From IMG/VR virus record IMGVR_UViG_3300026292_000602, positions 1-64,000 of that record: a stretch of DNA of 64,000 nt, one strand, 5' to 3'. The notes beneath the pieces were generated by a model that made no database searches, was not told where the DNA came from, and saw only the letters and a program-made list of their open reading frames with translations. This DNA is from a virus. Every line of letters starts with the position of its first letter. Positions within the stretch are counted from its first letter, which is position 1. This document shows, piece by piece, positions 1-64,000 of this stretch. The position numbers were made by a program, and so were the translations under genes.

Positions 1-1591
1 TGTTACGAGTATCTACTTCTTCACGTTTCTTTTTATCAGCATCTTTATTAGCTTCAGCGTCTTTTACCATTTTGTCGATTTCTTCTTCTGATAATCCGCC
101 ATCTGATTGTATTGTAATCTTTTGTTCTTTACCAGTACCTTTATCTTTAGCACTTACACTTACAATACCATTTGCGTCAATATCAAATGTTACTTCGATT
201 TGTGGCATACCTCTTGGTGCAGGAGCAATACCGTCTAGCATAAAATTACCTAATGCTTTATTGTCTGCGGCCATTTCTCTTTCACCTTGAGTTACTACAA
301 TGTTTACTCCTGATTGATTATCTTCAGCAGTTGAAAAGACTTGACTCTTATTAGTTGGAATCGTTGTATTCTTTTCAATTAGTTTAGTTGCAACTCCGCC
401 TAGTGTTTCAATACCAAGTGATAAAGGTGTAACGTCTAATAACAATACATCTTTAACATCACCTTGTAATACTCCACCTTGAATACCAGCACCTATGGCA
501 ACAACCTCATCTGGGTTAACGCCTTTGTGTGGTTCTTTGCCAAAGAAACTTTTTACTGTTTCTTCAACTTTAGGCATACGTGTCATACCACCTACTAGGA
601 TAACTTCATCAATATCACTTGCAGTAAGTTCTGCATCTTTAAGAGCAGTCTTACAAGGTGTAAGTGTTCTTTCAATCAAGTCTCCTACTAGAGCTTCAAA
701 CTTTGCTCTTGTAAGTTTTACGTTTAAGTGTTTAGGTCCAGATGCATCAGCAGTAACAAACGGCAAACTAATTTCTGTTTGTGTAGCAGATGATAGTTCA
801 CATTTTGCTTTTTCAGATGCTTCTTTAACACGTTGCATAGCAAGTTTATCTGTTCTTAAGTCCATGCCTGAGTCTTTCATAAACTCATCACAAACATAGT
901 TTACAAGAGTGTTATCAAAGTCTTCACCACCTAATGATGTATCACCATTAGTTGACTTAACTTCAAATACTCCTTCGCCGATTTCTAAGACAGAAACGTC
1001 AAACGTTCCACCACCTAAGTCATAAACTGCAACTGTGCCTGATTTCTTTTTATCTAAACCATATGCAAGTGCGGCCGCGGTTGGCTCGTTAACTATACGT
1101 TCAACTTCAAGTCCTGCAATTTTACCTGCGTCTTTTGTTGCTTGTCTTTGTGAATCGTTAAAGTATGCAGGTACAGTAATAATAGCTTTATCTACTTTAC
1201 TACCTAAATACTCTTCAGCAGTTTCTTTCATCTTCTGTAAAGTGAAAGCAGAGATTTGTGAAGGCGAATACTTTTCACCTTTTGCTTCTATCCAAGCATC
1301 TCCGTTGTCTGCTTTGATTATTTTGAATGGAGAAGTTTTCATGTCCTTTTGTACGGACTTATCATTAAACTTCTTACCTATTAGTCTTTTAACTGCAAAG
1401 ATAGTATTCTCTGGGTTAGTTACTGCTTGTCTTTTTGCCGCAACTCCTACTAGCTTTTCATCGCCAAAAGATACGATTGAAGGCGTTGTTCTAACTCCTT
1501 CACTATTTTCTATGACTTTAGCATCACCACCTTGCATTACTGAAACACAAGAATTAGTAGTACCTAAGTCAATACCAATTATTTTGCTCAT
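1..1591 (-). CDS. dnaK: Chaperone DnaK (Hsp70), 3' end runs off the window
   Basis: Not in the ORF track. Minus-strand translation from ATG 1591 reads [15 protein letters not shown]...VRTTPS, with [19 protein letters not shown] and DLGGGTFD motifs; AGGAGGAG SD. Confidence 0.97.
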
Positions 1592-1650
1592 AGTTTTCTC
1601 CTCCTTATTAAGCAAAGAGTAGGGTGTGCATTACACACACCCTATCATTC
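1592..1650 (-). promoter_or_regulatory. ROSE-like RNA thermometer in the dnaK leader
   Basis: Upstream hairpin UAGGGUGUG/CACACCCUA, then CUCUUUGCUU-AAU-AAGGAGGAG with a bulged G opposite the SD. Confidence 0.7.
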
Positions 1651-1658
1651 TTTTTGTT

Positions 1659-2108
1659 TTATTTGATTTCAATAGTTTTAGGTTTTTTAGACTCTGGAAT
1701 TATTCTTTCCAAAGAAATTACCAATAAACCATCTTTCAACTCTGCACCTTTAACTTCTACGTCATCAGCAACTGAAAAAGACTTTGTAAAGTGTCTTTTA
1801 CTAATGCCTCTGTGTAGTACACCATCGTCTTGGGGTTTAGTACTAGAGTCAGTAATTGACTTAACAGTAATGATGTTATCTTCATACATTATGTCAATGT
1901 CTTTCTTATTGAATCCAGCTAACGCCAATTCAATATTGTAGGTGTAGTCACCTGTCTTTACAATATTGTATGGTGGAAAGTTAGATTGTACCATAGGTGA
2001 GTTGAAAACTTCGTTTTCAAACATTTTTTCGAATCTATCAAAGATAGGATCGAAACCTACTGTTACGGGTCTAAGTTGATTAAAAATTGATAGGGATTGT
2101 TTTGTCAT
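1659..2108 (-). CDS. Small heat shock protein Hsp20 (IbpA-like)
   Basis: FPPYNI, IELALAGF, HRGIS, GAELKDGLL motifs; start set at MTKQ (ATG 2108) after the AGGAG SD. Confidence 0.95.
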   Translation of the reverse strand: MTKQSLSIFNQLRPVTVGFDPIFDRFEKMFENEVFNSPMVQSNFPPYNIVKTGDYTYNIELALAGFNKKDIDIMYEDNIITVKSITDSSTKPQDDGVLHRGISKRHFTKSFSVADDVEVKGAELKDGLLVISLERIIPESKKPKTIEIK

Positions 2109-2170
2109 TGTTTTCTCCTTATTAAGCAAGTTAAAATTAAAGAACCCTATCAGGCATTCTTTAACATATT
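2109..2170 (-). promoter_or_regulatory. ROSE-like RNA thermometer in the hsp20 leader
   Basis: Hairpin UUAAAGAA/UUCUUUAA, then CUUGCUU-AAU-AAGGAG; TATAAATA promoter motif at 2173-2180. Confidence 0.75.
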
Positions 2171-2238
2171 AGTATTTATACTAACATACAAATTATATGC
2201 TAAAATAGGTCAAATATCAAGTATAAATCTAACCAAAT

Positions 2239-2793
2239 CTACCTAATATGGACAAAAAAGAAGTGATTTAAGCTATAACGACCTGATCCTTTAATAGGCT
2301 TTACTTCGTGTTGTACGAAGCTAGGAAACAGTATTAACGAGTTGTTTTTAAGATGTGGTACATAATTATAGTCAGAAAATGATAGTTGCCCACCTGTAAA
2401 TTGTTTTGGCTCTTTGAATAATAATGTTACTGCTGACAATACTCCTAGGTCAGGATGAAGGTCATAACTGCCATCTCCGTTATAGCAATTAAGTTGAGTA
2501 ACATCAAAGTTACACATCTTTAAATAATTTGAAAAGATGTTCTCTGACAAGTCTAGATCAAATATCTTTCTATTGTATCTTAGAATACTGCTTACGTATC
2601 TATCTTCTTTGTAGTGTTTATCTAAATGAACTGCGTTCATATTACTACTTTTAGGATCGCCATTGTCTTTTGTATCAGTGGCGTGTTGATTTAGATAATC
2701 TATTTCAGAAAATACACTAGGAAGTTCTGCGTCTTCAAAGAAATCGTCTATAATAGTGTGTACGAAAGGTTTCTGATGAGTACTAATCTGCAT
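2239..2793 (-). CDS. 2OG-Fe(II) oxygenase (P4H-like)
   Basis: HPD...GGQL...LFPS..HEV...R motif. Confidence 0.85.
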
Positions 2794-3832
2794 TGAACTG
2801 ATTGAATACTTGGTTAACCTGTTGTGTACATCTTACAAACGTTGTACACTTAGGCATATCTTTTAAACGTCTTGCACCAATGTAAGTACAAGCACTTCTA
2901 ACACCTCCAAGTATTTCAGTAATAGTTGCGTCGACAGGTCCTTTGTGTGGAATCTTAACTACTTTACCTTCAGCACCTCTGTATCCATCTTTTCTACGAC
3001 CATGTCTTTGCATAGCTTCATCTGAACTCATACCATAGAACGTAACTTTGCCATCTATAATTTCGCCTTCTGATTCGTCGTGTCCTGCTAACATACCACC
3101 TAGCATAACAAAGTGTGTACCTGCTCCAAAGGCTTTTGCAACATCACCTGGATATACACAACCACCATCAGCAATAATGTGTCCACCTATACCATTTGCG
3201 GCATCAACACATTCTATTACGCCTGACAGTTGTGGAACTCCTACACCAGTTTGTAATCTAGTTGTACATACTGAACCTGGTCCAATACCAACTTTAACAA
3301 TGTCTGCTCCACGTATAATAAGTTCTTCTGTCATCTCTGCGGTAACAACGTTACCAGCAATAATAGTTTTGTCTGGATAGTTATCTCTCATTCGAGCAAT
3401 AAAGTCTCCGAAGTTTTCATGATAAGCATTTGCAACATCAACAGTAATAAATTTAATATCTGGAAATGCTTCTAATACTCTTACCATAGTGTTATAATCT
3501 TTAGCATCTTTATCCCAGATATAACCTGTACCTGTGCATACACTAAGGTACTTCATTTTAATTCCTTGCGACTTTTGTTCCCAGTCTTCAAATGAATTGT
3601 GCTTACCTATTACAGTTAGCATCTTATGATCTTGTAATACTTTAGCCATACTAAATGTACCAACTCCGTCCATATTACTTGACATAATAGGAACACCAGT
3701 CCAGTGATTGCCACTATTGTGGAATTGGAAAGTTCTAATAAGATCAACATCTCTTCGACTTTCTAATTTAGATCTCTTCGGCTTGAATAAGACGTCTTTG
3801 TAGTCTAGTTTAATGTCATCTTCAATTCTCAT
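2783..3832 (-). CDS. guaC: GMP reductase
   Basis: [15 protein letters not shown] start, [24 protein letters not shown]. Confidence 0.95.
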
Positions 3833-4431
3833 TATTTCGCTCCATAGTTAAATGATATTGCTATACGTTCTGCATCCGACCTATTTTGTTTTACGGCGTG
3901 TTTTACCCAAGCTGGGAAAATAACAAGCATACCTGGCTTAGGCGGATACGTAGCCATAGTACTTGTAATAGTATTGTATGAACTTAAATTATCTGGAATA
4001 TAATATTGTGCATCGTCATCTCTATAAAATTGTAAGTCGCCCATATTCTCTGTTGGAACGTCTATATAAAATACTCCACTTAATAAAGCATCTTGATGAT
4101 TATGTAAAGTATGATATGCTCCTGGTGGATTAATATTAATCCAGAAGTTTTGTAACTTCAGCGGAGGAAACCCTACATTGTTTCTAACAGTATCAATAGC
4201 TTTATCAAATTCGATAACCATTTGATTGAAGATAGGTTGTATCTCTGGCGGTAGTAAATCTATATTTTCAATACTACGACTATGCCAACCACCTTCATTA
4301 CTGTTACCAGCAAGTTCAGGTTCTTTATTTTTCCAAGCCTGTGCAATTTGTTTTATAGCACCACGATTAATGTCTTCGTTAATACCTGCAAATACAATGC
4401 TAGGAAACCATAAATCCGCTTTCAGTTCCAT
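3832..4431 (-). CDS. TIGR02466-like 2OG-Fe(II) oxygenase
   Basis: WININ...HNH...LSGVFY...IFPAW.KH...RIAISFN. Confidence 0.85.
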
Positions 4432-4434
4432 ATT

Positions 4435-4674
4435 CTAAAATCCATGCTCCATTAATCTTCTACGTTCTTCTTTTTTAGCACGAGCAATTCCGGCCGCTTT
4501 AGCCCTTGCTCTTTTTTCACTTGGCTTGGAGTAGTATTGTTTGTCTCTATACTCCTGCAAAATACCATCTTGTGCTACCTTCTTTTTAAATCTTCTTAAT
4601 GCTCCATTAAAGTCGTTCCCACGAACTTTAACAGTAAGCCCTTCTTTAGGCTTGTCCTTGTTGAATCTTGAGAT
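4435..4674 (-). CDS. rpsU: Ribosomal protein bS21 with apparent non-canonical ATC start
   Basis: Missing from the ORF track. Reads ...LTVKVRGNDFNGALRRFKKKVAQDGILQEYRDKQYYSKPSEKRARAK...; GAGGAG SD 7 nt before ATC; in-frame TAG just upstream. Confidence 0.9.
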   Translation of the reverse strand: MSRFNKDKPKEGLTVKVRGNDFNGALRRFKKKVAQDGILQEYRDKQYYSKPSEKRARAKAAGIARAKKEERRRLMEHGF

Positions 4675-5053
4675 TGTTCTTCTCCTCTACAATCGTTCTA
4701 ACATCATAAATCCTATGATTGTTAATTATATTATAAGGCATTTCCTCTTGATTTGTCAAGTAGTATGTTTTGTCAAAGTTTAAAAGATAACCTACTAGCC
4801 ATGCAAACTCATTGCGAGTAGCATCAACATCTAATATAATATTATCAACTTGATTTACGACATCCAGCAACCAAATACTATTCGGTGAATCATTCTGATC
4901 AAACAAATAAACATTTAAGTCTTTGCCAATTTGTTTTGCTAACTCATTAAACTGTTCTTTAATAACTTCGCTAGGGTTTACTAACAAGAAACTCTTATTG
5001 TCGTTAAACAGTTTATCAGGTGGCGTGATCAAATTGATTACTGGCTCTTTCAT
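4646..5053 (-). CDS. Hypothetical phage protein
   Basis: 135-aa ORF in operon context. Confidence 0.75.
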   Translation of the reverse strand: MKEPVINLITPPDKLFNDNKSFLLVNPSEVIKEQFNELAKQIGKDLNVYLFDQNDSPNSIWLLDVVNQVDNIILDVDATRNEFAWLVGYLLNFDKTYYLTNQEEMPYNIINNHRIYDVRTIVEEKNNLKIQQGQA

Positions 5054-5131
5054 ACTATTACTTATTTTCTTGAATCTTTTGCCAAATAGAGTCTTGGCTT
5101 TGTTCTTGGTTTTGGACGTAATTTTCGGATT

Positions 5132-6925
5132 CTATGACTGTTGTGAAGTCGGGTCTGAGTCTTCCGGATTTGTCTGAGCCCGGATTTGCTTGTTGCTTAC
5201 CTTTGTTATGTAATTGGTTCCCTTCACCGTTTTTTTTTGAGCTTCGTCTATTTGTTTAACTTCTTCGCCATAAAAGATTCTGTTGACTGTGTCAGGAAAC
5301 TCTTTATCTTTTGCTTTTTCTTTATCTTCTTTAGCAACTTCTTCTTCAGCCGCCTCTACCCATTTATTCCATTTTTCAATATCTTGTGCTTCTTCAATAA
5401 CATTATCTTCTTTTTCTAAAGCCTCTTGCATTTCTTCATCATCTGGAATTGAAGGTAAAACTTCTGCTACTTTAGGCTCTGGACGAGGTTCTAGCTCTTC
5501 TTCCATCTGTTCGCTTACAGTTTTTTCTTCTTCTTTAGCTTCTTCTTCTATTTCTTCAGCAACTTTTTCTAGGTCTTCTTCTAGTTCTTGCTTTGTTTCT
5601 TCTTCAACTTCTTCTATACGTTTTTCTACTTCACGTTCTACTTCTTCAGTATCTTCTTTTTCTTGTATAGCTTGATTATCAATCTTTTCCTGAATTACAG
5701 GGTGGGTATATGGTGTGTTATATGATTGTTGAATGTCTTCACCTTCCCAAGTATCTTTACCGCTTGGGGGGTCGTTAGGATTTTCTGGATCTGGATCGGA
5801 CTTTGGGGGCAACTTCGGGCCCTTGTCCTCTCTAACGTATTGGAATGTATATTGTGAAGCAATTAAAAGTAATACTGCTAATGGATCAAATACAAATATA
5901 ATTATTATAATAACCCAACGTACTGCTGACTCTAGTAAGTCTTGGTTTGCTTGTTCACCATATATAAACTCTGCAATATACTTAATAGGACCTACTTCAG
6001 CTTCAAGTTTTCTGTAAGTCTTTTCGTAAGCAAACTTCTCTTCTCTAACACCATCAATAATAGTTTGTTCTTTATCAATGAATGTTTCTAATTCTGTTAC
6101 ACGAGCATCTAAGTCTTCTGTTTTAGCATTAGCTTGACCACGTAAATCTTGTATTCTCTCTTGTATTGCTTTAATATCATCTGCATACTTGGCATCAACT
6201 TTAGCAAGTGCTTCATTTAAGGCCGCATTAATTTTCTTTATTTCTTTTTGGGCATTACTTGCCACACTTAATTCATTAGCTTTAGCTTGTGCTACTGCTT
6301 CATCAAACTTCGCACCGCCACCAAATGAACCTTCAAATCTATCTTTGGCCGCTTGTATATCTGCGTCTTTACGTTCTTTAGCTTGTATTAGTCTTTGGTT
6401 CTGTAATTCTATTTGTTTATCAAAGTCTATTCTTACATCATCTTTTTCAGATTTAATTAATATATTAATTTTGTCTAATTCTTTTTGTTCACGATCAATT
6501 AAGTTATCAACACGAATATCTTCACCACCTAATAGACGTTCCATTTCTAATGTCCAACGTTCTATTTTACCTTCGGATCGTGCCATCTTATCTTCGATGG
6601 TTTCAATAAGAGCGACTTGCTCTTGACTCATTGATGTTTGTTCTATGTGGGCTTTAGATAAAAAGCCAAAGATACCCATACTTGTAATAAACATTAATAC
6701 AAATACTGCTAGGGCAAGATAAGTTCTTAACCACCAGGTTGCTCGTTGCCAATGTCTATGGAGCCATACTGCCGTGACTAGTTTACCGACTTCTAATGAT
6801 ACACCCATTATTATAATAGGTATAACAGCCGCCGCGAAAATTGCCGCCAATCCAGCGACCGAATAGTATATAGCTACCGCACTAATCGTTAATGCAGATA
6901 GAAATGTTAGTATTCCTAGTAACAT
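5132..6925 (-). CDS. Membrane-anchored coiled-coil protein with acidic tail; likely -1 frameshift extension to 5058
   Basis: N-terminal TM helices, long heptad region, further TM segment, E-rich tail; A9 run at 5230-5238. Confidence 0.8.
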   Translation of the reverse strand: MLLGILTFLSALTISAVAIYYSVAGLAAIFAAAVIPIIIMGVSLEVGKLVTAVWLHRHWQRATWWLRTYLALAVFVLMFITSMGIFGFLSKAHIEQTSMSQEQVALIETIEDKMARSEGKIERWTLEMERLLGGEDIRVDNLIDREQKELDKINILIKSEKDDVRIDFDKQIELQNQRLIQAKERKDADIQAAKDRFEGSFGGGAKFDEAVAQAKANELSVASNAQKEIKKINAALNEALAKVDAKYADDIKAIQERIQDLRGQANAKTEDLDARVTELETFIDKEQTIIDGVREEKFAYEKTYRKLEAEVGPIKYIAEFIYGEQANQDLLESAVRWVIIIIIFVFDPLAVLLLIASQYTFQYVREDKGPKLPPKSDPDPENPNDPPSGKDTWEGEDIQQSYNTPYTHPVIQEKIDNQAIQEKEDTEEVEREVEKRIEEVEEETKQELEEDLEKVAEEIEEEAKEEEKTVSEQMEEELEPRPEPKVAEVLPSIPDDEEMQEALEKEDNVIEEAQDIEKWNKWVEAAEEEVAKEDKEKAKDKEFPDTVNRIFYGEEVKQIDEAQKKTVKGTNYITKVSNKQIRAQTNPEDSDPTSQQS

Positions 6926-7001
6926 ACTGCTCCCTCTGTATTCTTTGTATAACATATTTAGCCTAATTTCTCCTTCTTCAGAAAATAGTTTAACAGTTAA
7001 A

Positions 7002-7445
7002 CTATCTTATAAAACGCCAACCATCATGGCCAGATTCTTTACAAGCGGTCTCTTTAAAGTGTCTTAATTTACCTTTGTAATTTAGTTTACTTAAAACTAC
7101 TCTACAATAACCACTTCCCATTGGATAGGTACTTGCAACAATTACCTCTCCGTTTGTTCCTGTATCATTGTTGTACCAACTAGTAGATTGTCCATTCTCA
7201 GCATTGTCTAGTGAGAAGTACATAGCTTGTTCTTGTTTCATTCTATCTGGTGCTGGTAATCTGTACCAATGCCATTTAGTTAAGTTAACAATAACACCTA
7301 CATAGCCGTTGCTAGGTTGATATGAAGATTGTACACTAGAGTTTGCAGTATCGCTAGTGTTGTACGTCTGTACTCCACTTGTTGAGCTACAAGCACCTAA
7401 TAGACTAATAAGGGCTAGTAACAATATACCATTTACTACTCTCAT
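7002..7445 (-). CDS. Lipoprotein, 17-kDa surface antigen (RT0821)-like C-terminal domain
   Basis: Lipobox LLGAC; LDNAENG..W.N..TG...YCR...AC...W pattern. Confidence 0.65.
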   Translation of the reverse strand: MRVVNGILLLALISLLGACSSTSGVQTYNTSDTANSSVQSSYQPSNGYVGVIVNLTKWHWYRLPAPDRMKQEQAMYFSLDNAENGQSTSWYNNDTGTNGEVIVASTYPMGSGYCRVVLSKLNYKGKLRHFKETACKESGHDGWRFIR

Positions 7446-7749
7446 AATCCTTCCCTTCAAATAGACAAGCATAGCCTTTTCTGTCAACCATCTTGCCACC
7501 TATGTTTATACTATACCAATGCTCACGACATTGTTTGCCCATACCCATTTTCGGGGGTAAGAGCTTTTTTACAGGATTGTCTGTGCATTTGGTGATTTGT
7601 TTACTATTTGTACTACCGTTAGTATCAGTAATAGTTTTTTCTGTATCACAATACTGGTGACCGCTTTCTTCTAGTGTTAGCTTATTACCCGTAGCACTAC
7701 AGGCGGTACATAGTAATACCAGAGCTAGTGTGTATAGAAGATTTTTCAT
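7405..7749 (-). CDS. Lipoprotein, hypothetical
   Basis: Signal peptide with CTAC lipobox. Confidence 0.7.
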   Translation of the reverse strand: MKNLLYTLALVLLCTACSATGNKLTLEESGHQYCDTEKTITDTNGSTNSKQITKCTDNPVKKLLPPKMGMGKQCREHWYSINIGGKMVDRKGYACLFEGKDYESSKWYIVTSPY

Positions 7750-7758
7750 TGCGAACTC

Positions 7759-8322
7759 CTAGTCGATTTGTTTAGCAGATTTATTGATTGAGTTAGTGTC
7801 TACTTTTACATTAGACGACCTAACAGCCACCGCTTCTGCGACTAATTGGTCTACTATCTCTTTATCAATCTTCACCATAATGAAGTGGTAATACTTGCCA
7901 TTTCTTTTATACAAGTAACCTTCATTTGAAGAATAGTGTCTTACTACTGTATCTGTGATTTTATTAACAACTAATACTTGAGATTGAGTAGTAGATACCA
8001 TTCCTTCTTCAGTACCACTATCGTTATACTCAATAGTTGTTCTCTTATTTACTGCACCATTAATTCTGTCAGCAATTTTAGTTTTCGCTAACTGTATGGC
8101 TTTGTCATAAGCGGCTTCTTTAAATCCACTTACTCCACTACCACAAGCATAGTAGTAATCTTTAGACCACCAAAACCAACCTTCGGTTCCAGTATCTTTA
8201 CACTTCATATACCAATTTGGTACTACGTCGTTTTGTTTTTCTACGACGGTCGTCATTGTTGAACAAGCTGATACTGTGATTGCTAATGCACCAACAAGTA
8301 ACAGATTTTTAATGCCTTTCAT
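7759..8322 (-). CDS. LPP20-like lipoprotein
   Basis: Lipobox VSAC; VPNWY...G.G.S....A..KA...AK..IA pattern. Confidence 0.7.
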   Translation of the reverse strand: MKGIKNLLLVGALAITVSACSTMTTVVEKQNDVVPNWYMKCKDTGTEGWFWWSKDYYYACGSGVSGFKEAAYDKAIQLAKTKIADRINGAVNKRTTIEYNDSGTEEGMVSTTQSQVLVVNKITDTVVRHYSSNEGYLYKRNGKYYHFIMVKIDKEIVDQLVAEAVAVRSSNVKVDTNSINKSAKQID

Positions 8323-8405
8323 TTAAGCCTCCGTAAGTTTTTGTTCATTATGTATATACTATAACACCGAATGTGGCTAGAGTCAACCTTTATTTTGCCA
8401 AAAAG

Positions 8406-8867
8406 TTAATTTCTTCGCATTGTTGCGATTTCGGTTGCTTGTTTTGATCCTGTCTTATCATCGTCATCTGCAAAAATTGGAACCATATTTGATTTGTGCA
8501 TAGTTGCTATGCCAACCAATCTACGTTCTCCTGTGTATTGCATTGGTTCTCTTTTGAGTGCAGGTTCAAAACCTTTCTTGCTAGTATGTGATTTGATATG
8601 TTCTTTTGGACGTTCAAAGGACTTGCCCGATTGGTGCCATGGTTCCGATATAACTCTTTGCTCTCTATTTTTTGGTTTGTAATTACCTTGACAATAATTA
8701 ATATATTCTTTTATATTCATTACAAGGTTATGACAACCAATTCGTTTCATTTCTTTATTATGCTTTCTCATATTAACTTCATATTTGGATAGCATACTTA
8801 AAGTTACTTTTTTCTTTTTACGTTTTTTGGTATTAAGAGTAGTTAGACCCTGTGCTAAATGAAACAT
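8406..8867 (-). CDS. Conserved hypothetical phage protein (GIATMHKSN motif)
   Basis: C-terminal YTG..LVGIATMHKSNMVP motif typical of T4-like phage ORFs. Confidence 0.7.
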   Translation of the reverse strand: MFHLAQGLTTLNTKKRKKKKVTLSMLSKYEVNMRKHNKEMKRIGCHNLVMNIKEYINYCQGNYKPKNREQRVISEPWHQSGKSFERPKEHIKSHTSKKGFEPALKREPMQYTGERRLVGIATMHKSNMVPIFADDDDKTGSKQATEIATMRRN

Positions 8868-8868
8868 A

Positions 8869-9276
8869 TTAAGTTATCCCGTGTTGTGACCAACGATACC
8901 AATATGGTTTTTGGTTAATACGTTGTTGTATGCGTTCTCTAATAATAGTAATGTCTTGATCTTTAGGTGTCCAATCCTTGTATAACTCATTAGGCCATTG
9001 TTCTGTTTTGAATTTACGAGTAGGATCAGGCTTCATACCTCTACGTTTCATTTCTGCAATAAGCTCTTTGTATCTTTTATGTAGATACTTGCCTTTATTA
9101 TAAAAGAACTTGACGTGTCCTTTGTTTAGTGTGAATTCTTTTGGAATGTCCGTTAATCCGTTTTTGGATTTTAATGATCGTTGTAATGCAGGGCCGACCA
9201 TAAAGATCTCTCTGTATTCTGCAACCAAGTGTTGATCTGACAAATCACCTGGGTCAACTAAATTAATCCTAGTCAT
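8869..9276 (-). CDS. denV: Pyrimidine dimer DNA glycosylase (T4 endonuclease V)
   Basis: MTRINLV...LSDQHLVAEYRE...GHVKFFYNK. Confidence 0.95.
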   Translation of the reverse strand: MTRINLVDPGDLSDQHLVAEYREIFMVGPALQRSLKSKNGLTDIPKEFTLNKGHVKFFYNKGKYLHKRYKELIAEMKRRGMKPDPTRKFKTEQWPNELYKDWTPKDQDITIIRERIQQRINQKPYWYRWSQHGIT

Positions 9277-9277
9277 G

Positions 9278-9427
9278 TTACCTACCTATAAGAAATGGTA
9301 TAGCTACAAAAAATGCACCAAAAGTAAGGGCAGTATCATACCATTCATGATCTAATGGCATTGATGTCGTCCAACCTAATAATACAACTCCAGTTAATAA
9401 AGATATTATTCCGAGAAATAGTTCCAT
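9278..9427 (-). CDS. Small two-TM membrane protein (49 aa)
   Basis: Manual translation MELFLGIISLLTGVVLLGW...FFVAIPFLIGR. Confidence 0.6.
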   Translation of the reverse strand: MELFLGIISLLTGVVLLGWTTSMPLDHEWYDTALTFGAFFVAIPFLIGR

Positions 9428-9477
9428 TGTTTTAAATATAACATAGTACCTAGTACTTTGTCAACTAAAATGGTAAA

Positions 9478-9741
9478 CTAAATTTGCAACCCCTTGATAG
9501 CTTTTGGACGGCCTAGCTCTAGTTGTTCTTTTAAACTTTCTTCGGGAACGCAGAACACATTCTCGATTGGTCTTCTGCCATAGTGTTCAGCAGTTTCCAT
9601 TATGATTGGACCAGGATTTGTCATAGCCCATTCTTTACATTCTTCGACGGTTTCAAATACAGGGTCAGTGAAAACGTATAAATCTCTTCCTCCGGTTTCA
9701 GTAACACCTACCATCAACACGACGACAAGTATTTTTAACAT
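9478..9741 (-). CDS. Hypothetical protein
   Basis: ORF abutting the nuclease gene. Confidence 0.65.
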   Translation of the reverse strand: MLKILVVVLMVGVTETGGRDLYVFTDPVFETVEECKEWAMTNPGPIIMETAEHYGRRPIENVFCVPEESLKEQLELGRPKAIKGLQI

Positions 9742-10173
9742 TTAAACAGTAACCTTTCCTTCTTTAATTAGGCGTTCTCTATTACTTAAATGTTTCTTTG
9801 CTACTTCGTCTTTATTCTGGCCATGATAAGCAACACCATAACCATCAGTGATCATTTGTTTAGTAAGTTTCTTACCATCGATAATAAAGTCGCCAAGTAT
9901 GCGACCAAACTTACCTTTCTTATCCTCGCCACTTCTATCTATTTCTGTTTTAAGGACTTGACTTGAACCAACTGGCATAACATCTTTAACATATTTCTTA
10001 GATGCTAAACCAAATTTTTTTTCTACTTTATCTCTTGTTCTAGATTCTGGAGTATCAATCCCCATCATTCGAACACGTTCTTTTTTCATCCATACACCAA
10101 AGCCCAAGTCAATGTCCACATCAACTGTATCTCCGTCTACAACTCTAAGAACTTTACATCTGTACTCGTACAT
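9742..10173 (-). CDS. Thermonuclease (SNase family)
   Basis: VVDGDT, R..GIDTPE, GKFGRILG. Confidence 0.92.
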   Translation of the reverse strand: MYEYRCKVLRVVDGDTVDVDIDLGFGVWMKKERVRMMGIDTPESRTRDKVEKKFGLASKKYVKDVMPVGSSQVLKTEIDRSGEDKKGKFGRILGDFIIDGKKLTKQMITDGYGVAYHGQNKDEVAKKHLSNRERLIKEGKVTV

Positions 10174-10178
10174 TCTTA

Positions 10179-10325
10179 TTACCTTCCTTGACCTCTATAG
10201 AACTTAAGGCTTCTTTTTTTACTCTTATTCATAGACGCTAATTTACAAGATCTTTTGCGTCCAGCTTGGGAAGTTTTTTTAGGTTGACTTACGTGTTCAG
10301 TATATCCACTGTGCATCCTTGCCAT
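10179..10325 (-). CDS. Small basic protein ending YRGQGR (48 aa)
   Basis: Manual translation MARMHSG...KKRSLKFYRGQGR; AAGGA SD. Confidence 0.7.
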   Translation of the reverse strand: MARMHSGYTEHVSQPKKTSQAGRKRSCKLASMNKSKKRSLKFYRGQGR

Positions 10326-10393
10326 AATTGTTCCTTTCGATTAACTATGCAGTTATTTACCAAAAAGCAACAGATGTTACGTTAGGACCCATT

Positions 10394-10496
10394 TGGCTCT
10401 GGGGGTAGGACTCGAACCTACACGGTTAAATATATTGCAGTACATTTAGCCATACGAGAAACAATCGTACGTGTCTACCAATTCCACCACCCCAGA
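10394..10496 (-). tRNA. Atypical tRNA with GUU (Asn) anticodon, class II body and very long variable arm (103 nt)
   Basis: Acceptor UCUGGGG/CCCCAGA, G73, CCA; Leu/Ser-like D arm; anticodon stem UACGA/UCGUA with loop UUGUUUC; ~30-nt variable arm; T arm GUAGG-UUCGAGU-CCUAC. Confidence 0.85.
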
Positions 10497-10499
10497 TCG

Positions 10500-10658
10500 T
10501 TATTTTACGTTTACTATCCTCTTTAATAGTTCAACGTACTTTTTAATATCTTTACGTTTCCTTTTCTTAACAACTTTTGGGTTTTCTTTCTTTTCAGGCA
10601 ATATAGCACCTGTTGTAATATAGTGTAATGTTAAAGGATTGTTAGGATCGTAAGCCAT
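10500..10658 (-). CDS. Small basic hypothetical protein (52 aa)
   Basis: MAYDPNNPLTLHYITTG...KKRKRK; ATG overlaps the upstream stop. Confidence 0.6.
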   Translation of the reverse strand: MAYDPNNPLTLHYITTGAILPEKKENPKVVKKRKRKDIKKYVELLKRIVNVK

Positions 10659-11533
10659 TAACAAGCCGCCACTGGATCGTGTGTTAACGATGCCATTTGC
10701 TCTACTCTTGTCTCTGGGTTCTCTAGTCTATCTAATGCACTTATCATACGTGTCATTCCTATACCACCACCTACTCTTGGAAAGAAGTCGTGTTTTAAGA
10801 ACGTTTCTAGTTCTTCTTCTACTCTTTCTTTACCAAACTTGTCAAACAGTAAGTTACTGTAAGCACCTTCAGTAATTGTATGGAAAGTATCTCGCATTTG
10901 CTCTACATCAGTTGAACGTTCTGCACTACCTATTGTTTCCATTCCACCTAGTATTACATCTATCTTTTTACTTGTACCATCAGTATTTCTACTCATGTTC
11001 CAGAAAGGACTTGTAAACTCTGGGAAGTCTGTAATCATAGTTGTATAATAGTTTTCAAACATTTTAGTTTCATGCTCTGCCGTTAGCTCTCCTTCAATGC
11101 CGTATTCTTCTTGCCATTCGGCATAAGTTTTTTCTGTGGGCATCTTAAAGCCTAAGTGTTGACATAGTTCGTATTCCATCTTTTTAAGATCATCTATGTC
11201 ACCTGGCATTTCAAATTCAAACATTGGAAATATTATATCATGTCTACCTGGTATTGCATTAGGTTCTTGTCTGTAGGAAGTGGAGACACAAAAAAACCCC
11301 TTCGAAGAGGGGCGTGTAAGTAATTCGTATTCTAGCCACATCTGGCCCGTTTGCGGTAACGGCCAAACTTGTCCTGCATAATTGTATGTTGCTACATTAA
11401 AAGGATCTTCACACGCCGCCAGTATGCTTAATCTGTTTTGTGTGTGTACTTCTTCAAATCCTTTATTCAAAAAAAATGACCTTAAAAGGCCAACTGTCTT
11501 CGTAAATTTACTCGGGTTTATTAATTGCGTCAT
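10658..11533 (-). CDS. Class IIb aminoacyl-tRNA synthetase catalytic core (AsnRS / archaeal-type AsnA-like), no anticodon-binding domain
   Basis: Motif 1 FF..KGFEEVHT, motif 2 YRQEP..GRH..F, motif 3 GGGIGMTRM; begins directly at motif 1. Confidence 0.85.
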   Translation of the reverse strand: MTQLINPSKFTKTVGLLRSFFLNKGFEEVHTQNRLSILAACEDPFNVATYNYAGQVWPLPQTGQMWLEYELLTRPSSKGFFCVSTSYRQEPNAIPGRHDIIFPMFEFEMPGDIDDLKKMEYELCQHLGFKMPTEKTYAEWQEEYGIEGELTAEHETKMFENYYTTMITDFPEFTSPFWNMSRNTDGTSKKIDVILGGMETIGSAERSTDVEQMRDTFHTITEGAYSNLLFDKFGKERVEEELETFLKHDFFPRVGGGIGMTRMISALDRLENPETRVEQMASLTHDPVAAC

Positions 11534-11636
11534 TTCTTTTTTCCTTTTTGAGTTATACGTCAAAAAAAATTTAAGTCAAAAAAAAACTTGACTGTGTTTC
11601 TTCTGTCTAGGTATTTATCATCTAGGCGAAAAAACG

Positions 11637-11713
11637 TGGCGGGAGTGAAGGGACTCGAACCCTCGGCCTTCCGCGTGACAGGCGGACGCTCTAACCAACT
11701 GAGCTACACCCCC
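11637..11713 (-). tRNA. tRNA-Asp(GTC)
   Basis: Canonical cloverleaf, CCA encoded. Confidence 0.95.
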
Positions 11714-11723
11714 ACTATTTTAG

Positions 11724-11798
11724 TGGTAGTCCCTAGGAGAATCGAACTCCTCTTTGCGGTATGAAAAACCGCTGTCCTAACCGATAGACGAAGGGACC
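11724..11798 (-). tRNA. tRNA-Glu(TTC)
   Basis: Cloverleaf with anticodon arm GCGGU-UUUUCAU-ACCGC, CCA encoded. Confidence 0.93.
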
Positions 11799-11806
11799 AC
11801 TTTAAG

Positions 11807-11882
11807 TGGTGGAGCACGAGGGAATCGAACCCACGACCTCCTGAATGCAAATCAGGCGCTCTCCCAACTGAGCTAGTGCCCC
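11807..11882 (-). tRNA. tRNA-Ala(TGC)
   Basis: Cloverleaf with G3-U70, CCA encoded. Confidence 0.95.
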
Positions 11883-12058
11883 ATAGTTTAATTAGTTATC
11901 CACAGCCTGATATACAGACTATAAGCAAACTTGGATCTATTGCATTTATAACGGCTCCTACCACTATAACGCCCAACCAAATTTCTATAGGTGTCATGTC
12001 ACACACTCCATACTAATTGAACTTACTAGAACTATTATAGCAGAGTTGCTATGGCTTG

Positions 12059-13126
12059 TCAACCTAATAATGGATTTGATGGATTAACTTCTAAATACTT
12101 ACCCCATTCGGCGTAATAATGACGCATACCAACTTCATCGTGTATAGTATGATTCTCGTGTCTACCATGTAAAATGTTTCTACGTTCAGTACCTGGAGCC
12201 ATTGATGCACCTTGTCCTGTAACGCCTAGCAAGTCTTCGTGTAAGTTTCTACCAAAAGGTCCCCAAATAGTATTATGGTGTCTAATACGAGTTTGTCTTT
12301 CTTCTGGTGTATCTTTCTTTAGTCCGTATCCTCTAAATTCAATTAGTACACTATTAGGTCCTAAAGGAGTTACACTATCTGAACGATATGCACTACCACG
12401 TAGGTTAAAGTTAAAGCCAGGAAATAAGTCAACCATATACCATTGATTGGGCGGTAAGTTAGGAAAACTTAATTCTCCTCTATCACCTTCCTTATCAAAC
12501 TCTGTATAGTTGACAGTAAAAGAACTAACATTAACGTGGCCGTTATCGAACGCAATATTCTTACGAGCAAAGTATTCATCATTAAATCCTGTTACACGAT
12601 TGAAGTAGTGCATAAAGTCATGATAAAATTCACTGTTAGTATCGTGCCATAGTTTATAGTTAGTAGGAATGATTGCTTTATGATAATGGAATACTTCTAA
12701 TTCCTCTGTATCAATAGCATCAGCTATACAATCAAATGCACCTGCTGTCCATTGTTCTACAGTTTGATCAGGTTCAGGGTTTAATGTTACCCATATCATA
12801 CCTCCGTGCTTTACTTCCAAATGCAACTGTGGTTCAACAGTTACAATAGGTGCTCCTAATGTTCCTGCTGGTGTTTGATTACCATAGTTACGATATGCTT
12901 TAAATCCTTTGCCTGTATTATATACAAGAACATTAACACCTGCTATCTGTGTTGTTCTAAAGTCTAACTCATTTGGTAGTTCACTTTTATGACACATAGG
13001 TATCCAAACCTTACTAAAGATTTGTTCTTGTTCTTTATCGTGTATGTCTTGATTGTTATAGCACTCGCTACTAATATATTCTACTTTTGGTTCTGCTAAC
13101 CAATTTCTATGATTGCGTGGTGGCAT
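12059..13126 (-). CDS. Ring-hydroxylating (Rieske-type) oxygenase alpha subunit homolog lacking the Rieske cluster ligands
   Basis: E..IFSKVW..CH.SELP N-terminus, NYK...EFYH...H and later ED catalytic residues; no CxH...CxxH. Confidence 0.8.
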   Translation of the reverse strand: MPPRNHRNWLAEPKVEYISSECYNNQDIHDKEQEQIFSKVWIPMCHKSELPNELDFRTTQIAGVNVLVYNTGKGFKAYRNYGNQTPAGTLGAPIVTVEPQLHLEVKHGGMIWVTLNPEPDQTVEQWTAGAFDCIADAIDTEELEVFHYHKAIIPTNYKLWHDTNSEFYHDFMHYFNRVTGFNDEYFARKNIAFDNGHVNVSSFTVNYTEFDKEGDRGELSFPNLPPNQWYMVDLFPGFNFNLRGSAYRSDSVTPLGPNSVLIEFRGYGLKKDTPEERQTRIRHHNTIWGPFGRNLHEDLLGVTGQGASMAPGTERRNILHGRHENHTIHDEVGMRHYYAEWGKYLEVNPSNPLLG

Positions 13127-13204
13127 TCTACTTACTCCTTCTCACCTAGCTAGATATTTATTTGTAGTATTCTAAAAGTATTATAGGCTTTGTCTATGTA
13201 GAAA

Positions 13205-13505
13205 TAGACGCAACGTTTCTGTTGCTAGGTACGTTGCCAACCCCGAGTGATTATGCCGCTAGGGCAAAATCCTCATTTACCGCAGTTACTGGCGCAGAAA
13301 AATCTACGAAAGTAACGTTGGTTAGTGCATTATCGTTTGCATCTATAACGTTTGTTCGCGTTAACGGAGCTTACATCCCGGTAATCTCGTTCAACCTTAA
13401 CAAGCCAGTCGATCCTATTTCTACCCCGTAGGGGGTGTATTGAAATGGTGGAGTAGCCGGGTATCGCACCCGGGTCCTGCTCTTGTGACATACGTTGCTG
13501 TCATC
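13205..13505 (-). ncRNA. ssrA: tmRNA, circularly permuted two-piece type
   Basis: Acceptor piece ...CCCGGGUGCGAUACCCGGCUACUCCACCA (3' end 13446) lies upstream of the coding piece GGGGUAGAAAUAGGAUCGAC (5' end 13427); tag ANDNALTNVTFVDFSAPVTAVNEDFALAA at 13340-13251. Outer boundaries approximate. Confidence 0.93.
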
Positions 13506-13577
13506 AATTACAGTAATATTTAGCCTTAATATGCTACTATTATAGGAAAAGAGATAACTAATGTCAAAGGAAAAACA

Positions 13578-13781
13578 ATGCCAAAAAATAGAATATTCAA
13601 ATTCACAGATGGTGAAGAAATAAAAGAAGTAACTGCTATGGGTTGGAAGAAGGCTGTAAAGTCATTCCAAGGCGGTGCAAAGGTTACATCAACAGTTGTA
13701 TCCTGGGTCGGCAAAAAAGGTAAAGAGTTAACTAAAACAATTAAGTTACCAATAGGCAGATCTAAAAAAATAGGAAAGTAA
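13578..13781 (+). CDS. Small basic hypothetical protein
   Basis: ORF with AAGGA SD. Confidence 0.7.
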   Translation: MPKNRIFKFTDGEEIKEVTAMGWKKAVKSFQGGAKVTSTVVSWVGKKGKELTKTIKLPIGRSKKIGK

Positions 13782-13782
13782 T

Positions 13783-13980
13783 ATGGCTGGGCATAAAGTA
13801 AGAGGGCCAAAGTCCGTTCATTACAAAAGAGAAGCTAAACGTGATGGCGAGATGATTGAAGTTAAACCCGTTAGATATTATGGACCTGGATCAAATGGTC
13901 GTATGTGTGGAGCATTCGCAGATACTGGCGAAATGATTATGGGCTCAGACGGAACTCCAAAGCCTTTTAAATCGATTTAA
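13783..13980 (+). CDS. Hypothetical protein
   Basis: ORF coupled to the previous gene. Confidence 0.65.
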   Translation: MAGHKVRGPKSVHYKREAKRDGEMIEVKPVRYYGPGSNGRMCGAFADTGEMIMGSDGTPKPFKSI

Positions 13981-13983
13981 AAT

Positions 13984-14211
13984 TTATCTATTGAAGTTAT
14001 CAGGGCGGACAAGATTTCCTGCTATCATTCTTCCCCTGTTATCAACAAGTTCAAACTCTAATAGCATCTTGTTCGAGATGTTTGTGATCTGTGCACCTTC
14101 AAAAGCAGATATATGTACGAACACGTCTTGTCCGCCATCATCTGGAGTTATAAACCCGTAACCCTTTTTAGCGTCAAACCACTTCAGTTTTCCAACTATT
14201 CTCTCACTCAT
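13984..14211 (-). CDS. cspA: Cold shock protein
   Basis: KWFDAKKGYGFI (RNP1) and DVFVHISA (RNP2). Confidence 0.93.
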   Translation of the reverse strand: MSERIVGKLKWFDAKKGYGFITPDDGGQDVFVHISAFEGAQITNISNKMLLEFELVDNRGRMIAGNLVRPDNFNR

Positions 14212-14382
14212 GTTTGTGTCTATTATCCTTAGATTGTTTAGTAGATTTTGTAATACTTCCTACTAGAGTATTTATTAATTTGTTGATGTAATTAAGTGAT
14301 ATTTTTATTGTGTGCCTGGGTGCCTATCACAAGTATAGGACTAACCCCAAACGAGGAAGTCCTATATTGCAAACCAAAAATT

Positions 14383-14562
14383 TTATAAAGAGTTTTTCTT
14401 TTCTTGGATTTCTTTTCTACGTTCCTTAGAAAGTTTACCTAAGTTACCTAAAGCCTTACGAGCTCTTGCCGCCGCGGCTTTTACATTTTTAGTATCGAAT
14501 GATTCTGACTCTTTTACGTAGCTTTCCATTTCAGAAAGTATTTGTTCATGAATAGTTGACAT
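14383..14562 (-). CDS. Histone H1-like (Hc1-family) small basic protein (59 aa)
   Basis: Manual translation ...KNVKAAAARARKALGNLGKLSKERRKEIQEKKN; AAGGAG SD. Confidence 0.75.
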   Translation of the reverse strand: MSTIHEQILSEMESYVKESESFDTKNVKAAAARARKALGNLGKLSKERRKEIQEKKNSL

Positions 14563-14649
14563 AATTATTCTCCTTGTTCTTAATTAATTATTTTATTTTA
14601 TGTTATTTACGTTAAATTGTGGCTTGTAGGTGCCGTAATTGGCGAAATA

Positions 14650-14940
14650 CTAGTCGCCAACGAATACATTTGGTGATCCACCTGCTGTATCTGGACCACA
14701 ATGTGGGGGAATTGGACAAAGTGCGTCTGGACTTGCACCATCTGGAGAGTGATTTACTACTGCAATACCTCCAGCAAAGACTTTATTGGATCCAGCACTT
14801 AAAGATCCTCCACCATGTGAATTTGGATCTCCATCTACACTTACTAATAAGTTATTTGCGAAAACTGTACTTTGTCCTGCAACATTTGTACTTGCTCCAC
14901 AAACTCGAGGGTCTGTATCTCTATGAATTGGTATTGTCAT
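14650..14940 (-). CDS. PAAR-like spike tip protein (T4 gp5.4-like)
   Basis: HR..D...CG, GS..VF repeats, GSPNVFVGD end. Confidence 0.85.
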   Translation of the reverse strand: MTIPIHRDTDPRVCGASTNVAGQSTVFANNLLVSVDGDPNSHGGGSLSAGSNKVFAGGIAVVNHSPDGASPDALCPIPPHCGPDTAGGSPNVFVGD

Positions 14941-14948
14941 GTAAGTAT

Positions 14949-15269
14949 TTATTTACGAACTAGATCTGCCATACCAGCGGGTGCTTGTACAATATTACTT
15001 GTCTGCTTGGTATATGCGTCTGCAAATTCTGAACGTGTCTTGTGTACTAAAGTAATCGCTTGATGTTTAATAACATATGATTTACCCATATCGGCAGTAA
15101 ACAAAAACTGTTGTAAGCCAATCCCTTTTTCACTAGCAACTAGTGTAAGTGGTTTGTTTACTTTAATAGTCTTGTCGTCATCTGCTTCAAACTTACCTAC
15201 AAGTTCTTCACCTGATGTAAGTTTAATTGTAATAACATCTCCTACTTTGTATGCTGGTTCAATTAACAT
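14949..15269 (-). CDS. Sm/LSm-fold-like hypothetical protein
   Basis: VITIKLTSGEELVGKF resembles the Sm1 motif. Confidence 0.5.
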   Translation of the reverse strand: MLIEPAYKVGDVITIKLTSGEELVGKFEADDDKTIKVNKPLTLVASEKGIGLQQFLFTADMGKSYVIKHQAITLVHKTRSEFADAYTKQTSNIVQAPAGMADLVRK

Positions 15270-15277
15270 AATTTCTC

Positions 15278-15562
15278 CTAGTGGTTGTGGTTCATTCCTG
15301 TATTTTCCATAACCTCAACTAATTGTTCATACCCTCCTACATACTTACCGTGTAGTATAATCTGCGGAGCAGTTCTTGGCATAGGTAAGTTATTCAGTTC
15401 AAACTCTTTTATTAAAGTTTCAACTTGGATATCCTTTCCAATTACACTTTCAGTATAAGGAATCTTCTTGTTATCTAATAACATCTTTGCTTTTACACAA
15501 GAAGGACAATTAGGTTTAGAATATACAACGGTAGTACTAGGTGTAGCTTGTTTAGTTTCCAT
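15278..15562 (-). CDS. Glutaredoxin
   Basis: CPSC, RTAPQI, GGY; adjacent to nrdAB. Confidence 0.92.
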   Translation of the reverse strand: METKQATPSTTVVYSKPNCPSCVKAKMLLDNKKIPYTESVIGKDIQVETLIKEFELNNLPMPRTAPQIILHGKYVGGYEQLVEVMENTGMNHNH

Positions 15563-16665
15563 TATAGTTTAAATCCTTTTAGTGAGTCAGTACTGACATC
15601 TTGTTTAATACCACCAACAATATAACTTTCAACTTCTGTTTCTTGTGGTGCTACTTGTAATCCTGAAGAACTCAACCAATGCTGTGTCCATGGTAGAGGA
15701 TTCTGTGTTGATGGTGTATCAAATATAGGTTTGTATCCTAATGCTTTAAGTCTTCTGTTAGCAATATATTCTACATAGTTTCCTAATAGTTTTTCATTAA
15801 GACCAATAATAGATCCATCTTTCATTAAATGATGTGCCCAAGCCTTTTCTTCTTCAACGCAGGTCTTCCACATTTCATAAACTTCAGCTTCACACTCTTT
15901 TGCAATAGAGGCTATTTCTTTATCGTCTTCACCACGCATCCAGTTCTTAATTATGTGTGAACTTAATGCAAGGTGTTGACTTTCATCTCTAGCTATTAAA
16001 CTAACAATCTTTGCAGAACCTTCCATAAGTTTTAGTTCACCAAATGCAAAGGTACAAGCAAAAGAAACATAAAAACGTAATCCTTCTAAGATGTTTACGT
16101 TCATCATCGCTAAGAACAACTTCTTCTTAACATCTCTCATTGTGCCTTTCTTTAAGTGTATAAACTTATCCGCGGCTTCTGTGAACGCATCATAGTTTTT
16201 AGTAACACTAATTGCACGTTCAATAATTTTATCATCTTCTAATATAGTATCTAATACTTCACTAGGGTCAGCATATACGTTCTTCATAATGTGTGTATAA
16301 GAACGACTGTGTATAGTTTCAAAGAAATCCCAAGTAACAATACAACCTTCTAGTTCAGGTATACTTACGTGTGGTAAGAAAGCTAAACATGGTCCTCTAC
16401 CTTGTACACTATCTAATAGTGTTTGGTATTTTAGATTTGCCGTGAAGATATGTTTTTGCTCAGGACGAAAATTTGCATAATCGCTTCTATCCTTTTGTAA
16501 TGAAACCTCTTCAGGTCTCCAAAAGTAACCTAGCATTGTTTGATTTAATTTATCAAATACTGGAAATTTGAATACATCATACCTTTGTGTATTCTGATCG
16601 GGTCCAAAGAACATGGTGCTCTTTGTAAAGTCTACTTTTTCTCTGTTAAATACTGTTTTTGCCAC
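15562..16665 (-). CDS. nrdB: Ribonucleotide reductase class Ia beta subunit
   Basis: FWRPEE, ETIHSRSY, EGLRFY, RDESQH, APQETE. Confidence 0.97.
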   Translation of the reverse strand: MAKTVFNREKVDFTKSTMFFGPDQNTQRYDVFKFPVFDKLNQTMLGYFWRPEEVSLQKDRSDYANFRPEQKHIFTANLKYQTLLDSVQGRGPCLAFLPHVSIPELEGCIVTWDFFETIHSRSYTHIMKNVYADPSEVLDTILEDDKIIERAISVTKNYDAFTEAADKFIHLKKGTMRDVKKKLFLAMMNVNILEGLRFYVSFACTFAFGELKLMEGSAKIVSLIARDESQHLALSSHIIKNWMRGEDDKEIASIAKECEAEVYEMWKTCVEEEKAWAHHLMKDGSIIGLNEKLLGNYVEYIANRRLKALGYKPIFDTPSTQNPLPWTQHWLSSSGLQVAPQETEVESYIVGGIKQDVSTDSLKGFKL

Positions 16666-16678
16666 TTATTGATCCTTC

Positions 16679-19012
16679 CTATATAGCACAACTGTCACAT
16701 ACTTCTTCTTCATCTTCTAGTGGTTTACCATCTGGAAGTCCAACTTGTGGTTCAAAAGAATTTGTAGTCTCCGTTTTAATTTCCTCTTCACTTGGATCAG
16801 ACTTGAAATCGTAAGTGTTTTGATAGTAAGATGTTTTCCAACCATACTTGTAAGTTGTTAACATATCTTGTAACATAACACTCATTGGAACTTCATTGTT
16901 CTCAAAGTGAGTTGGGTTATATGACCAATTACCACTAATGGCTTGATCAAAGAACTTCTGCATTACTGCTACGATATTTATGTAGCCTTCGTTACTAGGC
17001 ATATCCCATAACAAAGTGTAATTATTTTTTAATGTAGTATACTGCGGAACAATCTGCTTAAGAGGCCCTTTTTTACTCTTTTTAACGGACAAGAATCCTC
17101 TAGGTGGTTCGATTCCGTTTGTGGCGTTCGACACAATGGAACTGCTCTCCGAAGGCATTTGTGCGGACAATGTGCTGTGCCGTAGACCATGGGCTGATAT
17201 GTCCTTGCGAAGAGAATCCCAATCATATTTTAATGTTATTGAACATACTTCGTCCAACTCCTTTTTATATGTGTCAATCGGCATAATGCCATCACTATAT
17301 TTAGTGCGATCAAAGTACTCACATTTTCCTTTTTCTTTTGCTAATTCGTTACTTGCTACTAACAAATAATATTGAAATGCTTCAGATAGTTCGTGTACTT
17401 TAGTAAGTGCTTTCTTATCTGAATACTTACAACCTTGTTTTGCTAGATAATGTGCAAGTCCAATGTATCCTACTCCTAGTGAACGTCTAGCTTTAGTGCT
17501 AACCTCTGCGGCTTTCACTGGATACTTCTGATAATCAATAACTTCGTCTAAAGCTCTTACTGCCAAACCACATAAGTCTTGTAACTCATCTAAGTCTTTT
17601 AGTGTTCCAACATTAATAGCAGAAAGAATACATAATGCAATTTCTCCTTCTGGGTCATCAATGTGTTGTAAAGGTTTAGTAGGAAGTGTAATCTCTTGAC
17701 ATAAGTTACTCATATATACTGTGTCTTTAAATGAACTGTGTGTATTAGAATGATCAACGTTCATTAAATAGATACGTCCTGTTTCAGCTCTCTCCTTGAT
17801 TAGAGCAGAAAACAATTCCATTGCTTTAATCTTACGTTTCCTCAAAGAAGTTTTACGTTCATATTTTACATATAATTCTTCAAACAACTTTTGGTCGGCA
17901 TAGAAAGCCTCATATAAATCTGGTACATCGTGTGGTGAGAAAAGAGTTATGTCGGCGTCTTGTAAGAGCCTTTCGTACATTAATTTATTCAGTTGAATTG
18001 AATAATCTAATCTACGTACTCTGTTATCCTCTGTACCTTTATTATTTTTTAGTACAAGGATATCATCTATTTCATAATGCCATAAAGGGAAGTGAGTAGT
18101 TGCGTTACCACCACGTACTCCATTCTGCGTACAACATCTTACAGTTGACTCGAATTTTTTTAGAAACGGAATCAAGCCAGTGTGTGCTACCTCACCACCT
18201 CGTATCTTAGAATTGATAGCTCTAATACGTCCTGCATTAATTCCTATCCCTGCTCTTTGTGCCGTGTATCTACCAATGGCCATATCACTCGAAAAAATAG
18301 AATCAAGGGTGTCATCAGTATCAACAAGAACACATGAAGCAAACTGTCTAAGAGGAGTACGTACACCGGCCATGATTGGCGTCGGGATATTGATTTTAAA
18401 AAGTGAGGTCGCATCATAATATCTCCTTACATATTGCATACGTGTTTCTTTAGGATAGTCAGCAAATAATGTTGCCGCTATCATCATATACATAACTTGT
18501 GGTGATTCGTATATTTCTCCTGTACTTCTGTCTTGTACAAGGTACTTGTCAACAATTTGTCTTAGCCCTGCATAGGTAAAGTTTTCATCTCTATTATGTT
18601 TGATGTATTTGTTGAGTTGTTTTAATTCTGTTTCAGTATATTTTTCTTTAATAGACTCGTCGTAGACTCCGCCTTTTATATTTCTATCTATAATTTTAAG
18701 TAATGAAATCGGATTGTACTGACCAAACGTTTCTTTATAGATAGGGTAAAGTAATAATCTTGCCGCGGCGTATTGATAGTTGGGATTTTCCAACGTAATC
18801 AGATCGTTAGCAGACTTAATAAGTATCTCTTGTATTTCTTCTGTAGACATTCCATCATAAAATTGAATATTAGCCGTCATTTCAATTTGTGAGGCACTTG
18901 TTCCTGTTAGCCCTTCGGTGGCTTCTTCAACAACAAAATGAATTTTATTAATGTCTAGGGGTTCTACTGAACCATCGCGTTTTTTGATTTGTATACCAAC
19001 GCCATTTGACAT
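16679..19012 (-). CDS. nrdA: Ribonucleotide reductase class Ia alpha subunit with ATP cone
   Basis: KKRDG ATP cone, SNLCQEI, PSESSS, C-terminal CDSC. Confidence 0.97.
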   Translation of the reverse strand: MSNGVGIQIKKRDGSVEPLDINKIHFVVEEATEGLTGTSASQIEMTANIQFYDGMSTEEIQEILIKSANDLITLENPNYQYAAARLLLYPIYKETFGQYNPISLLKIIDRNIKGGVYDESIKEKYTETELKQLNKYIKHNRDENFTYAGLRQIVDKYLVQDRSTGEIYESPQVMYMMIAATLFADYPKETRMQYVRRYYDATSLFKINIPTPIMAGVRTPLRQFASCVLVDTDDTLDSIFSSDMAIGRYTAQRAGIGINAGRIRAINSKIRGGEVAHTGLIPFLKKFESTVRCCTQNGVRGGNATTHFPLWHYEIDDILVLKNNKGTEDNRVRRLDYSIQLNKLMYERLLQDADITLFSPHDVPDLYEAFYADQKLFEELYVKYERKTSLRKRKIKAMELFSALIKERAETGRIYLMNVDHSNTHSSFKDTVYMSNLCQEITLPTKPLQHIDDPEGEIALCILSAINVGTLKDLDELQDLCGLAVRALDEVIDYQKYPVKAAEVSTKARRSLGVGYIGLAHYLAKQGCKYSDKKALTKVHELSEAFQYYLLVASNELAKEKGKCEYFDRTKYSDGIMPIDTYKKELDEVCSITLKYDWDSLRKDISAHGLRHSTLSAQMPSESSSIVSNATNGIEPPRGFLSVKKSKKGPLKQIVPQYTTLKNNYTLLWDMPSNEGYINIVAVMQKFFDQAISGNWSYNPTHFENNEVPMSVMLQDMLTTYKYGWKTSYYQNTYDFKSDPSEEEIKTETTNSFEPQVGLPDGKPLEDEEEVCDSCAI

Positions 19013-19057
19013 TCTACGTGCTCCTAGTTAAAATTTAATTCCTAATTGATAATGTAT

Positions 19058-19483
19058 TTATTGTAGCCAGGGCATCTTATAAATGCGTTGTGAAACAAAG
19101 TTTGTGGGTAATTCAGTCTTTTGAACAACCTCATTGTAGTTGTAGCACAAAATATTATTTTCGATACAAACAGGATAACAATACTCCTCATTATCGTGGT
19201 CTCTAACAATATGTATCTCGAAATTACTTCGAGAAAACCTATTAGTTAATTGTAAAGTGTAACATACTCCGAGGCTATTTGTCAAGTCGCAAATGCTGTT
19301 TTGAGCAAGTAGTTCCCAAGGAGTAGGCCAAGTAGCTTGGTCCCATGGGTCAACACTTAACTTTGAACGGGGTAATTTGTTGTAATAGTCTACAACATCT
19401 TGATATGGGTTGAGACTTACCTCTAGTTGTTCTCTAAATTTAGTCCAGTTAACGAGTTTAACCTCGTAATTGTCATTTGGCAT
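19058..19483 (-). CDS. Hypothetical phage protein
   Basis: 141-aa ORF in operon. Confidence 0.75.
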   Translation of the reverse strand: MPNDNYEVKLVNWTKFREQLEVSLNPYQDVVDYYNKLPRSKLSVDPWDQATWPTPWELLAQNSICDLTNSLGVCYTLQLTNRFSRSNFEIHIVRDHDNEEYCYPVCIENNILCYNYNEVVQKTELPTNFVSQRIYKMPWLQ

Positions 19484-19484
19484 A

Positions 19485-21113
19485 TTAAGTTTTGTATCTT
19501 ACTTTGAATAATATATCGCCTGTGTCACTTGTAGTCGTGTTCTTCATTGATATAACTACTGTGTCTCTTGCTCCATTGGAGTCTTCGTCTGTTAATTCAC
19601 AACTAAATGTTAAATTTAATTCGTAAGTTGATGCACCTGAGTATGTAAAGTCATCTGTAATCTTTGTTGTATTGTCTGCAAGGTTACATACAATATCTAG
19701 TGTACCTTCTCTAACTGCATTAACTAATGAACTTTTGTAAATGTAGTCAACTACAACACCTCTAGTAGAGTAACCTGGTACTCTTAAAACTCTTGTTGCA
19801 GTATTTTGTTGTGTTACAGGAAATCTGTAACTAAATTCGTTATCAAATACGCCTGGTCCTTCTACTTCTGGAACATAAGCATATCCTGACATAAAGTTTT
19901 GATCATAACTTAAACTAGATGTTCTGTCAAACCAATCAGCAGTAGATGAGTTAGAAAGAGCAGTACCATCTGTAAATTTAATAATACTGTAAGTAGCATT
20001 ACCTTCGTTACCACCATTGTTTCCAACACCTATATATCTATTATTGTGTGAAGTATTAAAGTTTCCTTTATGTACCCAAAGAGCTTGTCTATCTATGTCG
20101 TGGAATTCACTCGTTGTAACTACGTTACGTTGCGGTCCAGTCGCCATTCCTGTTTGACCTATGTTTGTAGACTCACCCCAAGCAATTCCGTATCTTAACG
20201 TATCGAACTCACACTTGTCAAAAACGTTTTCTACTACGTCGTAATCTGAACGTACTCCGTAACCATTGCTTTTAAATTTAATATTTTTAAATGTATTTCT
20301 ATTACAAGAAACAGCAGTTGACAAACTAACCATTTTAATACCAATTTGGTTTGCTCCTGGTACTCCGCCACTTGCCCAAGTTCCTTGTATTTCTAAATCT
20401 TCGAATGTACTTTCTTTACATGAAGTTAGTAATATACCTGTGTTTGTAGTATTTTGTACTAAAGTCATACCCTTTAACAAAATCTTTTGTGCTTGAGTTA
20501 ACGTTGTACTTGAACTGTCTTGTGCATAACTTCCTGGTGTTGATCCTGAGTTAACAGTTTCAAATATAGGAACGTTGCCACCTTGTGTAATTTTTACTTT
20601 ATCTTTTCCTGCACCAACTAATGTTGCGTAAGGTGGAAGTTTCAAACTTGCACTTAATAAGTATTCACCTGCTGGTATAGTTAATGTTACTCTACTTGCA
20701 GTTGAACCTTTAGTTGCAGTATTAAGATATAATTGATCAATAGCTCTTTGTAATACTACTGTTTGATCTGATCCATCACCTGTAGCACCATAAGATTTAA
20801 CACTTACTTCTTCGTCTAAACGTTCTTGTAGTGTTCTTGTAACAGGCAACATAGCAGTTGCGCCTGTTTGCATTGTAGTAATTTCTTTTTGATATGTATA
20901 TTGATCTGCGAAGCTGAATAAGTTATCATGCTGAGTTAGTACTTTTGTATTACCAACTGCTGGAGATCCTTCTGAAACAGATCCGTTACCTATGTAAAGT
21001 TCTCTAGTATCAACTGCCCAACCAAACTCACCACCTGCTAATTGTGGTACGCCTGATCCAACGTTCTTTTGACCTCTACGTACTTGTATTCTTGAAATTT
21101 GTACTATCGCCAC
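19485..21113 (-). CDS. Virion structural / tail-associated protein (Mtd-like N-terminus, beta-helix)
   Basis: MAIVQISRIQVRRG...LAGGEFGWAVD; SVKSYGATGDG..IPAGEY pectate-lyase-like start. Confidence 0.75.
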   Translation of the reverse strand: MAIVQISRIQVRRGQKNVGSGVPQLAGGEFGWAVDTRELYIGNGSVSEGSPAVGNTKVLTQHDNLFSFADQYTYQKEITTMQTGATAMLPVTRTLQERLDEEVSVKSYGATGDGSDQTVVLQRAIDQLYLNTATKGSTASRVTLTIPAGEYLLSASLKLPPYATLVGAGKDKVKITQGGNVPIFETVNSGSTPGSYAQDSSSTTLTQAQKILLKGMTLVQNTTNTGILLTSCKESTFEDLEIQGTWASGGVPGANQIGIKMVSLSTAVSCNRNTFKNIKFKSNGYGVRSDYDVVENVFDKCEFDTLRYGIAWGESTNIGQTGMATGPQRNVVTTSEFHDIDRQALWVHKGNFNTSHNNRYIGVGNNGGNEGNATYSIIKFTDGTALSNSSTADWFDRTSSLSYDQNFMSGYAYVPEVEGPGVFDNEFSYRFPVTQQNTATRVLRVPGYSTRGVVVDYIYKSSLVNAVREGTLDIVCNLADNTTKITDDFTYSGASTYELNLTFSCELTDEDSNGARDTVVISMKNTTTSDTGDILFKVRYKT

Positions 21114-21137
21114 TTACTTGCTCCTTATACATTGTAT

Positions 21138-21818
21138 TTATGCGAAACGGTCATAGTACATATACACACGATCCCACCATTTTGACTCCCAATGTTTAAA
21201 ATCGTCTGGCCATAGGTCAAATTGCTGATACTGTCCATCACGAGAACACATAAAAACGTGGCCTTCTTGTATTTTAGTACCATATACTTCATTGTGGGCT
21301 AAGGCATAGGCGGCTAACTGTAATTTATAGTCATCTACCCATTCTTCTTTTTTAGGCTTGTTTGTTTGTTTAAAGTCCATGATACATTCCACGCCGTTAA
21401 ACACGCCTACGAGGTCTGTAGTACCGGCATAAATCTTCGGGTGGTATAATGCTACCTCAGAACCCCATATTTCGTTAATATTAGCTACTGCGTTATCTTT
21501 AATAACACTAGCCATACTATTTGCTTGTTGACTAAAAGGATTACTACCTGCTTTAGGCCATTCTCCTGTGTCAATATAATCTTCTAAGAATTTGTGCATA
21601 CGAGTACCAACACTTGCGGCTTCTGTAACAATCTCTTGTGCTTTTGCTTCACCTACTCTTTTACGCCAGTTATTAATAGCTGTCATATCTTTAGTTTTGC
21701 TTAATATAGTTGTTACACTTGCAACCTTATTTCCATCGGGACAAGCATAAAGCCTTTTTCCGTCTACGGATTCTCTCTTTAACTCTTTATAGTCAAACTT
21801 CTTTTTGATTAGACTCAT
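21138..21818 (-). CDS. PD-(D/E)XK exonuclease
   Basis: SVTTIL, GTRMH, AGTTD, MDFK, QLAAYA. Confidence 0.88.
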   Translation of the reverse strand: MSLIKKKFDYKELKRESVDGKRLYACPDGNKVASVTTILSKTKDMTAINNWRKRVGEAKAQEIVTEAASVGTRMHKFLEDYIDTGEWPKAGSNPFSQQANSMASVIKDNAVANINEIWGSEVALYHPKIYAGTTDLVGVFNGVECIMDFKQTNKPKKEEWVDDYKLQLAAYALAHNEVYGTKIQEGHVFMCSRDGQYQQFDLWPDDFKHWESKWWDRVYMYYDRFA

Positions 21819-22347
21819 TAGCCTCGCTCCATTTTGCTTTAAAATTAATTACAAGACAACGTCTTTTGTGCTTGTAAGGATAAGTTGCATGATTAACATT
21901 TCCGTTCATAATAATAGTCTTTCCTGGACTAGGTGGAAACTCATGAAATTCAATTTGTGTATTAGGGTGTGCCAACATTGTAACAAGACATCCGTCTTGT
22001 GTAAACATATCTTCTTCTTCTTTATTATCAAAATACATAACTGTACTAATTAAATTTGTTTTGTTAGTGTGATTGTGTATGCCTTGATAACCATATGGGT
22101 TATATGTAATATACCAAGACTGGTCTGGTTCAATATGTTCTATTGGAATATTTAATGCTTGTATTTTCTTTAAGACCCACATAACATAATCAAGTGATAT
22201 AGAATTTAAGTCTATACTGTTTTGTGTTCTGTCTGGATACTCTGTTGTTTCTGTGAAGGAGTTTAACATTACCTTGTGCATAGTGTCGTAATGTTCGTAT
22301 TCAGTTTCTATTAAAAACTGTCCAGAAGCAAAGTAATTATTGTCCAT
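21793..22347 (-). CDS. 2OG-Fe(II) oxygenase-like protein
   Basis: HNH...H.TYP..RR DSBH pattern. Confidence 0.7.
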   Translation of the reverse strand: MDNNYFASGQFLIETEYEHYDTMHKVMLNSFTETTEYPDRTQNSIDLNSISLDYVMWVLKKIQALNIPIEHIEPDQSWYITYNPYGYQGIHNHTNKTNLISTVMYFDNKEEEDMFTQDGCLVTMLAHPNTQIEFHEFPPSPGKTIIMNGNVNHATYPYKHKRRCLVINFKAKWSEANESNQKEV

Positions 22348-23191
22348 CTTTCATCCAGTCGTGCCTGTCAGGGTCTAGTGTATGTACCATACCAGGAAGT
22401 GTTTCATCTGGTGCAAAGTATTCAAAGTCAAAGTCAACAACAAATGTTCTACGTGGTTTCTTTGCAGGATAAACACCATGCCATACCCTGCCGTCCATAA
22501 TAACTGTTCTACCCGGATAAGGTCCAAACTGTGTCATTACCTGTGTTCCATCTGGGTTAGGCATTAATGTATATAACATACCATTGTCTGCTGATTGTTC
22601 GTTAGTACCTGTTGTAGGTTGTGCGTCCATGGCCATTACCATACTAATACATAGTGGACCATGATTGTGTATTGCTTGATAACCTCCGTCATCATAATCA
22701 ACACACCAACACTTACTAACTTTAATATTTTTTACTGGAATTCTATTTTTTCTAATTTGTTTCATTACCCAGTCAAGTAACTTATCCCAATTAAGTTTAT
22801 CAAACTTACTTTGATCTATTGGTGGAAAGTTTGATCCTTTGTTATCTTTATTAATATCAAATTCTGTTTCGTTTAATGTTTGTGAACTAGGAAAGCCTTT
22901 TTGTTCTGGCGTGTCTGGATTCATTTTATCTGAACGTACTACACTACCTCCCCACTCTGGTAAGTTTTTAGGAGTTACATCATATTGATATCCTCTAAAT
23001 GTAGTTTTAATTCTAGCTTCGTCTTCTCCTCTAAATTCTTCGTTCTCAAATAATGTTAAGAACTCATCATAAAAAGGACATTTCGTATCTATAATCCATT
23101 GATTCATTGCACTATGAAATTCCGTATTTGAATTAGGATTTCTATTTGCAAAATTCTCAGGTGCTATGTGTTCAGTCTTTTCCGTCGCCAT
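22337..23191 (-). CDS. 2OG-Fe(II) oxygenase-like protein (paralog of the previous gene)
   Basis: GYQAIHNH...WHGVYP..RR. Confidence 0.7.
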   Translation of the reverse strand: MATEKTEHIAPENFANRNPNSNTEFHSAMNQWIIDTKCPFYDEFLTLFENEEFRGEDEARIKTTFRGYQYDVTPKNLPEWGGSVVRSDKMNPDTPEQKGFPSSQTLNETEFDINKDNKGSNFPPIDQSKFDKLNWDKLLDWVMKQIRKNRIPVKNIKVSKCWCVDYDDGGYQAIHNHGPLCISMVMAMDAQPTTGTNEQSADNGMLYTLMPNPDGTQVMTQFGPYPGRTVIMDGRVWHGVYPAKKPRRTFVVDFDFEYFAPDETLPGMVHTLDPDRHDWMKDGQ

Positions 23192-23513
23192 CTTCCCGCC
23201 TTTCATCTACCCAGGGGTGTTCCCAACTTGTATAATAAGGATCATTAAAGTTAGGATCGTCCATACCTTCAACTCCTTTTACTTCTGGGATATAATGTTT
23301 AAGCATATTCTCTACGCCAAGTTTTAATGTTACTGTACTACTAGCACAGCCTGAACAAGCACCACTTAACAACATAGTCGCTATTCCGGTTTCCTCATTA
23401 AAGTTTTGTAGTTCTATTACTCCTCCATGCCCTGCCACTGCTGGTTTAATTTTAGATTCTACTACTTGTTCTATCTCTTTTATTATTTCTTCTTTTGATC
23501 TATCTACTATCAT
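23172..23513 (-). CDS. NifU C-terminal domain (Nfu) Fe-S carrier
   Basis: IKPAVAGHGG...LSGACSGC..S..TLK.GVE. Confidence 0.92.
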   Translation of the reverse strand: MIVDRSKEEIIKEIEQVVESKIKPAVAGHGGVIELQNFNEETGIATMLLSGACSGCASSTVTLKLGVENMLKHYIPEVKGVEGMDDPNFNDPYYTSWEHPWVDERREDGDGKD

Positions 23514-24103
23514 AATACTATATTACTTCTGTCTCTACCATCGCAATTGATAGTAAAGGTTATTCTATTTCCATTACTTTTACTTGCCTGTGTTTTGTGT
23601 GTTAACCAGCCAGGGAAAAGTAACACGTCATTTGTATTTACATTAACTTCTTTCCAGTAGTCATGTATTGTTTTCTCAGGTATACGTGAGTAGTGTGTCC
23701 AGTTAGTTCTCATTAATTGTTCGAACATTAAGTTACCACTATCTTCTGGAACTTGTACATAAGCCGAAACCACTACGTTAGTTGAACCATGATCATGAGG
23801 TAATGTATGAGCATTGATATTATGTATGTTAGTCCAACTACCCGTAGCGACAACGTCTGTATACTGAACGTCCCATTCACGTAAACAAATTTCTATCTTG
23901 GGTCGTAACCAAGTCATAAATTCTTGATTGCACTCCCACATATGAGGTGGGTTAGGATGGCCAGCAGTTGACTTGCCACCATCTGCTTCTGTTTGATGAA
24001 ACTCCGCTTCTTTAGATTGGTAATCTAAAAATGAGTCTACATCGAATCCGGGTGTGTAATTATATTTCCAAACTAGGTTTGGAACGATCTTTACTTCGCT
24101 CAT
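23510..24103 (-). CDS. TIGR02466-like 2OG-Fe(II) oxygenase
   Basis: W.N...HDH...LFPGWLTH...RI. Confidence 0.8.
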   Translation of the reverse strand: MSEVKIVPNLVWKYNYTPGFDVDSFLDYQSKEAEFHQTEADGGKSTAGHPNPPHMWECNQEFMTWLRPKIEICLREWDVQYTDVVATGSWTNIHNINAHTLPHDHGSTNVVVSAYVQVPEDSGNLMFEQLMRTNWTHYSRIPEKTIHDYWKEVNVNTNDVLLFPGWLTHKTQASKSNGNRITFTINCDGRDRSNIVL

Positions 24104-24153
24104 TGTTATACCTCATTACCTAATAGTATATAACAAAAAAACTAAAATGTCAA

Positions 24154-24495
24154 TTAAAGATTGGCGTTGGTTGCTCGTTTCGCCATTTGGTCTACTTGGT
24201 CGGGAGCATTACTTTGGACTGGTGCATCAGCATCAGCTTCTTTTTTAGTAGAAAGGCTAACACCTTTTTCATCAAAGTTCTTTACTAGATTTGCTAATTC
24301 TGGATTGGCATCATATATTTGTTTGAATCCATCATAGTCAAACTGTTGCATATCCATATTTTGCATTAATTGGTTAAGTGCTTCGAATGAAAGATAGGCA
24401 GGCTGATCTTGAGAATCAGCACTACCTATAGTGTTTCTAAAAATTTGAACGAGTGCGTCTTTGGAATTTGTTGCCTCAGTTACTTTACTGAAGTC
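24154..24495 (-). CDS. Hypothetical protein; open frame extends up to the slippery site and is probably the -1 frameshift extension of the upstream gene
   Basis: Frame is open from 24495 (DFSKVTEATNSKDAL...) into the annotated MQNMD ORF with no ATG/GTG/TTG before 24366. Confidence 0.7.
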   Translation of the reverse strand, partial: DFSKVTEATNSKDALVQIFRNTIGSADSQDQPAYLSFEALNQLMQNMDMQQFDYDGFKQIYDANPELANLVKNFDEKGVSLSTKKEADADAPVQSNAPDQVDQMAKRATNANL

Positions 24496-25355
24496 TTTTT
24501 TTTTGAAGTTTCGTTAGTCTTTTTTTTTGAGTCAGTAAGCATTTGGCCTAAGCGTCTGCTTCTTTGTACAGATTCACGTTTTTCTCTATCTGCAACTTCT
24601 TCACCGCCTGTTGCTGGTTCACTTGCTCCGAATTCATCTGCTACTGGTTCTTGTTCAGCACCTGCGTCCGCATCAACTGTTGGTTCCATATCTGCAACTG
24701 GATCCTCTGCAGGAGCCTCAGGGTCTGTTCCCATAGTTGCCGGAGCGCCTTCGCCTGTTACGATAGCTACGCCACCTGTCATTGCTTCTCTTGTAGTTTC
24801 AAAAACTGTATATAGATTTTCTAATGCTGGTTTTACAGTATTAATGAATTCTTCGCTCTTTTCAGAACCAAGTTCGTCTCTGATCTTATCGCCTAATTCT
24901 AGCATTGATTCAGTTTGCATTTCTGCTGTGTCTTCCATCCAGCCTGTAATTCTGTCAACCATGTCTTTAGCCGCCATAACCAAAGTAGCTTCTTCTTCAG
25001 CACCTTCTTTTACTTCTTCTTTAGCTTCTTTGTCTTTGATTGCTTTTTTCATTGGTTCTTTTTTGTCGCCATCTTTGTCAGCGTCAATAAAGTCTGGTTT
25101 TGCTTTTGATCTTTCTGCAATTTCTTGATTAATAACGTCTAGGAACATTCTGCCTTTTTGGTAAGCATCGCTAGTATGTACAGTATCAAAACTTTCATTA
25201 GTTTCAACTGCTGATAGCTGTGTACGTAATCTATTACGTGCATCTTCTAGCTGTTCATTAGTAAAATCATCTAAACGTAACTTTGTTCCGAATGTTTTTG
25301 CTAGTGACTCATTTAAGTCTTTAGCTGATACAATTTTAAGTTCTGTTATTTTCAT
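24480..25355 (-). CDS. Acidic putative head/scaffold-associated protein
   Basis: MKITEL start, E-rich, PDFIDADKDGD motif, late promoter motif upstream. Confidence 0.7.
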   Translation of the reverse strand: MKITELKIVSAKDLNESLAKTFGTKLRLDDFTNEQLEDARNRLRTQLSAVETNESFDTVHTSDAYQKGRMFLDVINQEIAERSKAKPDFIDADKDGDKKEPMKKAIKDKEAKEEVKEGAEEEATLVMAAKDMVDRITGWMEDTAEMQTESMLELGDKIRDELGSEKSEEFINTVKPALENLYTVFETTREAMTGGVAIVTGEGAPATMGTDPEAPAEDPVADMEPTVDADAGAEQEPVADEFGASEPATGGEEVADREKRESVQRSRRLGQMLTDSKKKTNETSKKKTSVK

Positions 25356-25389
25356 ATCTCTTGTTCCTAACTGTTATAGTTATTTATCA

Positions 25390-25833
25390 TCAATCGTCGA
25401 ATACATACTCGTCTAATTGGCAAATATAATCCCAAGTATGGTCTTTAGCTAGTTCAAACCGCATTTCCGCGGCTTCTCTACGGAATTCATCGTCTGTAGA
25501 CTCTATAGTATGCTTATGGAAAATACTGTCCATATAGTGTTTACCCAGGTTTTGATCCAATCTAAGCACCTCTACTTCTAGATTTGGGTTATTTCTAGCT
25601 CTTGCTTTAGAGTATGCTATTGCTCCACGTTTACTAAAGGTTGTAGCAATTCTTTTATGTGTCTTAACATCAAATAGTATGAACCCACCTTCTTTTTTGG
25701 ATTCTCTAAATATCGTATTCTTTATGCGTACTGACTTACCTTTACCTTTTACGTATGGCATATGAACTCTCTTGAGTCCACTTTCCATTATGTCGTCTAA
25801 GTCTGCTTTAAGTTTAGTCGGGTTCATTAGCAA
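25390..25833 (-). CDS. Hypothetical protein
   Basis: ORF in late operon. Confidence 0.7.
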   Translation of the reverse strand: MLMNPTKLKADLDDIMESGLKRVHMPYVKGKGKSVRIKNTIFRESKKEGGFILFDVKTHKRIATTFSKRGAIAYSKARARNNPNLEVEVLRLDQNLGKHYMDSIFHKHTIESTDDEFRREAAEMRFELAKDHTWDYICQLDEYVFDD

Positions 25834-26020
25834 CTACCACAATCATTCCATTACGATTAACTTTAGTTATTAGAGCTTTTCTAATAAGTCCTTCGATAAC
25901 GAATTGTTCTCTTTCAGGGAAACTGTTCATTGGTAACGGATTTTGTACTTTTGCTAGTACTTCTTTTTCTTCGTTACTTGTTTGAACGGTGAATTCTCCA
26001 ACTAGATCATTTATTTTCAT
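25814..26020 (-). CDS. Hypothetical protein
   Basis: MKINDL start, coupled stop/start. Confidence 0.7.
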   Translation of the reverse strand: MKINDLVGEFTVQTSNEEKEVLAKVQNPLPMNSFPEREQFVIEGLIRKALITKVNRNGMIVVVANEPD

Positions 26021-26475
26021 TAGACTACCTTACCTGCCATTGGATTAGTTCCTACGGCTTGGTCTGCTTTCTTTTTGACTATTGAATCTAGTTCTTTTCT
26101 ATTATATACAAATGCTTGAGGCTCTCCTGGTTTGGCCTCTGGATTTTTCAATGTTACTTGATCTCCTTTAACATCATCTATATCGAATTCAGTTTCTTTT
26201 CCCCCTTGAGTGGGTATTGCTATTTGTTTACCTTTTTTAAGTATAGCTTGTGAAACTTTGCTTTGTGCTTGTTTTACGGCTTTCACTGCCTTTGCGCCTA
26301 TGCCTTTTGCGGCGTTGGCACCGATCTTACCTAATTGAGCTCCCATCTTAACGCCAGCTTTTGCCGCCGCTGATCCCATCTTCGCACCAACACGGCCAGC
26401 AACGGCTCCTATTGCAGGTACTACTTCAACAATCTCTTGTTCTTTGATAGGTGATGTAAATTCTTTAGCTCTCAT
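26020..26475 (-). CDS. Hypothetical Ala/Lys/Gly-rich protein
   Basis: MRAKEF start, coupled stop/start. Confidence 0.7.
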   Translation of the reverse strand: MRAKEFTSPIKEQEIVEVVPAIGAVAGRVGAKMGSAAAKAGVKMGAQLGKIGANAAKGIGAKAVKAVKQAQSKVSQAILKKGKQIAIPTQGGKETEFDIDDVKGDQVTLKNPEAKPGEPQAFVYNRKELDSIVKKKADQAVGTNPMAGKVV

Positions 26476-26837
26476 TATTTTCTTCTCGGTATTTTTCTTC
26501 CAGTTCTAAATTTCTTTCTTCTTGTTGGAGCTCTTTTATATTTCTTCTGTGTCTGTGGCTTGTTAGCTTTTGTAAGTCGTTTAGTTAATGCTCCTGCTCT
26601 TTTAATACGTGCAGTCTTAACTTTCATTACACTAGCCTTACGTGCCTTAGCTCTCTTTATATTTATAGCACTTCCAACTCTCTTCTGTGCGTTACAGGTT
26701 GACGGTTGTGCTACAATTCTGCCCTTACGTGATCCACTTGTACATCTGTACTTACGAACCATTTTACCTTTATTTCTTCCCCAGATTTGAATAACACCTT
26801 CTTTGATAGATTCAGTCATAATCTCGTTGATCTTCAT
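26475..26837 (-). CDS. Highly basic protein (paralog 1)
   Basis: IW.R..K.VRKYRCT.G.RKGRIV motif shared with the neighbour. Confidence 0.75.
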   Translation of the reverse strand: MKINEIMTESIKEGVIQIWGRNKGKMVRKYRCTSGSRKGRIVAQPSTCNAQKRVGSAINIKRAKARKASVMKVKTARIKRAGALTKRLTKANKPQTQKKYKRAPTRRKKFRTGRKIPRRK

Positions 26838-27121
26838 TATCTTCTTCCGGCTTTATTCAATGCTTGTACTCTACGTGAAGCTGGGTTAGTACGTTTTGTA
26901 CGTCTAGCCTTCCTCATCATACGAGCACCTATTCTGGCTCTAGTTCTTTTTAATGTTAGTCGTGCCTTCATATTAGGAGCCGCAAAGCATTGTGACATCT
27001 GTTTAACAATACGTCCTTTACGTCTACCTACAGTACAACGGTACTTACGAACGACCTTTTTACCAGATCGAGCCCAGATTTGTTTTTCATCTATTGGTTC
27101 GTATATCTCACGTACTAGCAT
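26837..27121 (-). CDS. Highly basic protein (paralog 2)
   Basis: Same motif as its neighbour. Confidence 0.75.
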   Translation of the reverse strand: MLVREIYEPIDEKQIWARSGKKVVRKYRCTVGRRKGRIVKQMSQCFAAPNMKARLTLKRTRARIGARMMRKARRTKRTNPASRRVQALNKAGRR

Positions 27122-27180
27122 ATACGTATTTATGTTTGTTTTGGGTGTTTGTTTTGTTTTAGGAAGGGTGGTAAATTATA

Positions 27181-27414
27181 TTACATATTCATTAGTACGA
27201 CTACTAAAGTTGAAAGTAGTCCAGCTATAATAGTGCCTGTTGCACCTATTATAACTTTTACCATTGATTTATTTCCGTTTGTAATATCGGCGTGGATATG
27301 CTCTACTTTAGTCTCTATTTTAGAGAGACGAAGTTCTAAATTATTATATCTTTGTTCGCACAAATCAACGTGTGCTTCTAAGTTTTCTCGTTCTAAAGTT
27401 GTGGCTCTTGCCAT
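27181..27414 (-). CDS. Coiled-coil protein with C-terminal TM helix (XhlA/holin-like architecture)
   Basis: Heptad segment followed by a hydrophobic C-terminus. Confidence 0.55.
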   Translation of the reverse strand: MARATTLERENLEAHVDLCEQRYNNLELRLSKIETKVEHIHADITNGNKSMVKVIIGATGTIIAGLLSTLVVVLMNM

Positions 27415-27521
27415 CTTACACTCTCCATTCCGTTAATTATCGTGGAAGGGGCCTATATTCTAATCGCCTAAAATAGATGTAATGTTTGCCTTGTGCCTTT
27501 GTATTAATATTTATTTAATAC

Positions 27522-27938
27522 CTACGTTTTGTTATCTACTAACTTAAAAATGATATTTCTTGTTGCATCATCTTTAGTTCTAAACGCATTATTATTTATC
27601 GTAATAGACTCGGTAAGACCAGCAATTACTGGTACTAAATCAAAGTCATCTTTAAGAGCTTCTACACTTAAAGCACCTATTTGTTCAATAGTAAATGTGA
27701 AATACCACAGTCTTTGTTTACCTGTATATTCACTGCCAAACTCGCCATTAGTAATATCAACGTCTTCAACACATTTTGGTGAAGCGTCAAAGTATGGGTT
27801 TGCTCTCAGGCCTACAACTTGTAAGAAAGTGTTCCAATTTGCTTGTTGGTTGATAGCTTTCCTATCTTCACTTCTAAATTTGGTTTGTCCTGTTTGAGTT
27901 ATATCTATTAATGTAGCAATCTCAAAGTTCATACTCAT
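27522..27938 (-). CDS. Hypothetical phage protein
   Basis: TLIDIT.TG...QQANWNT..Q...LRANP; exact start uncertain. Confidence 0.7.
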   Translation of the reverse strand: MSMNFEIATLIDITQTGQTKFRSEDRKAINQQANWNTFLQVVGLRANPYFDASPKCVEDVDITNGEFGSEYTGKQRLWYFTFTIEQIGALSVEALKDDFDLVPVIAGLTESITINNNAFRTKDDATRNIIFKLVDNKT

Positions 27939-27950
27939 ACTTATAGTCAT

Positions 27951-27985
27951 AAAAAAAGGGCGGAACAAATAATGAACCGCCCTTT
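27951..27985 (-). terminator. Intrinsic terminator
   Basis: AAGGGCGG/CCGCCCUU stem followed by a U-tract on the minus strand. Confidence 0.75.
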
Positions 27986-28029
27986 AGTGTATTTGTTAAC
28001 TTAATTAACGTTTACTAATTAACTATGGA

Positions 28030-28392
28030 TTACGCCGCAGTTAAAGTAGTAGCCGCAACTACGTCTGAACCAGTAACGTCGATGTTGTTTGGTCCTACAG
28101 TAGTTCCTAAGTGTCTAACAGCCGCTTGTAAAGAAGCCGCGTCCCACTGAGATGAATCAACTAACAATGTAGCCGTTCCAGCATTAGAGTCAGTTACTGA
28201 CATTCCTAATGTGTTACAAGCCATTGCGATTGCTTCAACTGTTTCGTTAGCCGCGTCGTCTTCAGCTCTGATATCTTGTGCAGAGTTAGATGCGTTTTGT
28301 ACTGTTAGTAAGAAAGCGCCGATGTTAGCACTTGTTCTGTATGATCCAACAACGTAGTTGCCGAATCCGTTTACTCTTGTTATTCCAGCCAT
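28030..28392 (-). CDS. Putative virion (decoration-like) protein
   Basis: Own TATAAATA promoter and terminator, strong SD, Ala/Thr-rich. Confidence 0.6.
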   Translation of the reverse strand: MAGITRVNGFGNYVVGSYRTSANIGAFLLTVQNASNSAQDIRAEDDAANETVEAIAMACNTLGMSVTDSNAGTATLLVDSSQWDAASLQAAVRHLGTTVGPNNIDVTGSDVVAATTLTAA

Positions 28393-28479
28393 TTTATTTC
28401 TCCTATTTTCTAATGACCAACATACTTTTCTCTTGTATGATGTTACTAGTATTTATAAGATTTGGTAATAAAGTGTGGA

Positions 28480-29346
28480 TTAACGTCTTTTTTTAGCTCG
28501 ATTTTCTAGGGATCGTAGCATTTGAACGTATCCTGGCCCTGCTTTTACTATATTATCTATTATTAGTATTGCAGGTAGGTATTGTTTAACAAATGTACTT
28601 GGAATACTTTTGCCGTCTTTTGCAAGTTCTAAAAACTTTTTAGTACCTACTAAATTCCTTGCACCAACTAAAAATCTATACATAGATAGTTCTTGTCCTG
28701 TTACTCCTATGTCTGGACTTGATACTGTTGGCTCGTTGTCTTTAACTGTTGCTGTTTCTAAATCTCTTTCAGCAACAAGTTCTTCTAGGTAGATAATTAT
28801 ATCACTACTTCTAAGTTTGGCTCTAGTAGCAAGTGCTAATCTAGTTGCTACTTTTTTCTTTTCCATTGTTGATAGTCTATCAAAGTTGCCTAGGTATCTA
28901 CGAGTGGCTTTATAGTCTGCATTGGAGATATTTAATGCAGTTTCTATACTCATAAATGTTTCACTAGGTCTAGATACCATTCCACTTGATAGTGTTGTTA
29001 AGTATCTATTGATATTCATTTTTGGTAGTGTAGTTCTACGTGCTATCATTCTAGCACTATCAGGATCTTTAAGTTTTAGTAGAGCTTCATCATCTCCATT
29101 TACAAAGTAAATGAAGTTATGTAAGTCAGTACCATGCATTTGAAAACGTGCATAATTTGTATCTTTAGTTTTCTTTGCATAAGCTCTCGCATATGGTACA
29201 TACTTTGGATATTTGCTCAGAAGCTCAAGAACTAATAAAGACAAGTATAGTCTTTCACAGCAATCGTTATAGGTTAACTTTGCTGTATCCCCCGAGTTAC
29301 GGGTCATTCTAGCTTCGTATAGCTCTGATAAGAACTCCAGTTCCAC
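28480..29346 (-). CDS. Hypothetical phage protein
   Basis: 288-aa ORF with SD. Confidence 0.75.
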   Translation of the reverse strand: MELEFLSELYEARMTRNSGDTAKLTYNDCCERLYLSLLVLELLSKYPKYVPYARAYAKKTKDTNYARFQMHGTDLHNFIYFVNGDDEALLKLKDPDSARMIARRTTLPKMNINRYLTTLSSGMVSRPSETFMSIETALNISNADYKATRRYLGNFDRLSTMEKKKVATRLALATRAKLRSSDIIIYLEELVAERDLETATVKDNEPTVSSPDIGVTGQELSMYRFLVGARNLVGTKKFLELAKDGKSIPSTFVKQYLPAILIIDNIVKAGPGYVQMLRSLENRAKKRR

Positions 29347-29357
29347 TTAACTACTCC

Positions 29358-29816
29358 TTATACAAGTTTAGCTTGATATTGTCCTTCATATGAGCTTTTT
29401 GGTTGCTCTTTAGGACTATACATATCAAAGAACTTTGCTTTCATGTCTTCAGGTGTTTTTGCACCTAATAAAGCACCTAGTACTTCTTTCTTTTTGTTTA
29501 CATCATCTGTAAACTTTCTTTTCTGGTCTTGATTATAGTTCGAAGTTAACATAGCCGCGATCATTTTAGCCTGCCAACCAGTTATTGGAAACTTACCACC
29601 GTCTTCAGTTGAAACACTTTTAACTGGGTTAGGATTTCCTTGTGAGTCTATCACTTTGTGAACTTGGTTAATCATCGATACGTGCTTATCACTATATCCT
29701 TTATCTAAATCCCCATCATCTTTATCAGCAGGATCTATTTGTTTCTTTAAAGAATCAATAGCATCTTGATCTAAGTCATCAGCTTTGATCTCTTTAATAA
29801 AATCAGTTGCTTTCAT
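29358..29816 (-). CDS. Hypothetical protein
   Basis: MKATDFIKE start, AGGAG SD. Confidence 0.75.
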   Translation of the reverse strand: MKATDFIKEIKADDLDQDAIDSLKKQIDPADKDDGDLDKGYSDKHVSMINQVHKVIDSQGNPNPVKSVSTEDGGKFPITGWQAKMIAAMLTSNYNQDQKRKFTDDVNKKKEVLGALLGAKTPEDMKAKFFDMYSPKEQPKSSYEGQYQAKLV

Positions 29817-29825
29817 TTTTATCTC

Positions 29826-30950
29826 CTATCGTTGTACTGCTCTGTTAGCCGCACTAAAGCCAGCACGATTAACAAATTTAATATCACCATCTGGGTGAGC
29901 CAGTACATAGCCTTCCCCACCTGGTTTACTTCCTATTGATGCTTTAACATCAGCAGGTTGATTTTCTAGTTGAGCAATAATATTATTTTTAGTTTTCATT
30001 ATACCTTCAACTACTTGCCATAGAGCACCAAAGGCTCTTATGTTCGTTTTAACATACTCAGTCATCTTAGCTTTCTTCGGAGCCGAAACTGCCGAGTTCT
30101 GTAACCATTGCATAAAGTCTTTGCCTAAGTTGTCTAATCCTGTATCTGTTTTACTATTTACATATTGATATAAAACATTTGAGAAGTCTGTCATCTTCAT
30201 ACTTCTTAATTGTTCTTTGTTAAGTAATGAATCTATTGCACTTGCATTCTTTGTAACGATTGCACTAATTTTGTTTATGCCACTCATATCTACTTGTGGT
30301 GGCTCTTGTACAGTGACTGGCGGTAAAACTAATAATTGTTTACCTTGGAATATATCATAATCGGTTAAAGGTTTTTCACTACCATCTGGGTCAACTATTC
30401 TATGAATCACAACCCCAGCTTTACTTACTTGAATACGTTTTCCTATGTCACTGTCGGCTACAACTGTATAGGAAACTATATTTGGTTTAAAGGTATATGC
30501 TCCGTTACTTAAATCAGGTGTGTTAAAAAATAATAAGTCGCCTTTGAAGTAGCCTCTAAAGTCTTCTGGTATTGCCTTTTCAAACACAGGAAACACAGAT
30601 TTCATATTACCTGCAAATGCTTTGTAATCATCTGACTTCTCAGATCCTTTTCCTCTGTTTAATAATAATGCTTCTAAGTCATCTCCATTAGTTGCACGGC
30701 CATCATAACCTTTTGCAACAAAACCTGACTTGTCTGTAAATACAAATCTTCCTTCATCGTCTCTTCCAAATATAACTGCTGGAGAGCCGTCCCATTTAAC
30801 TGTAAGTGATTGTGTGTTACCTTTTGTTAATCCAATGATTGAATCAATAACACGTTTTGCACCTGCACTACCTTCCCAAAAGATAACGTCTTCGGCGTGT
30901 TGTATACGAGCATCTTCAAATACTGCTTTTCTAAATTCGTATAATCTCAT
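29826..30950 (-). CDS. DUF6267-like protein with ATP-dependent ligase-like motifs
   Basis: TVKWDGSPA (KxDG), FKGDLLF, GEGYV, IKFVNR. Confidence 0.65.
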   Translation of the reverse strand: MRLYEFRKAVFEDARIQHAEDVIFWEGSAGAKRVIDSIIGLTKGNTQSLTVKWDGSPAVIFGRDDEGRFVFTDKSGFVAKGYDGRATNGDDLEALLLNRGKGSEKSDDYKAFAGNMKSVFPVFEKAIPEDFRGYFKGDLLFFNTPDLSNGAYTFKPNIVSYTVVADSDIGKRIQVSKAGVVIHRIVDPDGSEKPLTDYDIFQGKQLLVLPPVTVQEPPQVDMSGINKISAIVTKNASAIDSLLNKEQLRSMKMTDFSNVLYQYVNSKTDTGLDNLGKDFMQWLQNSAVSAPKKAKMTEYVKTNIRAFGALWQVVEGIMKTKNNIIAQLENQPADVKASIGSKPGGEGYVLAHPDGDIKFVNRAGFSAANRAVQR

Positions 30951-31648
30951 TACGGTAACTTCAATCCATCTTTTTCAAAGTAGTCTTTAGCATCTTTAAC
31001 TAGGTTTTCATAGTTAGGATCTGTTTTAATTTTTGCATTAATAGTTTCAACACTTCTCATATCATCAGCACTTGCATTGTCACCTAATAAAATTTTAGCT
31101 ACTTCGTTTGGATCTTTAGTTACAGGCTCGTTAGTAATTCTATCTACTAATCCGTTTGTTGGTGACCATTTGTAACCTTGTGCTTTTGCAACAGAGGCTA
31201 TCATAATCATTCTGTGTTGTCCTTTAAATTCACTGTCAGCCGCACCACGTAAAGCAAACTGCATAAATTTAGGATCACCAAACATTAAATCTGTTTGTAC
31301 AAAGCCATTCTTAGCATCTCCGTTGATAGGTGTTTTAAAGTGTACACTAATACCTGACTTTGCTATCCAGGCTCTATCATCATCTTTAGGTGCGTTCTTA
31401 TCTTTCCAGGCTTTTAACTTTCCTACAAGAGCGTCTTTGTTTACTTTCTCTTTATCTACTGCAACGTCTAAATCACCACTAGTAGGTTTAATACCAGTTG
31501 AACCTAGCATAAAGTCTACGTGATTAATTCCTGTGATTTTTTCAAGCCATTTAAGTGTAGGCTCTACATCAGCTTGGTTTATTCGTTGAGTTGCCTCAGC
31601 ACCATCTGGTCCTTTAAATACGTTACCGCCCTCATTGAGTATCTGCAT
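30950..31648 (-). CDS. Pol-beta superfamily nucleotidyltransferase
   Basis: LGSTG....SGDLDVAV plus QTDLM third Asp. Confidence 0.75.
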   Translation of the reverse strand: MQILNEGGNVFKGPDGAEATQRINQADVEPTLKWLEKITGINHVDFMLGSTGIKPTSGDLDVAVDKEKVNKDALVGKLKAWKDKNAPKDDDRAWIAKSGISVHFKTPINGDAKNGFVQTDLMFGDPKFMQFALRGAADSEFKGQHRMIMIASVAKAQGYKWSPTNGLVDRITNEPVTKDPNEVAKILLGDNASADDMRSVETINAKIKTDPNYENLVKDAKDYFEKDGLKLP

Positions 31649-31910
31649 CGCCCTCGTCCTTTTGTTTAGATTCAATTATTTTGTCTATACCACGTTTAAA
31701 TTTACGAGGATCGCCACTTCTAATACTATTGATAAAACGTCTTTCAATCTCTTGTGCAGTTTCTGGATCATAGCTCTCAGTGATCCTATTTAATAAGTTA
31801 ATAGCACTTTCAATAATGTTATTTCCAGTAGATTGAATAAGAGCATCATTATTGGTAGTTCTATGAATGCTATTCAATTCTTCTAGTATTGATCTTGTAC
31901 GTTTTCTCAT
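31632..31910 (-). CDS. Conserved hypothetical phage protein
   Basis: MRKRTRSILEEL...; TAAATA motif upstream. Confidence 0.75.
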   Translation of the reverse strand: MRKRTRSILEELNSIHRTTNNDALIQSTGNNIIESAINLLNRITESYDPETAQEIERRFINSIRSGDPRKFKRGIDKIIESKQKDEGDADTQ

Positions 31911-32019
31911 GGCTTTTCGTTCCTTATACTGTATTTAGTGTTATCAAAATAAAAATAACTAACAAACCGGTTGACGTAGCTACTAGTATATAGTAATATA
32001 AGTAGTATTAGACCTAAAA

Positions 32020-32093
32020 GCGGGTGTAGTATAATGGTATTATGACAGCCTTCCAAGCTGATGATAGGGGTTCGATTCCCCTCACCCGCTCCA
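32020..32093 (+). tRNA. tRNA-Gly(TCC)
   Basis: Cloverleaf, U73, CCA. Confidence 0.95.
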
Positions 32094-32101
32094 TATCCTT
32101 T

Positions 32102-32178
32102 GGCAGAGTAGCTCAGGTGGTTAGAGCACCGGACTCATAAGCCGGGGGTCGCAGGTTCGAATCCTGCCTCTGCTACCA
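32102..32178 (+). tRNA. tRNA-Met(CAT), elongator type (Ile2 not excluded)
   Basis: Cloverleaf with loop CUCAUAA. Confidence 0.88.
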
Positions 32179-32180
32179 AT

Positions 32181-32254
32181 GTTACCGTGACAGAGTGGTT
32201 ATGTAGAGGATTGCAAATCCTTGTACGGTGGTTCGATTCCGCCCGGTAACTCCA
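32181..32254 (+). tRNA. tRNA-Cys(GCA)
   Basis: Cloverleaf, U73, CCA. Confidence 0.95.
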
Positions 32255-32333
32255 TATAACTTTAAGTTATATTACCTCTTGAAAAATATTATGTGTGCAG
32301 ATAAATATACTTGCACAAAGGGGGCAAGAGTAT

Positions 32334-32819
32334 ATGGGAAAATTTAATAATAAAATTATGGCAGAGTTCAATCCGCCTAGAAAATGGGTGTTAGGTCGTG
32401 ACTTGTCATACACTACAAAGGACCTTACAGTAGACGAAATCAAATCACTACAAGATGTTGGTGTTAAAGTTAAACGTGAAACTAATAAAACTGAAACTAT
32501 TACAGTTAAAACAGGTTTTGTTACAGATTTAGCTTCTGTGCCAAGAGCTATGTGGGCCTTTATTGCTCCATTTGACGTAGCAAGAGCGGCAATTATACAT
32601 GACTTATTATATAAAACAATAAGACAGTATCGTTGGAAACTTAAAGATAAAGAAGATGCAGACTTAATAGCAAGAGCAAAGAAAGCCTCAGATAGAGTTT
32701 TTCATTTAGCTATGCTTGATGCAGATCCTAAAGTAGCAGGATGGAAAATTTACTCATCTTGGAAAGCGGTAGATTTATTTGGGAATAGCTCAATAGTACC
32801 TAACAAAGATAATATTTAA
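32334..32819 (+). CDS. DUF1353 family protein
   Basis: GFVTDLASVP...AAIIHDLLY...D.VF..AM. Confidence 0.85.
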   Translation: MGKFNNKIMAEFNPPRKWVLGRDLSYTTKDLTVDEIKSLQDVGVKVKRETNKTETITVKTGFVTDLASVPRAMWAFIAPFDVARAAIIHDLLYKTIRQYRWKLKDKEDADLIARAKKASDRVFHLAMLDADPKVAGWKIYSSWKAVDLFGNSSIVPNKDNI

Positions 32820-32843
32820 CTTTTAACCACAAGAGGTTCAGTA

Positions 32844-33116
32844 GTGAATGTTTGGTTGGTATTTTATTTCTTGATTAATGGCGTTTGGACCCCGGGTGAC
32901 TTTGCTCAACCAGATGGATGGTCGAGCATGAAGTATGAGTCATTTGAAAAGTGCGAAGAACGTAAAGTATTTGCACAAGAGAATTTTATTCCAACTTTAG
33001 AAAAAGAAATGCAAGGACTAGTTAAAGTTACTTGTCAAACTAATGATCCTAAAATCTTTTGGAAACGTAAAGTACAAATCCCCCAGTTACCTGCAAGTCT
33101 TACCAATTCAGAATAG
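32844..33116 (+). CDS. Hypothetical protein
   Basis: GTG start after GAGG. Confidence 0.6.
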   Translation: MNVWLVFYFLINGVWTPGDFAQPDGWSSMKYESFEKCEERKVFAQENFIPTLEKEMQGLVKVTCQTNDPKIFWKRKVQIPQLPASLTNSE

Positions 33117-33288
33117 CAAACTTTTGTTTGTTCCAATGTTCTTCAGTAAAGCAACCAAAGGCCTTATGATTAGGTTGTAGTTGCTCTGCTATTTTTTTTC
33201 CTGTATCACAATCTTCTACTGAACCTATTATAACAGGGTTCTCGTAGTTATATGATAACCAAACGATAACAATAAATTTACTTAACAT
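33100..33288 (-). CDS. Hypothetical protein
   Basis: Short ORF. Confidence 0.55.
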   Translation of the reverse strand: MLSKFIVIVWLSYNYENPVIIGSVEDCDTGKKIAEQLQPNHKAFGCFTEEHWNKQKFAILNW

Positions 33289-33436
33289 TTGGAAAAGGTG
33301 CTACAGGTTTAGGTGCGACAACAACTTGTTCATTGTCTTGACCGTCAAAGGATTCAGCTAACCAGTCGTGTATCTCTACAAATATATTATATGCTAACCA
33401 GCCGAATATAACTAATTCTAAACTATAAAGTTTCAT
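33278..33436 (-). CDS. Small membrane protein (52 aa)
   Basis: Manual translation MKLYSLELVIFGWLAYNIF... Confidence 0.5.
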   Translation of the reverse strand: MKLYSLELVIFGWLAYNIFVEIHDWLAESFDGQDNEQVVVAPKPVAPFPNVK

Positions 33437-33451
33437 TTTATACGCCTTTCA

Positions 33452-33487
33452 TAAAAAAAGGAGCCTTCCCTATTGTGGGTTGGCTCC
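33452..33487 (-). terminator. Intrinsic terminator downstream of pqqA
   Basis: GGAGCC...GGCUCC stem followed by U7. Confidence 0.7.
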
Positions 33488-33531
33488 GAGTTAATATTAT
33501 AATAATACTATCAATGTATTATAATGTCAAC

Positions 33532-33609
33532 CTATATTTCAGCACAGGCATAAGAATTAATTTCTAATCCAATACATACCTCTACGATTTGTGGAGTGTT
33601 CCATTGCAT
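33532..33609 (-). CDS. pqqA: PQQ precursor peptide PqqA (25 aa)
   Basis: MQWNTPQIVEVCIGLEINSYACAEI: W..P...GxE-x3-Y signature; GGAG SD. Confidence 0.9.
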   Translation of the reverse strand: MQWNTPQIVEVCIGLEINSYACAEI

Positions 33610-33751
33610 CGTATGTCTCCAAGTTAGAAGTTACGTGCCGGTTGTCTAACGACCGCGGTCCACAGTACAATAAATGTACTAATAATATATATCTTTTTTA
33701 AAATGAACGTCTTATGAACAGAAAGGATATATACTATACAGGAGAAGAAAA

Positions 33752-34345
33752 ATAGTTTTTGCACATTTATCAACTGTTGCGTTTCTAATTCTTGGCTTTG
33801 CATTTGTACGTATGATGACAAGCATAACAAGTTTAATAGCAATCAATAACAGCACTAATAATGAGAAGGTCACTTTTTACTGGCCACATACATTGTTTTG
33901 CTTTATAACAATATTCACGATGATACTATTCTGGTGGACAGCAACACCACTTCAAGATGTAAACTTCTATCCTGATAGCAACTGGAATCTATTCACATAC
34001 ATATTATTTCTTGCAGTTCCAATGCTTATGTTTCTTATAGCAGAAGTAAGTATACCATATAACCACGATAATAAAAGTGTTAACTTACAAGACCATTACT
34101 ATCAATATCACAAAGTAATACTAGGACTTGCTTGGGTATTACAAATATTCTTAATAGCTAACTTCTTTGTATTTTATAACGAAGGTGATATAATAAGTGC
34201 TAAAGTAATAGGTCGTGTTGCTATGTTAATAATAATGTTACCTATGGTGCTATCTCCTAATAAACAGGTACACAGAATAGGAATGAGTATATTCTTTCTA
34301 GGATTTATATATACTATACTAAAGTATCACGTCTTTATAGCATAA
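33752..34345 (+). CDS. Multi-TM membrane protein with apparent ATA start
   Basis: Hydrophobic in-frame N-terminal extension VFAHLSTVAFLILGFAFVR ahead of ATG 33812; AGGAG SD 7 nt before ATA. Confidence 0.7.
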   Translation: MVFAHLSTVAFLILGFAFVRMMTSITSLIAINNSTNNEKVTFYWPHTLFCFITIFTMILFWWTATPLQDVNFYPDSNWNLFTYILFLAVPMLMFLIAEVSIPYNHDNKSVNLQDHYYQYHKVILGLAWVLQIFLIANFFVFYNEGDIISAKVIGRVAMLIIMLPMVLSPNKQVHRIGMSIFFLGFIYTILKYHVFIA

Positions 34346-34385
34346 GAAAGGGTGCCGATAAACGACACCCCGAGATGTTTAACAA

Positions 34386-35450
34386 TTAGAATTGTTTAGC
34401 TATTTCTCTCTCTGCTTCTGTGGCAAAGTTTTTATCCCAGTCGTCTAACTTGTCTTTCATAAACTTATCAAACAACGGAGGTATTAGTGCAAGTGCAAAC
34501 AAGGTGAAGTATCCTACTCCTGTGTTTGGTGCACCTACTTCATCTAGTTCCCAGAAGTGAGTTTCTCCTCTGTCATGATGATCAGCTTGACGACCAATCT
34601 CTATAAAGAACCATGAAGTAAACAATGTTGAGTTATCCCAACTGTGTCTATAGTCTATCGGTTGATTTTTAACACGAATTAAACCATAGTGTTCTAAATA
34701 GTTAAGTGCTTCTAACTCAAAGTTTGATATAACCCAAACAAGAGCCACACACGCAACACCTAACCATCCGCCTGCATAAAAGAATAATGCAAGTGTTGGT
34801 ATACTCATAAAGTAACCTCTAATCCATCTGTTACTTAACGTCAGGAAAGGTTTACCTAAACGTTTCAATCTAGCTCTTTCCATATCAAACAAGAACTTTG
34901 ATTGTCCTAGATGTGATTTGACATAGTGTGAATAGATATCGCGTCCACGAGGTGCAGTTGCAGGATCATCTTCAGAAGCTAGTTCTAAATGATGATTGTA
35001 AACATGAGCATAACAGAAATGTGCTGAACCACTTAACGCCATCATCCAACGACTTATAATAAAGCTAAAGCCTTTGGTGTGTGATAGTTCATGCCCATAG
35101 ATTATACCTATGCCTGCAAATATACCTGTTGATAATACAGCACCTAAAAGCTCTGCTCCGTGCATACCATTATATATTTGATAAGCTAGAGCAAGTTGAA
35201 GTGCTACAAAGACTGGTAACATCAAATACATTACTGCATTTTGTAACCAGGGGATCCCTAAGGTATCACCGTTCTCATCAAAACCTACACCACGTGTTTG
35301 GTGTGTGATAAGAGTGTCAAGTATAATGCCTGCTCCCAACAAGCCTACACCTGTCCATACCCAAACGCCTCCTGCTAACACTCCTGCGAGTGTTACTAAT
35401 ATCAACGTTGGTGCTATGAAGTACCTTATGTTTAATAGAAGTTTTCTCAT
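34386..35450 (-). CDS. alkB: Alkane 1-monooxygenase / XylM-type membrane di-iron monooxygenase
   Basis: His boxes HELSH, HVYNHH, NYLEHYG, ADHH; DPATA. Confidence 0.88.
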   Translation of the reverse strand: MRKLLLNIRYFIAPTLILVTLAGVLAGGVWVWTGVGLLGAGIILDTLITHQTRGVGFDENGDTLGIPWLQNAVMYLMLPVFVALQLALAYQIYNGMHGAELLGAVLSTGIFAGIGIIYGHELSHTKGFSFIISRWMMALSGSAHFCYAHVYNHHLELASEDDPATAPRGRDIYSHYVKSHLGQSKFLFDMERARLKRLGKPFLTLSNRWIRGYFMSIPTLALFFYAGGWLGVACVALVWVISNFELEALNYLEHYGLIRVKNQPIDYRHSWDNSTLFTSWFFIEIGRQADHHDRGETHFWELDEVGAPNTGVGYFTLFALALIPPLFDKFMKDKLDDWDKNFATEAEREIAKQF

Positions 35451-35594
35451 TGTGTTCTCCCGGCTCTTAACCTGTAGTTTCACAATGTATTACTATGTTA
35501 GCACAATAACAAATAATGTCAAGTGCATATTATTATTTATATTACCAAAAAGGAAAGTTTGTTCTTATAAGGATATTAGCATATTATAATATGC

Positions 35595-35843
35595 TTATGG
35601 CTTTAGCCACTTCTTAGATAGTTCGTACCAATACTGTCCACCTTCACGTAAAGCTTCGTTGTCTTTACGTAACTTTTCCATTCGACGCATTATAACATCG
35701 TGCTGGAATTGTGATAAAGTTTTGTTAGTGGATTGTAGTTTTTCTAAACGTGATAGCACATCGTCAATCGAGGGACAGGTTATATCAGGAACCTTAGGAG
35801 CCTTCCGCTTAATCTTTTGCCATACCTTTTTTTCGAGTGCCAT
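35595..35843 (-). CDS. Hypothetical phage protein
   Basis: APKVPDITCPSID...LR..G..W. Confidence 0.7.
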   Translation of the reverse strand: MALEKKVWQKIKRKAPKVPDITCPSIDDVLSRLEKLQSTNKTLSQFQHDVIMRRMEKLRKDNEALREGGQYWYELSKKWLKP

Positions 35844-35885
35844 TAATATTATTTAAAGGCTTACTTCGCCAAGTTAAAAAGTAAT

Positions 35886-36848
35886 TTAATGAAGTCCGTT
35901 TGGAACTATTATATAATGTATTGCTAAAACTATTCCTACTGAAGCACCTAAGCCAATCATCATCTTAAAGAAGTCTTTTGCAATAAAAGGAAACACACCT
36001 TTGAACTTTGTTTTGTCTGTAAATGTAGCAATAGCAAGTTCACGTCCTGTTAACAATCCTACAAAGACCCAAGTAGTTGACATAGGTATATCGTTAATCT
36101 CTTTAAAGAATAAAAGTATTACAAAGTAAAACAAGTCTATAAGACAAGCACTTCTAACATATCTTGTATTGTGTTTCTCTATGACTATCTGTTGTATCTT
36201 ACCGCCACGTTCTCTAAACATATAACCTAGCCCTAGTACAAATATTAATGATACCATTATCATCATATCTATAGGAACTTGTCTAGGTAGGTAAACTGCT
36301 ATGTTGGCCATGTCATGACTTAACCAAGTCCACCACAATACTCCTGTGGTAATCCATTGTCCTACTCGCCAATATGCTTTATGACTTTCTTTAACTGAAG
36401 CAGACTCGTCCATCACTTTAGTAATACCGTACCATATAGCATAAGCTGATACACCTGCTACTGCATAACCCATCATGCTTTTCATAAGCATCTTCTCTAA
36501 TACAAATGTACTAGCGAAAGCACTTAATACTAAAAATGATGTACTTACTGGAACGCCTAGTCTTGTTAATATTAATAGTAGTCCTGGAGCGGCCGCATGA
36601 TACCATTGTACTTCCTGCCACGGTATCCTGTTCAGTCGTCCATATGAAATATCCCCTCCATTAGTATACCAACCATACCATAGAGCCCATAGCAGGACAG
36701 CACTTGCGGCTCCCCACATGATTTTCCAGTCATATCGTTCATTGTTGGATGCAATCCACGTACCTAGGGTTTGTACGGAATCGTTTGCGATGACGGAGTA
36801 GGCCGCGAATAAAAAGCCTATGGCCATCCATAGTGTTAATACTTCCAC
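35886..36848 (-). CDS. PiT/PHO4-related membrane transporter
   Basis: ANDS...GVPVSTS and HDMAN...IPMSTT internal repeat; many TM segments. Confidence 0.7.
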   Translation of the reverse strand: MEVLTLWMAIGFLFAAYSVIANDSVQTLGTWIASNNERYDWKIMWGAASAVLLWALWYGWYTNGGDISYGRLNRIPWQEVQWYHAAAPGLLLILTRLGVPVSTSFLVLSAFASTFVLEKMLMKSMMGYAVAGVSAYAIWYGITKVMDESASVKESHKAYWRVGQWITTGVLWWTWLSHDMANIAVYLPRQVPIDMMIMVSLIFVLGLGYMFRERGGKIQQIVIEKHNTRYVRSACLIDLFYFVILLFFKEINDIPMSTTWVFVGLLTGRELAIATFTDKTKFKGVFPFIAKDFFKMMIGLGASVGIVLAIHYIIVPNGLH

Positions 36849-37049
36849 ATATACTCCTGTCTGAAGTTCGTATTCAAATATTAATTTACACTCTTATTTA
36901 CGTAAAGTCAAGAAAAGTTTTGTTGCAGTTTGATTACAATGTTGCCAAAAGTCATTAGTTACAAATTTGCAATTCAGAGTTGCAAAAAAAGTGTAGCTTA
37001 TTTGCTCAACTAACGCACAGATTTTATACGCAGATTATAAATAGCTATG

Positions 37050-37239
37050 TCGACGCAAGAGCTTGTCAAGTTTTTCCGATGACACACATACACACTGGGA
37101 TTGACCAGGGAGTTGAGAGCACTCCTAAAATAGCAAATGACGATGTCCAAAGTGACATTGACGGTGGAAAAGACCACTGACGCCTAGAAAAGACTAGGGG
37201 TATTGCTTTCCTTAAGCATCCATGATATAGGAGATAAAA
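37050..37239 (+). ncRNA. Structured leader or sRNA with a tandem hairpin array
   Basis: About six short hairpins after a TATAAATA motif (37036), three of them with a UGACG-stem-(A/C)AAAG(A/U) consensus. Confidence 0.55.
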
Positions 37240-37440
37240 ATGTCACACTTTTGGAGTGGCCTTGTGTCTTGGATGAATCACAAGTCTGTGAGTAATAGAC
37301 GAAGTGAAGAGTTTGAGAAATGGGCCAAAACTGAATATAAGAACGATTGGTACTATGCATATAATCATATGTTAGCCACCAATGGTAAACCACCCAAAAC
37401 TACACTTGAACTTAGAAAGGATTATGTCAAATGCTTATAA
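37240..37440 (+). CDS. Hypothetical protein
   Basis: AGGAG SD. Confidence 0.7.
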   Translation: MSHFWSGLVSWMNHKSVSNRRSEEFEKWAKTEYKNDWYYAYNHMLATNGKPPKTTLELRKDYVKCL

Positions 37441-37682
37441 TTAGACGTATAGTAAACTTTTGTGAGATAGTAGGCTACGCCAGAGCGGCTAGTGAATTAT
37501 CACGCCAAGGGTTTCATGATGAAGCTAAACACTTATTAATTAAGAAACTTGAGCTTCAAACTAAAAAAGAAACAGCGATTGTACGTTTAGAGAAGTTAAA
37601 AGCTATTAAGCGAAGTTATGATCCTTCAAAACATTATTTGAGAGGCAAACAAGTTGCTTTTTGGAAAGGTAAGGCGGCGTAA
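37431..37682 (+). CDS. Hypothetical protein (GYARAASELSRQG motif)
   Basis: Coupled ORF. Confidence 0.7.
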   Translation: MLIIRRIVNFCEIVGYARAASELSRQGFHDEAKHLLIKKLELQTKKETAIVRLEKLKAIKRSYDPSKHYLRGKQVAFWKGKAA

Positions 37683-37683
37683 T

Positions 37684-37737
37684 ATGTGGCCTTATACTAA
37701 CGAAGAAGCCGAATGGCTATCAGGTAAGAAAAAATAA
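37684..37737 (+). CDS. 17-aa peptide MWPYTNEEAEWLSGKKK
   Basis: ATG 1 nt after the previous stop and before the terminator. Confidence 0.5.
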   Translation: MWPYTNEEAEWLSGKKK

Positions 37738-37758
37738 ATTTATTTGTGTAAATTGAAT

Positions 37759-37790
37759 ATAGGGCAGTAGAAATACTGCCCTATTTTTTT
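37759..37790 (+). terminator. Intrinsic terminator
   Basis: AUAGGGCAGUA-GAAA-UACUGCCCUAU followed by a U-tract. Confidence 0.85.
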
Positions 37791-37797
37791 GATTAGA

Positions 37798-37908
37798 TTA
37801 TTGTGCTACTTCTGGAGCAGGTTGACCTGTCCACATAGTATATCCGAATATAATTACAACTACTGCAACTGCTATCCAGAACTTTTTTGATTTCATCATG
37901 TCTTTCAT
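37798..37908 (-). CDS. Small single-TM protein (36 aa)
   Basis: MKDMMKSKKFWIAVAVVVIIFG... Confidence 0.55.
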   Translation of the reverse strand: MKDMMKSKKFWIAVAVVVIIFGYTMWTGQPAPEVAQ

Positions 37909-37974
37909 GTTTTTCCCCTATAAGATAAAAAAAGGAGCAGTAAAACTACTGCCCCTAAATTAATTTAAGTTAAA

Positions 37975-38580
37975 TTAAAACGATACTGAAAATCCTACTG
38001 AAGCTTCAGTGTCTGTGGCGTTCCAATCCTTATCCATCTCTCTGTTAACACTCACTCTGATTGAGCTTGTTTCACTCAATGAAATTGAAGTTCCAACAGA
38101 TGCGTATGAATCAGCTTGGTCAAAGTCTCTGTAATCACCTTCAAGTGATTTCCAGTCATAACCTAATTCAACGAATGGTGTAAGGTTTGTACCCATTGAT
38201 GTTTCAGCACCAACGAACGGAGATAATCTCAACTCGTCTTTAGCCATTGTGTCACCAGTGGTAAAGTGAACGTCACCACCACCGTATACATTCATACTGC
38301 CAATTGTGCCTAAATCTTTTTCGCCACCAGCTGTATATCTGTAATCAGTGTTAGTTCCATCATCGATGTAAGCAACACCTACGTCAATAGTGTTACCGTT
38401 AGTGTGGATTTCAATAACTTGAGCATTATCGGCAAAATCACGAGTCGCTCCAGTACCAATTGAAAGTCCATATTTTTCTCCCTCAGCACTCATTGAGTAA
38501 CCAGTATTATCATAGTTCTTTGATAACGCCGGAAAACTAAACAATGCAAGAGAGAGCATTACAAATAATAATTTTTTCAT
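37975..38580 (-). CDS. Outer-membrane beta-barrel protein
   Basis: Signal peptide, amphipathic beta strands, C-terminal ASVGFSVSF beta-signal. Confidence 0.75.
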   Translation of the reverse strand: MKKLLFVMLSLALFSFPALSKNYDNTGYSMSAEGEKYGLSIGTGATRDFADNAQVIEIHTNGNTIDVGVAYIDDGTNTDYRYTAGGEKDLGTIGSMNVYGGGDVHFTTGDTMAKDELRLSPFVGAETSMGTNLTPFVELGYDWKSLEGDYRDFDQADSYASVGTSISLSETSSIRVSVNREMDKDWNATDTEASVGFSVSF

Positions 38581-38742
38581 TATTATATTTCTCCTTAAGT
38601 CTTACTTTAATAAATTATATAAGTTATTGTTTGTGAGGATTTCTTGAAAACATCTTCACTACTATTTAGCCTATATAATATTTCGGCTGTGGCAAGATGG
38701 TTATTACCCGCTCGCCACAACCTGTTTTAGATTGTTCTTATA

Positions 38743-38976
38743 TTATTTTTTTGTGTAAATTGAATATAGAACCCAAACTGCAACTAACCCAACTAAACCT
38801 TGTGCTGAGAAACCTGCAATTATTTGTTGAACGTTAGAAATAACGCTAATGTTTGGCCAGAACGGTATGTTCTGTCCAGAAAATAGAACTTCTAGTACTA
38901 TTCCTAATGCAAGTAAACTAACACCTACATCAGCTAATGCTGAAGCCCAATTTTTTACTTTAGTTAAGATATCCAT
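38743..38976 (-). CDS. Small two-TM membrane protein
   Basis: Hydrophobic helices, AGGAG SD. Confidence 0.75.
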   Translation of the reverse strand: MDILTKVKNWASALADVGVSLLALGIVLEVLFSGQNIPFWPNISVISNVQQIIAGFSAQGLVGLVAVWVLYSIYTKK

Positions 38977-39179
38977 ATGGATCTCCTTTCTAACTGTTAT
39001 ACAAATTCACTCTAACGTGAATTCGTGTAATATTTAAATACCAAATTCTCGAAGTAAACTGACCATAAATGGTCTAAGGTATCAGTTTTGGTGATCTAAA
39101 TTGTTGATTTTTATAAATAAAAGTGTTATATTAGTATATAATATAGCAACACACACAAACACAGAAAAAGGAGACAGCT

Positions 39180-39470
39180 ATGTCAAATCAGAAAGATAAT
39201 GTATCATCTAAGGTACAATTCAATAAAAACGGATACGAAATAAGAACAGATGTTTTGGAGATGGCCAAACAGTTCACAGAATTTGAATTTTCAAACAAGT
39301 GGATGGGCTGGGAACAAACAACTAAACGTAACAAGGAGACAGGCCAATTGGAAATTAATGTCAAGATGCCTGATGTTCCAACAACTGATCAAGTTTTGGA
39401 AAATGCGGAGAAGTTTTACAATTTCGTAAACGGTAATCCAAAAGAAGAAACAAGCAACAAGAAAGACTAA
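39180..39470 (+). CDS. Conserved hypothetical phage protein (KNGYEIR motif)
   Basis: Strong SD, CA-rich leader. Confidence 0.75.
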   Translation: MSNQKDNVSSKVQFNKNGYEIRTDVLEMAKQFTEFEFSNKWMGWEQTTKRNKETGQLEINVKMPDVPTTDQVLENAEKFYNFVNGNPKEETSNKKD

Positions 39471-39671
39471 CGAAGAACAAAGGACCAACGGTATATTAGC
39501 ATAATGACTAAAGAACTTTTATTAACGCCAACGTAGTAAAGACACGTAGGCATACGACTTAAAAAACAGAATGCAAACCTACTCATAGAGAGGTCTATAT
39601 ATACATATAAAGGCGGGAGGCCTGTTTCATTTACTTGGAGCAGGCCTTTAATTTTCTATAAGTATTTAACT

Positions 39672-40490
39672 ATGGGAACACGCGGTATTAGTTCATTAAA
39701 TAAAAAACAACAAGCTGAATTATTTGCTAAACTTACTTCAGCAAGGTCAGACATTAAAGACATACGAGCAACTAAAACACAGCTCAACAATCCCCCTATA
39801 AACTTATCTAACAACGAACTATTCGAAGAATATGTAAAAGATTTATCGTGGAAACCTATGCAGAATCACGGCCTAAATGATTCTAAGATTGTACTTAATG
39901 CAGAAGACATGGATTGGCCAATGCAAGTCAGGGCTTACCTTAACCTAGTTAAAGACGTAGATATAAGTGCTAAACGTATCGTTGATATGGGTTGTGGTTG
40001 GGGTCGCGGTGTTAATACTATTGCAAAATATCACAATGTTAGTATAACAGGTATTGACAACGAAGAACAATGTATTGAATATGCTAGACAACATTATCCA
40101 CAACAAAGATTCCTACAAGGCGAAGAACTAAACCAACAATACGATATTATACTATCGATGTGTTCAGCTCACTTGTTATTTGAAAAGGGGTTCTTTAATA
40201 CAAAGTATAATAGTACAATTATTGTTAGCGACTTCTTTGATAGAACTAGTATCAATGAGTTTAAAGATGCAGTTGAAAAGAATTATACAATAGAATTAGA
40301 AGAAGATCAAACACAAGAAACAATTTCAGCTATGGAATATGATATAGCAACTATTGATGGTAGGTTCAAGGATACAATACCACAAGAAGCAATTAATATT
40401 TTTAGAGATATTCAACAAAGCAGACTCCATTTATTTAGAATGGGTGGGCAAAGACAATATAAATATATACTATATGCTAAAATGGTTTAA
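39672..40490 (+). CDS. Class I SAM-dependent methyltransferase
   Basis: IVDMGCGWG, ITGID. Confidence 0.88.
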   Translation: MGTRGISSLNKKQQAELFAKLTSARSDIKDIRATKTQLNNPPINLSNNELFEEYVKDLSWKPMQNHGLNDSKIVLNAEDMDWPMQVRAYLNLVKDVDISAKRIVDMGCGWGRGVNTIAKYHNVSITGIDNEEQCIEYARQHYPQQRFLQGEELNQQYDIILSMCSAHLLFEKGFFNTKYNSTIIVSDFFDRTSINEFKDAVEKNYTIELEEDQTQETISAMEYDIATIDGRFKDTIPQEAINIFRDIQQSRLHLFRMGGQRQYKYILYAKMV

Positions 40491-40683
40491 AGTTTTAAAA
40501 GATTTTTGGAAACAATGCGATCAAGTCAGTAAAGAATTGCACCAGAATGGCTATCAAGTCCACTATCATCACGGAGGAGTGTTTGTTCATCATATAGAGC
40601 CTCCAAAGAAAACTACCCACATAAATACTACAGATGATAGACTTAACAAAGTTCAAAGAAAAGATACAAGAACTAAAAGATAA
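40474..40683 (+). CDS. Hypothetical protein
   Basis: Fills the gap between the methyltransferase and hemA. Confidence 0.5.
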   Translation: MLKWFKVLKDFWKQCDQVSKELHQNGYQVHYHHGGVFVHHIEPPKKTTHINTTDDRLNKVQRKDTRTKR

Positions 40684-41812
40684 CGGTAATTACCGTGTCT
40701 TTAACGATATACTCCGCGAGAGGGGAGATTATCCCAATGCGATATGGTACGGGAAGTACGCAATTAAAAACATTGTAAATTGGTGTTCTAATGATTATCT
40801 TGGAATGGGACAACACAAAGTGGTGCTCGATGCCATGCATACCGCCCTTGATCAAACAGGTGCCGGTTCGGGTGGAACTAGAAACATCGCTGGAACAAGT
40901 CATTATCATGTAGCACTAGAGCACGAGTTAGCCAAATTGCATAGCAAACAGTCAGCTCTACTCTTTACATCAGCTTATGTGGCAAATGAATGGTCACTAA
41001 TTGCTTTGAAACGTATCATTCCCGACATTGTGTTTTTAAGTGATAGCAAGAATCATGCTTCTTTAATACAAGGAATAAGACACAGTGGTGCTGAAAAGAA
41101 AATTTTCAAGCACAATGATCTAGAGCAATTAGAGGAACTACTGCGAGACGTCAAAGGAACACCTTGCATAGTCTTTGAGTCCGTGTATAGCATGGATGGA
41201 TACGTCAGTAAATTACCAGAAATTGTTGCATTGGCTAAGAAGTACAATGCCATCACGTACCTCGACGAGGTTCACGCCGTTGGCCTGTATGGTGAAACAG
41301 GTGCTGGATATTCAGCAAAGCTAAGATCACAGGATCAAATCGACATACTGAATGGCACATTAGGTAAAGCCTTTGGAGTTCAGGGCGGATACATAGCAGG
41401 GAAGTCTGACGTTATAGACGCAATTCGTTCTGTCTCCTCTGGCTTTATTTTTACAACATCAATGAGTCCAGTTATTTGTGCAGGAGCATTGGCAAGTGTC
41501 AAGTACTTAAAAGATCACAACGACCTAAGAGAAAAACATCAAGAACGTGCTAAAAGATTAAAGAATTTATTTAGAAACAGAGGAATTCCAATAATGGAGA
41601 ACGAAACACACATTGTTCCGGTTACTGTGGGCGATGCCAAAAAGTGTAAACAGATTAGTGATGAATTAATAAATGAATATGGAATATATGTTCAGGCAAT
41701 AAATTATCCAACTGTTGATGTAGGCACAGAACGTCTACGTTTTGCTCCGACTCCATTCCACACGAATGCAATGATGCATTCACTATGCGATGCTCTAGAA
41801 AAAGTATTGTAG
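40634..41812 (+). CDS. hemA: 5-aminolevulinate synthase
   Basis: WCSNDYLGMG, GSGGTRNI, NHAS, DEVHAVG, GTLGKAFG, INYPTV. Confidence 0.96.
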   Translation: MIDLTKFKEKIQELKDNGNYRVFNDILRERGDYPNAIWYGKYAIKNIVNWCSNDYLGMGQHKVVLDAMHTALDQTGAGSGGTRNIAGTSHYHVALEHELAKLHSKQSALLFTSAYVANEWSLIALKRIIPDIVFLSDSKNHASLIQGIRHSGAEKKIFKHNDLEQLEELLRDVKGTPCIVFESVYSMDGYVSKLPEIVALAKKYNAITYLDEVHAVGLYGETGAGYSAKLRSQDQIDILNGTLGKAFGVQGGYIAGKSDVIDAIRSVSSGFIFTTSMSPVICAGALASVKYLKDHNDLREKHQERAKRLKNLFRNRGIPIMENETHIVPVTVGDAKKCKQISDELINEYGIYVQAINYPTVDVGTERLRFAPTPFHTNAMMHSLCDALEKVL

Positions 41813-41829
41813 CAACACGAAAGAAAACA

Positions 41830-42249
41830 ATGAATAAAATAAAGAAGTATATGTATATGGGAATAGGTTTCCTGTGTGTGGGTATTGCTTACATAGGATT
41901 TATTACTCCTGGCATACCATTTAGTATATTCTTAGTCATTGCCGCTTGGGCATTTGCCAAAAGTTCTCCACGTATGGAGGCTTGGTTATATAATCACCCT
42001 TGGTTTGGCAAGTTTCTAACTAACTGGACTAAGAAAAGAGTATTCCCTACTAAAGGGAAATATGCAATGATTCTAGTCATGGCATCAACCTTGGTGTTTA
42101 CCTGGTTCGCAACAGAGAATCTTAAAGCTATTATGTGGAGCGGAGGCTTTATGGCACTCGTGGCTATATGGGCTTGGAGATACCCCGGCTCTGTCGAGGA
42201 ACACTCACGTAGAATAAAAGCAGGCGAAAAAGTTGCCTGGTTAAAGTAA
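41830..42249 (+). CDS. DUF454 / YbaN family membrane protein
   Basis: G...PG.P...F...A..AF.KSSPR...WL..HP.FG. Confidence 0.88.
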   Translation: MNKIKKYMYMGIGFLCVGIAYIGFITPGIPFSIFLVIAAWAFAKSSPRMEAWLYNHPWFGKFLTNWTKKRVFPTKGKYAMILVMASTLVFTWFATENLKAIMWSGGFMALVAIWAWRYPGSVEEHSRRIKAGEKVAWLK

Positions 42250-42495
42250 AGAGTATTTCTTTAACTTTTTAATTAAATTAGTCCTGCCAATGCCTAATGC
42301 AATGGCTGTTTTTGTTCTATTACCATCATAATGAGCAAGGTTATCTTCAATAGCCCTGCGTTCTAGTTTTTCTAATTCTTCAGGTAATGTTTTTTCTTGA
42401 AAATCGGGACCTGTAAACCACTTATCGAATTCATCAACGATTTCGTTCTGTTCACGGTAGTTTTTAGCTAGATCTGTCCACGAGATTTTAGACAT
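42241..42495 (-). CDS. Fis-type HTH DNA-binding protein
   Basis: LE...I..L....GNRTKTA.ALGI.R..L..KLKKY. Confidence 0.85.
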   Translation of the reverse strand: MSKISWTDLAKNYREQNEIVDEFDKWFTGPDFQEKTLPEELEKLERRAIEDNLAHYDGNRTKTAIALGIGRTNLIKKLKKYSLL

Positions 42496-42658
42496 AATGC
42501 CTCCTTAATATGTGCCTCTAAGGGTCGCTAATAATATTTAGTCTATTAAGTACGCATTTAAATTAAATAGGTACTAAACGGTGTAACTTTTGTTACATCT
42601 GATAAATAATAATACGAAGGGCACAACTCTACCAGATTAGGGATTACACGGAAAATAT

Positions 42659-43210
42659 ATGAAAATTAAAATGTTAAAACTTATATTGACAGTAGCAATA
42701 CTTGGTTTATTTACGAGCAACCTAGCTTATGCTGAAAATACAGTAACATCTACTGTTACAGGAACAACAACTGTCGATAAGACTCCACCAACTGCATCAG
42801 CACCAAACGTAATGATTAATAATCAAGATGTTTGTTCAACTGGTACAAGTGCCGCAGTACAAACCCAGGTGTTTGGTATTGCAGGTGGAACTACAATAAG
42901 AGACTTAAACTGTGAAAGACTGAAACTATCTAGATCATTATATGGTATGGGTATGAAGGTTGCGGCGGTCAGTCTATTATGTCAAGATGCACGAGTATTT
43001 AATGCTATGGAAATGGCAGGAACACCTTGTCCGTATAAAGGAAAGATTGGTATTGAGGCCGCTAAGGCTTGGGCTGAAAATCCAGAGAAACGTCCTGATT
43101 ATGAGAAATGGTTAAAAGAAAATGATCTTGAAGCATACGAAAAAGAATGGAAGAATAAGGCAACTACTTGGAGCATCGGTATTGGTGCTATTCTGTTGCT
43201 TTTACTCTAA
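42659..43210 (+). CDS. Secreted/membrane protein typical of marine phages
   Basis: Signal peptide; PPTASAP..QDVC..NCERLKL..GMKVAAVSLLCQD. Confidence 0.75.
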   Translation: MKIKMLKLILTVAILGLFTSNLAYAENTVTSTVTGTTTVDKTPPTASAPNVMINNQDVCSTGTSAAVQTQVFGIAGGTTIRDLNCERLKLSRSLYGMGMKVAAVSLLCQDARVFNAMEMAGTPCPYKGKIGIEAAKAWAENPEKRPDYEKWLKENDLEAYEKEWKNKATTWSIGIGAILLLLL

Positions 43211-45188
43211 TCCAACCCTAGCATACGATCAACAATATACAGTCGGAGGCACAGGACCCAATGGCGGTGTTGTAACTTCTGTGGCTGTAACTAGTGAAGT
43301 TACAGGAACTTCTACTTCACAGGTTGGTGATAACTTAGAAACTATTACTACAAACAAATATACAGAAACAGTTGTAGAAAATGTAACTACAACTAACCAA
43401 ATAACTCAAACGGTCATTACTGTAACTGAAGAAGATAAGTCTACAGGTGATATTATTACAAGTTCTAACCTTAATAGTACTGGAGTAAACAGTCCAGCTA
43501 ATGCTAAAGTAAATTGTCAATACGGTGATCCAAGTGCCCCGCAATACGGAGTTTTTTATAATGATCCAGCAGGTTGTGGACGACATACTGCCGCTTGGGA
43601 CGACCTTCATGTTAAACAAGGTCCAGGGTCACACGTATATACAACTGACATGGATCATTGGATGACTCAGGAGGAAATGAATTATGGCTTTAGTGCTACT
43701 GCTAATGCAGAAATTAGAGATTCCTATCCCAACACAACTAACCCTACAACTTTTACAATTTCGTTAAAACTTTATGATCCAGACACAGGTGCTAATACAA
43801 TAGAAACTAATACTTGGAACATAACGCACTCCTCCCACCAAACATATAGTACAACTTTAGATATTACTACTAATACCTATGGTGAAAATTCACAGCTAAT
43901 AGCAACATACCTTGCACAAGATCCAAGTTGGTCTACTCAGTACGGAAATCATGGCTGGTCCACAGATGTAGAAAACTTTAACCTGATCTTAACTTATGAT
44001 GTAATAGAATCAGTAGTACAAACAATTAATCAGACTATTGTAAATAGTGTAAGTTCTGCTTTAGAAACAATAGAAAATGACACTTCTTTAGTTTATAGTC
44101 CTATTATACAACCAGGTACAGATACAAATACAACTCCAATGACACAACCAGTTGAGTCATTTGAAGTAGAAATAGCTAGTACCGAAGGTAGTGGAATGAA
44201 TTTAGAATTCACTGTTGAGGTTGACGAAACAGCTGGTAATGTAAATGTTGAGATGGCTTCAACAAACTTAGAAACAGGTGTAGTTACAATTGATGCAGTT
44301 GCGTCAATAAGTTTAGATTTTAGTGCTGACTCAGGTGGAACAACAACAACTGAAATGCAAGTTGAAGTGGCAACTGTTGAAGCATCAGTTGGAGCACAGG
44401 TAGGTGGAGCAATTGAAAGTGCAGTTGCAGAAGCAACAACTGAAATGCAAGTTGCAGAAGCAACAACTGAATCAACATCAACAGAATCAACAACGTCGGC
44501 GACAAGTGAGGTAAGTACAAGTGAGGGGAATAATAATGAGTCGTCAACGCAAGAGAATGTTTCCGAAAGCGAAAGCTCAGAGAGTACAGAAACGTCTGAG
44601 TCGTCAACAGAAAACGTACAAGAGTCCAGTGAAAATGCTGAACAGCCAGTGGAAAGTAGTAACAGTGAATCAGAGGAATCAGCAGAGGGAGATACTGACG
44701 CTGATGGAGATTCCAGTGAATCAGAAACCGAATCCGAAACCGAAGATACAGGAAATACAGAATCCGACGGGGACAAAGACGAATCTTCTTCCAGGGGAGA
44801 AAAGTCTGAAGGAAAAGACGGAGATTCTAAATCAGACAAAAATAACAAGGGGAAAAACGAAAAATCCAAGTCTGAGAAGAAAAAGATTATAGCAAAGAAA
44901 GTAGAAGAAGCTAAACAGAAGATTGCTACTAAAATACTAGCCGCAATGGCAGATACTTATAGTGCTATTAACGAAACAACTAAAATTGCACTTATATCTA
45001 GCTTAACAGATACTAAATCATTCAAAGCATATCTAGACAAACAAAATTCATTACCATTAGATTGGTATACTGATGTGCAAGTATATCAAGATATGCCTAT
45101 GCTATTAGATCCAGCAGGCATACTATATGATATGGCACAAGACAAAATTATGGACGAAATGATCATGATGCAATACGATTTGAACTAA
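43122..45188 (+). CDS. Large secreted protein with Ser/Glu/Thr low-complexity region
   Basis: Signal-like N-terminus, acidic linker; start uncertain. Confidence 0.75.
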   Translation: MILKHTKKNGRIRQLLGASVLVLFCCFYSNPTLAYDQQYTVGGTGPNGGVVTSVAVTSEVTGTSTSQVGDNLETITTNKYTETVVENVTTTNQITQTVITVTEEDKSTGDIITSSNLNSTGVNSPANAKVNCQYGDPSAPQYGVFYNDPAGCGRHTAAWDDLHVKQGPGSHVYTTDMDHWMTQEEMNYGFSATANAEIRDSYPNTTNPTTFTISLKLYDPDTGANTIETNTWNITHSSHQTYSTTLDITTNTYGENSQLIATYLAQDPSWSTQYGNHGWSTDVENFNLILTYDVIESVVQTINQTIVNSVSSALETIENDTSLVYSPIIQPGTDTNTTPMTQPVESFEVEIASTEGSGMNLEFTVEVDETAGNVNVEMASTNLETGVVTIDAVASISLDFSADSGGTTTTEMQVEVATVEASVGAQVGGAIESAVAEATTEMQVAEATTESTSTESTTSATSEVSTSEGNNNESSTQENVSESESSESTETSESSTENVQESSENAEQPVESSNSESEESAEGDTDADGDSSESETESETEDTGNTESDGDKDESSSRGEKSEGKDGDSKSDKNNKGKNEKSKSEKKKIIAKKVEEAKQKIATKILAAMADTYSAINETTKIALISSLTDTKSFKAYLDKQNSLPLDWYTDVQVYQDMPMLLDPAGILYDMAQDKIMDEMIMMQYDLN

Positions 45189-45206
45189 ATACAAACGGAG
45201 AAAAAT

Positions 45207-45677
45207 ATGGCAGAAATAGAATATAAGGGCATAAAAGTTGGTGGTAGTAAACTATTATTAGTACTGCCATTAGTAGGTACTATTATTGGTGGTCTTTGGG
45301 GAGGCTTTGAGCTTTTCAATAGATACCAAATGATGGAAGAAAAGATTAATACCTATGTTGCTCCTGATTTAAGCACCTTTGATAAGAAGTTAGCAACTGT
45401 ACAAGCAGAGCTTGATATGGTACTAGAAGAAGTAACACTAGTGGCTGATGTAGCCAAAGAGCTTAAAAACGACTTACGTGGTGATGTAAGACGTATCGAA
45501 AAGATCGTAGAAGATGTTGAAAGTAGAGTTAAGAACGACAGTAGAGAACTTAACACAGACATCAGCGATGCAATTAAAGACATCAAACAAGAAATGGCTG
45601 ACCTTGAAGCGAAGATCGAAAAGCAAATTAAAACTGCTTTAGAAAATCCTTTAAGTAATATGGCTACTACGAAGTAA
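45207..45677 (+). CDS. TM-anchored coiled-coil protein
   Basis: MAEIEYKGIKVGG, one TM segment, heptads. Confidence 0.75.
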   Translation: MAEIEYKGIKVGGSKLLLVLPLVGTIIGGLWGGFELFNRYQMMEEKINTYVAPDLSTFDKKLATVQAELDMVLEEVTLVADVAKELKNDLRGDVRRIEKIVEDVESRVKNDSRELNTDISDAIKDIKQEMADLEAKIEKQIKTALENPLSNMATTK

Positions 45678-45686
45678 CTTTAAACT

Positions 45687-46088
45687 TTACGTACCGCTAT
45701 TAGGATTAACTGGGGTAATACCTATCCCATTCTGTAAGACACAGGCTCCATTAGTTTCTGGAAATAAAGCAACTAAAGTCCAAGTTAATGTTCTAGTATT
45801 CATAAACATAACTCCTGGCTGTTTTAGTATTGATCCACCTGGTATTTGAATTGATACTTCCATCTGTAAGAAGGGCACTTCTTCGTACCTTTTAATCATA
45901 TCTAATGTTGCTTCTGCACTACTACAATCAATTAGCATAGGCAATTTTTGAAATGGCCCTGCTTCAGGTTGTGGTCCTAGTTCAGGTGTTGGTGTTGGAT
46001 TAACATTATCTTCTTCGTCTGTATGACTGGCTAATGCACTAAATGATATGGTGGACACTAGAAATAGTATTGTTAAGAATTTAAACAT
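45687..46088 (-). CDS. Secreted hypothetical protein
   Basis: Signal peptide, AGGAGG SD. Confidence 0.7.
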   Translation of the reverse strand: MFKFLTILFLVSTISFSALASHTDEEDNVNPTPTPELGPQPEAGPFQKLPMLIDCSSAEATLDMIKRYEEVPFLQMEVSIQIPGGSILKQPGVMFMNTRTLTWTLVALFPETNGACVLQNGIGITPVNPNSGT

Positions 46089-46114
46089 GGTAATATACCT
46101 CCTACGTATATTTC

Positions 46115-46663
46115 CTAAATGTATTTAGAAAATGTTTGTCTACTGCACAGTTCAAGAGCTTTTAAGTATTGCTCTTCTTCATTAAAGTCAAACACACTAT
46201 GGTTACTAGGCTGTGCAAACAACCAAGCACCTTGTCGTATTTCATTAGCTAATTGGTCTTCAGTCCATACACTCATACCAGCAAACATTCTCCAACCCTT
46301 AGGAGTGTTACCAGTTGATAGTTTTTCTATCATAAGCATATCACTTGTCATAGCTAATTCATTGCCGCTCTTTAATGTGTTAGTACTTTGCCATTCATTC
46401 GTATGTAACAACAGAACTGATGTATCATTAACAGGTCCGCCTTTGTGAACAAATGTTTCTTCCAATGCAGGATCAAAAGGTATATCTTTAAGAAGTCCTA
46501 GACTTGAACATCTAAACTGACTTGGCTTATTTAAAATGACTCCCATGACTTCGCCGCCGTCTACTCTATGCTCGTAGATATAAACTACAGAACGAGCAAA
46601 CACGGGACTACTGTTTAGTACAGGGCCAGCAATTAATAACTGCCCACTATATTTCGTATTCAC
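46115..46663 (-). CDS. YqgE/AlgH (DUF179) family protein
   Basis: LLIA.P...F.RSV...G.ILNKP...GGPV...G...W...QL..E...GAW; GTG start after GGAG. Confidence 0.88.
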   Translation of the reverse strand: MNTKYSGQLLIAGPVLNSSPVFARSVVYIYEHRVDGGEVMGVILNKPSQFRCSSLGLLKDIPFDPALEETFVHKGGPVNDTSVLLLHTNEWQSTNTLKSGNELAMTSDMLMIEKLSTGNTPKGWRMFAGMSVWTEDQLANEIRQGAWLFAQPSNHSVFDFNEEEQYLKALELCSRQTFSKYI

Positions 46664-46667
46664 GTTT

Positions 46668-46907
46668 CTAACTCCAGTCTGGTAATGGTCCGCCATACTT
46701 TTTGCCTTTTATTTTCTTTCCGCCTACCGTTACACGTTTCTTGCCAACCTTATGGCTTTTACTTCCTGATCGTGTTCGTAGACCTTGCGACTTACAAGAA
46801 GCTAAATTCGATGCACCTAATGAACTATCAGGTCTAGAAGACCTACATAGTTTCTTCGATGCTTGAGCTTCGAGCTCTGCCTTAGTGTCTAAATCAACTA
46901 TTTTCAT
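46668..46907 (-). CDS. Small basic hypothetical protein
   Basis: ORF ending KYGGPLPDWS. Confidence 0.65.
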   Translation of the reverse strand: MKIVDLDTKAELEAQASKKLCRSSRPDSSLGASNLASCKSQGLRTRSGSKSHKVGKKRVTVGGKKIKGKKYGGPLPDWS

Positions 46908-46918
46908 TGCAAATATAT

Positions 46919-47134
46919 TTATCTATATTTGTCTGCTGGGTTGTCGTATCTGTCTCCATCGTCACATAGTTTAAATGTTAGCACTTTACGAGGACCTTTC
47001 GTTGTATTAATAGAAATGTCTCCTGATTTCTCGAAGTATTCGATCTTTGTAATCTTTGCTTTGTCATTGTATTTCCCCACTTGTATTTCTTGCCCAACCT
47101 CTAGGTTGATTGCTAGGTTTCTTAACTGTGTCAT
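46919..47134 (-). CDS. Hypothetical protein
   Basis: AAGGAG SD. Confidence 0.7.
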   Translation of the reverse strand: MTQLRNLAINLEVGQEIQVGKYNDKAKITKIEYFEKSGDISINTTKGPRKVLTFKLCDDGDRYDNPADKYR

Positions 47135-47197
47135 TGGAGTTCTCCTTCCGGTACTACTAGAACGTAGTACTGTCTTTCTTGTATTAGTATTTAACCA

Positions 47198-47210
47198 AGG
47201 CCCCGCTGTA
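47198..47210 (+). repeat. AGGCCCCGCTGTA 13-mer (copies also at 47871-47883 and 59360-59372)
   Basis: Three exact intergenic copies, same orientation. Confidence 0.85.
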
Positions 47211-47272
47211 CGGTTTTCAAATAACCTATTTTAGTTGTTTAACCTAGAACTTGTAGCTAAATATTTCAGCAT

Positions 47273-47860
47273 ATGATAGTTTATACACAAATAAACGAAC
47301 CAAATAACCTAAAAGAGGGTGAAATTTGGCTACCTTGCTTGGAAACTAGCCCAACTAAACACCGACAGAGTTGGAAACAACCACTATTAATTACTCATAT
47401 TGATGCAATTAAGCACTATGACTACGATATAGTACCGTTGTTAGATCAAGTAGTACATTGTATAGGTCCTAAAACTTACGATAGATTAAAGGATATGGGC
47501 TTTACACAAGTACACTTACACGGTCTAGTTGCAGAGGACATCAAGATAAACCAAATGCCTATAACACCTTGCACGTGGTTACACGGCGATCGTTACAGTA
47601 AAGACTTTAGTACCTATAATGGGGTCACTGCTATAAAAACCTTCACTACTTCATTATGTGAGGGGTCACTGTCCAAAATAAAAGAGATGGTCACTACTGG
47701 AAAACCACCATCTAAAATTTTTGTCTACTCAGATTTAGTTTGCCAGGCCCTCCAAGAATTTGGTGACTGGCCCCAGACTGAATTGGGCTTGACAGAGAGT
47801 TGTGAAGCAGATTCGTCTAAGTGGTTGAAATTAAACACTTTTTACCCCGGCGAAGAATAA
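47273..47860 (+). CDS. Divergent uroporphyrinogen-III synthase (HemD)-like protein
   Basis: LP.LE, IT...AI, CIGPKT...L..MGF, WLHG, VYS pattern matches the HemD layout. Confidence 0.55.
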   Translation: MIVYTQINEPNNLKEGEIWLPCLETSPTKHRQSWKQPLLITHIDAIKHYDYDIVPLLDQVVHCIGPKTYDRLKDMGFTQVHLHGLVAEDIKINQMPITPCTWLHGDRYSKDFSTYNGVTAIKTFTTSLCEGSLSKIKEMVTTGKPPSKIFVYSDLVCQALQEFGDWPQTELGLTESCEADSSKWLKLNTFYPGEE

Positions 47861-48027
47861 TTTTACCAAAAGGCCCCGCTGTAAGGGTCACCGCCTGAGA
47901 CCAAAAACCTTCCATTTTATGGGCGGTACAGCAGGTCAAGGTGTCATCCACAGCCTCTCGATTTATTTTTAACTAACCTTGCCAAAATAGGTTGACTTTT
48001 TTAGACGGTGAGCTTATTATAAAGTAT

Positions 48028-48249
48028 ATGATGAGAACACTTATGATTCTGACATTTGCGGTAGTCGTTGGTATTGCAATGATTTCAAATGTAAATGCAG
48101 AAGAGGAAAACTGGTCTAACAAGATCAATAATTGGGTCGTCACTGAAAAACAGGAGATTATAGAGTACCAAAAAAATAGCTGGGCAGAAGGTAAAGCTCA
48201 ATTGGCTAGAAACTGGACTCAAATAAAATCCTTATTTCAAGGCAAATAG
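48028..48249 (+). CDS. Secreted hypothetical protein
   Basis: Signal peptide; ATG directly after the promoter -10. Confidence 0.7.
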   Translation: MMRTLMILTFAVVVGIAMISNVNAEEENWSNKINNWVVTEKQEIIEYQKNSWAEGKAQLARNWTQIKSLFQGK

Positions 48250-48296
48250 GCTCAATTAAATTAAACTACTATAAAAGAGGCATTAGGAGGCCCGTA

Positions 48297-48554
48297 ATGA
48301 AAAAATATATTGCAATAATATTGTTAGGAATCTTCACTACGGGTTGCTCCGTTTCCACTATGTCCACTAACCCCAAATATGAATGGCTCACTGGCTCAAC
48401 AGCCGCCTATGGTGACAAAGAAGGCGATGTCTGTTATACTTGTGGAGAGAATTTTATCTTTATTCCAAATGAAGATTTAGGCTCTCTGAAGTCAGCGAAG
48501 CGAAACGGCTTCCAATGGGGTTGCAATTCAAAAGATTGTGTCCCAGGTTATTAA
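48297..48554 (+). CDS. Lipoprotein
   Basis: Lipobox TTGC. Confidence 0.7.
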   Translation: MKKYIAIILLGIFTTGCSVSTMSTNPKYEWLTGSTAAYGDKEGDVCYTCGENFIFIPNEDLGSLKSAKRNGFQWGCNSKDCVPGY

Positions 48555-48559
48555 GTTAA

Positions 48560-48633
48560 GGGGGAGTGGTATAATGGTATTACACGGGTCTCCAAAACCC
48601 TAGATCAAGGTTCGATTCCTTGCTCCTCTGCCA
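48560..48633 (+). tRNA. tRNA-Trp(CCA)
   Basis: Cloverleaf with loop CUCCAAA, G73; G1-U72 and G3-U70 wobbles. Confidence 0.9.
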
Positions 48634-48760
48634 AATCTTTTTTTAATCTTTTTTCAATTATCCAATAAAATCAATGGTTTACAAGGCCAAAAAAAGGTTG
48701 ACCTTTTGGATCTTTGACCTTATACTATATATAACAATTAGGAAAAAGAGGGCTTAAAAT

Positions 48761-49276
48761 ATGTTAGAATTACTTCAAGAAATTAAATCCAGAAACATTA
48801 AAACAAAGGCTTGGATCGCGGAAGATCCTAAAAACCGTTGGGCTGGTTTATACCCTGAAGATAAGGCGTATTGGGTGGAAAGAAAAATCACTACTCTTGA
48901 TGAGTTAGAGAGAGATGAGTTGGCCACTTATATATATGATGCCCACAAGACTGCCTTTGGCTGTAAAGGTCGTCATTATGATTTTAATGCTATGAGCCTT
49001 CAAGAGTTGAAGGACGAAGCCGACTATATTTCTAAGGCTTGTGATGAGCAAATGGAACTTGAAGCCAAGATGGAAAAAGAGGCGGTCGAACGATTTGAAA
49101 CTTCTATCAAAGAATATCTTCCAATGGCAGGTAGCAGGGAAGATGCTATTCGTTGGATACTTCAAGCAGAAGATTTAGATAAGGAATGGGATGCCGGTTA
49201 TATTTGTTATAACTTAGGTCTTCCATATAGCATGGAGAAAGAATTTCAACCATTAATAACCAAGGAGGTAGCATAA
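48761..49276 (+). CDS. Early hypothetical protein
   Basis: Follows a promoter cassette. Confidence 0.8.
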   Translation: MLELLQEIKSRNIKTKAWIAEDPKNRWAGLYPEDKAYWVERKITTLDELERDELATYIYDAHKTAFGCKGRHYDFNAMSLQELKDEADYISKACDEQMELEAKMEKEAVERFETSIKEYLPMAGSREDAIRWILQAEDLDKEWDAGYICYNLGLPYSMEKEFQPLITKEVA

Positions 49277-49530
49277 TGGCATTTGAAAGAGAAGCGATGG
49301 ATTTCGTGAAATTTGATGTGGCTATGGAACATGGCCAAAGAATTAAACCCTGGTTCGAATATGGAACTATGTGGTGCGATCACATTAATGAAGAAGAGGC
49401 AGATACAATAGTTTCTTCATTAGAAACTTTCACTGGCTACAAGGTGAAAAAGTCTTTACTGAGACCTAGCAAGACAGAACCATGGAATCAGTGGGCATTT
49501 GATATTACCAATTTCAATTTACTCGCATAG
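49276..49530 (+). CDS. Hypothetical protein
   Basis: AAGGAGG SD, coupled. Confidence 0.75.
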   Translation: MAFEREAMDFVKFDVAMEHGQRIKPWFEYGTMWCDHINEEEADTIVSSLETFTGYKVKKSLLRPSKTEPWNQWAFDITNFNLLA

Positions 49531-49614
49531 ATATTGGTAAAATAATGGTTGACTTTTATAGCGACTGGCTTTATTATTAAACAATAGGCAAACAAAAAAG
49601 AGAGGCAAAAATAT

Positions 49615-49986
49615 ATGATACAAGGGCAAACAATAACACCAGACATGGTACCAAGCATAACTAACGAAGCAGAAATGGCGGCGAAAACAGCCATTCTAAA
49701 TTATCTTAATGATTGGAATGAAAAGACGGGCGGAAACGAATACGGCGAACCAATGTATTGTGGTTTTGCCTGGGTTGAACTTCCACAGATGAAATTGTCA
49801 ACGAAATTAGGCAAGGCATTTGAGGCAGTAGGTTTTAAGAAGTCTTATTCAAGAGGCGTCACTAAATGGAACCCGGGTAATCACAACGGTCAATCAATGG
49901 ATTGTAAAGAAGTTGGTGCTCAGGCTTATGCTGAGGTTTTAGAAAAATACGGCGTGAAGGCGTATATGGGATCGAGGGCAGACTAA
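49615..49986 (+). CDS. Conserved phage hypothetical protein (CGFAWV...QS...KE..A.AYA)
   Basis: Motif typical of T4-like early ORFs. Confidence 0.8.
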   Translation: MIQGQTITPDMVPSITNEAEMAAKTAILNYLNDWNEKTGGNEYGEPMYCGFAWVELPQMKLSTKLGKAFEAVGFKKSYSRGVTKWNPGNHNGQSMDCKEVGAQAYAEVLEKYGVKAYMGSRAD

Positions 49987-50375
49987 TGTCAGTAGATACC
50001 GAAGTATATTATAATGTCGAAGACCTAGGTAAGAATCTTTACAGAAAGAAAACTTATTATACGGTCTGCGTCGAACAAGATGTTCTTGCTAAAGACAAGG
50101 ACGAAGCTGATCAAAAATTCCTAGATGGCGGTGGAATTAATCATAGCGAAATATCTAGAAACATCACAGAAGAAAAAGACGGTGTTGAAACTTATATGGT
50201 TGATACCAACTATCAGGAATCAGGCGATACTGAATTCATAGGCAAGGTTGCATATGAAGATGATGAATATGCTAAAGAAGATGGCATGGTTGAAATAGAT
50301 ACCTATGCTGAGGAGCATGAAGCATCGCCAATGAAAGACTTTAAAGAAAAAGTTTTAGAGGGAGAAACAATATGA
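49986..50375 (+). CDS. Acidic hypothetical protein
   Basis: Coupled ORF. Confidence 0.75.
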   Translation: MSVDTEVYYNVEDLGKNLYRKKTYYTVCVEQDVLAKDKDEADQKFLDGGGINHSEISRNITEEKDGVETYMVDTNYQESGDTEFIGKVAYEDDEYAKEDGMVEIDTYAEEHEASPMKDFKEKVLEGETI

Positions 50376-50587
50376 TTAGATCGAAAACGACACCAAAAGA
50401 ATTAGTCATCGACTTAACAGGTCCTCAAGGTAATGCTTTCTTCTTGTTAGCCAATGCATCAAAGTTGGCCAAACAATTAGGGCTGAATCCATTCCAAGTT
50501 TTAGAGGAAATGAAGGAAGGTGACTACGAACATTTAATACAAGTCTTTGACAAATATTTCGGAGACTATGTGGTATTAGAAAGGTAA
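50372..50587 (+). CDS. Conserved phage hypothetical protein (IDLTGP.GNAF)
   Basis: Coupled ORF with recognisable motif. Confidence 0.8.
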   Translation: MIRSKTTPKELVIDLTGPQGNAFFLLANASKLAKQLGLNPFQVLEEMKEGDYEHLIQVFDKYFGDYVVLER

Positions 50588-50591
50588 TTGT

Positions 50592-50825
50592 ATGTGGGAA
50601 GATGAATTATTTGATGAAATTCGAAAAGGCGATACCGTTTGGTATAAAGACTCGTCAGGATCGAATCTAAAAGGCAAGGCAATTTTGTTTGGCCCTATGG
50701 GTTGGGTTCTAAAAACTGAATTTGGCACTTCACAGGTAGTAATGGAAGGTGACAATTATTTAGGCCATACACCTGGCAAAGGCGAACGAGTTGACGACCA
50801 CTTGGGAAAGTTCTTAAATGCCTGA
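50592..50825 (+). CDS. Hypothetical protein
   Basis: ORF in operon. Confidence 0.7.
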   Translation: MWEDELFDEIRKGDTVWYKDSSGSNLKGKAILFGPMGWVLKTEFGTSQVVMEGDNYLGHTPGKGERVDDHLGKFLNA

Positions 50826-50920
50826 TTGGATTATGCTTATATTATATTCCATCTTAATAGTTGGGGTACCATATGGGTTTATAAGTTTATTATTATTAAG
50901 TTGGAACAAGGAGGACCCGA

Positions 50921-51130
50921 GTGATAGAAAGTGATATAAATTTACTTTTTAAGGTTTTTATATATTCAAGTCTTTTAGTAGGTTGTGGATATTTACTAGG
51001 AAAAGATAAAGGCGTGAAAGTAGGAGCCGGAAGAGCGGTTGATAGTCTATGTGAGAATGGATATTTGAAGCATAAGAAACAGCCAGACGGAAATGTCGAA
51101 TTAATCAAACTGAACGGAGAAATAGAATGA
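50921..51130 (+). CDS. Small membrane protein
   Basis: AGGAGG SD, one TM segment. Confidence 0.65.
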   Translation: MIESDINLLFKVFIYSSLLVGCGYLLGKDKGVKVGAGRAVDSLCENGYLKHKKQPDGNVELIKLNGEIE

Positions 51131-51363
51131 AATGGTTATTGATTTCGATGGCACTAAATCTACAAGTGACTTATCCAGACCAAAAGGTTTGCATGACAGC
51201 CCTTGAGCAAGTTAAGACTCAAGATATGGCGGCGATATGTATCCCGGCAGGAGAGGATAAGATTGAAACTCAAATGAACTCTGTTTTCACTAATTTTTTA
51301 GGATTGGTTAAAGAATTACAGAAAATGGAATTGGAAAACTCCAAAGAAAATGGCACAAATTAG
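51127..51363 (+). CDS. Hypothetical protein
   Basis: ATGA overlap. Confidence 0.7.
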   Translation: MKWLLISMALNLQVTYPDQKVCMTALEQVKTQDMAAICIPAGEDKIETQMNSVFTNFLGLVKELQKMELENSKENGTN

Positions 51364-51446
51364 GGGTTGACCTTTTGAGCAAGAGGCCTTATACTTAAAG
51401 AATAATAAGGCATATTAACATTATGAAAAAGAGAGGCACAAATAAT

Positions 51447-51737
51447 ATGAACAATCTAGTCACAAAGGCAAGCGAACTAATATATCAAATGGACAACGAT
51501 CAGTTGAACCAGGTTATCGATGCAATTAAATTGAAAAGAACTCACATAGCCAAACAGGCTGTAAGGTCTTTTAGAATTGGTGATATTGTAGGATTCACTG
51601 GTAAGAGAGGGAACCAGGTTTCAGGTAAGGTTAAAAAGATTAATCAAAAATATGTTTTGATTGATTGTGGTACACAGGGTCAATGGAGAGTTCCAGGAAA
51701 CCACCTTACTAAATTAGGCATCGGAGAAGAGGCCTAA
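51447..51737 (+). CDS. Hypothetical protein, SH3/KOW-like C-terminus
   Basis: FRIGDIV.F...GKV.KIN.K...WRVP. Confidence 0.7.
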   Translation: MNNLVTKASELIYQMDNDQLNQVIDAIKLKRTHIAKQAVRSFRIGDIVGFTGKRGNQVSGKVKKINQKYVLIDCGTQGQWRVPGNHLTKLGIGEEA

Positions 51738-51738
51738 T

Positions 51739-51900
51739 ATGGATAAATTGGAATTACTAAATCAAATTAGATTGAACGGTATCGACGGTGTCGATGGTAT
51801 TATTGATATGATTATAGACACTATTGATGATGGTGATAAGGAAGGAGCCAAAGATTGGCTTCTTCAATTAAAAGACGAAATTTACGAGGCAAGTTTATAA
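51739..51900 (+). CDS. Small acidic protein (53 aa)
   Basis: Manual translation MDKLELLNQIRL... Confidence 0.6.
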   Translation: MDKLELLNQIRLNGIDGVDGIIDMIIDTIDDGDKEGAKDWLLQLKDEIYEASL

Positions 51901-52106
51901 TGGGACCTTTCTCAGAAGAGAAACAATTTCAAAGAGCCAAGGCTATCGAAAGGCTCATAAAAAATAATCCAGATCTTGATGAGATGACTCTCAATATGTG
52001 GAAGACCAAACTTAAGAATCTCGCTCTAGACGAAGAACGATATAATGCTAGGGTGAGATCTATTTTTGAAAATATGAAAAAACACCCACTGGTCAAATGG
52101 AACTAA
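51900..52106 (+). CDS. Hypothetical protein
   Basis: TAATG coupling. Confidence 0.65.
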   Translation: MGPFSEEKQFQRAKAIERLIKNNPDLDEMTLNMWKTKLKNLALDEERYNARVRSIFENMKKHPLVKWN

Positions 52107-52516
52107 AAGAAAATCAATTCATTAAGGTTAAGGTAGAAAATGTAATGTATCCTTATAGGGATCGTTATGCTTTTCATATTCCAGAATTTAATTATTACGA
52201 AGGTAAGGTAATATATCAACAATGGTTCAAACCCGGAGAGGTTGGAATCACAACCGGAGATCCTAATTTTGAATTTAGGGTTATCCAAAAAGAAAGGATT
52301 GTGGAGGTGAACGATGAAAAATCCGAATTCCCCAAACAATCGCTTTCGGCACGAAAAGATAGTGAAGGACAAAGAATCTCTGTTAAGGGTAAGACAGGAA
52401 ATCTATACGAAGTCCAAATCGGAGGGAGATGGGGATCATCTTGCTCTTGTAAAGGCTATCAATTTCGTAGGACTTGCAGACACATCGCCGAAGCGGAATC
52501 ACAGATCGCGGCGTAA
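52097..52516 (+). CDS. SWIM zinc-finger protein
   Basis: CSCKGYQFRRTCRH. Confidence 0.8.
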   Translation: MELKENQFIKVKVENVMYPYRDRYAFHIPEFNYYEGKVIYQQWFKPGEVGITTGDPNFEFRVIQKERIVEVNDEKSEFPKQSLSARKDSEGQRISVKGKTGNLYEVQIGGRWGSSCSCKGYQFRRTCRHIAEAESQIAA

Positions 52517-52592
52517 AAAAAACCGAAATTAATGGTTGACTTTATCGGTCAGTGACCTTATAATAAAAGAATAATAAGGAAGAGGCAAAATT

Positions 52593-52766
52593 ATGGCAAA
52601 CGAATTAGTTGAACAAATTGCAAGAATGAACTTGGAGCAAAGAGACGATTTTGTAAAGACTCTCGTAAGAAAATGGCCACATATGGCAGAGAGTTTAGGT
52701 AATGGTATCGGTCTAGAACTGATGATCAAATTTAACCAACAAGAGAAGGAGGCATCAAGTGATTAG
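52593..52766 (+). CDS. Small hypothetical protein (57 aa)
   Basis: After a promoter cassette; MANELVEQIARM... Confidence 0.65.
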   Translation: MANELVEQIARMNLEQRDDFVKTLVRKWPHMAESLGNGIGLELMIKFNQQEKEASSD

Positions 52767-52902
52767 AGCAATCATTTTTATGGGCTTAGGCGCTTTGGCT
52801 TTTTATCTTTATCAGAACCCGGGTGAAATGGACACGGTAGTTCAACAAGGTAAAGATTTATTGAACCAAGGGGCAACGATAGTTCAAGAAAAAACTAATT
52901 AA
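52759..52902 (+). CDS. Small membrane protein
   Basis: GTG after AGGAGG, N-terminal TM segment. Confidence 0.55.
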   Translation: MIRAIIFMGLGALAFYLYQNPGEMDTVVQQGKDLLNQGATIVQEKTN

Positions 52903-52919
52903 GAACCAGGTAAGGGCAA

Positions 52920-53354
52920 ATGGATATAATATTCGACATCGATGGGACTTTGATGAATATCGAACATCGTAAGAAGTTCGTAGAGCAGAGACCAAAAGAC
53001 TGGAAGAGCTTTCGTGAGCTTACGAAAGACGATACTCCAAACGAAGATGTCTTTGCGATAGCCATTGCCTTGCAGAAACAGGGTCATAATATCTTAATCG
53101 CTAGTGGGAGGAACAAGAGTCAACGAGCAATCACTTTGATGCAATTGATGGGCCAGAAGTTGGTCTTCAGAGATATTAAATTAAGAAGTGATAAAGACTT
53201 TCGTCCAGATCATTTTGTGAAGAAAGATATGTTAGATCAGTTTCGAGCAGAAGGATGGAAACCTGAGTTGGTCTTTGATGACAGAACTTCTGTCGTTGAG
53301 ATGTGGAGAGAAAACGGTCTTCGTGCAGTTCAAGTCGCACCAGGAGACTTTTAA
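52920..53354 (+). CDS. HAD-family phosphatase (T4 Pnkp 3'-phosphatase-like)
   Basis: FDIDGT, SGR, K, FDDR. Confidence 0.88.
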   Translation: MDIIFDIDGTLMNIEHRKKFVEQRPKDWKSFRELTKDDTPNEDVFAIAIALQKQGHNILIASGRNKSQRAITLMQLMGQKLVFRDIKLRSDKDFRPDHFVKKDMLDQFRAEGWKPELVFDDRTSVVEMWRENGLRAVQVAPGDF

Positions 53355-53475
53355 TCGGTAGTGGAGTAGAAACCCTGTTAGACCTAACACCTATGTCAGA
53401 AATTAAGTTAGGCGAGTCACAGGGGGGCGACTTTCTAGGAGAGGCCCCCCACCTTTTAACTGAGAGAGGCAACCA

Positions 53476-53691
53476 ATGGCATATTATATCCTACCGTCAA
53501 TAGACACCAAAAGATACACGAAGATTCCAAATCTAGAAGGACCCTTTATGTGGCGATCCGGAAAGGTGGTCTACTACGACCCAATGGAAGGTAAGTATTA
53601 CGATAGAGATACAGATATGTATCTAGACGATTCAGAACGAGAAGCCCACGATGGGTTTGATAGTTTCTTTAAAGGAGAGACCAATGCTTAA
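53476..53691 (+). CDS. Hypothetical protein
   Basis: LEGPF...YYDP.EGKYYD. Confidence 0.75.
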   Translation: MAYYILPSIDTKRYTKIPNLEGPFMWRSGKVVYYDPMEGKYYDRDTDMYLDDSEREAHDGFDSFFKGETNA

Positions 53692-53956
53692 ACCAGAAGA
53701 TATTAAACCAGGCAAATCTTATGCTTGTAAATTTAAGGCTGAGATGATGTTAGACATCTATGGTCGCCCACCAGGATTAAGTGATACACCTTTGGCTGGC
53801 CCAGGGTGGTATGAGAGTTTTGGCTTGATTACAATCCGAGATATGAATACCAAGTTATTCAAAATCACTGATCTAGAAGGTGAAGCGAAGGGTAAGACAT
53901 ATACCGTTCCTTTCGATCAATGCTGGGATATAGACGAAGCGAATTTGGTAAAATAA
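53684..53956 (+). CDS. Hypothetical protein
   Basis: AGGAG SD. Confidence 0.7.
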   Translation: MLKPEDIKPGKSYACKFKAEMMLDIYGRPPGLSDTPLAGPGWYESFGLITIRDMNTKLFKITDLEGEAKGKTYTVPFDQCWDIDEANLVK

Positions 53957-54022
53957 GAAGTTGACATTTGAGCTTTCTGGCTTTATAAATTAAGAATATA
54001 AAAAATTAACAGAAAGGCAAGA

Positions 54023-54211
54023 ATGTCAATCCAACCACCAGTAGGCCCATTAGAGCTAGAAGAAAGACAAAGAAAACTTGATGCGATGTTGAAGGACTTC
54101 ATCAAGAAGGGCGGTAAAATAGAAATAATCCCACCAGGAATGACCGGCGAAATGTACCGGGAAAATCAAAAAGGCACAAAAAAGAAAAAAGGAAGGAAAA
54201 CTAGGAAATGA
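54023..54211 (+). CDS. Small basic hypothetical protein (F..KGGKI motif)
   Basis: After a promoter cassette. Confidence 0.65.
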   Translation: MSIQPPVGPLELEERQRKLDAMLKDFIKKGGKIEIIPPGMTGEMYRENQKGTKKKKGRKTRK

Positions 54212-54402
54212 GAATTGTCCTAAATAGACCTAAACTCTTCATCTTTGAGATCGAAGGTAATGAAGAAATAGAAGTCAATGCGATGGATTTCAAAGATGCT
54301 TGTCTTACATTAGAAGAACAGGCTCCAGATCTTAAAATTAATGACATAATTTCAATCCAGGAGATTCATTCTCCTATTCCAGGTGTTGATACTATTCATT
54401 AA
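54208..54402 (+). CDS. Hypothetical protein
   Basis: ATGA overlap. Confidence 0.65.
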   Translation: MRIVLNRPKLFIFEIEGNEEIEVNAMDFKDACLTLEEQAPDLKINDIISIQEIHSPIPGVDTIH

Positions 54403-54483
54403 TTTTGGTAAAATAGTGGTTGACTATATGAGTCAAAGGCTATATTATAATATTAACAATAAGGCAAACAGAGAGGCAAAAAT

Positions 54484-54984
54484 ATGTCAACAAGGGCAAG
54501 AATAGGGTTTCAAAAAGCAGACGGATCAATCATAGGTGCTTATCAGCATTTCGACGGATATCCAGGTGGACTTGGATACCTTTTAGTAGATCATTGGGAA
54601 GATAGCAAAAAGACAGAATCGGCTATTAAGTTAGGCGATGCATCTTTTTGGAGATATCATGAAGGTAAGAAAATAGACTTTGATGATAGAGGTCATCCTA
54701 TGTATGAGATTCAGAATCTTTACTATGGTAGAGATAGAGGCGAAAAAGATGTAGGAGCAAAAACCTATAAAGACGAGAAAGAATATTTGTCAAAGGGTTT
54801 TAATAGTGGAGAAGATTATATCTATCTCTTAAAGGATGTAGGCGAGCAAGATTTTTTAGGTAAGCCGAAATATACTTGGTTCTATACGAAGTATGACCAA
54901 ACGGATAGTCTTAAACCTTTAGAAGCTGATGCGATTAAAGATAAGATTGAAATGTTAAAATATCATCTTAAGGAGAACAAATAA
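54484..54984 (+). CDS. Conserved phage hypothetical protein (MSTR.RIG...Y.H.DGYP)
   Basis: Recognisable motif, follows a promoter cassette. Confidence 0.8.
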   Translation: MSTRARIGFQKADGSIIGAYQHFDGYPGGLGYLLVDHWEDSKKTESAIKLGDASFWRYHEGKKIDFDDRGHPMYEIQNLYYGRDRGEKDVGAKTYKDEKEYLSKGFNSGEDYIYLLKDVGEQDFLGKPKYTWFYTKYDQTDSLKPLEADAIKDKIEMLKYHLKENK

Positions 54985-55421
54985 TGTCAGACCATTATGA
55001 AGTTAAAGAATTAAGACATACCGACGGAAATTTTGATGTGAAGGTTGGATACTTTTATGAAGACATTCACCCATCGGACTTATTTGATAATTCACCTAAC
55101 CCAGACAATGATGGCAAGCCATATTATGACACGGACGAGATGGCAAAAAGAATTGATTCGGGCAACGATGCTTGGTTTGGCTTTTGGGCGAAATATTTTT
55201 ATAAAGGTCACGAAGTAGGTTATGCTAACCTAGGTGGTCTTTATTATGAGAATGATCATGCAGAAGGCGTTATTGAAAAAGAAGCCAAGTCAGGAGATCA
55301 TTGTTGGTATAAAGATGTGGTCGAAGAAGCAAAAGATCAAGCGATTAAGGAAGTTGGTGATCTGCATAGGCAGATGGAGTTAGACTTCGGTAAAGGATTT
55401 TCGACTCAGGCTGTTGGTTAG
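54984..55421 (+). CDS. Hypothetical protein
   Basis: Coupled ORF. Confidence 0.75.
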   Translation: MSDHYEVKELRHTDGNFDVKVGYFYEDIHPSDLFDNSPNPDNDGKPYYDTDEMAKRIDSGNDAWFGFWAKYFYKGHEVGYANLGGLYYENDHAEGVIEKEAKSGDHCWYKDVVEEAKDQAIKEVGDLHRQMELDFGKGFSTQAVG

Positions 55422-55703
55422 TCTGGGAAGGAAGGTTTTCGTCCGATGCGGACGGTTTCCCCAGAGCATAGCTCAAATAAACCATAAAGCGGCGAAGTAG
55501 AAGTAGGAGAATGGCATTGAACGAACGGATTCTACCAACAGAAGAAGGGGGAGATATTGCTAGAGCTGGGGATACCCAGGGCGACTTCAAAAACTCAAGA
55601 TCCTACAATTATTTTGGTAATATGGCCAGTTGACTATTAGAGTGAAAGGTTATATTATAAAAGAGTAATAAGGCAAACAAGGCACAAATAAAAGGAGGGC
55701 AAT

Positions 55704-56366
55704 ATGCCAAATTGGTGTAATAATAATATTAAAATTGAAGGACCTAAAGAAAAGATCAAAGCGATCTGGGATAAGGTTCAAGCAGACGATGACAAGGGAT
55801 TTTTCAATCATCTTGTTCCGATGCCAAAAGAACTAGATAACACGACTAGTCCAACCCCTGAAAAAGGATCAGCGAATTACAAAGGACCACAGCCGAAGAT
55901 AGATGGCTTTGATAATTGGTACGATTGGAGAGTTGACCAATGGGGAACTAAATGGGATATTTCAACAGACGATTCAGGATTGCAGTATAGAGAAGATGGT
56001 GACTTAGGTTTCATAGAAGGTTGGTATGATACGGCTTGGGCACCGGCTTTGAATTGTTTTGATACATTCCAAAGAAAGCATAACGACATCTATATCACTA
56101 ATTGGTATTATGAAGGTGGTTGTGATTTCGCAGGGTGTTATACCGATGGTAGTGACGATTGTATTAACCCAAGCGATCATCCTAAAAGCGAAGAGTGGTT
56201 AGATGCTGACAGAGATAGTTTCATAGGTCAGTTAGATGATATGTTTGGAATAGGTGAGTCAATAGCTCAATATGAAGAAGAACAAGAAACAGAAGCGGAG
56301 CGAAAGGTTAGAGAACTGGTAGTTGAGAAGAAAGCTCAAAATATGCCAGAAGGAGAATTAGCCTAA
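55704..56366 (+). CDS. DUF1281/YubB-like protein
   Basis: MPNWC.N...WYDWR...WGTKWD...DTAW.P. Confidence 0.8.
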   Translation: MPNWCNNNIKIEGPKEKIKAIWDKVQADDDKGFFNHLVPMPKELDNTTSPTPEKGSANYKGPQPKIDGFDNWYDWRVDQWGTKWDISTDDSGLQYREDGDLGFIEGWYDTAWAPALNCFDTFQRKHNDIYITNWYYEGGCDFAGCYTDGSDDCINPSDHPKSEEWLDADRDSFIGQLDDMFGIGESIAQYEEEQETEAERKVRELVVEKKAQNMPEGELA

Positions 56367-56740
56367 TGCCAGATAACTTACCGAGCATTCAGAGAGATGG
56401 GGGTCAACAGACTTCCACTTCTCACGATTATATTCACACTGACAAACACGATATGGAATTGAGTCATTATGTAATGGCTGAAAGATGTATGTTAGTTGAA
56501 TACCATACGATTAAAAATGAAATAGAAACAGATGGAACTTCTGATACATTGATTTATATCCTAGAAGGCGGTCATAGAGGGTTTCACAAATATATGGATG
56601 CCCACTTGATAGAAGAATATAATGATGTTGAAGATAAGTTTTATCAGCTTCATGCAGATGGAGAATTACCATATAGTCTTTATGACGGTGATCCACTTGT
56701 AGAAGACGAACCAACAGAAGGGCAGGTATCAAATGGCTAA
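56366..56740 (+). CDS. Acidic hypothetical protein
   Basis: Coupled ORF. Confidence 0.7.
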   Translation: MPDNLPSIQRDGGQQTSTSHDYIHTDKHDMELSHYVMAERCMLVEYHTIKNEIETDGTSDTLIYILEGGHRGFHKYMDAHLIEEYNDVEDKFYQLHADGELPYSLYDGDPLVEDEPTEGQVSNG

Positions 56741-56924
56741 ATTTAGATTGAATTGTGATGTGGATTCTATCGTAGAAGAAGCAGAACATTTAGAAGATCT
56801 ATTTAAGGACGGCGTAGAAGCAGAGTCCGAAGAAGAAGCCGAAAGAATTGTTTCGGCAAAGGTTAAAGAGCTTATGTATGGCGGACCTTATTATAACTTA
56901 ACCGAGGAGGGCAACGATGAGTAA
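56733..56924 (+). CDS. Hypothetical protein
   Basis: Coupled ORF. Confidence 0.65.
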   Translation: MAKFRLNCDVDSIVEEAEHLEDLFKDGVEAESEEEAERIVSAKVKELMYGGPYYNLTEEGNDE

Positions 56925-57084
56925 GAAGATAATAGGAATCAATGAAGATTTCAATAACAGAGATAAGGAAACGGTATCCGAAATTATATGGGAAGCCGTT
57001 AGGGAACATCCTGACTTTCAGGACACCCCTGGTATAACTGGAATCAGTTATCAAATAAATGTGACAGTCACGGAGGAGAAATGA
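56917..57084 (+). CDS. Small hypothetical protein (55 aa)
   Basis: GAGGAGG SD; manual translation. Confidence 0.6.
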   Translation: MSKKIIGINEDFNNRDKETVSEIIWEAVREHPDFQDTPGITGISYQINVTVTEEK

Positions 57085-57224
57085 GTTGGTTTGATGATGC
57101 GACTTGGACTTGTCCTATATGTGATTACACTCTACACGGCGAAGAACCGGCTGTTCATGTGATCTGTGATAATTGTAAAGAGGGAGTTGAGGAAGTGGCA
57201 TTTCCTTTCCCGGGAGATTGCTAA
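57081..57224 (+). CDS. Small zinc-ribbon protein
   Basis: CPIC...CDNC; manual translation. Confidence 0.6.
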   Translation: MSWFDDATWTCPICDYTLHGEEPAVHVICDNCKEGVEEVAFPFPGDC

Positions 57225-57793
57225 TGGAATTCTATCCTAAAGACAAAGATCCTAGACTAGACGAGAGAACGGCTAGGTTCCATGGTAGGGTTATGAAAGA
57301 AGACCTAGCGACTCTTTCTTATGTTCCTAACACTCCTAATAGAGATATCAATGTTCAAAGAGCGACAAATCATGTGACTTGGGACTACGACAAAGATATG
57401 TGGTGCGAAGTTGATCATTTAATGATTGGTCTTTATATTAAAGCGAAGACAACCGATACAAGAGAGTTCCTAGAAGATAGGTTGTGTCGTGATGTCGTTA
57501 AGCTGATCAAAGGACCTAGGTACTATGAACAAGCGAAGGTCTATTGCATGATTGATATGTTTTATCCAGAAGATGAAAGCATCTATGATATCGTTAAGAA
57601 GCCAAAGAAAGATAGAGAGGCTCATAGCATATCAGGAAACGAAGGTGAAGTCACTTATTATGTGACACTTCATATTCAAGAATGTAATGCAATGGATTTG
57701 ATTGTATATGAATCTAGAAATAAAGACGGGTCCGAAAGAGGCGACTATTTTAATCTACACGGAACGAATTTAGAAGGAAAGGTGGCGGCATGA
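57224..57793 (+). CDS. Hypothetical protein
   Basis: TAATG coupling. Confidence 0.7.
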   Translation: MEFYPKDKDPRLDERTARFHGRVMKEDLATLSYVPNTPNRDINVQRATNHVTWDYDKDMWCEVDHLMIGLYIKAKTTDTREFLEDRLCRDVVKLIKGPRYYEQAKVYCMIDMFYPEDESIYDIVKKPKKDREAHSISGNEGEVTYYVTLHIQECNAMDLIVYESRNKDGSERGDYFNLHGTNLEGKVAA

Positions 57794-57927
57794 ATAAAGA
57801 TATGAAATGTCTTGATTGCGGAACCGATATACCAGCATCAACAGATCATTCATCAGATGAACCTTATATGTTTGTCTGTAATGATTGCAGAGATGAGATA
57901 GGTAATGGTAAGCCCTATGAAGAATAA
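57790..57927 (+). CDS. Small zinc-ribbon protein
   Basis: CLDC...CNDC; manual translation. Confidence 0.55.
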   Translation: MNKDMKCLDCGTDIPASTDHSSDEPYMFVCNDCRDEIGNGKPYEE

Positions 57928-58126
57928 GAAATACTCAATAGGGCATACCTATACGGTCTGGAAAGATGTGACAGCAAAGAACGAAGAAGAAGCAATCGAT
58001 ATCGCTTGTAATTCGAATTATTCTGTGAATGTCTACATAGGTAAACAGGATCCTAGATGCACGGTGAAAGCGACAGCAGAGCTGAACGAATACGAAGATC
58101 CCAAAGTCCACGAATACGACAAATAG
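57905..58126 (+). CDS. Hypothetical protein
   Basis: V.AKNEEEA motif. Confidence 0.6.
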   Translation: MVSPMKNKKYSIGHTYTVWKDVTAKNEEEAIDIACNSNYSVNVYIGKQDPRCTVKATAELNEYEDPKVHEYDK

Positions 58127-58161
58127 ACCAGATAAATACTCGTATAATAGGAGTAAGACAA

Positions 58162-58605
58162 ATGGTTAAATTATCAGTTCATTGGAAGGATATGCTTTCA
58201 GTCAAGAATGCTATGGCAAGAGCTGACGCAGGTCTACCAGTCAAAGAAGCTCAGAATAGATACAGAGTTAAGTGGGATCACCCTGATTGGGACAAAGGCG
58301 AAAAGGTTGAAGAAAAGATATTCAGCAGTATGGAAGACGCCAAAGAGTATGGTGCTTGGGTGGCTCGTAATTACGATCTCAGAAGAGAAGGAAAAGACGA
58401 GAACTCATTAGATGTTAGAACAGGATATAACACCGTACCTGAACCTAGTTCAAATGTACCAGTCGCAATAGAAACTCCATTCGGCCTATACGAGCTTACA
58501 GAGATAGATGTCTTTGGGCAAGACTCAGGCAAGTGGAGTCTAGTAGACGCCTTGGTTAAAGAAGGCGCCATCAAGAAGGTCGAAGACAATTTTAGATCAG
58601 GATAA
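58162..58605 (+). CDS. Hypothetical protein
   Basis: AGGAG SD before MVKL; TAAATA motif upstream. Confidence 0.7.
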   Translation: MVKLSVHWKDMLSVKNAMARADAGLPVKEAQNRYRVKWDHPDWDKGEKVEEKIFSSMEDAKEYGAWVARNYDLRREGKDENSLDVRTGYNTVPEPSSNVPVAIETPFGLYELTEIDVFGQDSGKWSLVDALVKEGAIKKVEDNFRSG

Positions 58606-58818
58606 TAGCGGAGGCGAGAAAAGCCATTTAGAGCCTACGGTCGGAAAGCCAAAATTTCAGACCAGGGTTATAAACAGAGTGCGAAGCACGGACGGTCGCG
58701 ATTTTTGTTCCGGAGTCTACGCCTCCTACACCAAAAGTCGCTCCGCTGATCCTATTCCACATAGAACCACCACATCATTTACCTTACATACCACCGACCC
58801 CCAGGAGTTTTATCTACT

Positions 58819-59160
58819 ATGGCTGATAAACCTATTCTCTACTCGATAGACGACGAGACAAAAGAACTCTTAACCGAAATGCTTAATCTGTTAGAAGGCC
58901 TCGCGGACCTACAGATGACAGATGAAAGCACCGAAGAAATGCGACTCCTTAATCGTAGTGTCGGGGAACGGTTCGGGATAGAGTTCCGTGATATCGTGCT
59001 AGAGAGTGATCAAGATAGTGACGGCAATCCTAGGTTCACGGTAATGTCCTATAAAGAGCCTTCGTCTAGGAGAGACCCCTCGGAATACCTAAGGCTTGTT
59101 TCTAATCGTGACTTAGAAGGTGCGTCTGATGGGGTGCCTAAGAATGACAATAATGAGTAA
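58819..59160 (+). CDS. Acidic hypothetical protein
   Basis: AGGAG SD. Confidence 0.7.
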   Translation: MADKPILYSIDDETKELLTEMLNLLEGLADLQMTDESTEEMRLLNRSVGERFGIEFRDIVLESDQDSDGNPRFTVMSYKEPSSRRDPSEYLRLVSNRDLEGASDGVPKNDNNE

Positions 59161-59794
59161 GGGTAGATCTAGAGTGACACCTACGGTGCTCTATTGGCTG
59201 TTAGTCTTTTAATCCTTTCTACTACACGCCAGGAATTTTAGAATTTCCATATCACATAGATTAAGTTTTGTCTATCATTTGCATAATAGAATAGGTCAGC
59301 TACGCCAACCTATCGTGTTATCTTACTATTTTTAAGAGTCAGATTGCTAAAAAAAGCATAGGCCCCGCTGTAAGTATAGTAGATGAACGAACAAGAACAG
59401 ATTAGATTCCGTTGGTACAAGAGTGATGATGCACGGTTTTGGATTGTGGATGAAGTCTTGGGTATCAATATAGGGTCTTGTCGCAGTCAGTCGGTTGCTG
59501 AACGACTATGTGAGAAGCTGAACTTGTTAGAGCAAGAGGTAGTTTGGAATTGAATGGCAGAGTATTCAAACTATGCCTGTCGCCACCGTCCCCAATCCTT
59601 TTTTTATATTTTTTGAAACCTATTTCCACCGTATAAGAACGGTCCAAAACCGTGGGGCCATGGTCGGCCTCGAGAGCGGGTGCTAGGGATGCCTCGGCCT
59701 TTATTAACCATTTAAACGGTGCTTCTACGGTTGGGCCTTCGGCCCCTTATAGTATTAAATGTGGCTAGTCGCTGAGCTCTACTACTATAAGCTT

Positions 59795-59895
59795 CGCCTC
59801 ACTAGCTATATAGGGCTCACTGACGCTTATATAAGCTCACTAGCCGTCATTAGTCACTACGAAGCTCACTAGGTATTCACTACCGTTCACTATTG
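59795..59895. repeat. TCACTA tandem motif array (iteron-like)
   Basis: Eight copies or variants at 59799, 59817, 59837, 59847, 59854, 59866, 59877, 59887. Confidence 0.7.
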
Positions 59896-59907
59896 GATCT
59901 TCTTTAT

Positions 59908-60126
59908 CTACTTCTTTTTGGATTTCTTTGTGATCTCTTTGGAGCCCCAGATTCTTCTCAGGTTCGCTATAAGTTCTTTGGTCTCTTCTATTGGAATATC
60001 TTTGACCGGTTCTTTCGTGGTCGATCCAGGATTTTTCAGATGTAAGTCTTTGAAATCCTTAGACTTTTTGGCCGAACTTAATTCATCTTTCAAGCTCTTT
60101 TTGAATGGTACATTCTTTAATCTCAT
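59908..60126 (-). CDS. Basic hypothetical protein
   Basis: TTGAC...CATAAT promoter directly upstream on the minus strand. Confidence 0.6.
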   Translation of the reverse strand: MRLKNVPFKKSLKDELSSAKKSKDFKDLHLKNPGSTTKEPVKDIPIEETKELIANLRRIWGSKEITKKSKKK

Positions 60127-60588
60127 GGTACCTTATATTATGGCATCATTATTGATAAAAGTCAAGGAGGAGGTTTACCAAAAATTCTCTATATTTTTCA
60201 AGAGGTTAGGACCCTGAGCCTCAGGTCAGAGTTCGGCCCACCCTTTGAGTATCGAAGTTTTTCTGTCCTGGTTTGTCTTAACCTTACCCTTTTTTTGGTG
60301 GGCGGATCTCTTGCTCCGGCTTATACTATTATAATATGATCTCTTGGGGGATTTGTCAACCATTTTCTTTGTTTTGGCCCCATCTTTTTTTGGCACTAGA
60401 TCTAGTGGGTGGGGGAGGTATAAACCACAAGCGGAAATCAGCCCATCGGGAGCGTGGCAGTCTTTATTATAGCATATTTTGGATTGGATGTCAACCAAAA
60501 AAAAATGGTATTTTTTGGAAAAAAGAGGTTGACCTTTTGGATTAGAGACTGTATTATAATATTAACAATAAGGAAATAGGAGGGCTAC

Positions 60589-60945
60589 ATGGCTAGAGAA
60601 ATTACTTTAAAACCTAATATACAAATAAGTCTCGATGGGACTAGCATTTGGGATAGAGCAGGGACCAACCCTGAGACCGTAAATGTCAGCAGTATTACAT
60701 TGAGGGAAGAGACCTACGATGATGATAGCTGGTGGGACATGGTTATAGAACACGATGGTCCCTGGGAGATCTATACTGATAAGGGATTCGTTAAGGGGAT
60801 CTCGGATTTAGTAGGTCCCGGTTGGGATGTTGACTTTAGTGAGCAAGGTCTACAAGAGGATGGTAGAGCTCATTTTGACGTGCATTCTACACCCGATGAG
60901 ATCACGCATGAGGTTAAAGAATCGCTAGAAATGGAAGGAAATTAG
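60589..60945 (+). CDS. Acidic hypothetical protein
   Basis: Promoter cassette plus SD. Confidence 0.75.
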   Translation: MAREITLKPNIQISLDGTSIWDRAGTNPETVNVSSITLREETYDDDSWWDMVIEHDGPWEIYTDKGFVKGISDLVGPGWDVDFSEQGLQEDGRAHFDVHSTPDEITHEVKESLEMEGN

Positions 60946-60999
60946 GGGTTGACAGATCCCTATTTTGGTTATATTATAATAGTATAAAGAGAGGGCAAT

Positions 61000-61665
61000 A
61001 TGAATAAAAGAACTAAATTTTTCGCAACCGTGGCATTGATGGCAGGCATGAGCTCCTATGGGGTGGCCGCTGATAAGTTAGATTCATTTGATCACGCCGC
61101 AGAGTTGACATCGCAGGCCAAGACTATATTATTTCAAGAATTAAACGAAGCAAAGGCTCCTAACCACAGCCACCAGGCTATTGTATGTTTAGCAGAGAAC
61201 ATCTACTTTGAAGCTAGAGCAGAATCAATGGAAGGCAAGGCGGCTGTGGCAAACGTCACAAGGAACAGGGTAGAGGACAAGAGATGGCCTGGTACCTACT
61301 GTGAAGTGGTTCAAGAGGGACCTGTTAGGGAGAGCTGGAAGACCAAGAAGGATCCAGATCTAGCAAAGGAAGACAGAATTTATTATCCTAGAAAGCATAG
61401 ATGTCAGTTCAGTTGGTATTGTGATGGTAAGAAAGATATCATATGGGCCAACAAGGAGAAGTCAGGCCAGACCATAGAGGCCAATGCAAGGGCTTGGAGA
61501 GATGCAGTGAAGGTGGCTATCTATACTCTAGGTTATGGATCGTATAGGGTCAACGATAATACCCACGGGGCTGTGTTCTACTATAATCACCACCTGGTGA
61601 CACCTAGTTGGAGCCACGAGAAAGAGTTCATTAATATCATTGGCAACCACACTTTTATGAAGTAA
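61000..61665 (+). CDS. Cell wall hydrolase (SleB / Hydrolase_2)
   Basis: CLAENIYFEAR.E...AVA.V..NRV...QFSW...GNH.F. Confidence 0.92.
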   Translation: MNKRTKFFATVALMAGMSSYGVAADKLDSFDHAAELTSQAKTILFQELNEAKAPNHSHQAIVCLAENIYFEARAESMEGKAAVANVTRNRVEDKRWPGTYCEVVQEGPVRESWKTKKDPDLAKEDRIYYPRKHRCQFSWYCDGKKDIIWANKEKSGQTIEANARAWRDAVKVAIYTLGYGSYRVNDNTHGAVFYYNHHLVTPSWSHEKEFINIIGNHTFMK

Positions 61666-61750
61666 AATAAGGGGAAAATAATGGTTGACAAATTGGATAA
61701 AAGAGTGCATAATATACATATAATAAGAAATAACAGAAGGGCAAAAATAT

Positions 61751-61936
61751 ATGAGTAAAACAGGGCAATGGGTATTAGAGATGCAAGAAGACAGTTGGCA
61801 TCTTAACAGAGATCAGTTCATAGAGAAGCATGGTATCAACCAAGTTGATGTATGGGATGATGAGCATAAGAAGATGGAGGACGAGGGGTTCTCTAAAGAA
61901 GAAATCAATCAAATGTATATGACGAAGGGAGTGTAA
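61751..61936 (+). CDS. Hypothetical protein
   Basis: Follows a promoter cassette. Confidence 0.7.
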   Translation: MSKTGQWVLEMQEDSWHLNRDQFIEKHGINQVDVWDDEHKKMEDEGFSKEEINQMYMTKGV

Positions 61937-61938
61937 GT

Positions 61939-62166
61939 ATGAAGTTGAATCAACAAGGGTCGAATATGACCGAGATAGTGACTAATGCAGGCAAGAGGAT
62001 TTTATTCAGTTATGAAACTCCTGTCGCAGGATGGTGTGAGCAGGGTGCTTTCAGAACAGAAGATAAGTTTTCTGTCACAACGTCGAAACACATTAACAAA
62101 TACCTAGGTGGCAAAGACGTAGGTAGGGTAGTTCCCCAGGCTTGGATAGAAGGGTTGGTGAGCTAG
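61939..62166 (+). CDS. Conserved phage hypothetical protein (LFSY.TPVA...S.TTS.HIN)
   Basis: Recognisable motif. Confidence 0.75.
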   Translation: MKLNQQGSNMTEIVTNAGKRILFSYETPVAGWCEQGAFRTEDKFSVTTSKHINKYLGGKDVGRVVPQAWIEGLVS

Positions 62167-62357
62167 TGAAGAAGATTCTAATCTTGATTATGATGGTCCC
62201 CTTATTGGGGGCCTGCACTATGACAGGGAAGGATATGATCAAGACAGCGAACTTGATCAAGAATACCTCTAAACTAACCAAAAGCGGTGTATCGGAATCG
62301 ATCATCGTTAAGACGAAAGACATTTTGGATCCGAATAGAGGTGGAGGCAAGTGGTAG
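62166..62357 (+). CDS. Lipoprotein
   Basis: GTG start, LLGAC lipobox. Confidence 0.65.
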   Translation: MKKILILIMMVPLLGACTMTGKDMIKTANLIKNTSKLTKSGVSESIIVKTKDILDPNRGGGKW

Positions 62358-62450
62358 ACATTTTGGAAAGATAATGGTTGACATTTTCAATCCAATGTGT
62401 TATTATATATAAACTAATGAATAGGCAATTTTCTAATAAAAGGAGGCATT

Positions 62451-62789
62451 ATGTCTACAAGTAAAATGTATACCGTAGCAGGTACAAGTACCTTTAATGG
62501 TAAAACAAAAGTAAGATTCGCGAATGACTATGTGAGTAGGTTCAAGATCCTTACTAAGAACGGTCACGATAATATCGAGATCCTGGAATTGGATCATCCA
62601 ATGTCCAAAGGTGATGTGTGTAAATTCTTATCCACGCACGAAAAATTCCAAAACGAAGCACAACAATCTGCAATCGCAGAGTTCGTCGTTAGGAATGTTA
62701 AAGTTGACACGACTCCAGCAGTTGAACCAGCTCTTAACGATATCGTTAAGCAAGAAGCTGAGGCAACACCTGAAGTAGAGTCTGCTTAA
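62451..62789 (+). CDS. Conserved phage hypothetical protein (VAG.S...KVRFAND)
   Basis: Promoter cassette, AGGAGG SD. Confidence 0.75.
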   Translation: MSTSKMYTVAGTSTFNGKTKVRFANDYVSRFKILTKNGHDNIEILELDHPMSKGDVCKFLSTHEKFQNEAQQSAIAEFVVRNVKVDTTPAVEPALNDIVKQEAEATPEVESA

Positions 62790-62879
62790 TCTAGCACAGC
62801 AATCAATCGAATAAGTCCCGGGGTGAACCTCCGGGCATCGATCCCCAGAACAGAAGAAGGACCAGGACAGTAATCTATC

Positions 62880-62964
62880 GCTCCCATGATGGAATAGGTA
62901 GACATAACAGACTTAAAATCTGTGGCCAATTGGCGTCCCGGTTCGAGTCCGGGTGGGAGTACCA
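62880..62964 (+). tRNA. tRNA-Leu(TAA)
   Basis: Class II cloverleaf, A73, CCA. Confidence 0.95.
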
Positions 62965-62975
62965 ACCTTTGATAT

Positions 62976-63052
62976 CTACCCGTAGCTCAGCAGGATAGAG
63001 CAACGGTCTTCTAAACCGTGGGTCGGGGGTTCGAATCCCTCCGGGTAGGCCA
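62976..63052 (+). tRNA. tRNA-Arg(TCT)
   Basis: Cloverleaf, CCA. Confidence 0.95.
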
Positions 63053-63119
63053 AAGGTGTTGCAAAAATACAACAAAAATAATGGTTGACAAAATGGATAA
63101 GATCTGCTATTATTATAAT

Positions 63120-63224
63120 ATGAAACAATTAAAAGAGATCATAAAAGAAACCTTAGATTTTTGGCCTATGACGATCGTAGTGCCAGGTCTATTAATTCTT
63201 ATTCTTTTTAATAATATTGGTTGA
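63120..63224 (+). CDS. Small membrane peptide, probably leaderless
   Basis: ATG immediately after the promoter -10. Confidence 0.5.
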   Translation: MKQLKEIIKETLDFWPMTIVVPGLLILILFNNIG

Positions 63225-63281
63225 CATTAGGTCAATTAGGTGTTATATTAAGAGTATAATAAGAAACAGAAAGAGGGCAAA

Positions 63282-63467
63282 ATGTTATCACTAATAGGTT
63301 TATTCGCAATCGCGTTCGTAGTAATCAAGTATTTTCCAGACATATTGATGTTCTGTGTGAAGGCGGCTATCGTATTGATTGGCTTGTACTTTTTACTTGG
63401 AGCTCTATTGTGGATATTTGGGGCTTCGATCGCTATACACATGAATGGCGTTTTATTAGGATTATAG
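63282..63467 (+). CDS. Small membrane protein
   Basis: Hydrophobic ORF after a promoter cassette. Confidence 0.7.
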   Translation: MLSLIGLFAIAFVVIKYFPDILMFCVKAAIVLIGLYFLLGALLWIFGASIAIHMNGVLLGL

Positions 63468-63538
63468 AAAAATAATGGTTGACAAATTGGTTTGTTGACT
63501 GTATACTGTAAGTATAACAATTAGGAAAGAGGGCAAAA

Positions 63539-63835
63539 ATGAGTCAAGATTTTAAAAGTAGAAATCCAAAGTTCGTAGGCTTAACCAGGTTTTGGGGAGG
63601 TCAGAAGAGAGGTTCTTGTGTGCAGGTGACTGTTGCAAGGAACTGGAGAAAAGAAGGTGACGTAGGTCCCGCAGATAAGTTCTTCAACTCCATAACATTG
63701 TCGAAGCAAGAAGCAGTGGCGTTGGCCCAGGACTTGTTGGACTTCGCAAGTGGGACTGAAGTAGACGAATTCGACGCACCAGTTTTGGAGTGTCAGACAG
63801 ACTTTACACCAGCAGATAAACCGAGGGCAAATTAG
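63539..63835 (+). CDS. Hypothetical protein (LTRFWGG..RG.CVQ)
   Basis: Follows a promoter cassette. Confidence 0.75.
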   Translation: MSQDFKSRNPKFVGLTRFWGGQKRGSCVQVTVARNWRKEGDVGPADKFFNSITLSKQEAVALAQDLLDFASGTEVDEFDAPVLECQTDFTPADKPRAN

Positions 63836-63890
63836 GGGTTGACAAACCAATCCCTATATGCTATTATAATATAATAATAAGGAGGGCAAC

Positions 63891-64000
63891 TTGAAACAAG
63901 TAATTCAAATTTTAGGATATTTTTTAATCGCACTAGGCTTGATGGCAGTAGCAGGATCAGGCGGAGACTGTGATGGAAGATGTGGCCCAGGGAATTCAAT
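63891..64000 (+). CDS. Membrane protein, partial
   Basis: TTG after AGGAGG; runs off the window. Confidence 0.55.
   Translation, partial: MKQVIQILGYFLIALGLMAVAGSGGDCDGRCGPGNS

What the first reader, a model, noticed from the sequence alone, without database searches (positions are those of the whole stretch)
4435..4690. Hidden ribosomal protein bS21 gene that appears to start at ATC
Seen: a complete bS21 reading frame missed by the ORF caller. An in-frame TAG lies five codons upstream of the ATC, no ATG/GTG/TTG occurs before mid-domain, and GAGGAG sits 7 nt before the ATC. Established: large phages carry bS21, and AUU-type starts (infC) respond to IF3 levels. Inference: expression of phage bS21 may be gated by initiation fidelity.
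Basis: partly seen in the sequence, partly recalled or inferred. Interest (0 to 1): 0.7.

Follow-up and report, generated by a model that had tools for sequence, protein, structure and literature searches.

The report
Phage bS21 gene starting at ATC
A widespread marine giant phage carries an intact ribosomal protein bS21 gene with no normal start codon: an ATC sits where about 30 related phage sequences all keep a weak TTG start, so it is probably a rare natural AUC start, though translation is not yet shown.

Summary
On the minus strand, 4674..4435 is a complete bS21 frame (Pfam PF01165, 61 bits). It has no ATG, GTG or TTG before codon 39. An in-frame TAG lies at 4689-4687, and GAGGAG lies 7 nt before ATC 4674-4672. 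Contigs from three independent marine metagenome studies read the same ATC, so it is not an assembly error.

Gene callers missed this gene, although its upstream neighbour is on record from 44 contigs.

The new context is a rigid expression module shared by the marine relatives:
- A perfect sigma-70 consensus promoter (TTGACA-18 nt-TATAAT, 4759-4730) lies inside the upstream gene. It is conserved at synonymous sites in 30 of 30 bS21-bearing sequences.
- A leader of about 50 nt and a GGAG ribosome-binding site follow.
- All 29 related sequences then start at TTG.
- Relatives without bS21 lack the promoter, and so does a distant clade that starts at ATG.

In this phage a 3-nt deletion removed the TTG and left ATC in its place. 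The protein shows no extra divergence.

Best reading (0.55): bS21 is still made, at a low level, from AUC. Main rival (0.25): the gene was silenced recently. IF3 gating remains an untested inference.

Earlier scan notes cover other bS21 phages, but none describes this.

The parts
4435..4674 (-). bS21 coding frame: 79 codons from ATC, then stop TAG 4437-4435
   Evidence: open frame. PF01165, E = 8.9e-17, 61 bits; matches solved bS21 chains; residue 15 aligns with E. coli residue 4; no difference in three independent assemblies.
4672..4674 (-). ATC, the proposed near-cognate start codon. It is homologous to the TTG start of relatives.
   Evidence: 29 related sequences read TTG followed by TCA/CCA..., where the window reads ATC TCA AGA TTC. 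ATC confirmed in runs X11, X14 and X16.
4682..4687 (-). Shine-Dalgarno GAGGAG (core AGGAG), 7 nt before the ATC
   Evidence: The same GAGGAG or GAAGGAG is seen in relatives, 5-10 nt before their TTG. AGGAG-type SDs are common in the window's genes.
4687..4689 (-). In-frame TAG that closes the bS21 frame upstream and overlaps the SD
   Evidence: 28 of 29 related sequences also have an in-frame stop 6-27 nt before the start. TAG is a normal stop here, ending 10 of 45 long ORFs.
4730..4759 (-). Perfect sigma-70 consensus promoter inside the upstream ORF: -35 TTGACA at 4759-4754, 18-nt spacer, -10 TATAAT at 4735-4730
   Evidence: 12 of 12 positions match; 4 such sites in the window against 0.12 expected. 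TTGACA in 30 of 30 and TATAAT in 29 of 30 bS21-bearing sequences, spacer always 18, although codon usage predicts about 5% and 37%; absent where bS21 is absent, and absent in the ATG-start clade.
4675..4723 (-). Predicted 49-nt mRNA leader. The transcript start near 4723 is inferred from the -10 box and has not been mapped.
   Evidence: leader is 52 nt in most relatives (range 43-55) and 49 nt here because of the 3-nt deletion; no conserved secondary structure.
4646..5053 (-). Upstream 135-aa ORF of unknown function. Its 3' part carries the promoter, the SD and the bS21 start, and it overlaps bS21 by 29 nt in the +1 frame.
   Evidence: (no Pfam match). Its invariant L-T and Y-N residues are the -35 and -10 boxes.
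4687..4707 (-). Six-codon mini-ORF in the leader (ATG ATG ... TAG), in the bS21 frame. It is probably incidental.
   Evidence: about half of the relatives have no such in-frame start, so it is not a feature of the family.
3832..4431 (-). Downstream 2OG-Fe(II) oxygenase gene, 3 nt after the bS21 stop and probably co-transcribed
   Evidence: PF13759, E = 3.8e-25; same gene order in relatives, and the gene is kept in lineages that lost bS21.

Best explanation
This is a working phage bS21 gene inside a conserved expression module. Its usual weak TTG start has been replaced by the still weaker near-cognate ATC.

Proposed sequence of events:
- Host RNA polymerase with sigma-70 reads a perfect consensus promoter buried in the upstream gene (4759-4730). 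It makes an mRNA with a leader of about 49 nt.
- A 30S subunit docks on AGGAG (4686-4682).
- Initiator tRNA then starts at AUC (4674-4672), giving a 79-residue bS21 that begins with fMet. By E. coli figures, the efficiency per mRNA would be a few percent of an AUG start.

Shown here: the gene, the ATC, the SD, the promoter sequence and its synonymous-site conservation, the family-wide TTG, and the lack of extra protein divergence.

Inferred: the transcript start, initiation at AUC, low output, and any dependence on IF3 or on the state of the ribosome.
For: The gene is real and the ATC is real.

Homology of the start:
- The 29 related sequences read (T)TTG TCA/CCA... behind a GGAG SD. The window reads ATC TCA AGA TTC behind GAGGAG.
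- The TTG survives while the overlapping upstream-ORF codon changes (TTT, ATT, CTG, CCA/ATT). More than 45 distinct protein tails stay TTG-compatible. So a weak start codon is itself conserved.
- TTG is rare among the window's genes, at 10% or less.

No sign of decay:
- Nei-Gojobori against L001 gives dN 0.21 and dS 1.04. The estimated dN of the window's own branch is about 0.09, against 0.12 for L001.
- The window's distances to outgroups are the lowest or near-lowest in its clade.
- bS21 identity to 18 relatives lies on or above the trend set by the neighbouring gene. Residuals run from -0.05 to +0.14, with a scatter sd of 0.06.
- All invariant residues, including the KPS and AAG motifs, are kept.

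The module is intact in the window:
- The promoter matches 12 of 12 positions.
- Lineages that lost bS21 but kept the downstream genes have lost this promoter. The promoter therefore appears to be maintained for bS21.

The lineage is successful:
- The same stretch is held at 91% or more of sampled words in 17 marine DNA runs (at least 13 studies, 2014-2025).
- The neighbouring ORF is on 44+5+1 contigs, all with the tail that encodes the ATC region.

Published support: AUC supports initiation with an N-terminal Met at 1-2% of AUG in E. coli (Hecht et al., bioRxiv 10.1101/063800).

Weak hint: a 169-nt contig of a metatranscriptome lies inside the gene at 4459-4624.
Against: - There is no direct evidence of translation.
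- Among about 30 sequences of the clade, this lineage is the only one without TTG. The state is derived, not conserved.
- The ATH codon can be there by ancestry. Many relatives read ATT TTG TCA, so deleting three bases leaves ATT/ATC in front of TCA without any selection for a start.
- The time since the TTG was lost is unknown, because nothing lies between the 90% cluster and the 69-76% relatives. Divergence tests therefore cannot exclude recent silencing.
- The window's protein has two replacements at columns that are 85-99% conserved and seen in none of 120 relatives (E to K, N to G). It deviates at 6 of 36 conserved columns, against a mean of 1.8.
- bS21 is dispensable in this family, since two lineage groups have deleted it.
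- AUC efficiency in the unknown host, probably an alphaproteobacterium, is not known.
Confidence: 0.55

Rival explanations
1. The gene was silenced recently. A 3-nt deletion removed the TTG start, bS21 is no longer made in useful amounts, and the frame has simply not yet had time to decay or be deleted.
For: - This is the only sequence among about 30 of the clade without TTG.
- The ATC is explained by ancestry from an ATT TTG context.
- bS21 has been lost outright in two related lineage groups, so it is dispensable.
- The protein has two unique replacements at highly conserved columns.
- The ML tree gives it the longest end branch, 0.62, though inside an unresolved fork.
- Near-cognate starts give only 1-2% of AUG in E. 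coli.
Against: - There is no excess divergence against outgroups or against the neighbouring gene.
- The frame is open over 79 codons in a 37% GC genome.
- There is no difference in the gene in three strain variants, one of which carries 5 SNPs in the flanks.
- The perfect promoter and the SD are kept, whereas bS21-less lineages have lost the promoter.
- The lineage is globally spread and persisted from 2014 to 2025.
- None of these points excludes a very recent event.
Confidence: 0.25
2. bS21 is made by re-initiation rather than by free 30S binding. Ribosomes would finish either the upstream 135-aa ORF (stop at 4648-4646, 23 nt past the ATC codon) or the 6-codon leader mini-ORF (stop TAG 4689-4687, 12 nt before the ATC). 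They would then restart locally, held by the SD, again at AUC.
For: - The bS21 start overlaps the end of the upstream ORF in every relative, by about 10-30 nt.
- An in-frame stop lies 6-27 nt before the start in 28 of 29 related sequences.
- The window has an ATG ATG mini-ORF behind an AGGA motif that ends at that stop.
- Re-initiation in E. coli uses initiator tRNA and IF2, and is lowered by excess IF3 (Yoo and RajBhandary, PMC2268962).
Against: - The embedded promoter would make an mRNA that lacks the start of the upstream ORF, so coupling to that ORF cannot work on that transcript.
- The leader mini-ORF is missing in about half of the relatives.
- No conserved hairpin hides the SD.
- This is a variant of the main reading, since the start codon would still be AUC.
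Confidence: 0.1
3. bS21 is made as a fusion. This would need either a +1 frameshift from the upstream ORF within 4689-4646, or read-through of the TAG at 4689-4687 from the leader ATG at 4707.
For: The bS21 frame is +1 to the upstream ORF and overlaps it by 29 nt from the ATC (44 nt from the in-frame TAG). An in-frame ATG lies 6 codons before the TAG.
Against: - Relatives have a separate TTG start with its own SD and promoter.
- The overlap holds no slippery or RF2-like motif.
- TAG ends 10 of 45 long ORFs, and bS21's own stop is TAG. Reading that stop through would fuse bS21 in frame to the oxygenase.
Confidence: 0.03
4. Sequencing or assembly error: the true codon is ATG or TTG.
For: None beyond prior expectation for a single metagenome contig.
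Against: - Three independent assemblies from three studies give ATC with no difference in 4435-4690.
- 17 runs hold the stretch.
- The overlapping protein tail (..NNL..) is identical on 50 contigs from six sources.
Confidence: 0.01

Closest known systems
Phage-encoded ribosomal protein bS21 (Pelagibacter phage HTVC008M, Mosig, Melnitz; huge phages)
   Same: - It belongs to the same protein family (PF01165).
- It sits in an aquatic myovirus-like giant phage that also carries tRNAs and a tmRNA.
- HTVC008M bS21 enters E. coli ribosomes (Mizuno 2019, PMC6375957).
- Phage bS21 is proposed to replace host bS21 (PMC9976891; PMC9723584).
   Different: - Identity to the cultured examples is only 41-48%.
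- Those genes start at ATG (HTVC008M, Melnitz) or TTG (Mosig). This one has no canonical start.
- The papers read here say nothing about start codons or native promoters of phage bS21.
E. coli infC and pcnB (AUU starts; infC autoregulated through IF3 discrimination)
   Same: - An AUH near-cognate start lies behind a functional SD on a translation-related gene.
- AUC belongs to the same efficiency class as AUU, at 1-2% of AUG.
   Different: - The infC AUU is conserved across species and its IF3 feedback is proven. Here the AUC is confined to one lineage and the relatives use UUG.
- The gene product is not IF3, and no IF3 gene is present in the phage.
- Nothing has been tested experimentally.
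rpsU autoregulation in Flavobacteriales (extended SD read by bS21-free ribosomes)
   Same: The initiation region of a bS21 gene stands out from its neighbours and is strongly conserved. This suggests that bS21 output is set at the initiation step.
   Different: - That system relies on an exceptionally long SD (below -13 kcal/mol) in hosts whose other genes lack SDs.
- Here the SD is an ordinary 5-6 nt AGGAG, as in many genes of the window.
- The host type is alphaproteobacterial by its tmRNA.
- The special features here are the promoter and the weak start codon.
Promoters embedded in the coding sequence of the upstream gene
   Same: The -35 and -10 boxes are encoded by conserved amino-acid pairs (L-T, Y-N) of the upstream ORF, with synonymous sites frozen.
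   Different: - The match is a perfect 12 of 12 to the consensus, kept across about 30 diverged sequences.
- It is present only where bS21 with a TTG or ATC start follows.
- The same perfect consensus also precedes the phage's tRNA cluster and its tmRNA.

Membership tests
Ribosomal protein bS21 (Pfam PF01165) | Match to the family profile above the curated cut-off | tested here: met
   61 bits against a cut-off of 27, E = 8.9e-17, profile positions 1-49 of 55; 55 bits in the six-frame search.
Ribosomal protein bS21 (Pfam PF01165) | Sequence similarity to bS21 chains solved within ribosomes | tested here: met
   26 distinct bS21 chains match. E. coli gives E = 1.6e-9 over residues 15-71.
Ribosomal protein bS21 (Pfam PF01165) | Conserved residues of its phage clade are kept | tested here: met
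   30 of 36 columns conserved at 80% or more are kept, and all invariant columns are kept. Two replacements are unique to this sequence (E to K, N to G).
Ribosomal protein bS21 (Pfam PF01165) | Incorporation into the 30S subunit | not testable with these tools
   This needs expression and ribosome purification, as was done for HTVC008M bS21 (PMC6375957).
Genes with a functional non-canonical AUH start (infC / pcnB type) | No canonical start is available upstream of the conserved domain | tested here: met
   the frame is closed by TAG 4689-4687, and the first ATG/GTG/TTG is at codon 39.
Genes with a functional non-canonical AUH start (infC / pcnB type) | A near-cognate codon lies at SD distance, at the position where homologues start | tested here: met
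   the ATC is 7 nt after GAGGAG and aligns with the TTG of 29 related sequences.
Genes with a functional non-canonical AUH start (infC / pcnB type) | The non-canonical codon is conserved across diverged relatives | tested here: not met
   The ATC is fixed within this lineage, but all other lineages have TTG or ATG. No relative lies between 76% and about 100% identity.
Genes with a functional non-canonical AUH start (infC / pcnB type) | Protein N-terminus or ribosome footprint at the codon; response to IF3 | not testable with these tools
   No culture, Ribo-seq or proteome is available. Only one RNA contig lies inside the gene.
Sigma-70 (housekeeping) promoter | -35 TTGACA and -10 TATAAT with a 16-18 nt spacer | tested here: met
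   12 of 12 positions match, with an 18-nt spacer; 4 perfect sites against 0.12 expected.
Sigma-70 (housekeeping) promoter | Conservation beyond what the encoded protein requires | tested here: met
   TTG is 11.6% of Leu codons, ACA 47% of Thr, TAT 62% of Tyr and AAT 60% of Asn. Yet TTGACA is seen in 30 of 30 and TATAAT in 29 of 30 bS21-bearing sequences.
Sigma-70 (housekeeping) promoter | Mapped transcript start | not testable with these tools
   Only contigs of RNA runs were available, and these cannot show RNA ends.
Flavobacterial-type rpsU autoregulation | An exceptionally strong extended SD in a genome whose other genes lack SDs | tested here: not met
   many genes of the window carry AGGAG or AGGAGG. 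The bS21 SD is a 5-6 nt AGGAG.

The most novel reading that the evidence does not exclude
The marine giant-phage bS21 module is a feedback or timing device that works at start-codon selection. The module consists of a perfect host-type promoter hidden in the upstream gene, a fixed leader of about 50 nt, an SD, and an obligately weak start codon. bS21 output would then depend on initiation fidelity, meaning IF3 level or the bS21 and assembly state of the 30S subunits. The AUC lineage would be its most extreme natural setting. That would be a phage counterpart of infC-type autoregulation, acting on a ribosomal protein that itself sits at the mRNA docking site.
Probability: 0.15. Interest if true: 0.8.

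Novelty: new variant of a known kind. Interest (0 to 1): 0.55.

Why it matters
Confirmed natural non-canonical bacterial starts are very few. In E. coli only infC and pcnB are confirmed, both with AUU. A fixed AUC start on a phage ribosomal-protein gene would add a clear natural case that can be tested with a simple reporter.

The family context may matter more. The most common virus-encoded ribosomal protein is here driven by a perfect host promoter, yet across some 30 diverged phage sequences it is deliberately held to a weak start codon. This suggests that the dose or timing of phage bS21 is tightly set at initiation. The papers on phage bS21 read here do not address that point.

On the practical side, gene callers that allow only ATG, GTG and TTG missed this gene on dozens of public contigs. 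Surveys of viral ribosomal proteins will therefore under-count such cases.

Tried and rejected
- **Searches that returned nothing.** blastn of the locus against 50,697 phage records found no match. An exact-pattern scan of viral contigs around the ATC also found nothing, because the own record and its near kin are withheld.
- The 44 contigs carrying the neighbouring gene could therefore not be fetched, and read laying was used instead.
- **Truncated form.** The 41-aa truncated TTG form is not in the protein collection.
- **Closer relatives.** A search for relatives that might show the order of events found nothing between the 90% cluster and 69-76% identity.
- **Leader structure.** No conserved RNA structure around the start was found. 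The consensus energy is -1.77 kcal/mol and rests on one weak hairpin. The single-sequence z-score is -2.2, but that fold is not shared by relatives.
- **Phage IF3.** There was no IF3_C hit in this record or in three relatives. The records are partly incomplete.
- **Phage tRNA-Met.** The tRNA-Met(CAT) at 32102-32178 was checked as a special initiator. It has G1-U72 and lacks the three G-C pairs in the anticodon stem, so it is not initiator-like.
- **Leader mini-ORF.** It is not conserved in the family.
- **Amber recoding or read-through.** Rejected: TAG is a normal stop in this window.
- **Flavobacterial-type extended SD.** Rejected: the SD is ordinary and the host type uses SDs.
- **ML tree.** The window's bS21 has a long end branch (0.62), but it lies in an unresolved fork. 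Plain distances to outgroups show no acceleration, so the branch was not taken as evidence of decay.
- **RNA run X19.** It covers only 4459-4624 with one contig. This is a hint of transcription at most, since DNA carry-over cannot be excluded.

Full report
**What is there**

On the minus strand, the frame from 4686 to 4438 is open. It is closed upstream by TAG 4689-4687 and ends at TAG 4437-4435.
- It matches Pfam Ribosomal_S21 at 61 bits against a cut-off of 27 (E = 8.9e-17).
- It matches solved bS21 chains, with residue 15 aligned to residue 4 of E. coli bS21.
- The first ATG, GTG or TTG in the frame is TTG 4560-4558, which is codon 39 and lies inside the domain.
- Between the upstream TAG and the domain, the only near-cognate start codon is ATC 4674-4672. 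It lies 7 nt after GAGGAG 4687-4682.

**Is the ATC real?**

The window is part of an 81,967-nt IMG/VR virus record, rated 23% complete. The 1.5-kb stretch around the gene is held at 91% or more of sampled words in 17 marine or seawater DNA runs from at least 13 studies, 2014-2025.

Contigs from three of these runs were laid on the stretch. They come from three studies, and none is flagged as a possible source sample.
- X11 covers 4579-4770 with 0 differences.
- X14 covers 4250-5248 with 0 differences.
- X16 covers 3800-5300 with 5 differences, all outside 4435-4690.

The upstream 135-aa protein overlaps the ATC through its codons AAT CTC. It is on record from 44 contigs in six sources. Two variants on 5 and 1 contigs keep the same tail.

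bS21 itself is absent from the protein collection, both as the 79-aa form (best recorded hit 76% identity) and as the 41-aa truncated form. Gene callers did miss it.

**Relatives**

tblastn-confirmed loci came from IMG/VR and from JGI/ENA metagenomes. A second set of 80 loci was found through the upstream ORF. All share the gene order coiled-coil membrane protein, 133-135-aa ORF, bS21, (2OG-Fe oxygenase), GMP reductase.

In the marine clade, 29 distinct sequences start bS21 at TTG, 5-10 nt behind a GGAG-type SD. The start always lies inside the last codons of the upstream ORF.

The overlapped upstream codon varies (TTT, ATT, CTG, CCA/ATT) while the TTG stays. More than 45 distinct protein tails in the large protein collection remain TTG-compatible. 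TTG is used by at most 10% of the window's genes. A weak start codon is therefore itself conserved.

A more distant clade starts bS21 at ATG. Among cultured phages, HTVC008M and Melnitz use ATG and Mosig uses TTG.

**How the ATC arose**

The nearest relatives read ...ACT ATT TTG TCA A.. or ...ATA GCT TTG TCA A... The window reads ...ACA ATC TCA AGA...

The window therefore lacks three bases at the start and has three extra bases 12 nt downstream. This keeps both overlapping frames intact.

The ATC is the codon homologous to the TTG. However, an ATH codon in front of TCA is what a 3-nt deletion in an ATT TTG context would leave anyway. Its presence is therefore only weak evidence of selection for a start codon. 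Either order of events (deletion then substitution, or the reverse) passes through ATG or ATT. This last point is inference.

**A conserved promoter**

A scan found a perfect sigma-70 consensus on the minus strand at 4759-4730: TTGACA, 18 nt, TATAAT (12 of 12 positions). It lies inside the upstream ORF. There the -35 box is the invariant Leu-Thr pair and the -10 box is the invariant Tyr-Asn pair.
- TTGACA is present in 30 of 30 bS21-bearing sequences and TATAAT in 29 of 30. The spacer is always 18 nt.
- Codon usage in the window predicts about 5% for TTG ACA (TTG 11.6% of Leu, ACA 47% of Thr) and about 37% for TAT AAT.
- Synonymous sites between the main lineages are saturated (dS of 1 or more). 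This is therefore conservation of the DNA signal, not of the protein.
- Two lineage groups have lost bS21 but kept the downstream oxygenase. They lack the promoter (ATGACT...TACAAT, or no such motif). The ATG-start clade lacks it as well.
- The predicted leader is 52 nt in most relatives and 49 nt here.

The same perfect consensus occurs only four times in the window, against 0.12 expected. The other three copies precede the tRNA-Ala/Glu/Asp cluster, the alpha-type permuted tmRNA, and a GC-rich stretch without a good ORF. bS21 thus belongs to a small set of translation-related phage genes behind perfect host-type promoters.

**Working gene or dead gene?**

Evidence that the gene is not decaying:
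- Nei-Gojobori against the nearest clade gives dN 0.21 and dS 1.04. With L011 as outgroup, the window's own branch has dN of about 0.09, against 0.12 for L001.
- Protein distances from the window to five outgroups (0.38-0.41) are the lowest or near-lowest in its clade, where the others range from 0.39 to 0.49.
- Over 18 relatives, bS21 identity lies on or above the line that relates bS21 identity to upstream-ORF identity in 153 other pairs. Residuals run from -0.05 to +0.14, with a scatter sd of 0.06.
- All invariant residues are kept.
- The strain variant in run X16 has five SNPs in the flanks and none in bS21.

Evidence on the other side:
- The window's protein deviates at 6 of 36 conserved columns (mean 1.8). 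Two of these replacements are seen in none of 120 relatives.
- The ML tree gives it a long end branch, though inside an unresolved fork.
- bS21 is dispensable in two related lineage groups.
- No relative is close enough to date the loss of the TTG.

**Mechanism**

The most likely reading has four steps:
1. Host RNA polymerase transcribes from the embedded promoter.
2. The 30S subunit binds AGGAG.
3. Initiator tRNA starts at AUC.
4. A 79-residue bS21 is made at a low rate per mRNA.

In E. coli, AUC gives 1-2% of AUG, and an N-terminal Met has been shown by mass spectrometry. Only infC and pcnB, both AUU, are confirmed non-canonical starts there (bioRxiv 10.1101/063800).

Three observations fit selection for low translational efficiency of an abundant mRNA: a strong promoter, a family-wide weak start, and ATG in the clade without the promoter.

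Whether IF3 or the state of the ribosome modulates this is open.
- No phage IF3 gene was found.
- The Flavobacterial rpsU mechanism (PMC9976891) does not apply. The SD is ordinary, and the window's genes generally use SDs.
- Coupling to the upstream ORF is unlikely on a transcript that begins inside that ORF.
- The leader mini-ORF (4707-4687) is not conserved.
- Frameshift fusion and amber read-through are rejected.

**Comparison with the literature**

Phage bS21 is well known (PMC6375957, PMC9723584, PMC9976891). None of these papers mentions start codons or native promoters of the phage genes, as checked by term searches.

The finding is therefore a new variant of known kinds, namely near-cognate initiation and viral bS21. 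It also adds a family-level regulatory architecture that the papers read here do not describe.

Earlier notes of this scan concern leaderless late mRNAs in other bS21 phages. They prompted the promoter check. This locus has a leader and a host-type promoter instead.

**Verdict**

- Translated from AUC: 0.55.
- Recently silenced: 0.25.
- Re-initiation variant: 0.10.
- Other: under 0.1.
- Interest: 0.55.

Noticed in passing
window 12034-12062, 13539-13567, 60466-60494 (all minus strand): Three more perfect TTGACA-N16-18-TATAAT promoters bring the total to 4, against 0.12 expected. One lies just upstream of the tRNA-Ala/Glu/Asp cluster. One lies at the 5' side of the permuted tmRNA. One lies upstream of a stretch without a good ORF. 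Together with the bS21 promoter, they suggest a set of translation-related genes read by host sigma-70.
   Followed up: partly
window about 60230-60459 (minus strand): A GC-rich stretch with no convincing ORF lies directly downstream of a perfect promoter. It may be a non-coding RNA. There was no Rfam match, even at E up to 1.
   Followed up: partly
window 13206-13571 (minus strand): A permuted tmRNA of the alphaproteobacterial type is present (Rfam RF01849 at 125 bits; ARAGORN tag AVNEDFALAA). This is a clue that the host is an alphaproteobacterium. An earlier scan note read a longer tag.
   Followed up: partly
window 32102-32178 (plus strand): The phage tRNA with anticodon CAT has a G1-U72 pair and an A31-G39 mismatch. 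It is not initiator-like. It could be an elongator Met or an Ile2-type tRNA.
   Followed up: partly
L067, L070 and L072/L073/L079/L080/L082, about 1230-1300: These relatives lack bS21. The upstream ORF is followed directly by the 2OG-Fe oxygenase. The embedded promoter is degraded in them, although L067 and L070 still end in the ..NYFE tail that once held the TTG.
   Followed up: yes
L075, L084-L094, L096-L115: A distant clade, mostly from other sample series, starts bS21 at ATG. Its upstream-ORF tail is acidic and carries no embedded consensus promoter. The downstream gene also differs.
   Followed up: partly
L040/L041 1238-1273: In this relative the stop before the SD is replaced by TTG. An in-frame ATG 12 codons upstream could therefore give a longer bS21 N-terminus.
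   Followed up: no
window 4459-4624: A 169-nt contig of a marine metatranscriptome run (X19) lies wholly inside bS21, with 1 difference. None of its contigs covers the flanking genes. This is a hint of transcription only.
   Followed up: partly
window 5058-5245: There is a 78-nt gap between the 607-aa coiled-coil membrane protein (stop at 5132) and the 135-aa ORF (start at 5053). An earlier scan note proposes a -1 shift at an A9 run here. This was not examined.
   Followed up: no

Follow-up and report, generated by a model that had tools for sequence, protein, structure and literature searches.

Organization of the locus

The stretch of DNA analyzed here, referred to as the window, comprises the 64,000 nt at positions 1-64,000 of the IMG/VR virus record IMGVR_UViG_3300026292_000602. 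On its minus strand lies a gene for an AsnRS-derived class IIb catalytic core without anticodon-binding domain (10658-11533), recognized with Pfam, PHROG, PDB profiles and Foldseek. Downstream of it, on the same strand, is a tRNA(GUU) of 100 nt plus an encoded CCA (10394-10496), recognized by Rfam and covariation and called the private tRNA below. The enzyme ORF extends over 10658-11563 (minus strand), with the probable start at 11533. An ATG at this position gives a protein of 291 aa and the alternative TTG at 11563 one of 301 aa; the gene callers used in public data place the start at M11.

The stop codon of the enzyme gene and the tRNA are 161 nt apart, as a sequence-only reading of the window had estimated (about 160 nt, same strand), and only 5-11 nt apart in most homologous loci. 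The spacer is occupied by a Lys-rich ORF of 54 aa seen in the translation (10500-10664, minus strand), for which no family match was found in PHROG or PADLOC. This ORF is an insertion particular to the lineage of the window, most loci being devoid of the spacer, and its C-terminal part recurs 3' of the enzyme gene in locus L010. Two terminator-like hairpins, at 11296-11313 and 11477-11492, fall inside the enzyme ORF and were set aside as probable chance matches.

In RNA libraries, a fragment of the enzyme ORF (11098-11260) was represented by short contigs in two runs of a single study, and another study yielded a contig of tRNA size, from a relative, that matches 10402-10497 with 9 differences. 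These contigs show presence in such libraries rather than proven transcription, and give a weak indication that the module is expressed.

Architecture of the private tRNA

The Rfam tRNA model RF00005 matches 10397-10496 on the minus strand with 47 bits (E 4e-8; gathering threshold 29), while ARAGORN did not call a tRNA at the locus. The 103-nt tRNA with GUU, G73 and U1-A72 that had been proposed from the sequence alone is upheld by this match, by the sequence itself and by covariation. It possesses U1-A72, G73, a Leu-type D stem of 3 bp with an 11-nt D loop, and a canonical T arm; the acceptor branch is the normal 7/5, the tertiary positions are canonical and CCA is encoded. The anticodon GUU (10460-10462, minus strand) lies in the loop UUGUUUC, with U33 and U37, and the variable arm of 28 nt (10424-10451, minus strand) forms a stem of 10-11 bp closed by a CUGCAA loop, reading GGCUAAAUGUA/CUGCAA/UAUAUUUAACC.

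Compensatory changes were found in 19 of the 24 cloverleaf pairs among 59 distinct tRNA homologs. In the long-arm forms (n=25), 96% of cells are paired, and the observed values were reached by none of 500 shuffles. The basal 3 bp of the variable arm covary; in its distal part, where the 3' strand UAUAUUUA is conserved, the 6 pairs reach 82% pairing. GUU, G73 and U1-A72 are invariant in all 59 homologs and kept in more distant loci. Position 37 is U (44 of 59), A or C and position 33 is U, C or G in the same set, and G37 and A33 turn up in more distant loci. The private tRNA therefore bears the marks of bacterial tRNA-Asn, namely the GUU anticodon, G73 and U1-A72, but not the class I architecture with short variable loop, 4-bp D stem, U33 and A37. 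From tRNA-Leu it has the D arm and class II body, but neither A73 nor a Leu anticodon, and the best cellular matches to a custom covariance model (R1) are tRNA-Leu, with 60-72 bits.

The sequence-only reading had proposed that the long arm replaces anticodon reading by the enzyme. This idea is not supported, because the family tRNAs have variable regions of anything between 7 and 37 nt, with sequences that differ between lineages; moreover, enzyme homologs of about 60% identity with the same active-site segments exist without such a tRNA. Forms of only 79 nt with a 7-nt variable loop, together with the lineage-variable sequences, rule out the arm as a specific recognition element in any general sense.

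Domains and active site of the enzyme

The Pfam family tRNA-synt_2 (PF00152) matches the enzyme with E 2e-16 over profile positions 24-296 of 308. The match is confined to the catalytic domain and the N-terminal OB fold is absent, which agrees with the earlier description of a class IIb homolog having motifs 1-3 and no OB fold. The AF2 model (pLDDT 92.8) has its top Foldseek matches in the AsnRS structures 2xgt, 1x54 and 8tc8. A profile of the family likewise finds AsnRS 2xgt (9e-15) and archaeal AspRS 3nel (5e-13) in the PDB, and more weakly EpmA (1e-6) and the archaeal asparagine synthetase AS-AR 3p8t (2e-5). PHROG 29758, annotated as function unknown, matches with E 1e-127, and only viral clusters labelled 'tRNA ligase' were retrieved from the ESM Atlas. 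Scores to curated families lie far below the cut-offs: 30.3 bits for TIGR00457 asnS (cut-off 342.6), 17.9 for NF005055, AsnA / AS-AR (389), and 16.6 for EpmA NF006828 (264), whose Lys-type pocket is also absent.

All three class II motifs and an Asn-type pocket are recognizable in the alignments, with all segments on the minus strand. Motif 1 comprises GFEEVHTQNRLSIL (11420-11461, from the translation and family alignment A3). It is followed by the segment AACED (11405-11419), which aligns to the 'ACEG' flipping loop of AsnRS and is conserved at about 100% in both the paired and the solo groups, that is, members with and without the private tRNA; the corresponding loop reads NACEG in AsnRS L175, TPEGA in AspRS and TGGA in LysRS. 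The amino-acid-pocket segment QTGQMWLE (11330-11353) fits the AsnRS pattern QSGQLYIE / QssQlyLE rather than QSPQ..K of AspRS or ..E..LK of LysRS, with a conservation of 100% in the paired group and 95-100% in the solo groups. Motif 2 with its loop, FFCVSTSYRQEPNAIPGRHDIIFPMFEFE (11210-11296, from the alignments), includes the family-wide invariants R98, G106-R107-H108 and the FEFE strand. The segment ETIGSAERS (10913-10939) has an Asx-type Arg where LysRS has Glu, and motif 3 is FFPRVGGGIGMTRMISAL (10733-10786, from the alignments). The catalytic residues are nearly invariant over the family, and solo and paired members, those from giant viruses of eukaryotes among them, share identical active-site segments.

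As judged from these segments, the enzyme is predicted to keep the ATP site, the Asn-type pocket and the motif-2 loop facing the tRNA acceptor end, and to have lost anticodon reading; it would bind Asn and act at the 3' end of the tRNA. The family is a separate, monophyletic one on a long branch, with AsnRS-type pocket residues. A split AsnRS was ruled out, as no separately encoded OB-fold domain (PF01336) was found in P-SSM2, P-SSM7, two large paired contigs or the contig of the window. No fusion to an anticodon domain occurs among the longer homologs, no defence-system match was obtained with PADLOC, and no homology to PyrB or PyrC was found for the family.

Linkage of the enzyme gene and the tRNA

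A protein search with the enzyme gave at least 8000 clusters at 90% identity, and gene neighbourhoods were inspected manually. Hundreds of marine viral contigs contain the cassette, as do the Prochlorococcus phages P-SSM2, P-SSM5 and P-SSM7; in the cultured cyanophages it is currently annotated only as 'tRNA ligase' and 'tRNA-Asn'. The tRNA is found in 78 of the 85 closest loci and in 123 of the 245 family loci overall, the latter falling into two clades. In the reverse direction, a search from the tRNA pattern alone revealed the enzyme gene just upstream in all 76 assessable matches. Co-occurrence, proposed earlier as a check, is therefore obtained both ways. The earlier suggestion of a dedicated enzyme/tRNA pair is supported by this reciprocal linkage, by the protein being closest to AsnRS and by the absence of the anticodon domain elsewhere in the phage genomes tested. 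The private tRNA is the sole tRNA of the P-SSM2 genome and the only tRNA-Asn of both P-SSM2 and P-SSM7, while huge phages with a solo enzyme carry an ordinary tRNA-Asn. An IMG/VR scan with the distant homolog P0155 returned no match.

Family members without the private tRNA

The enzyme family occurs without the private tRNA in CPR bacteria, Rickettsiales, Bacteroidota, giant viruses and huge phages, and no conserved protein partner was found upstream of these solo genes. Among 101 Saccharimonadia genomes, five have the family and none has asnS. In the genomes G001, G002 and G004, AsnRS is absent and GatB present. Neither pyrB nor pyrC gave a match in G001 and G004 or in G002 and G113, two Rickettsiales carrying the operon described below; in G112, which also carries it, the only matches lie below the cut-off. 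AsnB had no match over the cut-off in any of these five genomes. As functional evidence for the family, the absence of pyrB and pyrC from the hosts is circumstantial.

Association with pyrimidine biosynthesis genes

A DHO dehydrogenase domain (DHO_dh) is fused to family members in at least nine protein clusters and OMP decarboxylase (OMPdecase) in one; none of these fusion proteins contains an anticodon domain. The gene order in Rickettsiales is family gene, pyrF, PRTase, DHO_dh-like gene and prs, and pyrD adjoins the family gene in Aureispira and in a giant-virus contig. In phages, a DHO_dh-like gene adjoins the cassette in loci L037, L066, L080/81, L089 and L096, and PRPP synthetase is encoded 3' of the tRNA in L012 and L014. 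Recurrent fusions and operons with pyrD, pyrF, pyrE-like genes and prs thus place the family in a pyrimidine module. A pyrimidine gene lies within 3 kb in only about 8 of the approximately 123 paired loci, and a DHO_dh gene is absent from most paired phages, including P-SSM2, P-SSM7 and the contig of the window. Thymidine kinase and argH are other neighbours of family genes.

Possible roles of the enzyme and the tRNA

Enzyme and tRNA behave as obligate direct partners. Since the family is found beside or fused to pyrimidine-synthesis genes, the two are probably not an ordinary translational pair. Our preferred explanation, which we advance tentatively and with more doubt than confidence, is that the private tRNA holds or supplies asparagine on which the enzyme acts to feed pyrimidine synthesis. 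The enzyme would be an AsnRS-derived adenylating core in a pyrimidine-supply context of DHO dehydrogenase, OMP decarboxylase, PRTase and PRPP synthetase, and the private tRNA(GUU) would present the asparagine or be its source. Loading of the tRNA might be performed by the enzyme itself or by a non-discriminating AspRS and GatCAB of the host, for which GUU, G73 and U1-A72 form the exact identity set, although a full-length class IIb AspRS may not accommodate a tRNA with a long arm well. With CO2 and ATP, the enzyme would then convert the asparagine to dihydroorotate or a compound shortly before it in the pathway, so that CPSase, PyrB and PyrC would be bypassed during infection.

The chemistry of such a step is conceivable by stoichiometry, since Asn plus CO2 minus H2O equals dihydroorotate, and dethiobiotin synthetase sets a precedent for the closure of a ureido ring with CO2 and ATP. 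We know of no enzyme that makes dihydroorotate from asparagine, nor of any tRNA-dependent step in pyrimidine synthesis. No relevant literature was found on the enzyme-tRNA pair, on truncated AsnRS paralogs or on a pyrimidine-linked synthetase-like enzyme. A stricter form of the explanation, in which the tRNA is a carrier and not a decoder, Asn is built on it by the enzyme or by the non-discriminating AspRS and GatCAB of the host and is closed with CO2 and ATP to dihydroorotate, and the same route runs with ordinary Asn-tRNA or free Asn in CPR bacteria, Rickettsiales and giant viruses, seems to us improbable; if true, a single enzyme would take the place of CPSase, ATCase and DHOase. Against the preferred explanation stand the solo homologs of giant viruses and CPR bacteria, which function with no private tRNA, the scarcity of pyrimidine genes near paired loci and the weak indication of expression; moreover, ribosomal decoding explains an invariant GUU equally well.

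If the pyrimidine link is functional, it would represent an unrecognized dihydroorotate-supplying step in phages, giant viruses and reduced-genome symbionts without PyrB and PyrC, and would change both the inference of nucleotide auxotrophy for CPR bacteria and Rickettsiales and the reading of viral auxiliary metabolism. The cassette is abundant, and the role of the family can be probed directly in E. coli and, with Prochlorococcus as the host, in P-SSM2 or P-SSM7.

A close rival, which we regard as somewhat unlikely, is a translational orthogonal pair, in which a minimal AsnRS charges the private tRNA with free Asn via the acceptor end (U1-A72 and G73). The tRNA would decode AAY, its bulky Leu-type body would keep host class IIb enzymes off, and the supply of Asn-tRNA would be independent of the host AsnRS or AspRS/GatCAB. 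The complete class II motifs with an AsnRS-type pocket, the tight and reciprocal linkage, and the invariant GUU, canonical tertiary positions and encoded CCA all favour this rival. So does the presence of the private tRNA as the only tRNA-Asn of P-SSM2 and P-SSM7, when huge phages with the solo enzyme have an ordinary one. The occurrence of the family in AsnRS-less lineages, the reverse of the AsnA pattern (PMC2330236), is also in its favour. However, it gives no account of why the family is repeatedly fused to, or shares operons with, DHO dehydrogenase, OMP decarboxylase and PRPP synthetase; positions 33 and 37 are free to vary, an unusual trait for an elongator tRNA, and Asn accounts for just 5.2% of the codons in the window. 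It further counts against a translational pair that, to our knowledge, no characterized class IIb paralog without anticodon domain charges a tRNA. The supply of Asn-tRNA independent of GatCAB, envisaged by the sequence-only reading, is possible but leaves the repeated fusion and linkage to pyrimidine genes without explanation; the evidence suggests that its alternative, a non-ribosomal aminoacyl donor, is nearer to the mark. A true charging pair would be a natural minimal synthetase/tRNA system ignoring the anticodon, of interest for genetic-code engineering and the evolution of tRNA identity.

The enzyme may instead be purely metabolic, converting a free Asx-type substrate (Asn and CO2, or carbamoyl-aspartate) to dihydroorotate without touching the tRNA, which would be a separate, host-charged decoder co-expressed, for example, to offset the drain on the Asn pool. 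This we consider unlikely, even though it is in line with the fusions to and operons with pyrimidine genes, with the lack of pyrB and pyrC, with the thymidine kinase and argH genes among the neighbours, and with active-site segments that do not differ between solo and paired members, giant viruses included. What it does not explain is that the peculiar tRNA never occurs without the enzyme (76 of 76), that its acceptor and anticodon marks are fixed alongside drifting positions 33 and 37, and that it is retained as the sole tRNA of P-SSM2.

An ammonia-dependent asparagine synthetase of the AsnA or archaeal AS-AR kind (Asp + NH3 + ATP to Asn), with an extra tRNA-Asn raising the Asn supply of an AT-rich phage, is very unlikely. 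The characterized Asx-type class II cores without anticodon domain, those known, are asparagine synthetases (PMC9437257), and weak profile matches to AS-AR 3p8t (2e-5) and NF005055 exist. The family is nevertheless nearer to AsnRS and AspRS than to AS-AR by profile, and neither its ties to pyrimidine genes nor the restriction of the tRNA to its loci would be explained. AsnA has been reported only from organisms using AsnRS (PMC2330236), whereas G001, G002, G004 and the Saccharimonadia lack AsnRS, and free Asn has no entry to translation in lineages without it. Least probable is a minimal non-discriminating AspRS handing Asp-tRNA to the host GatCAB for conversion to Asn-tRNA via U1-A72: this pair is invariant and is the GatCAB determinant (PMC2330236), and archaeal-type AspRS scores nearly as high as AsnRS against the family profile, but the pocket follows the AsnRS pattern, lacking the Lys that AspRS has in QSPQ..K, and the D loop, large and of Leu type, would resemble the D-loop antideterminant reported for GatCAB (PMC2330236).

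Comparison with known systems

AsnRS (PDB 2xgt, 1x54, 8tc8) gives the best profile and fold matches and shares with the family the class II fold, motifs 1-3 and the pocket signatures ACE[GD], Q[ST][SG]Q..[LI]E and E.IG..R. The enzyme differs from it in having neither the OB-fold anticodon domain nor the hinge, in an identity of only 18-19%, and in belonging to a separate family on a long branch tied to pyrimidine genes. E. coli AsnA and archaeal AS-AR (3p8t) are likewise stand-alone Asx-type cores without anticodon domain, but the family is found in genomes with GatCAB and without AsnRS, and has a private tRNA in phages. In PylRS/tRNAPyl, SerRS and AlaRS pairs the enzyme is also unable to read the anticodon, and allo-tRNAs resemble the private tRNA in an architecture non-standard for the anticodon (PMC5389517). 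Unlike tRNAPyl and allo-tRNAs, the private tRNA has a 7/5 acceptor branch, Asn identity on a tRNA-Leu-like frame and an arm of no fixed length. A further parallel is tRNA-dependent synthesis, such as Asp-tRNAAsn/GatCAB or Glu-tRNA in haem synthesis, as the tRNA may carry a metabolic intermediate and has the U1-A72 mark that GatCAB uses; here, in contrast to those amino-acid and cofactor pathways, it is private to a phage cassette and has a Leu-type body.

EpmA / PoxA / GenX (3a5y, 3g1z) is another class IIb core of about 300 aa without anticodon domain, a LysRS paralog that modifies EF-P and was thus recruited to a non-canonical acceptor. Its pocket is Lys-type, whereas that of the family has the Asx-type Arg, its profile match is weaker (1e-6), and no link of the family to EF-P was seen in this study. 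HisZ, a HisRS paralog working with the phosphoribosyltransferase HisG, offers a parallel in genetic context, being an aaRS-like core outside any aminoacylation context whose operon includes enzymes that use PRPP. Its role is regulatory and its catalytic residues have been lost, whereas those of the family are nearly invariant.

The enzyme-tRNA pair in the window

The enzyme is encoded by an ORF at 10658-11563 (-), with a probable start at 11533 (291 aa), and matches Pfam tRNA-synt_2 (E 2e-16), the catalytic domain of class II D/K/N synthetases. The alignment spans profile positions 24-296 of 308, so the protein has nothing N-terminal to the catalytic domain. None of the NCBIfam models came near its cut-off, the best being asnS with 30 bits against 343. 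The private tRNA, a tRNA(GUU) at 10394-10496 (-) including CCA, lies 161 nt downstream of the ORF; it was matched by the Rfam tRNA model (47 bits, E 4e-8) and missed in an ARAGORN run. Its acceptor carries U1-A72 and G73, its anticodon loop reads UUGUUUC (GUU, U37), the D stem has 3 bp and a loop of 11 nt, the T arm is canonical and the variable arm is 28 nt long. The sequence-only reading, which had noticed the synthetase core, the long-arm tRNA(GUU) and the spacing between them, was right in every detail by Pfam, Rfam and inspection of the sequence. The 161-nt spacer holds a 54-aa Lys-rich ORF and is an insertion particular to this lineage.

The window belongs to an 82-kb IMG/VR viral contig with a CheckV completeness estimate of 23%; the G+C content is 37%, and near-identical DNA is present in marine metagenomes of many studies. 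Evidence for expression of the module is weak. A very basic 48-aa ORF (MARMHSGYTEHVSQPKK...KFYRGQGR) at 10179-10325 (-) has the same orientation as the tRNA and begins about 70 nt past it. A cluster of tRNA-Ala(UGC), tRNA-Glu(UUC) and tRNA-Asp(GUC) at 11637-11882 (-) closely precedes the enzyme gene in the same orientation; no ordinary tRNA-Asn is present in the window. A two-piece (permuted) tmRNA of alphaproteobacterial type at 13206-13571 (-) (Rfam alpha_tmRNA, 125 bits; tag AVNEDFALAA according to ARAGORN) may point to a host or donor among the alphaproteobacteria.

Conservation of the cassette

Both genes of the cassette, enzyme followed by private tRNA, are already annotated in GenBank. 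The Prochlorococcus phages P-SSM7, P-SSM2 and P-SSM5 each encode a 'tRNA ligase' 65-66% identical to the window enzyme, with an 85-88-nt tRNA-Asn(GUU) no more than about 10 nt behind it, and more than 590 IMG/VR contigs have a protein relative. The co-occurrence proposed from the sequence was borne out in both directions. The tRNA is present in 78 of the 85 closest loci, mostly 5-11 nt past the stop codon. A reverse search of IMG/VR with the T-arm and acceptor pattern of the tRNA alone gave 80 loci, and the enzyme gene is directly upstream in all 76 with enough upstream sequence, with no private-type tRNA lacking the enzyme among these 76. Over viruses and MAGs together, 123 of 245 loci are paired; the paired state falls in two clades of the tree and needs at least seven changes. 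The enzyme and the tRNA are probably direct functional partners.

In P-SSM2 (L002, AY939844.2) the real tRNA is at 3814-3899, directly after the 'tRNA ligase' as in P-SSM5 and P-SSM7, about 2 kb from the GenBank feature (PSSM2_199) at 5825-5910. ARAGORN misses the 97-110-nt forms or calls them tRNA-Asp(atc), Glu(ctc), Ile(aat), Asn(att) or tRNAs with a 4-base anticodon; the loci with such forms after the enzyme gene are L015, L019, L020, L028-L030, L032, L033, L036, L043, L052, L065, L071 and L082-L085. Many of these tRNA genes will therefore be mislabelled by routine annotation.

Features of the private tRNA

Among 59 distinct tRNA sequences, compensatory changes were found in 19 of the 24 cloverleaf pairs, and no variation was seen in U1-A72, G73, U8, G9 or G34U35U36. 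At position 37 there are 44 U, 11 A and 4 C, and at position 33 there are 55 U, 3 C and 1 G; A33, G33 and G37 were found too in more distant loci. The variable region measures 12-37 nt in this set and goes down to 7 nt in 79-nt forms, which ARAGORN itself calls tRNA-Asn. In long-arm forms the basal pairs of the arm covary, and the distal helix is 82% paired with a conserved 3' strand. The best cellular matches to the family covariance model are tRNA-Leu (60-72 bits). Taken together, the private tRNA is a tRNA-Leu-like body with a tRNA-Asn identity set, in which the positions important chiefly for decoding on the ribosome are relaxed.

The enzyme family

PDB sequences were compared to a profile made from 41 diverse family members, and the matches were AsnRS 2xgt (E 9e-15), human AsnRS (E about 5e-13), archaeal AspRS 3nel (E 5e-13), AsnRS 1x54 (E 1e-10), EpmA (E about 1e-6), LysRS (E about 1e-5), AS-AR 3p8t (E 2e-5) and E. 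coli AspRS (E 1e-3). AsnRS structures give the best superposition with the AF2 model of the enzyme (pLDDT 92.8), at 18-19% identity. In a comparison with AsnRS, AspRS and LysRS sequences drawn from genomes, three pocket segments of the family matched the AsnRS pattern: AACED (AsnRS NACEG, AspRS TPEGA, LysRS TGGA), QTGQMWLE (AsnRS QSGQLYIE, AspRS QSPQ..K, LysRS ..E..LK) and ETIGSAERS (AsnRS EIIGGSQRE, AspRS E.GGGS.R, with Glu replacing Arg in LysRS). Each subgroup conserves these segments, and likewise motifs 2 and 3, at about 100%, so a single chemistry is likely common to the whole family. The family is monophyletic, on a long branch apart from AsnRS, AspRS and LysRS. A separate OB-fold anticodon domain was looked for in the contig of the window, in P-SSM2 and P-SSM7 and in two large paired contigs, and none was found.

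The family has a large membership: one search gave at least 8000 clusters at 90% identity, and a second gave 455 clusters at 50% identity (E < 1e-10). Solo members, without the private tRNA beside them, share about 55-63% identity with the window protein and occur in Patescibacteria/CPR, including a complete Saccharibacteria chromosome, in Rickettsiales, including a complete Candidatus Bandiella chromosome, in Aureispira and Weeksellaceae, in giant-virus MAG contigs and in huge phages. Two of these phages, LR756501 and LR756508, have ordinary 74-77-nt tRNA-Asn genes in place of the private tRNA. Solo proteins are named 'amino acid--tRNA ligase-related protein', 'tRNA ligase' or even 'transposase' at NCBI. 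Canonical AsnRS is encoded in one of the five cellular genomes examined and GatB in all five; the family was found in 5 of 101 Saccharimonadia genomes and asnS in none of the 101.

Linkage to pyrimidine genes

The gene neighbourhoods of a few hundred loci were read. Among family proteins longer than the query, dihydroorotate (DHO) dehydrogenase is the only recurrent fusion partner (at least nine clusters, 584-661 aa, one of them on seven contigs); there is one OMP decarboxylase fusion and no anticodon-domain fusion. In three Rickettsiales or alphaproteobacterial genomes, pyrF, a small PRTase, a DHO_dh-like gene and prs come next after the family gene, within 1-55 nt, and this pyrF scores above its cut-off. 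In Aureispira and a giant-virus contig, the family gene has pyrD directly upstream in the same orientation. No match to pyrB or pyrC was obtained in two cellular genomes with the operon (G002, G113) or in G001 and G004, and G112, also with the operon, has sub-cutoff matches only; AsnB was above cut-off in none of these five.

Pyrimidine-gene neighbours were seen in no more than a minority of paired loci. In L037, L066, L080/81, L089 and L096 the cassette adjoins a DHO_dh-like gene of 233 aa, and PRPP synthetase comes after the tRNA in L012 and L014; no DHO_dh gene was found in P-SSM2, P-SSM7 or the contig of the window. In Rickettsiales and marine phages alike, the enzyme is accompanied by a short (233-260 aa), divergent DHO_dh-like subfamily (L157 4830-5570; L114 4893-5675; L037 2121-2822; L096 4837-5538), which may be something other than standard PyrD. 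A literature search found no paper on the enzyme-tRNA pairing, the Leu-type architecture of the tRNA, the separation of the family from AsnRS and AsnA, or its link to pyrimidine genes; AS-A is the sole entry for the Asx branch in a 2022 review of aaRS-like proteins (PMC9437257).

Possible functions

Most observations would be covered if the enzyme worked at the 3' end of the private tRNA, on asparagine, and this action served dihydroorotate supply, a model we hold only tentatively. GUU, G73 and U1-A72 are the marks used by non-discriminating AspRS and GatCAB, and the fixed marks of the private tRNA coincide with them; in hosts without AsnRS and AsnB, Asn is made on tRNA only. Asn + CO2 - H2O equals dihydroorotate in stoichiometry, and we know of no precedent for such chemistry from Asn. 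A purely translational AsnRS/tRNA pair, which accounts for the linkage and the invariant GUU, is a close rival that we rate only slightly lower; it leaves both the pyrimidine fusions and operons and the relaxed positions 33 and 37 without account. The fusions are accounted for by a purely metabolic, tRNA-independent pyrimidine enzyme, but that gives no reason for a tRNA type occurring only beside the enzyme, and we rate it a little lower again. A plain asparagine synthetase is very improbable, because AsnA is reported only from organisms using AsnRS (PMC2330236) and the presence of this family in AsnRS-less genomes is the reverse of that rule. Charging of the tRNA with Asp is likewise very improbable. 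Part of the probability is assigned to none of these readings.

Other neighbouring genes

A lipase gene is annotated in GenBank straight after the cassette in P-SSM2 and P-SSM5 (L002 3935-4549, L003 3887-4501), and in a distant viral contig of 344 kb the gene after the solo enzyme gene matches Pfam class-3 lipase (L196 3361-4146). A fatty-acid-desaturase-family gene adjoins the enzyme gene in two unrelated lineages, the Saccharibacteria chromosome (L118 3902-4765) and a marine phage (L012 900-1994). In a Patescibacteria contig, argH (argininosuccinate lyase, above cut-off; L108 1648-2934) lies 49 nt upstream of a solo enzyme gene. Six related CPR loci (L098, L109, L110, L115, L122 and L136) have a tRNA-Gln 0.14-2.8 kb past the solo gene, which may be plain synteny.

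Follow-up and report, generated by a model that had tools for sequence, protein, structure and literature searches.

A class II-shaped tRNA with a fixed asparagine anticodon and a relaxed position 37 accompanies an AsnRS-like enzyme gene in marine phages

Hundreds of ocean phage contigs, together with three cultured Prochlorococcus phages, carry a tRNA whose GUU anticodon is invariant and whose position 37 is mostly a pyrimidine, and which lies, in nearly all loci sampled, just downstream of a gene for an AsnRS-like enzyme. Few features of decoding tRNAs are as conserved as a purine at position 37 and a U at position 33, and a family that freezes its anticodon and tolerates a pyrimidine at 37 is unexpected. 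We examined this tRNA, its relatives and its neighbour, and arrived at the tentative reading that it acts as an amino-acid carrier, i.e., that it is charged by host enzymes and serves the enzyme encoded beside it.

The window, i.e., the whole stretch of 64,000 nucleotides analyzed here, belongs to a viral fragment of 82 kb (36% G+C, 23% complete by the CheckV estimate) and encodes a permuted tmRNA of the alphaproteobacterial type. When its minus strand is read from 10496 to 10394, a complete cloverleaf appears, which begins with UCUGGGG-UG-GUGGAAUUGGUAGACAC-G-UACGA-UUGUUUC-UCGUA, continues through a 31-nt extra arm and ends with GUAGG-UUCGAGU-CCUAC-CCCCAGA-G-CCA (Table 1). The acceptor stem (UCUGGGG/CCCCAGA) includes the pair U1:A72 and is followed by the discriminator G73 and an encoded CCA; the D arm (GGUGGAAUUGGUAGACAC) is of the tRNA-Leu type, the anticodon stem is UACGA/UCGUA, the T arm is GUAGG-UUCGAGU-CCUAC, and the extra arm belongs to the long-arm class of the family. 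Within the anticodon loop, the anticodon GUU occupies 10462-10460 and is flanked by U32 (10464), a retained U33, C38 (10458) and, in the place of the customary purine, U37 (10459).

Table 1. Features of the tRNA locus in the window
Feature	Position	Strand	Basis
AsnRS-like class IIb catalytic core, 291 aa from ATG	10658..11533	minus	PF00152, AsnRS profile/fold matches
Lysine-rich ORF, 52 aa, between enzyme and tRNA	10500..10658	minus	sequence
tRNA(GUU), 103 nt, class II-shaped	10394..10496	minus	Rfam 47 bits; covariance model R1 110.5 bits
Anticodon loop UUGUUUC, 7 nt	10458..10464	minus	sequence read; same loop type in relatives
Extra (variable) arm, 31 nt, ~10-bp stem, loop CUGCAA	10422..10452	minus	fold

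A preliminary description of this DNA had proposed that isotype scores be compared with ARAGORN, among other programs. Run over the window, ARAGORN listed 10 other RNA genes and made no call at 10394-10496; nonetheless, the Rfam tRNA model (RF00005) matched the element from end to end (model positions 1-71), well above its gathering score of 29 bits, and the Infernal alignment assigned a 28-nt insertion to the variable region. ARAGORN also made no call for most of the long-arm relatives and mis-called some of them ("tRNA-Asp atc", "tRNA-Ile aat", "tRNA-???"). Megablast of the tRNA region against phage records returned no match, and a distant blastn search matched nothing beyond pieces of the T arm and acceptor in tRNA-Asn genes of Brevundimonas phages. 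Promoter and terminator scans gave chance-level results only, and in the RNA runs the tRNA was uncovered, the sole contig being a 164-nt metatranscriptome piece inside the enzyme gene, which is no proof of transcription. Asparagine codons make up 5.2% of codons in the window, an unremarkable share that argues in neither direction. Several other identities were considered for this element and rejected: an intron-containing tRNA, since the insertion lies, by the Infernal alignment, in the variable region and has a covarying stem; a serine-charged mistranslator, countered by C2-G71 and a Leu-type arm, both of which speak against SerRS; an allo-tRNA, the acceptor and T stems here having the standard 7 and 5 pairs; and a tRNA-Sec-like element.

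To place this tRNA among relatives, we used two samples. A pattern that fixed the acceptor and D arms only yielded 17 viral contigs with a similar tRNA, and a second sample, drawn via the neighbouring protein to avoid the bias of a tRNA pattern, confirmed at least 591 viral loci, of which 80 were kept. Separately, the first broad tRNA pattern returned mostly other odd tRNA-Leu-like elements. The tRNA was found shortly downstream of the enzyme gene in 75 of the 79 phage loci with downstream DNA; in L115, L158, L160 and L167, no such tRNA was present within 1.2 kb downstream. The protein-sampled loci, the window and the three cultured phages together contributed 58 distinct tRNA sequences. Among cultured phages, the carriers are three Prochlorococcus myoviruses (P-SSM2, P-SSM5 and P-SSM7), in which a gene annotated as "tRNA ligase" is followed by one annotated as "tRNA-Asn". 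Their tRNAs are 85-88 nt long and class II in shape, with U1:A72, G73 and the loop CUGUUUA (U37), and do not encode CCA; in P-SSM2 and in P-SSM5, whose 252-kb genomes are complete, it is the only tRNA.

Five features are shared by all 58 sequences, namely U1:A72, G73, G34, U35 and U36. Elsewhere in the loop, U occupies position 37 in 43 sequences, as against 11 with A, 4 with C and none with G; position 33 is U in 54, C in 3 and G in 1; position 32 is C in 45 and U in 13; and position 38 is A in 42 and C in 16. The commonest loops are CUGUUUA (23 sequences), UUGUUUC (13, the window's type), CUGUUAA (11) and CUGUUCA (4), followed by CUGUUUC (3), CCGUUUA (3) and CGGUUUA (1). The T arm, G18G19, the 7-nt anticodon loop and the combinations at positions 32-38 are otherwise those of normal elongator tRNAs. 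The extra arm is bimodal, measuring 13-17 nt in 25 sequences and 28-38 nt in 33, the window's included, and its stems covary, with 97.6% of base pairs paired. In an alignment of 55 sequences with an explicit cloverleaf, 99.7% of the cells were paired and 20 of 23 pairs had changed on both sides, a level reached by none of 500 shuffles, and register-shifted controls collapsed. Across the 58 distinct sequences, every stem pair is canonical (100%) and stem positions show 2-6 pair types each, and acceptor pairs 2-7 covary freely while U1:A72 stays fixed. With its stems covarying across 55 sequences, the odd tRNA is not a decaying copy; it is real and under strong purifying selection for its structure.

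These comparisons also bear on how unusual the loop is. All nine other tRNAs of the window have A37, and among 145 other distinct tRNAs called by ARAGORN in the fetched loci, only two have a pyrimidine at 37, one of them (L124) being a mis-registered call of the same odd family and the other (L090) being taken as called. In the odd family, the corresponding figure is 47 of 58 (81%), far above chance, and 7% depart from U33. Sequencing error does not account for the loop: near-identical DNA (at least 0.87 of sampled words in common) occurs in 14 marine runs, contigs from two of these, from different studies, span the tRNA without any difference in the loop, and the identical loop UUGUUUC recurs in 25 related loci. 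The agreement of independent marine assemblies thus excludes the base-calling error that the preliminary description had named as a possible weakness. Its reading of the element, i.e., a UU-GUU-UC loop with U37, intact stems and an encoded CCA, is borne out by the sequence and by the Rfam score; its argument against decay has gained weight, as every stem covaries across relatives and none of the relatives has degraded stems; and its view that the loop is abnormal for a decoder is upheld by the contrast with the other tRNAs.

The evolution of position 37 was followed on a tree of the neighbouring enzyme (a quick IQ-TREE run with many weak branches, on which only changes forced by well-supported branches were counted). 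The deepest branches (P-SSM2, P-SSM7 and L103) combine U37 with a short extra arm; since these outgroups carry it, U37 is probably the older state of the family as well as the majority one. In the main marine clade, the well-supported branches alone require at least four changes for A37 and at least two for C37, and neither state is more clustered on the tree than shuffled labels. Position 37 thus flips repeatedly among U, A and C. One relative (L128) has the window's anticodon stem and yet the canonical loop CUGUUAA, and two others with near-identical enzymes differ in their tRNAs, one having a long arm and CUGUUUA (L141) and the other a short arm and UUGUUUC (L142), which suggests that the tRNA changes or is swapped faster than the enzyme. 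The preliminary description had asked for conservation of U37 and of the stems in homologs, and had held that A37 in close relatives would refute its reading. The stems do covary, and U37 is only partly conserved (43 of 58); A37 does occur, in 11 of 58 including L128, yet U37 remains the majority state and is common to the deepest members, so the window's U37 is no accident of one contig.

We next compared the odd tRNA with the two canonical types that it resembles. In the D arm and at the base of the extra arm, the window's own tRNA-Leu aligns well with it. The covariance model built from the odd family (R1), when run against cellular genomes, gave ordinary tRNA-Leu as its best matches (58-74 bits), and it scored the window's own tRNA-Leu at 59 bits. 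With bacterial tRNA-Leu, the family shares the overall shape, the D arm (GGAAUUGGUAGAC) and the base of a long extra arm; it differs in having G73 instead of A73, U1:A72, and GUU in place of a Leu anticodon, throughout the 58 sequences, and more than half of its members have a longer extra-arm stem, of ~10 bp. With a canonical tRNA-Asn, such as the 74-nt one of the huge phage LR756508, it has in common GUU, U1:A72, G73, a T arm of the GGUUCGA type, the 7-nt loop and, in 11 members, the loop CUGUUAA. Canonical tRNA-Asn, however, has a variable loop of 4-5 nt, an ordinary D arm and A37 (t6A37 where characterized), whereas the odd family has a tRNA-Leu-type D arm and an extra arm of 13-38 nt; the window's tRNA, with its 31-nt arm and U37, has neither the class I architecture nor the A37/t6A37 of tRNA-Asn. 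Bacterial Asn identity consists of the three anticodon bases and G73 (PMC9976931), and GatCAB relies on U1-A72 as its determinant when it amidates Asp-tRNA-Asn (PMC9976931, PMC2330236). The complete set read by AsnRS or a non-discriminating AspRS (G34, U35, U36 and G73), as well as the GatCAB determinant, is present in each of the 58 sequences. Judged by these sequence signals, the odd tRNA appears to be a chimera of a tRNA-Leu-type class II body and the full bacterial tRNA-Asn identity set. Other elements reported to matter in this context are G73, an antideterminant for LeuRS and TyrRS, C2-G71, an antideterminant for SerRS, and t6A37, which in yeast prevents aspartylation of tRNA-Asn by AspRS (PMC9976931).

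The enzyme gene lies directly upstream of the tRNA and on the same strand. Its ORF comprises 301 aa when started at the TTG at 11563, and database proteins that match it without a difference over 97% of the query have 291 aa. Residues 19-281 match Pfam PF00152 (2e-16), the protein belongs to PHROG 29758 (unknown function), and it scores far under every NCBIfam cutoff, e.g., 30 bits against the 342.6 required for TIGR00457 (asnS). A profile built from 43 diverse members and searched against the PDB matched AsnRS best (1e-14), then archaeal-type AspRS, with weaker matches to the archaeal AsnRS-like asparagine synthetase (1.9e-6) and to EpmA/GenX (1e-5). In line with this, hhalign aligned the family to residues 141-447 of E. 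coli AsnRS, the whole core, with 96% probability, and an AlphaFold model of the enzyme (pLDDT 92, pTM 0.89) gave AsnRS as its top Foldseek matches. The family carries the motifs QMWLE and FEFE, as AsnRS does, where AspRS has QLFKQ and IDVE; these positions correspond to K198 and D233 of E. coli AspRS, which have a role in recognition of Asp. The enzyme thus has a class IIb core with an AsnRS-type pocket, and the N-terminal OB anticodon-binding domain is absent. In marine metagenomes the family is large, with at least 8000 candidates and at least 179 clusters (50% identity, E <1e-30), and the phage enzymes diverge down to 66% identity.

A small ORF encoding a lysine-rich product stands between the two genes of the window: its ATG overlaps the TAA stop of the enzyme gene (TAATG), and 3 nt lie between its end and the tRNA. 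As just a short gap separates the end of the enzyme match from the tRNA in relatives, this 52-aa ORF may be an insertion.

The enzyme also occurs without the tRNA. A scan of species-representative genomes identified 263 loci, the closest of which (61-83% identity) are in marine MAGs; their taxonomy is inconsistent and most carry the odd tRNA, and we therefore take them to be mis-binned phage contigs. Copies with 57-63% identity are found on long chromosomal contigs of Patescibacteria, Rickettsiales, Aureispira and Weeksellaceae, where NCBI names them "amino acid--tRNA ligase-related protein". None of ~28 loci of this cellular type has an adjacent tRNA(GUU), and an R1 search found no class II tRNA(GUU) anywhere in five enzyme-carrying cellular genomes. 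A separate pattern for canonical tRNA-Asn gave no useful match in CPR and Rickettsiales genomes. The enzyme co-occurs with a canonical AsnRS in two Bacteroidota genomes and with GatB in the other three, suggesting that the cellular enzyme is not simply the cell's AsnRS. Huge-phage copies (45-49% identity) likewise have no odd tRNA; at another place in the genome, one of these phages has an ordinary tRNA-Asn of 74 nt whose loop is CUGUUAA.

What accompanies the cellular enzyme are genes of pyrimidine synthesis. One protein of 661 aa (P0125) is a fusion of PyrD (dihydroorotate dehydrogenase) with the enzyme domain, another of 588 aa (P0138) is a fusion of the enzyme domain with PyrF (OMP decarboxylase), and in Bandiella pyrF directly follows the enzyme gene. 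In a phyletic test of five enzyme-carrying genomes, mostly MAGs, PyrB was present in none of the five as against 14 of 14 controls, and PyrC of both types was likewise present in none of the five. PyrD and PyrF occurred in four of these genomes, two of which (Aureispira and Bandiella) have them in a cluster with the enzyme. On the phage side, PyrE of P-SSM2 has relatives in 13 of 50,697 phage records, with P-SSM2, P-SSM5 and P-SSM7 being the only cultured phages among them. On this small sample, the link between the enzyme and pyrimidine synthesis is borne out by gene content and gene order. These also indicate that the cellular enzyme works without the tRNA, and that one marine phage clade newly brought the odd tRNA and the enzyme together.

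Thus, we arrived at the tentative reading given at the outset, i.e., that the odd tRNA is a carrier in the service of the adjacent enzyme. The tRNA would be loaded by the host AsnRS, or by a non-discriminating AspRS and then GatCAB, and the attached Asn (or Asp) would be consumed by the adjacent enzyme; selection would act through recognition by the synthetase and the amidotransferase and not through decoding, leaving U33 and the purine at 37 free to drift around a frozen anticodon. The reading fits the data because the invariant positions are those that host tRNA-Asn enzymes read, and because U33 and purine 37, the positions that matter most to the ribosome, are relaxed; furthermore, an enzyme without an anticodon-binding domain could not itself impose the anticodon. 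An aminoacyl carrier was among the options put forward in the preliminary description, and it now leads, if tentatively, on new grounds: the linkage to the enzyme, the retained Asn identity and the relaxation at 33 and 37. Several observations count against it. Ribosomal decoding of AAY codons would account just as well for the invariant anticodon, and with U33 in 54 of 58 sequences and CUGUUAA in 11 of 58, many members could decode normally. The two AsnRS-type specificity positions suggest that the enzyme could charge the tRNA itself. Lastly, an extra D-loop base is a known antideterminant for GatCAB (PMC9976931), and the Leu-type D loop and long extra arm of the odd tRNA might hinder GatCAB or AspRS.

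A more specific version of the carrier reading, which we consider possible but doubtful, is that host-made Asn-tRNA is used by the enzyme to make a pyrimidine precursor, e.g., dihydroorotate. The alpha-amine might, for instance, capture CO2, and the side-chain amide might close the ring. If this were true, the pathway would bypass carbamoyl-phosphate synthetase, aspartate carbamoyltransferase and dihydroorotase, and both U37 and the absence of U33 in some members would be signs that the tRNA is no longer part of translation. There is precedent for aminoacyl-tRNAs outside of translation, as Glu-tRNA serves tetrapyrrole synthesis. The transamidosome offers a further likeness, in that aminoacylated tRNA-Asn or tRNA-Gln is the substrate of a non-ribosomal enzyme and U1:A72 is kept (PMC2330236, PMC9976931). 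These known carriers are, however, the cell's ordinary decoding tRNAs, whereas the tRNA proposed here would be a dedicated and structurally distinct one, encoded beside its enzyme. On the protein side, the archaeal AsnRS-like asparagine synthetase (PDB 3P8T) is likewise an AsnRS paralogue of ~290 aa that consists of the class IIb core only; our enzyme profile matches it weakly and in part (1.9e-6, compared with 1e-14 for true AsnRS), and the genes that go with our enzyme are those of pyrimidine synthesis and, in phages, that of a tRNA.

Two other readings keep the tRNA in translation. The enzyme and the tRNA might form a private pair, in which the AsnRS-like core charges the tRNA with Asn by way of its acceptor end (U1:A72, G73) and class II shape, and the product decodes AAC and AAU with U37 being tolerated. 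The nearness of the enzyme profile and predicted fold to AsnRS catalytic domains, its QMWLE and FEFE residues in place of the QLFKQ and IDVE of AspRS, the strict gene order and an anticodon as invariant as decoding demands all agree with such a pair, and the Leu-type body would be orthogonal, with LeuRS and TyrRS blocked by G73 and SerRS by C2-G71. We nevertheless think it unlikely, as cellular relatives with 57-63% identity have no such tRNA, sit in pyrimidine clusters or fusions and coexist with either AsnRS or GatCAB, huge-phage copies of the enzyme also do without the tRNA, and a decoder would be expected to retain U33 and purine 37. Alternatively, the tRNA could be an ordinary supplementary tRNA-Asn, charged by the host and used by the ribosome, that is linked to the enzyme only through shared transcription or the drain the latter places on Asn or Asp. 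In that case, the odd body and U37 would be a near-neutral legacy of an ancestor derived from tRNA-Leu. The full host-type Asn identity set, the normal elongator features and the canonical CUGUUAA of 11 members are what one would predict from this, and the different tRNAs beside near-identical enzymes in L141 and L142 show no visible sign of tight coevolution. Both the supplementary role and the near-neutral origin strike us as unlikely, however, given that this is the sole tRNA of P-SSM2 and P-SSM5, that Asn codon use in the window is unremarkable, and that neither the class II shape nor the pyrimidine at 37, both of which persist across deep divergence, is explained.

It is also conceivable, though in our view improbable, that the variation at 32, 33, 37 and 38 around a fixed anticodon reflects diversifying selection against host anticodon nucleases, i.e., that this is a nuclease-evading tRNA-Asn, a nuclease-resistant tRNA having been one of the options in the preliminary description. 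Phage tRNAs with loop mutations that escape anticodon nucleases have been published (van den Berg et al. 2023, PMC10264068), and these resemble the present family in that the loop departs from the host type while the anticodon is kept; loop states, too, have switched repeatedly and independently on the enzyme tree. Here, however, evasion explains neither the remodelled body nor the strict linkage of the tRNA to a single enzyme gene, no tRNA-Asn-targeting nuclease was identified in the likely hosts, and the window's other nine tRNAs have ordinary loops. The preliminary description had further suggested a decoy for such nucleases. A decoy should mimic the loop of the host target, yet only G34-U35-U36 is kept and the flanking positions 32, 33, 37 and 38 vary, and this suggestion therefore finds no support. 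As a group, a decaying pseudo-tRNA, a decoy or an assembly artefact can hardly be credited: the silence of ARAGORN and the atypical loop are outweighed by perfect covariation of all five helices across 55 sequences, by identical sequence in independent assemblies and by the occurrence of the family in hundreds of ocean phage contigs (at least 591 loci).

In GenBank, these genes have borne the generic names "tRNA-Asn" and "tRNA ligase" since 2005-2010, and Sullivan et al. 2010 merely listed the enzyme gene as a sporadic "tRNA ligase" of P-SSM2 and P-SSM7 (PMC3037559). In the searchable literature, we found no analysis of the enzyme or of the odd tRNA, and no account of the tRNA's class II shape, of its pyrimidine at 37 and relaxed U33, or of its association with the enzyme gene.

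Taken together, these results point to an uncharacterized enzyme-tRNA module in abundant marine phages, whose tRNA family offers a natural experiment on the purpose of position 37. Should the more specific form of the carrier reading hold, the tRNA would be one devoted to nucleotide synthesis, and pyrimidines would be made by a new route. More broadly, the module would represent either a natural synthetase/tRNA pair that is blind to the anticodon, and hence of interest for engineering of the genetic code, or a tRNA that has been recruited to nucleotide metabolism.

All long extra arms of the tRNA(GUU) family (window 10422-10452 and the long-arm relatives; columns 62-80 of the family alignment) share GCAA in the loop and UAUUUA as their 3' strand, and this constant strand is unlike the 5' strand, which varies. 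The constancy of UAUUUA may reflect a mere tolerance of G-U pairs by a U-rich strand, or the strand may be a putative sequence-specific binding site. On the opposite DNA strand it reads TAAATA, similar to the core of T4-type late promoters.

Between the AsnRS-like enzyme gene and the tRNA, where relatives have only a short gap, the window carries a 52-aa lysine-rich ORF, whose ATG overlaps the enzyme's stop codon (TAATG) and whose end lies 3 nt upstream of the tRNA. It might encode a small accessory protein that binds RNA, or it might have arisen by chance within an insertion. In two of the four loci in which the enzyme lacks a downstream tRNA (L158 and L160), the downstream position is taken instead by a manA RNA motif (58 bits with Rfam RF01745; 2146-2343, minus strand).

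The surrounding features are listed below. ARAGORN reads the tag of the window's tmRNA as AVNEDFALAA vs 29 residues in the relative L006, and this discrepancy makes the tag reading uncertain.

Features near the tRNA and the enzyme gene in the window
Feature	Window positions	Strand	Remark
Pyrimidine-dimer DNA glycosylase, denV-like	8869-9276	-	
Staphylococcal-nuclease homologue	9742-10173	-	
52-aa lysine-rich ORF	10500-10658	-	MAYDPNNPLTLHYITTGAILPEKKENPKVVKKRKRKDIKKYVELLKRIVNVK; between enzyme gene and tRNA
Ring-hydroxylating oxygenase alpha subunit	12059-13126	-	Pfam match to catalytic-domain model only
Permuted tmRNA, alphaproteobacterial-type	13160-13571	-	Rfam 125 bits

Other tRNA-like elements were also encountered. 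One, highly repeated on viral contigs (L009, L011-L014 and about 40 further loci), combines a Leu-type D arm and the acceptor stem GAAGGAA/UUCCUUC with a middle part of ~50 nt that does not form an obvious anticodon arm. Similar long tRNA-Leu-like elements are present on several other contigs. All such elements may represent tRNAs that contain introns or depart from the norm in some other way.

In a Saccharibacteria chromosome (OZ246403.1, locus L223), PyrB, PyrC, PyrD and PyrF all went undetected, though the enzyme is present. The enzyme cannot serve the same pyrimidine step in this genome, unless a partner organism completes the pathway.

L141 and L142 encode near-identical enzymes and clearly different tRNAs (long arm and anticodon loop CUGUUUA vs short arm and UUGUUUC). 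The window, compared with L112 and L113, again has a near-identical enzyme followed by a clearly different tRNA variant. These pairings suggest that recombination swaps the tRNA, or that its evolution is much more rapid than that of the enzyme gene.
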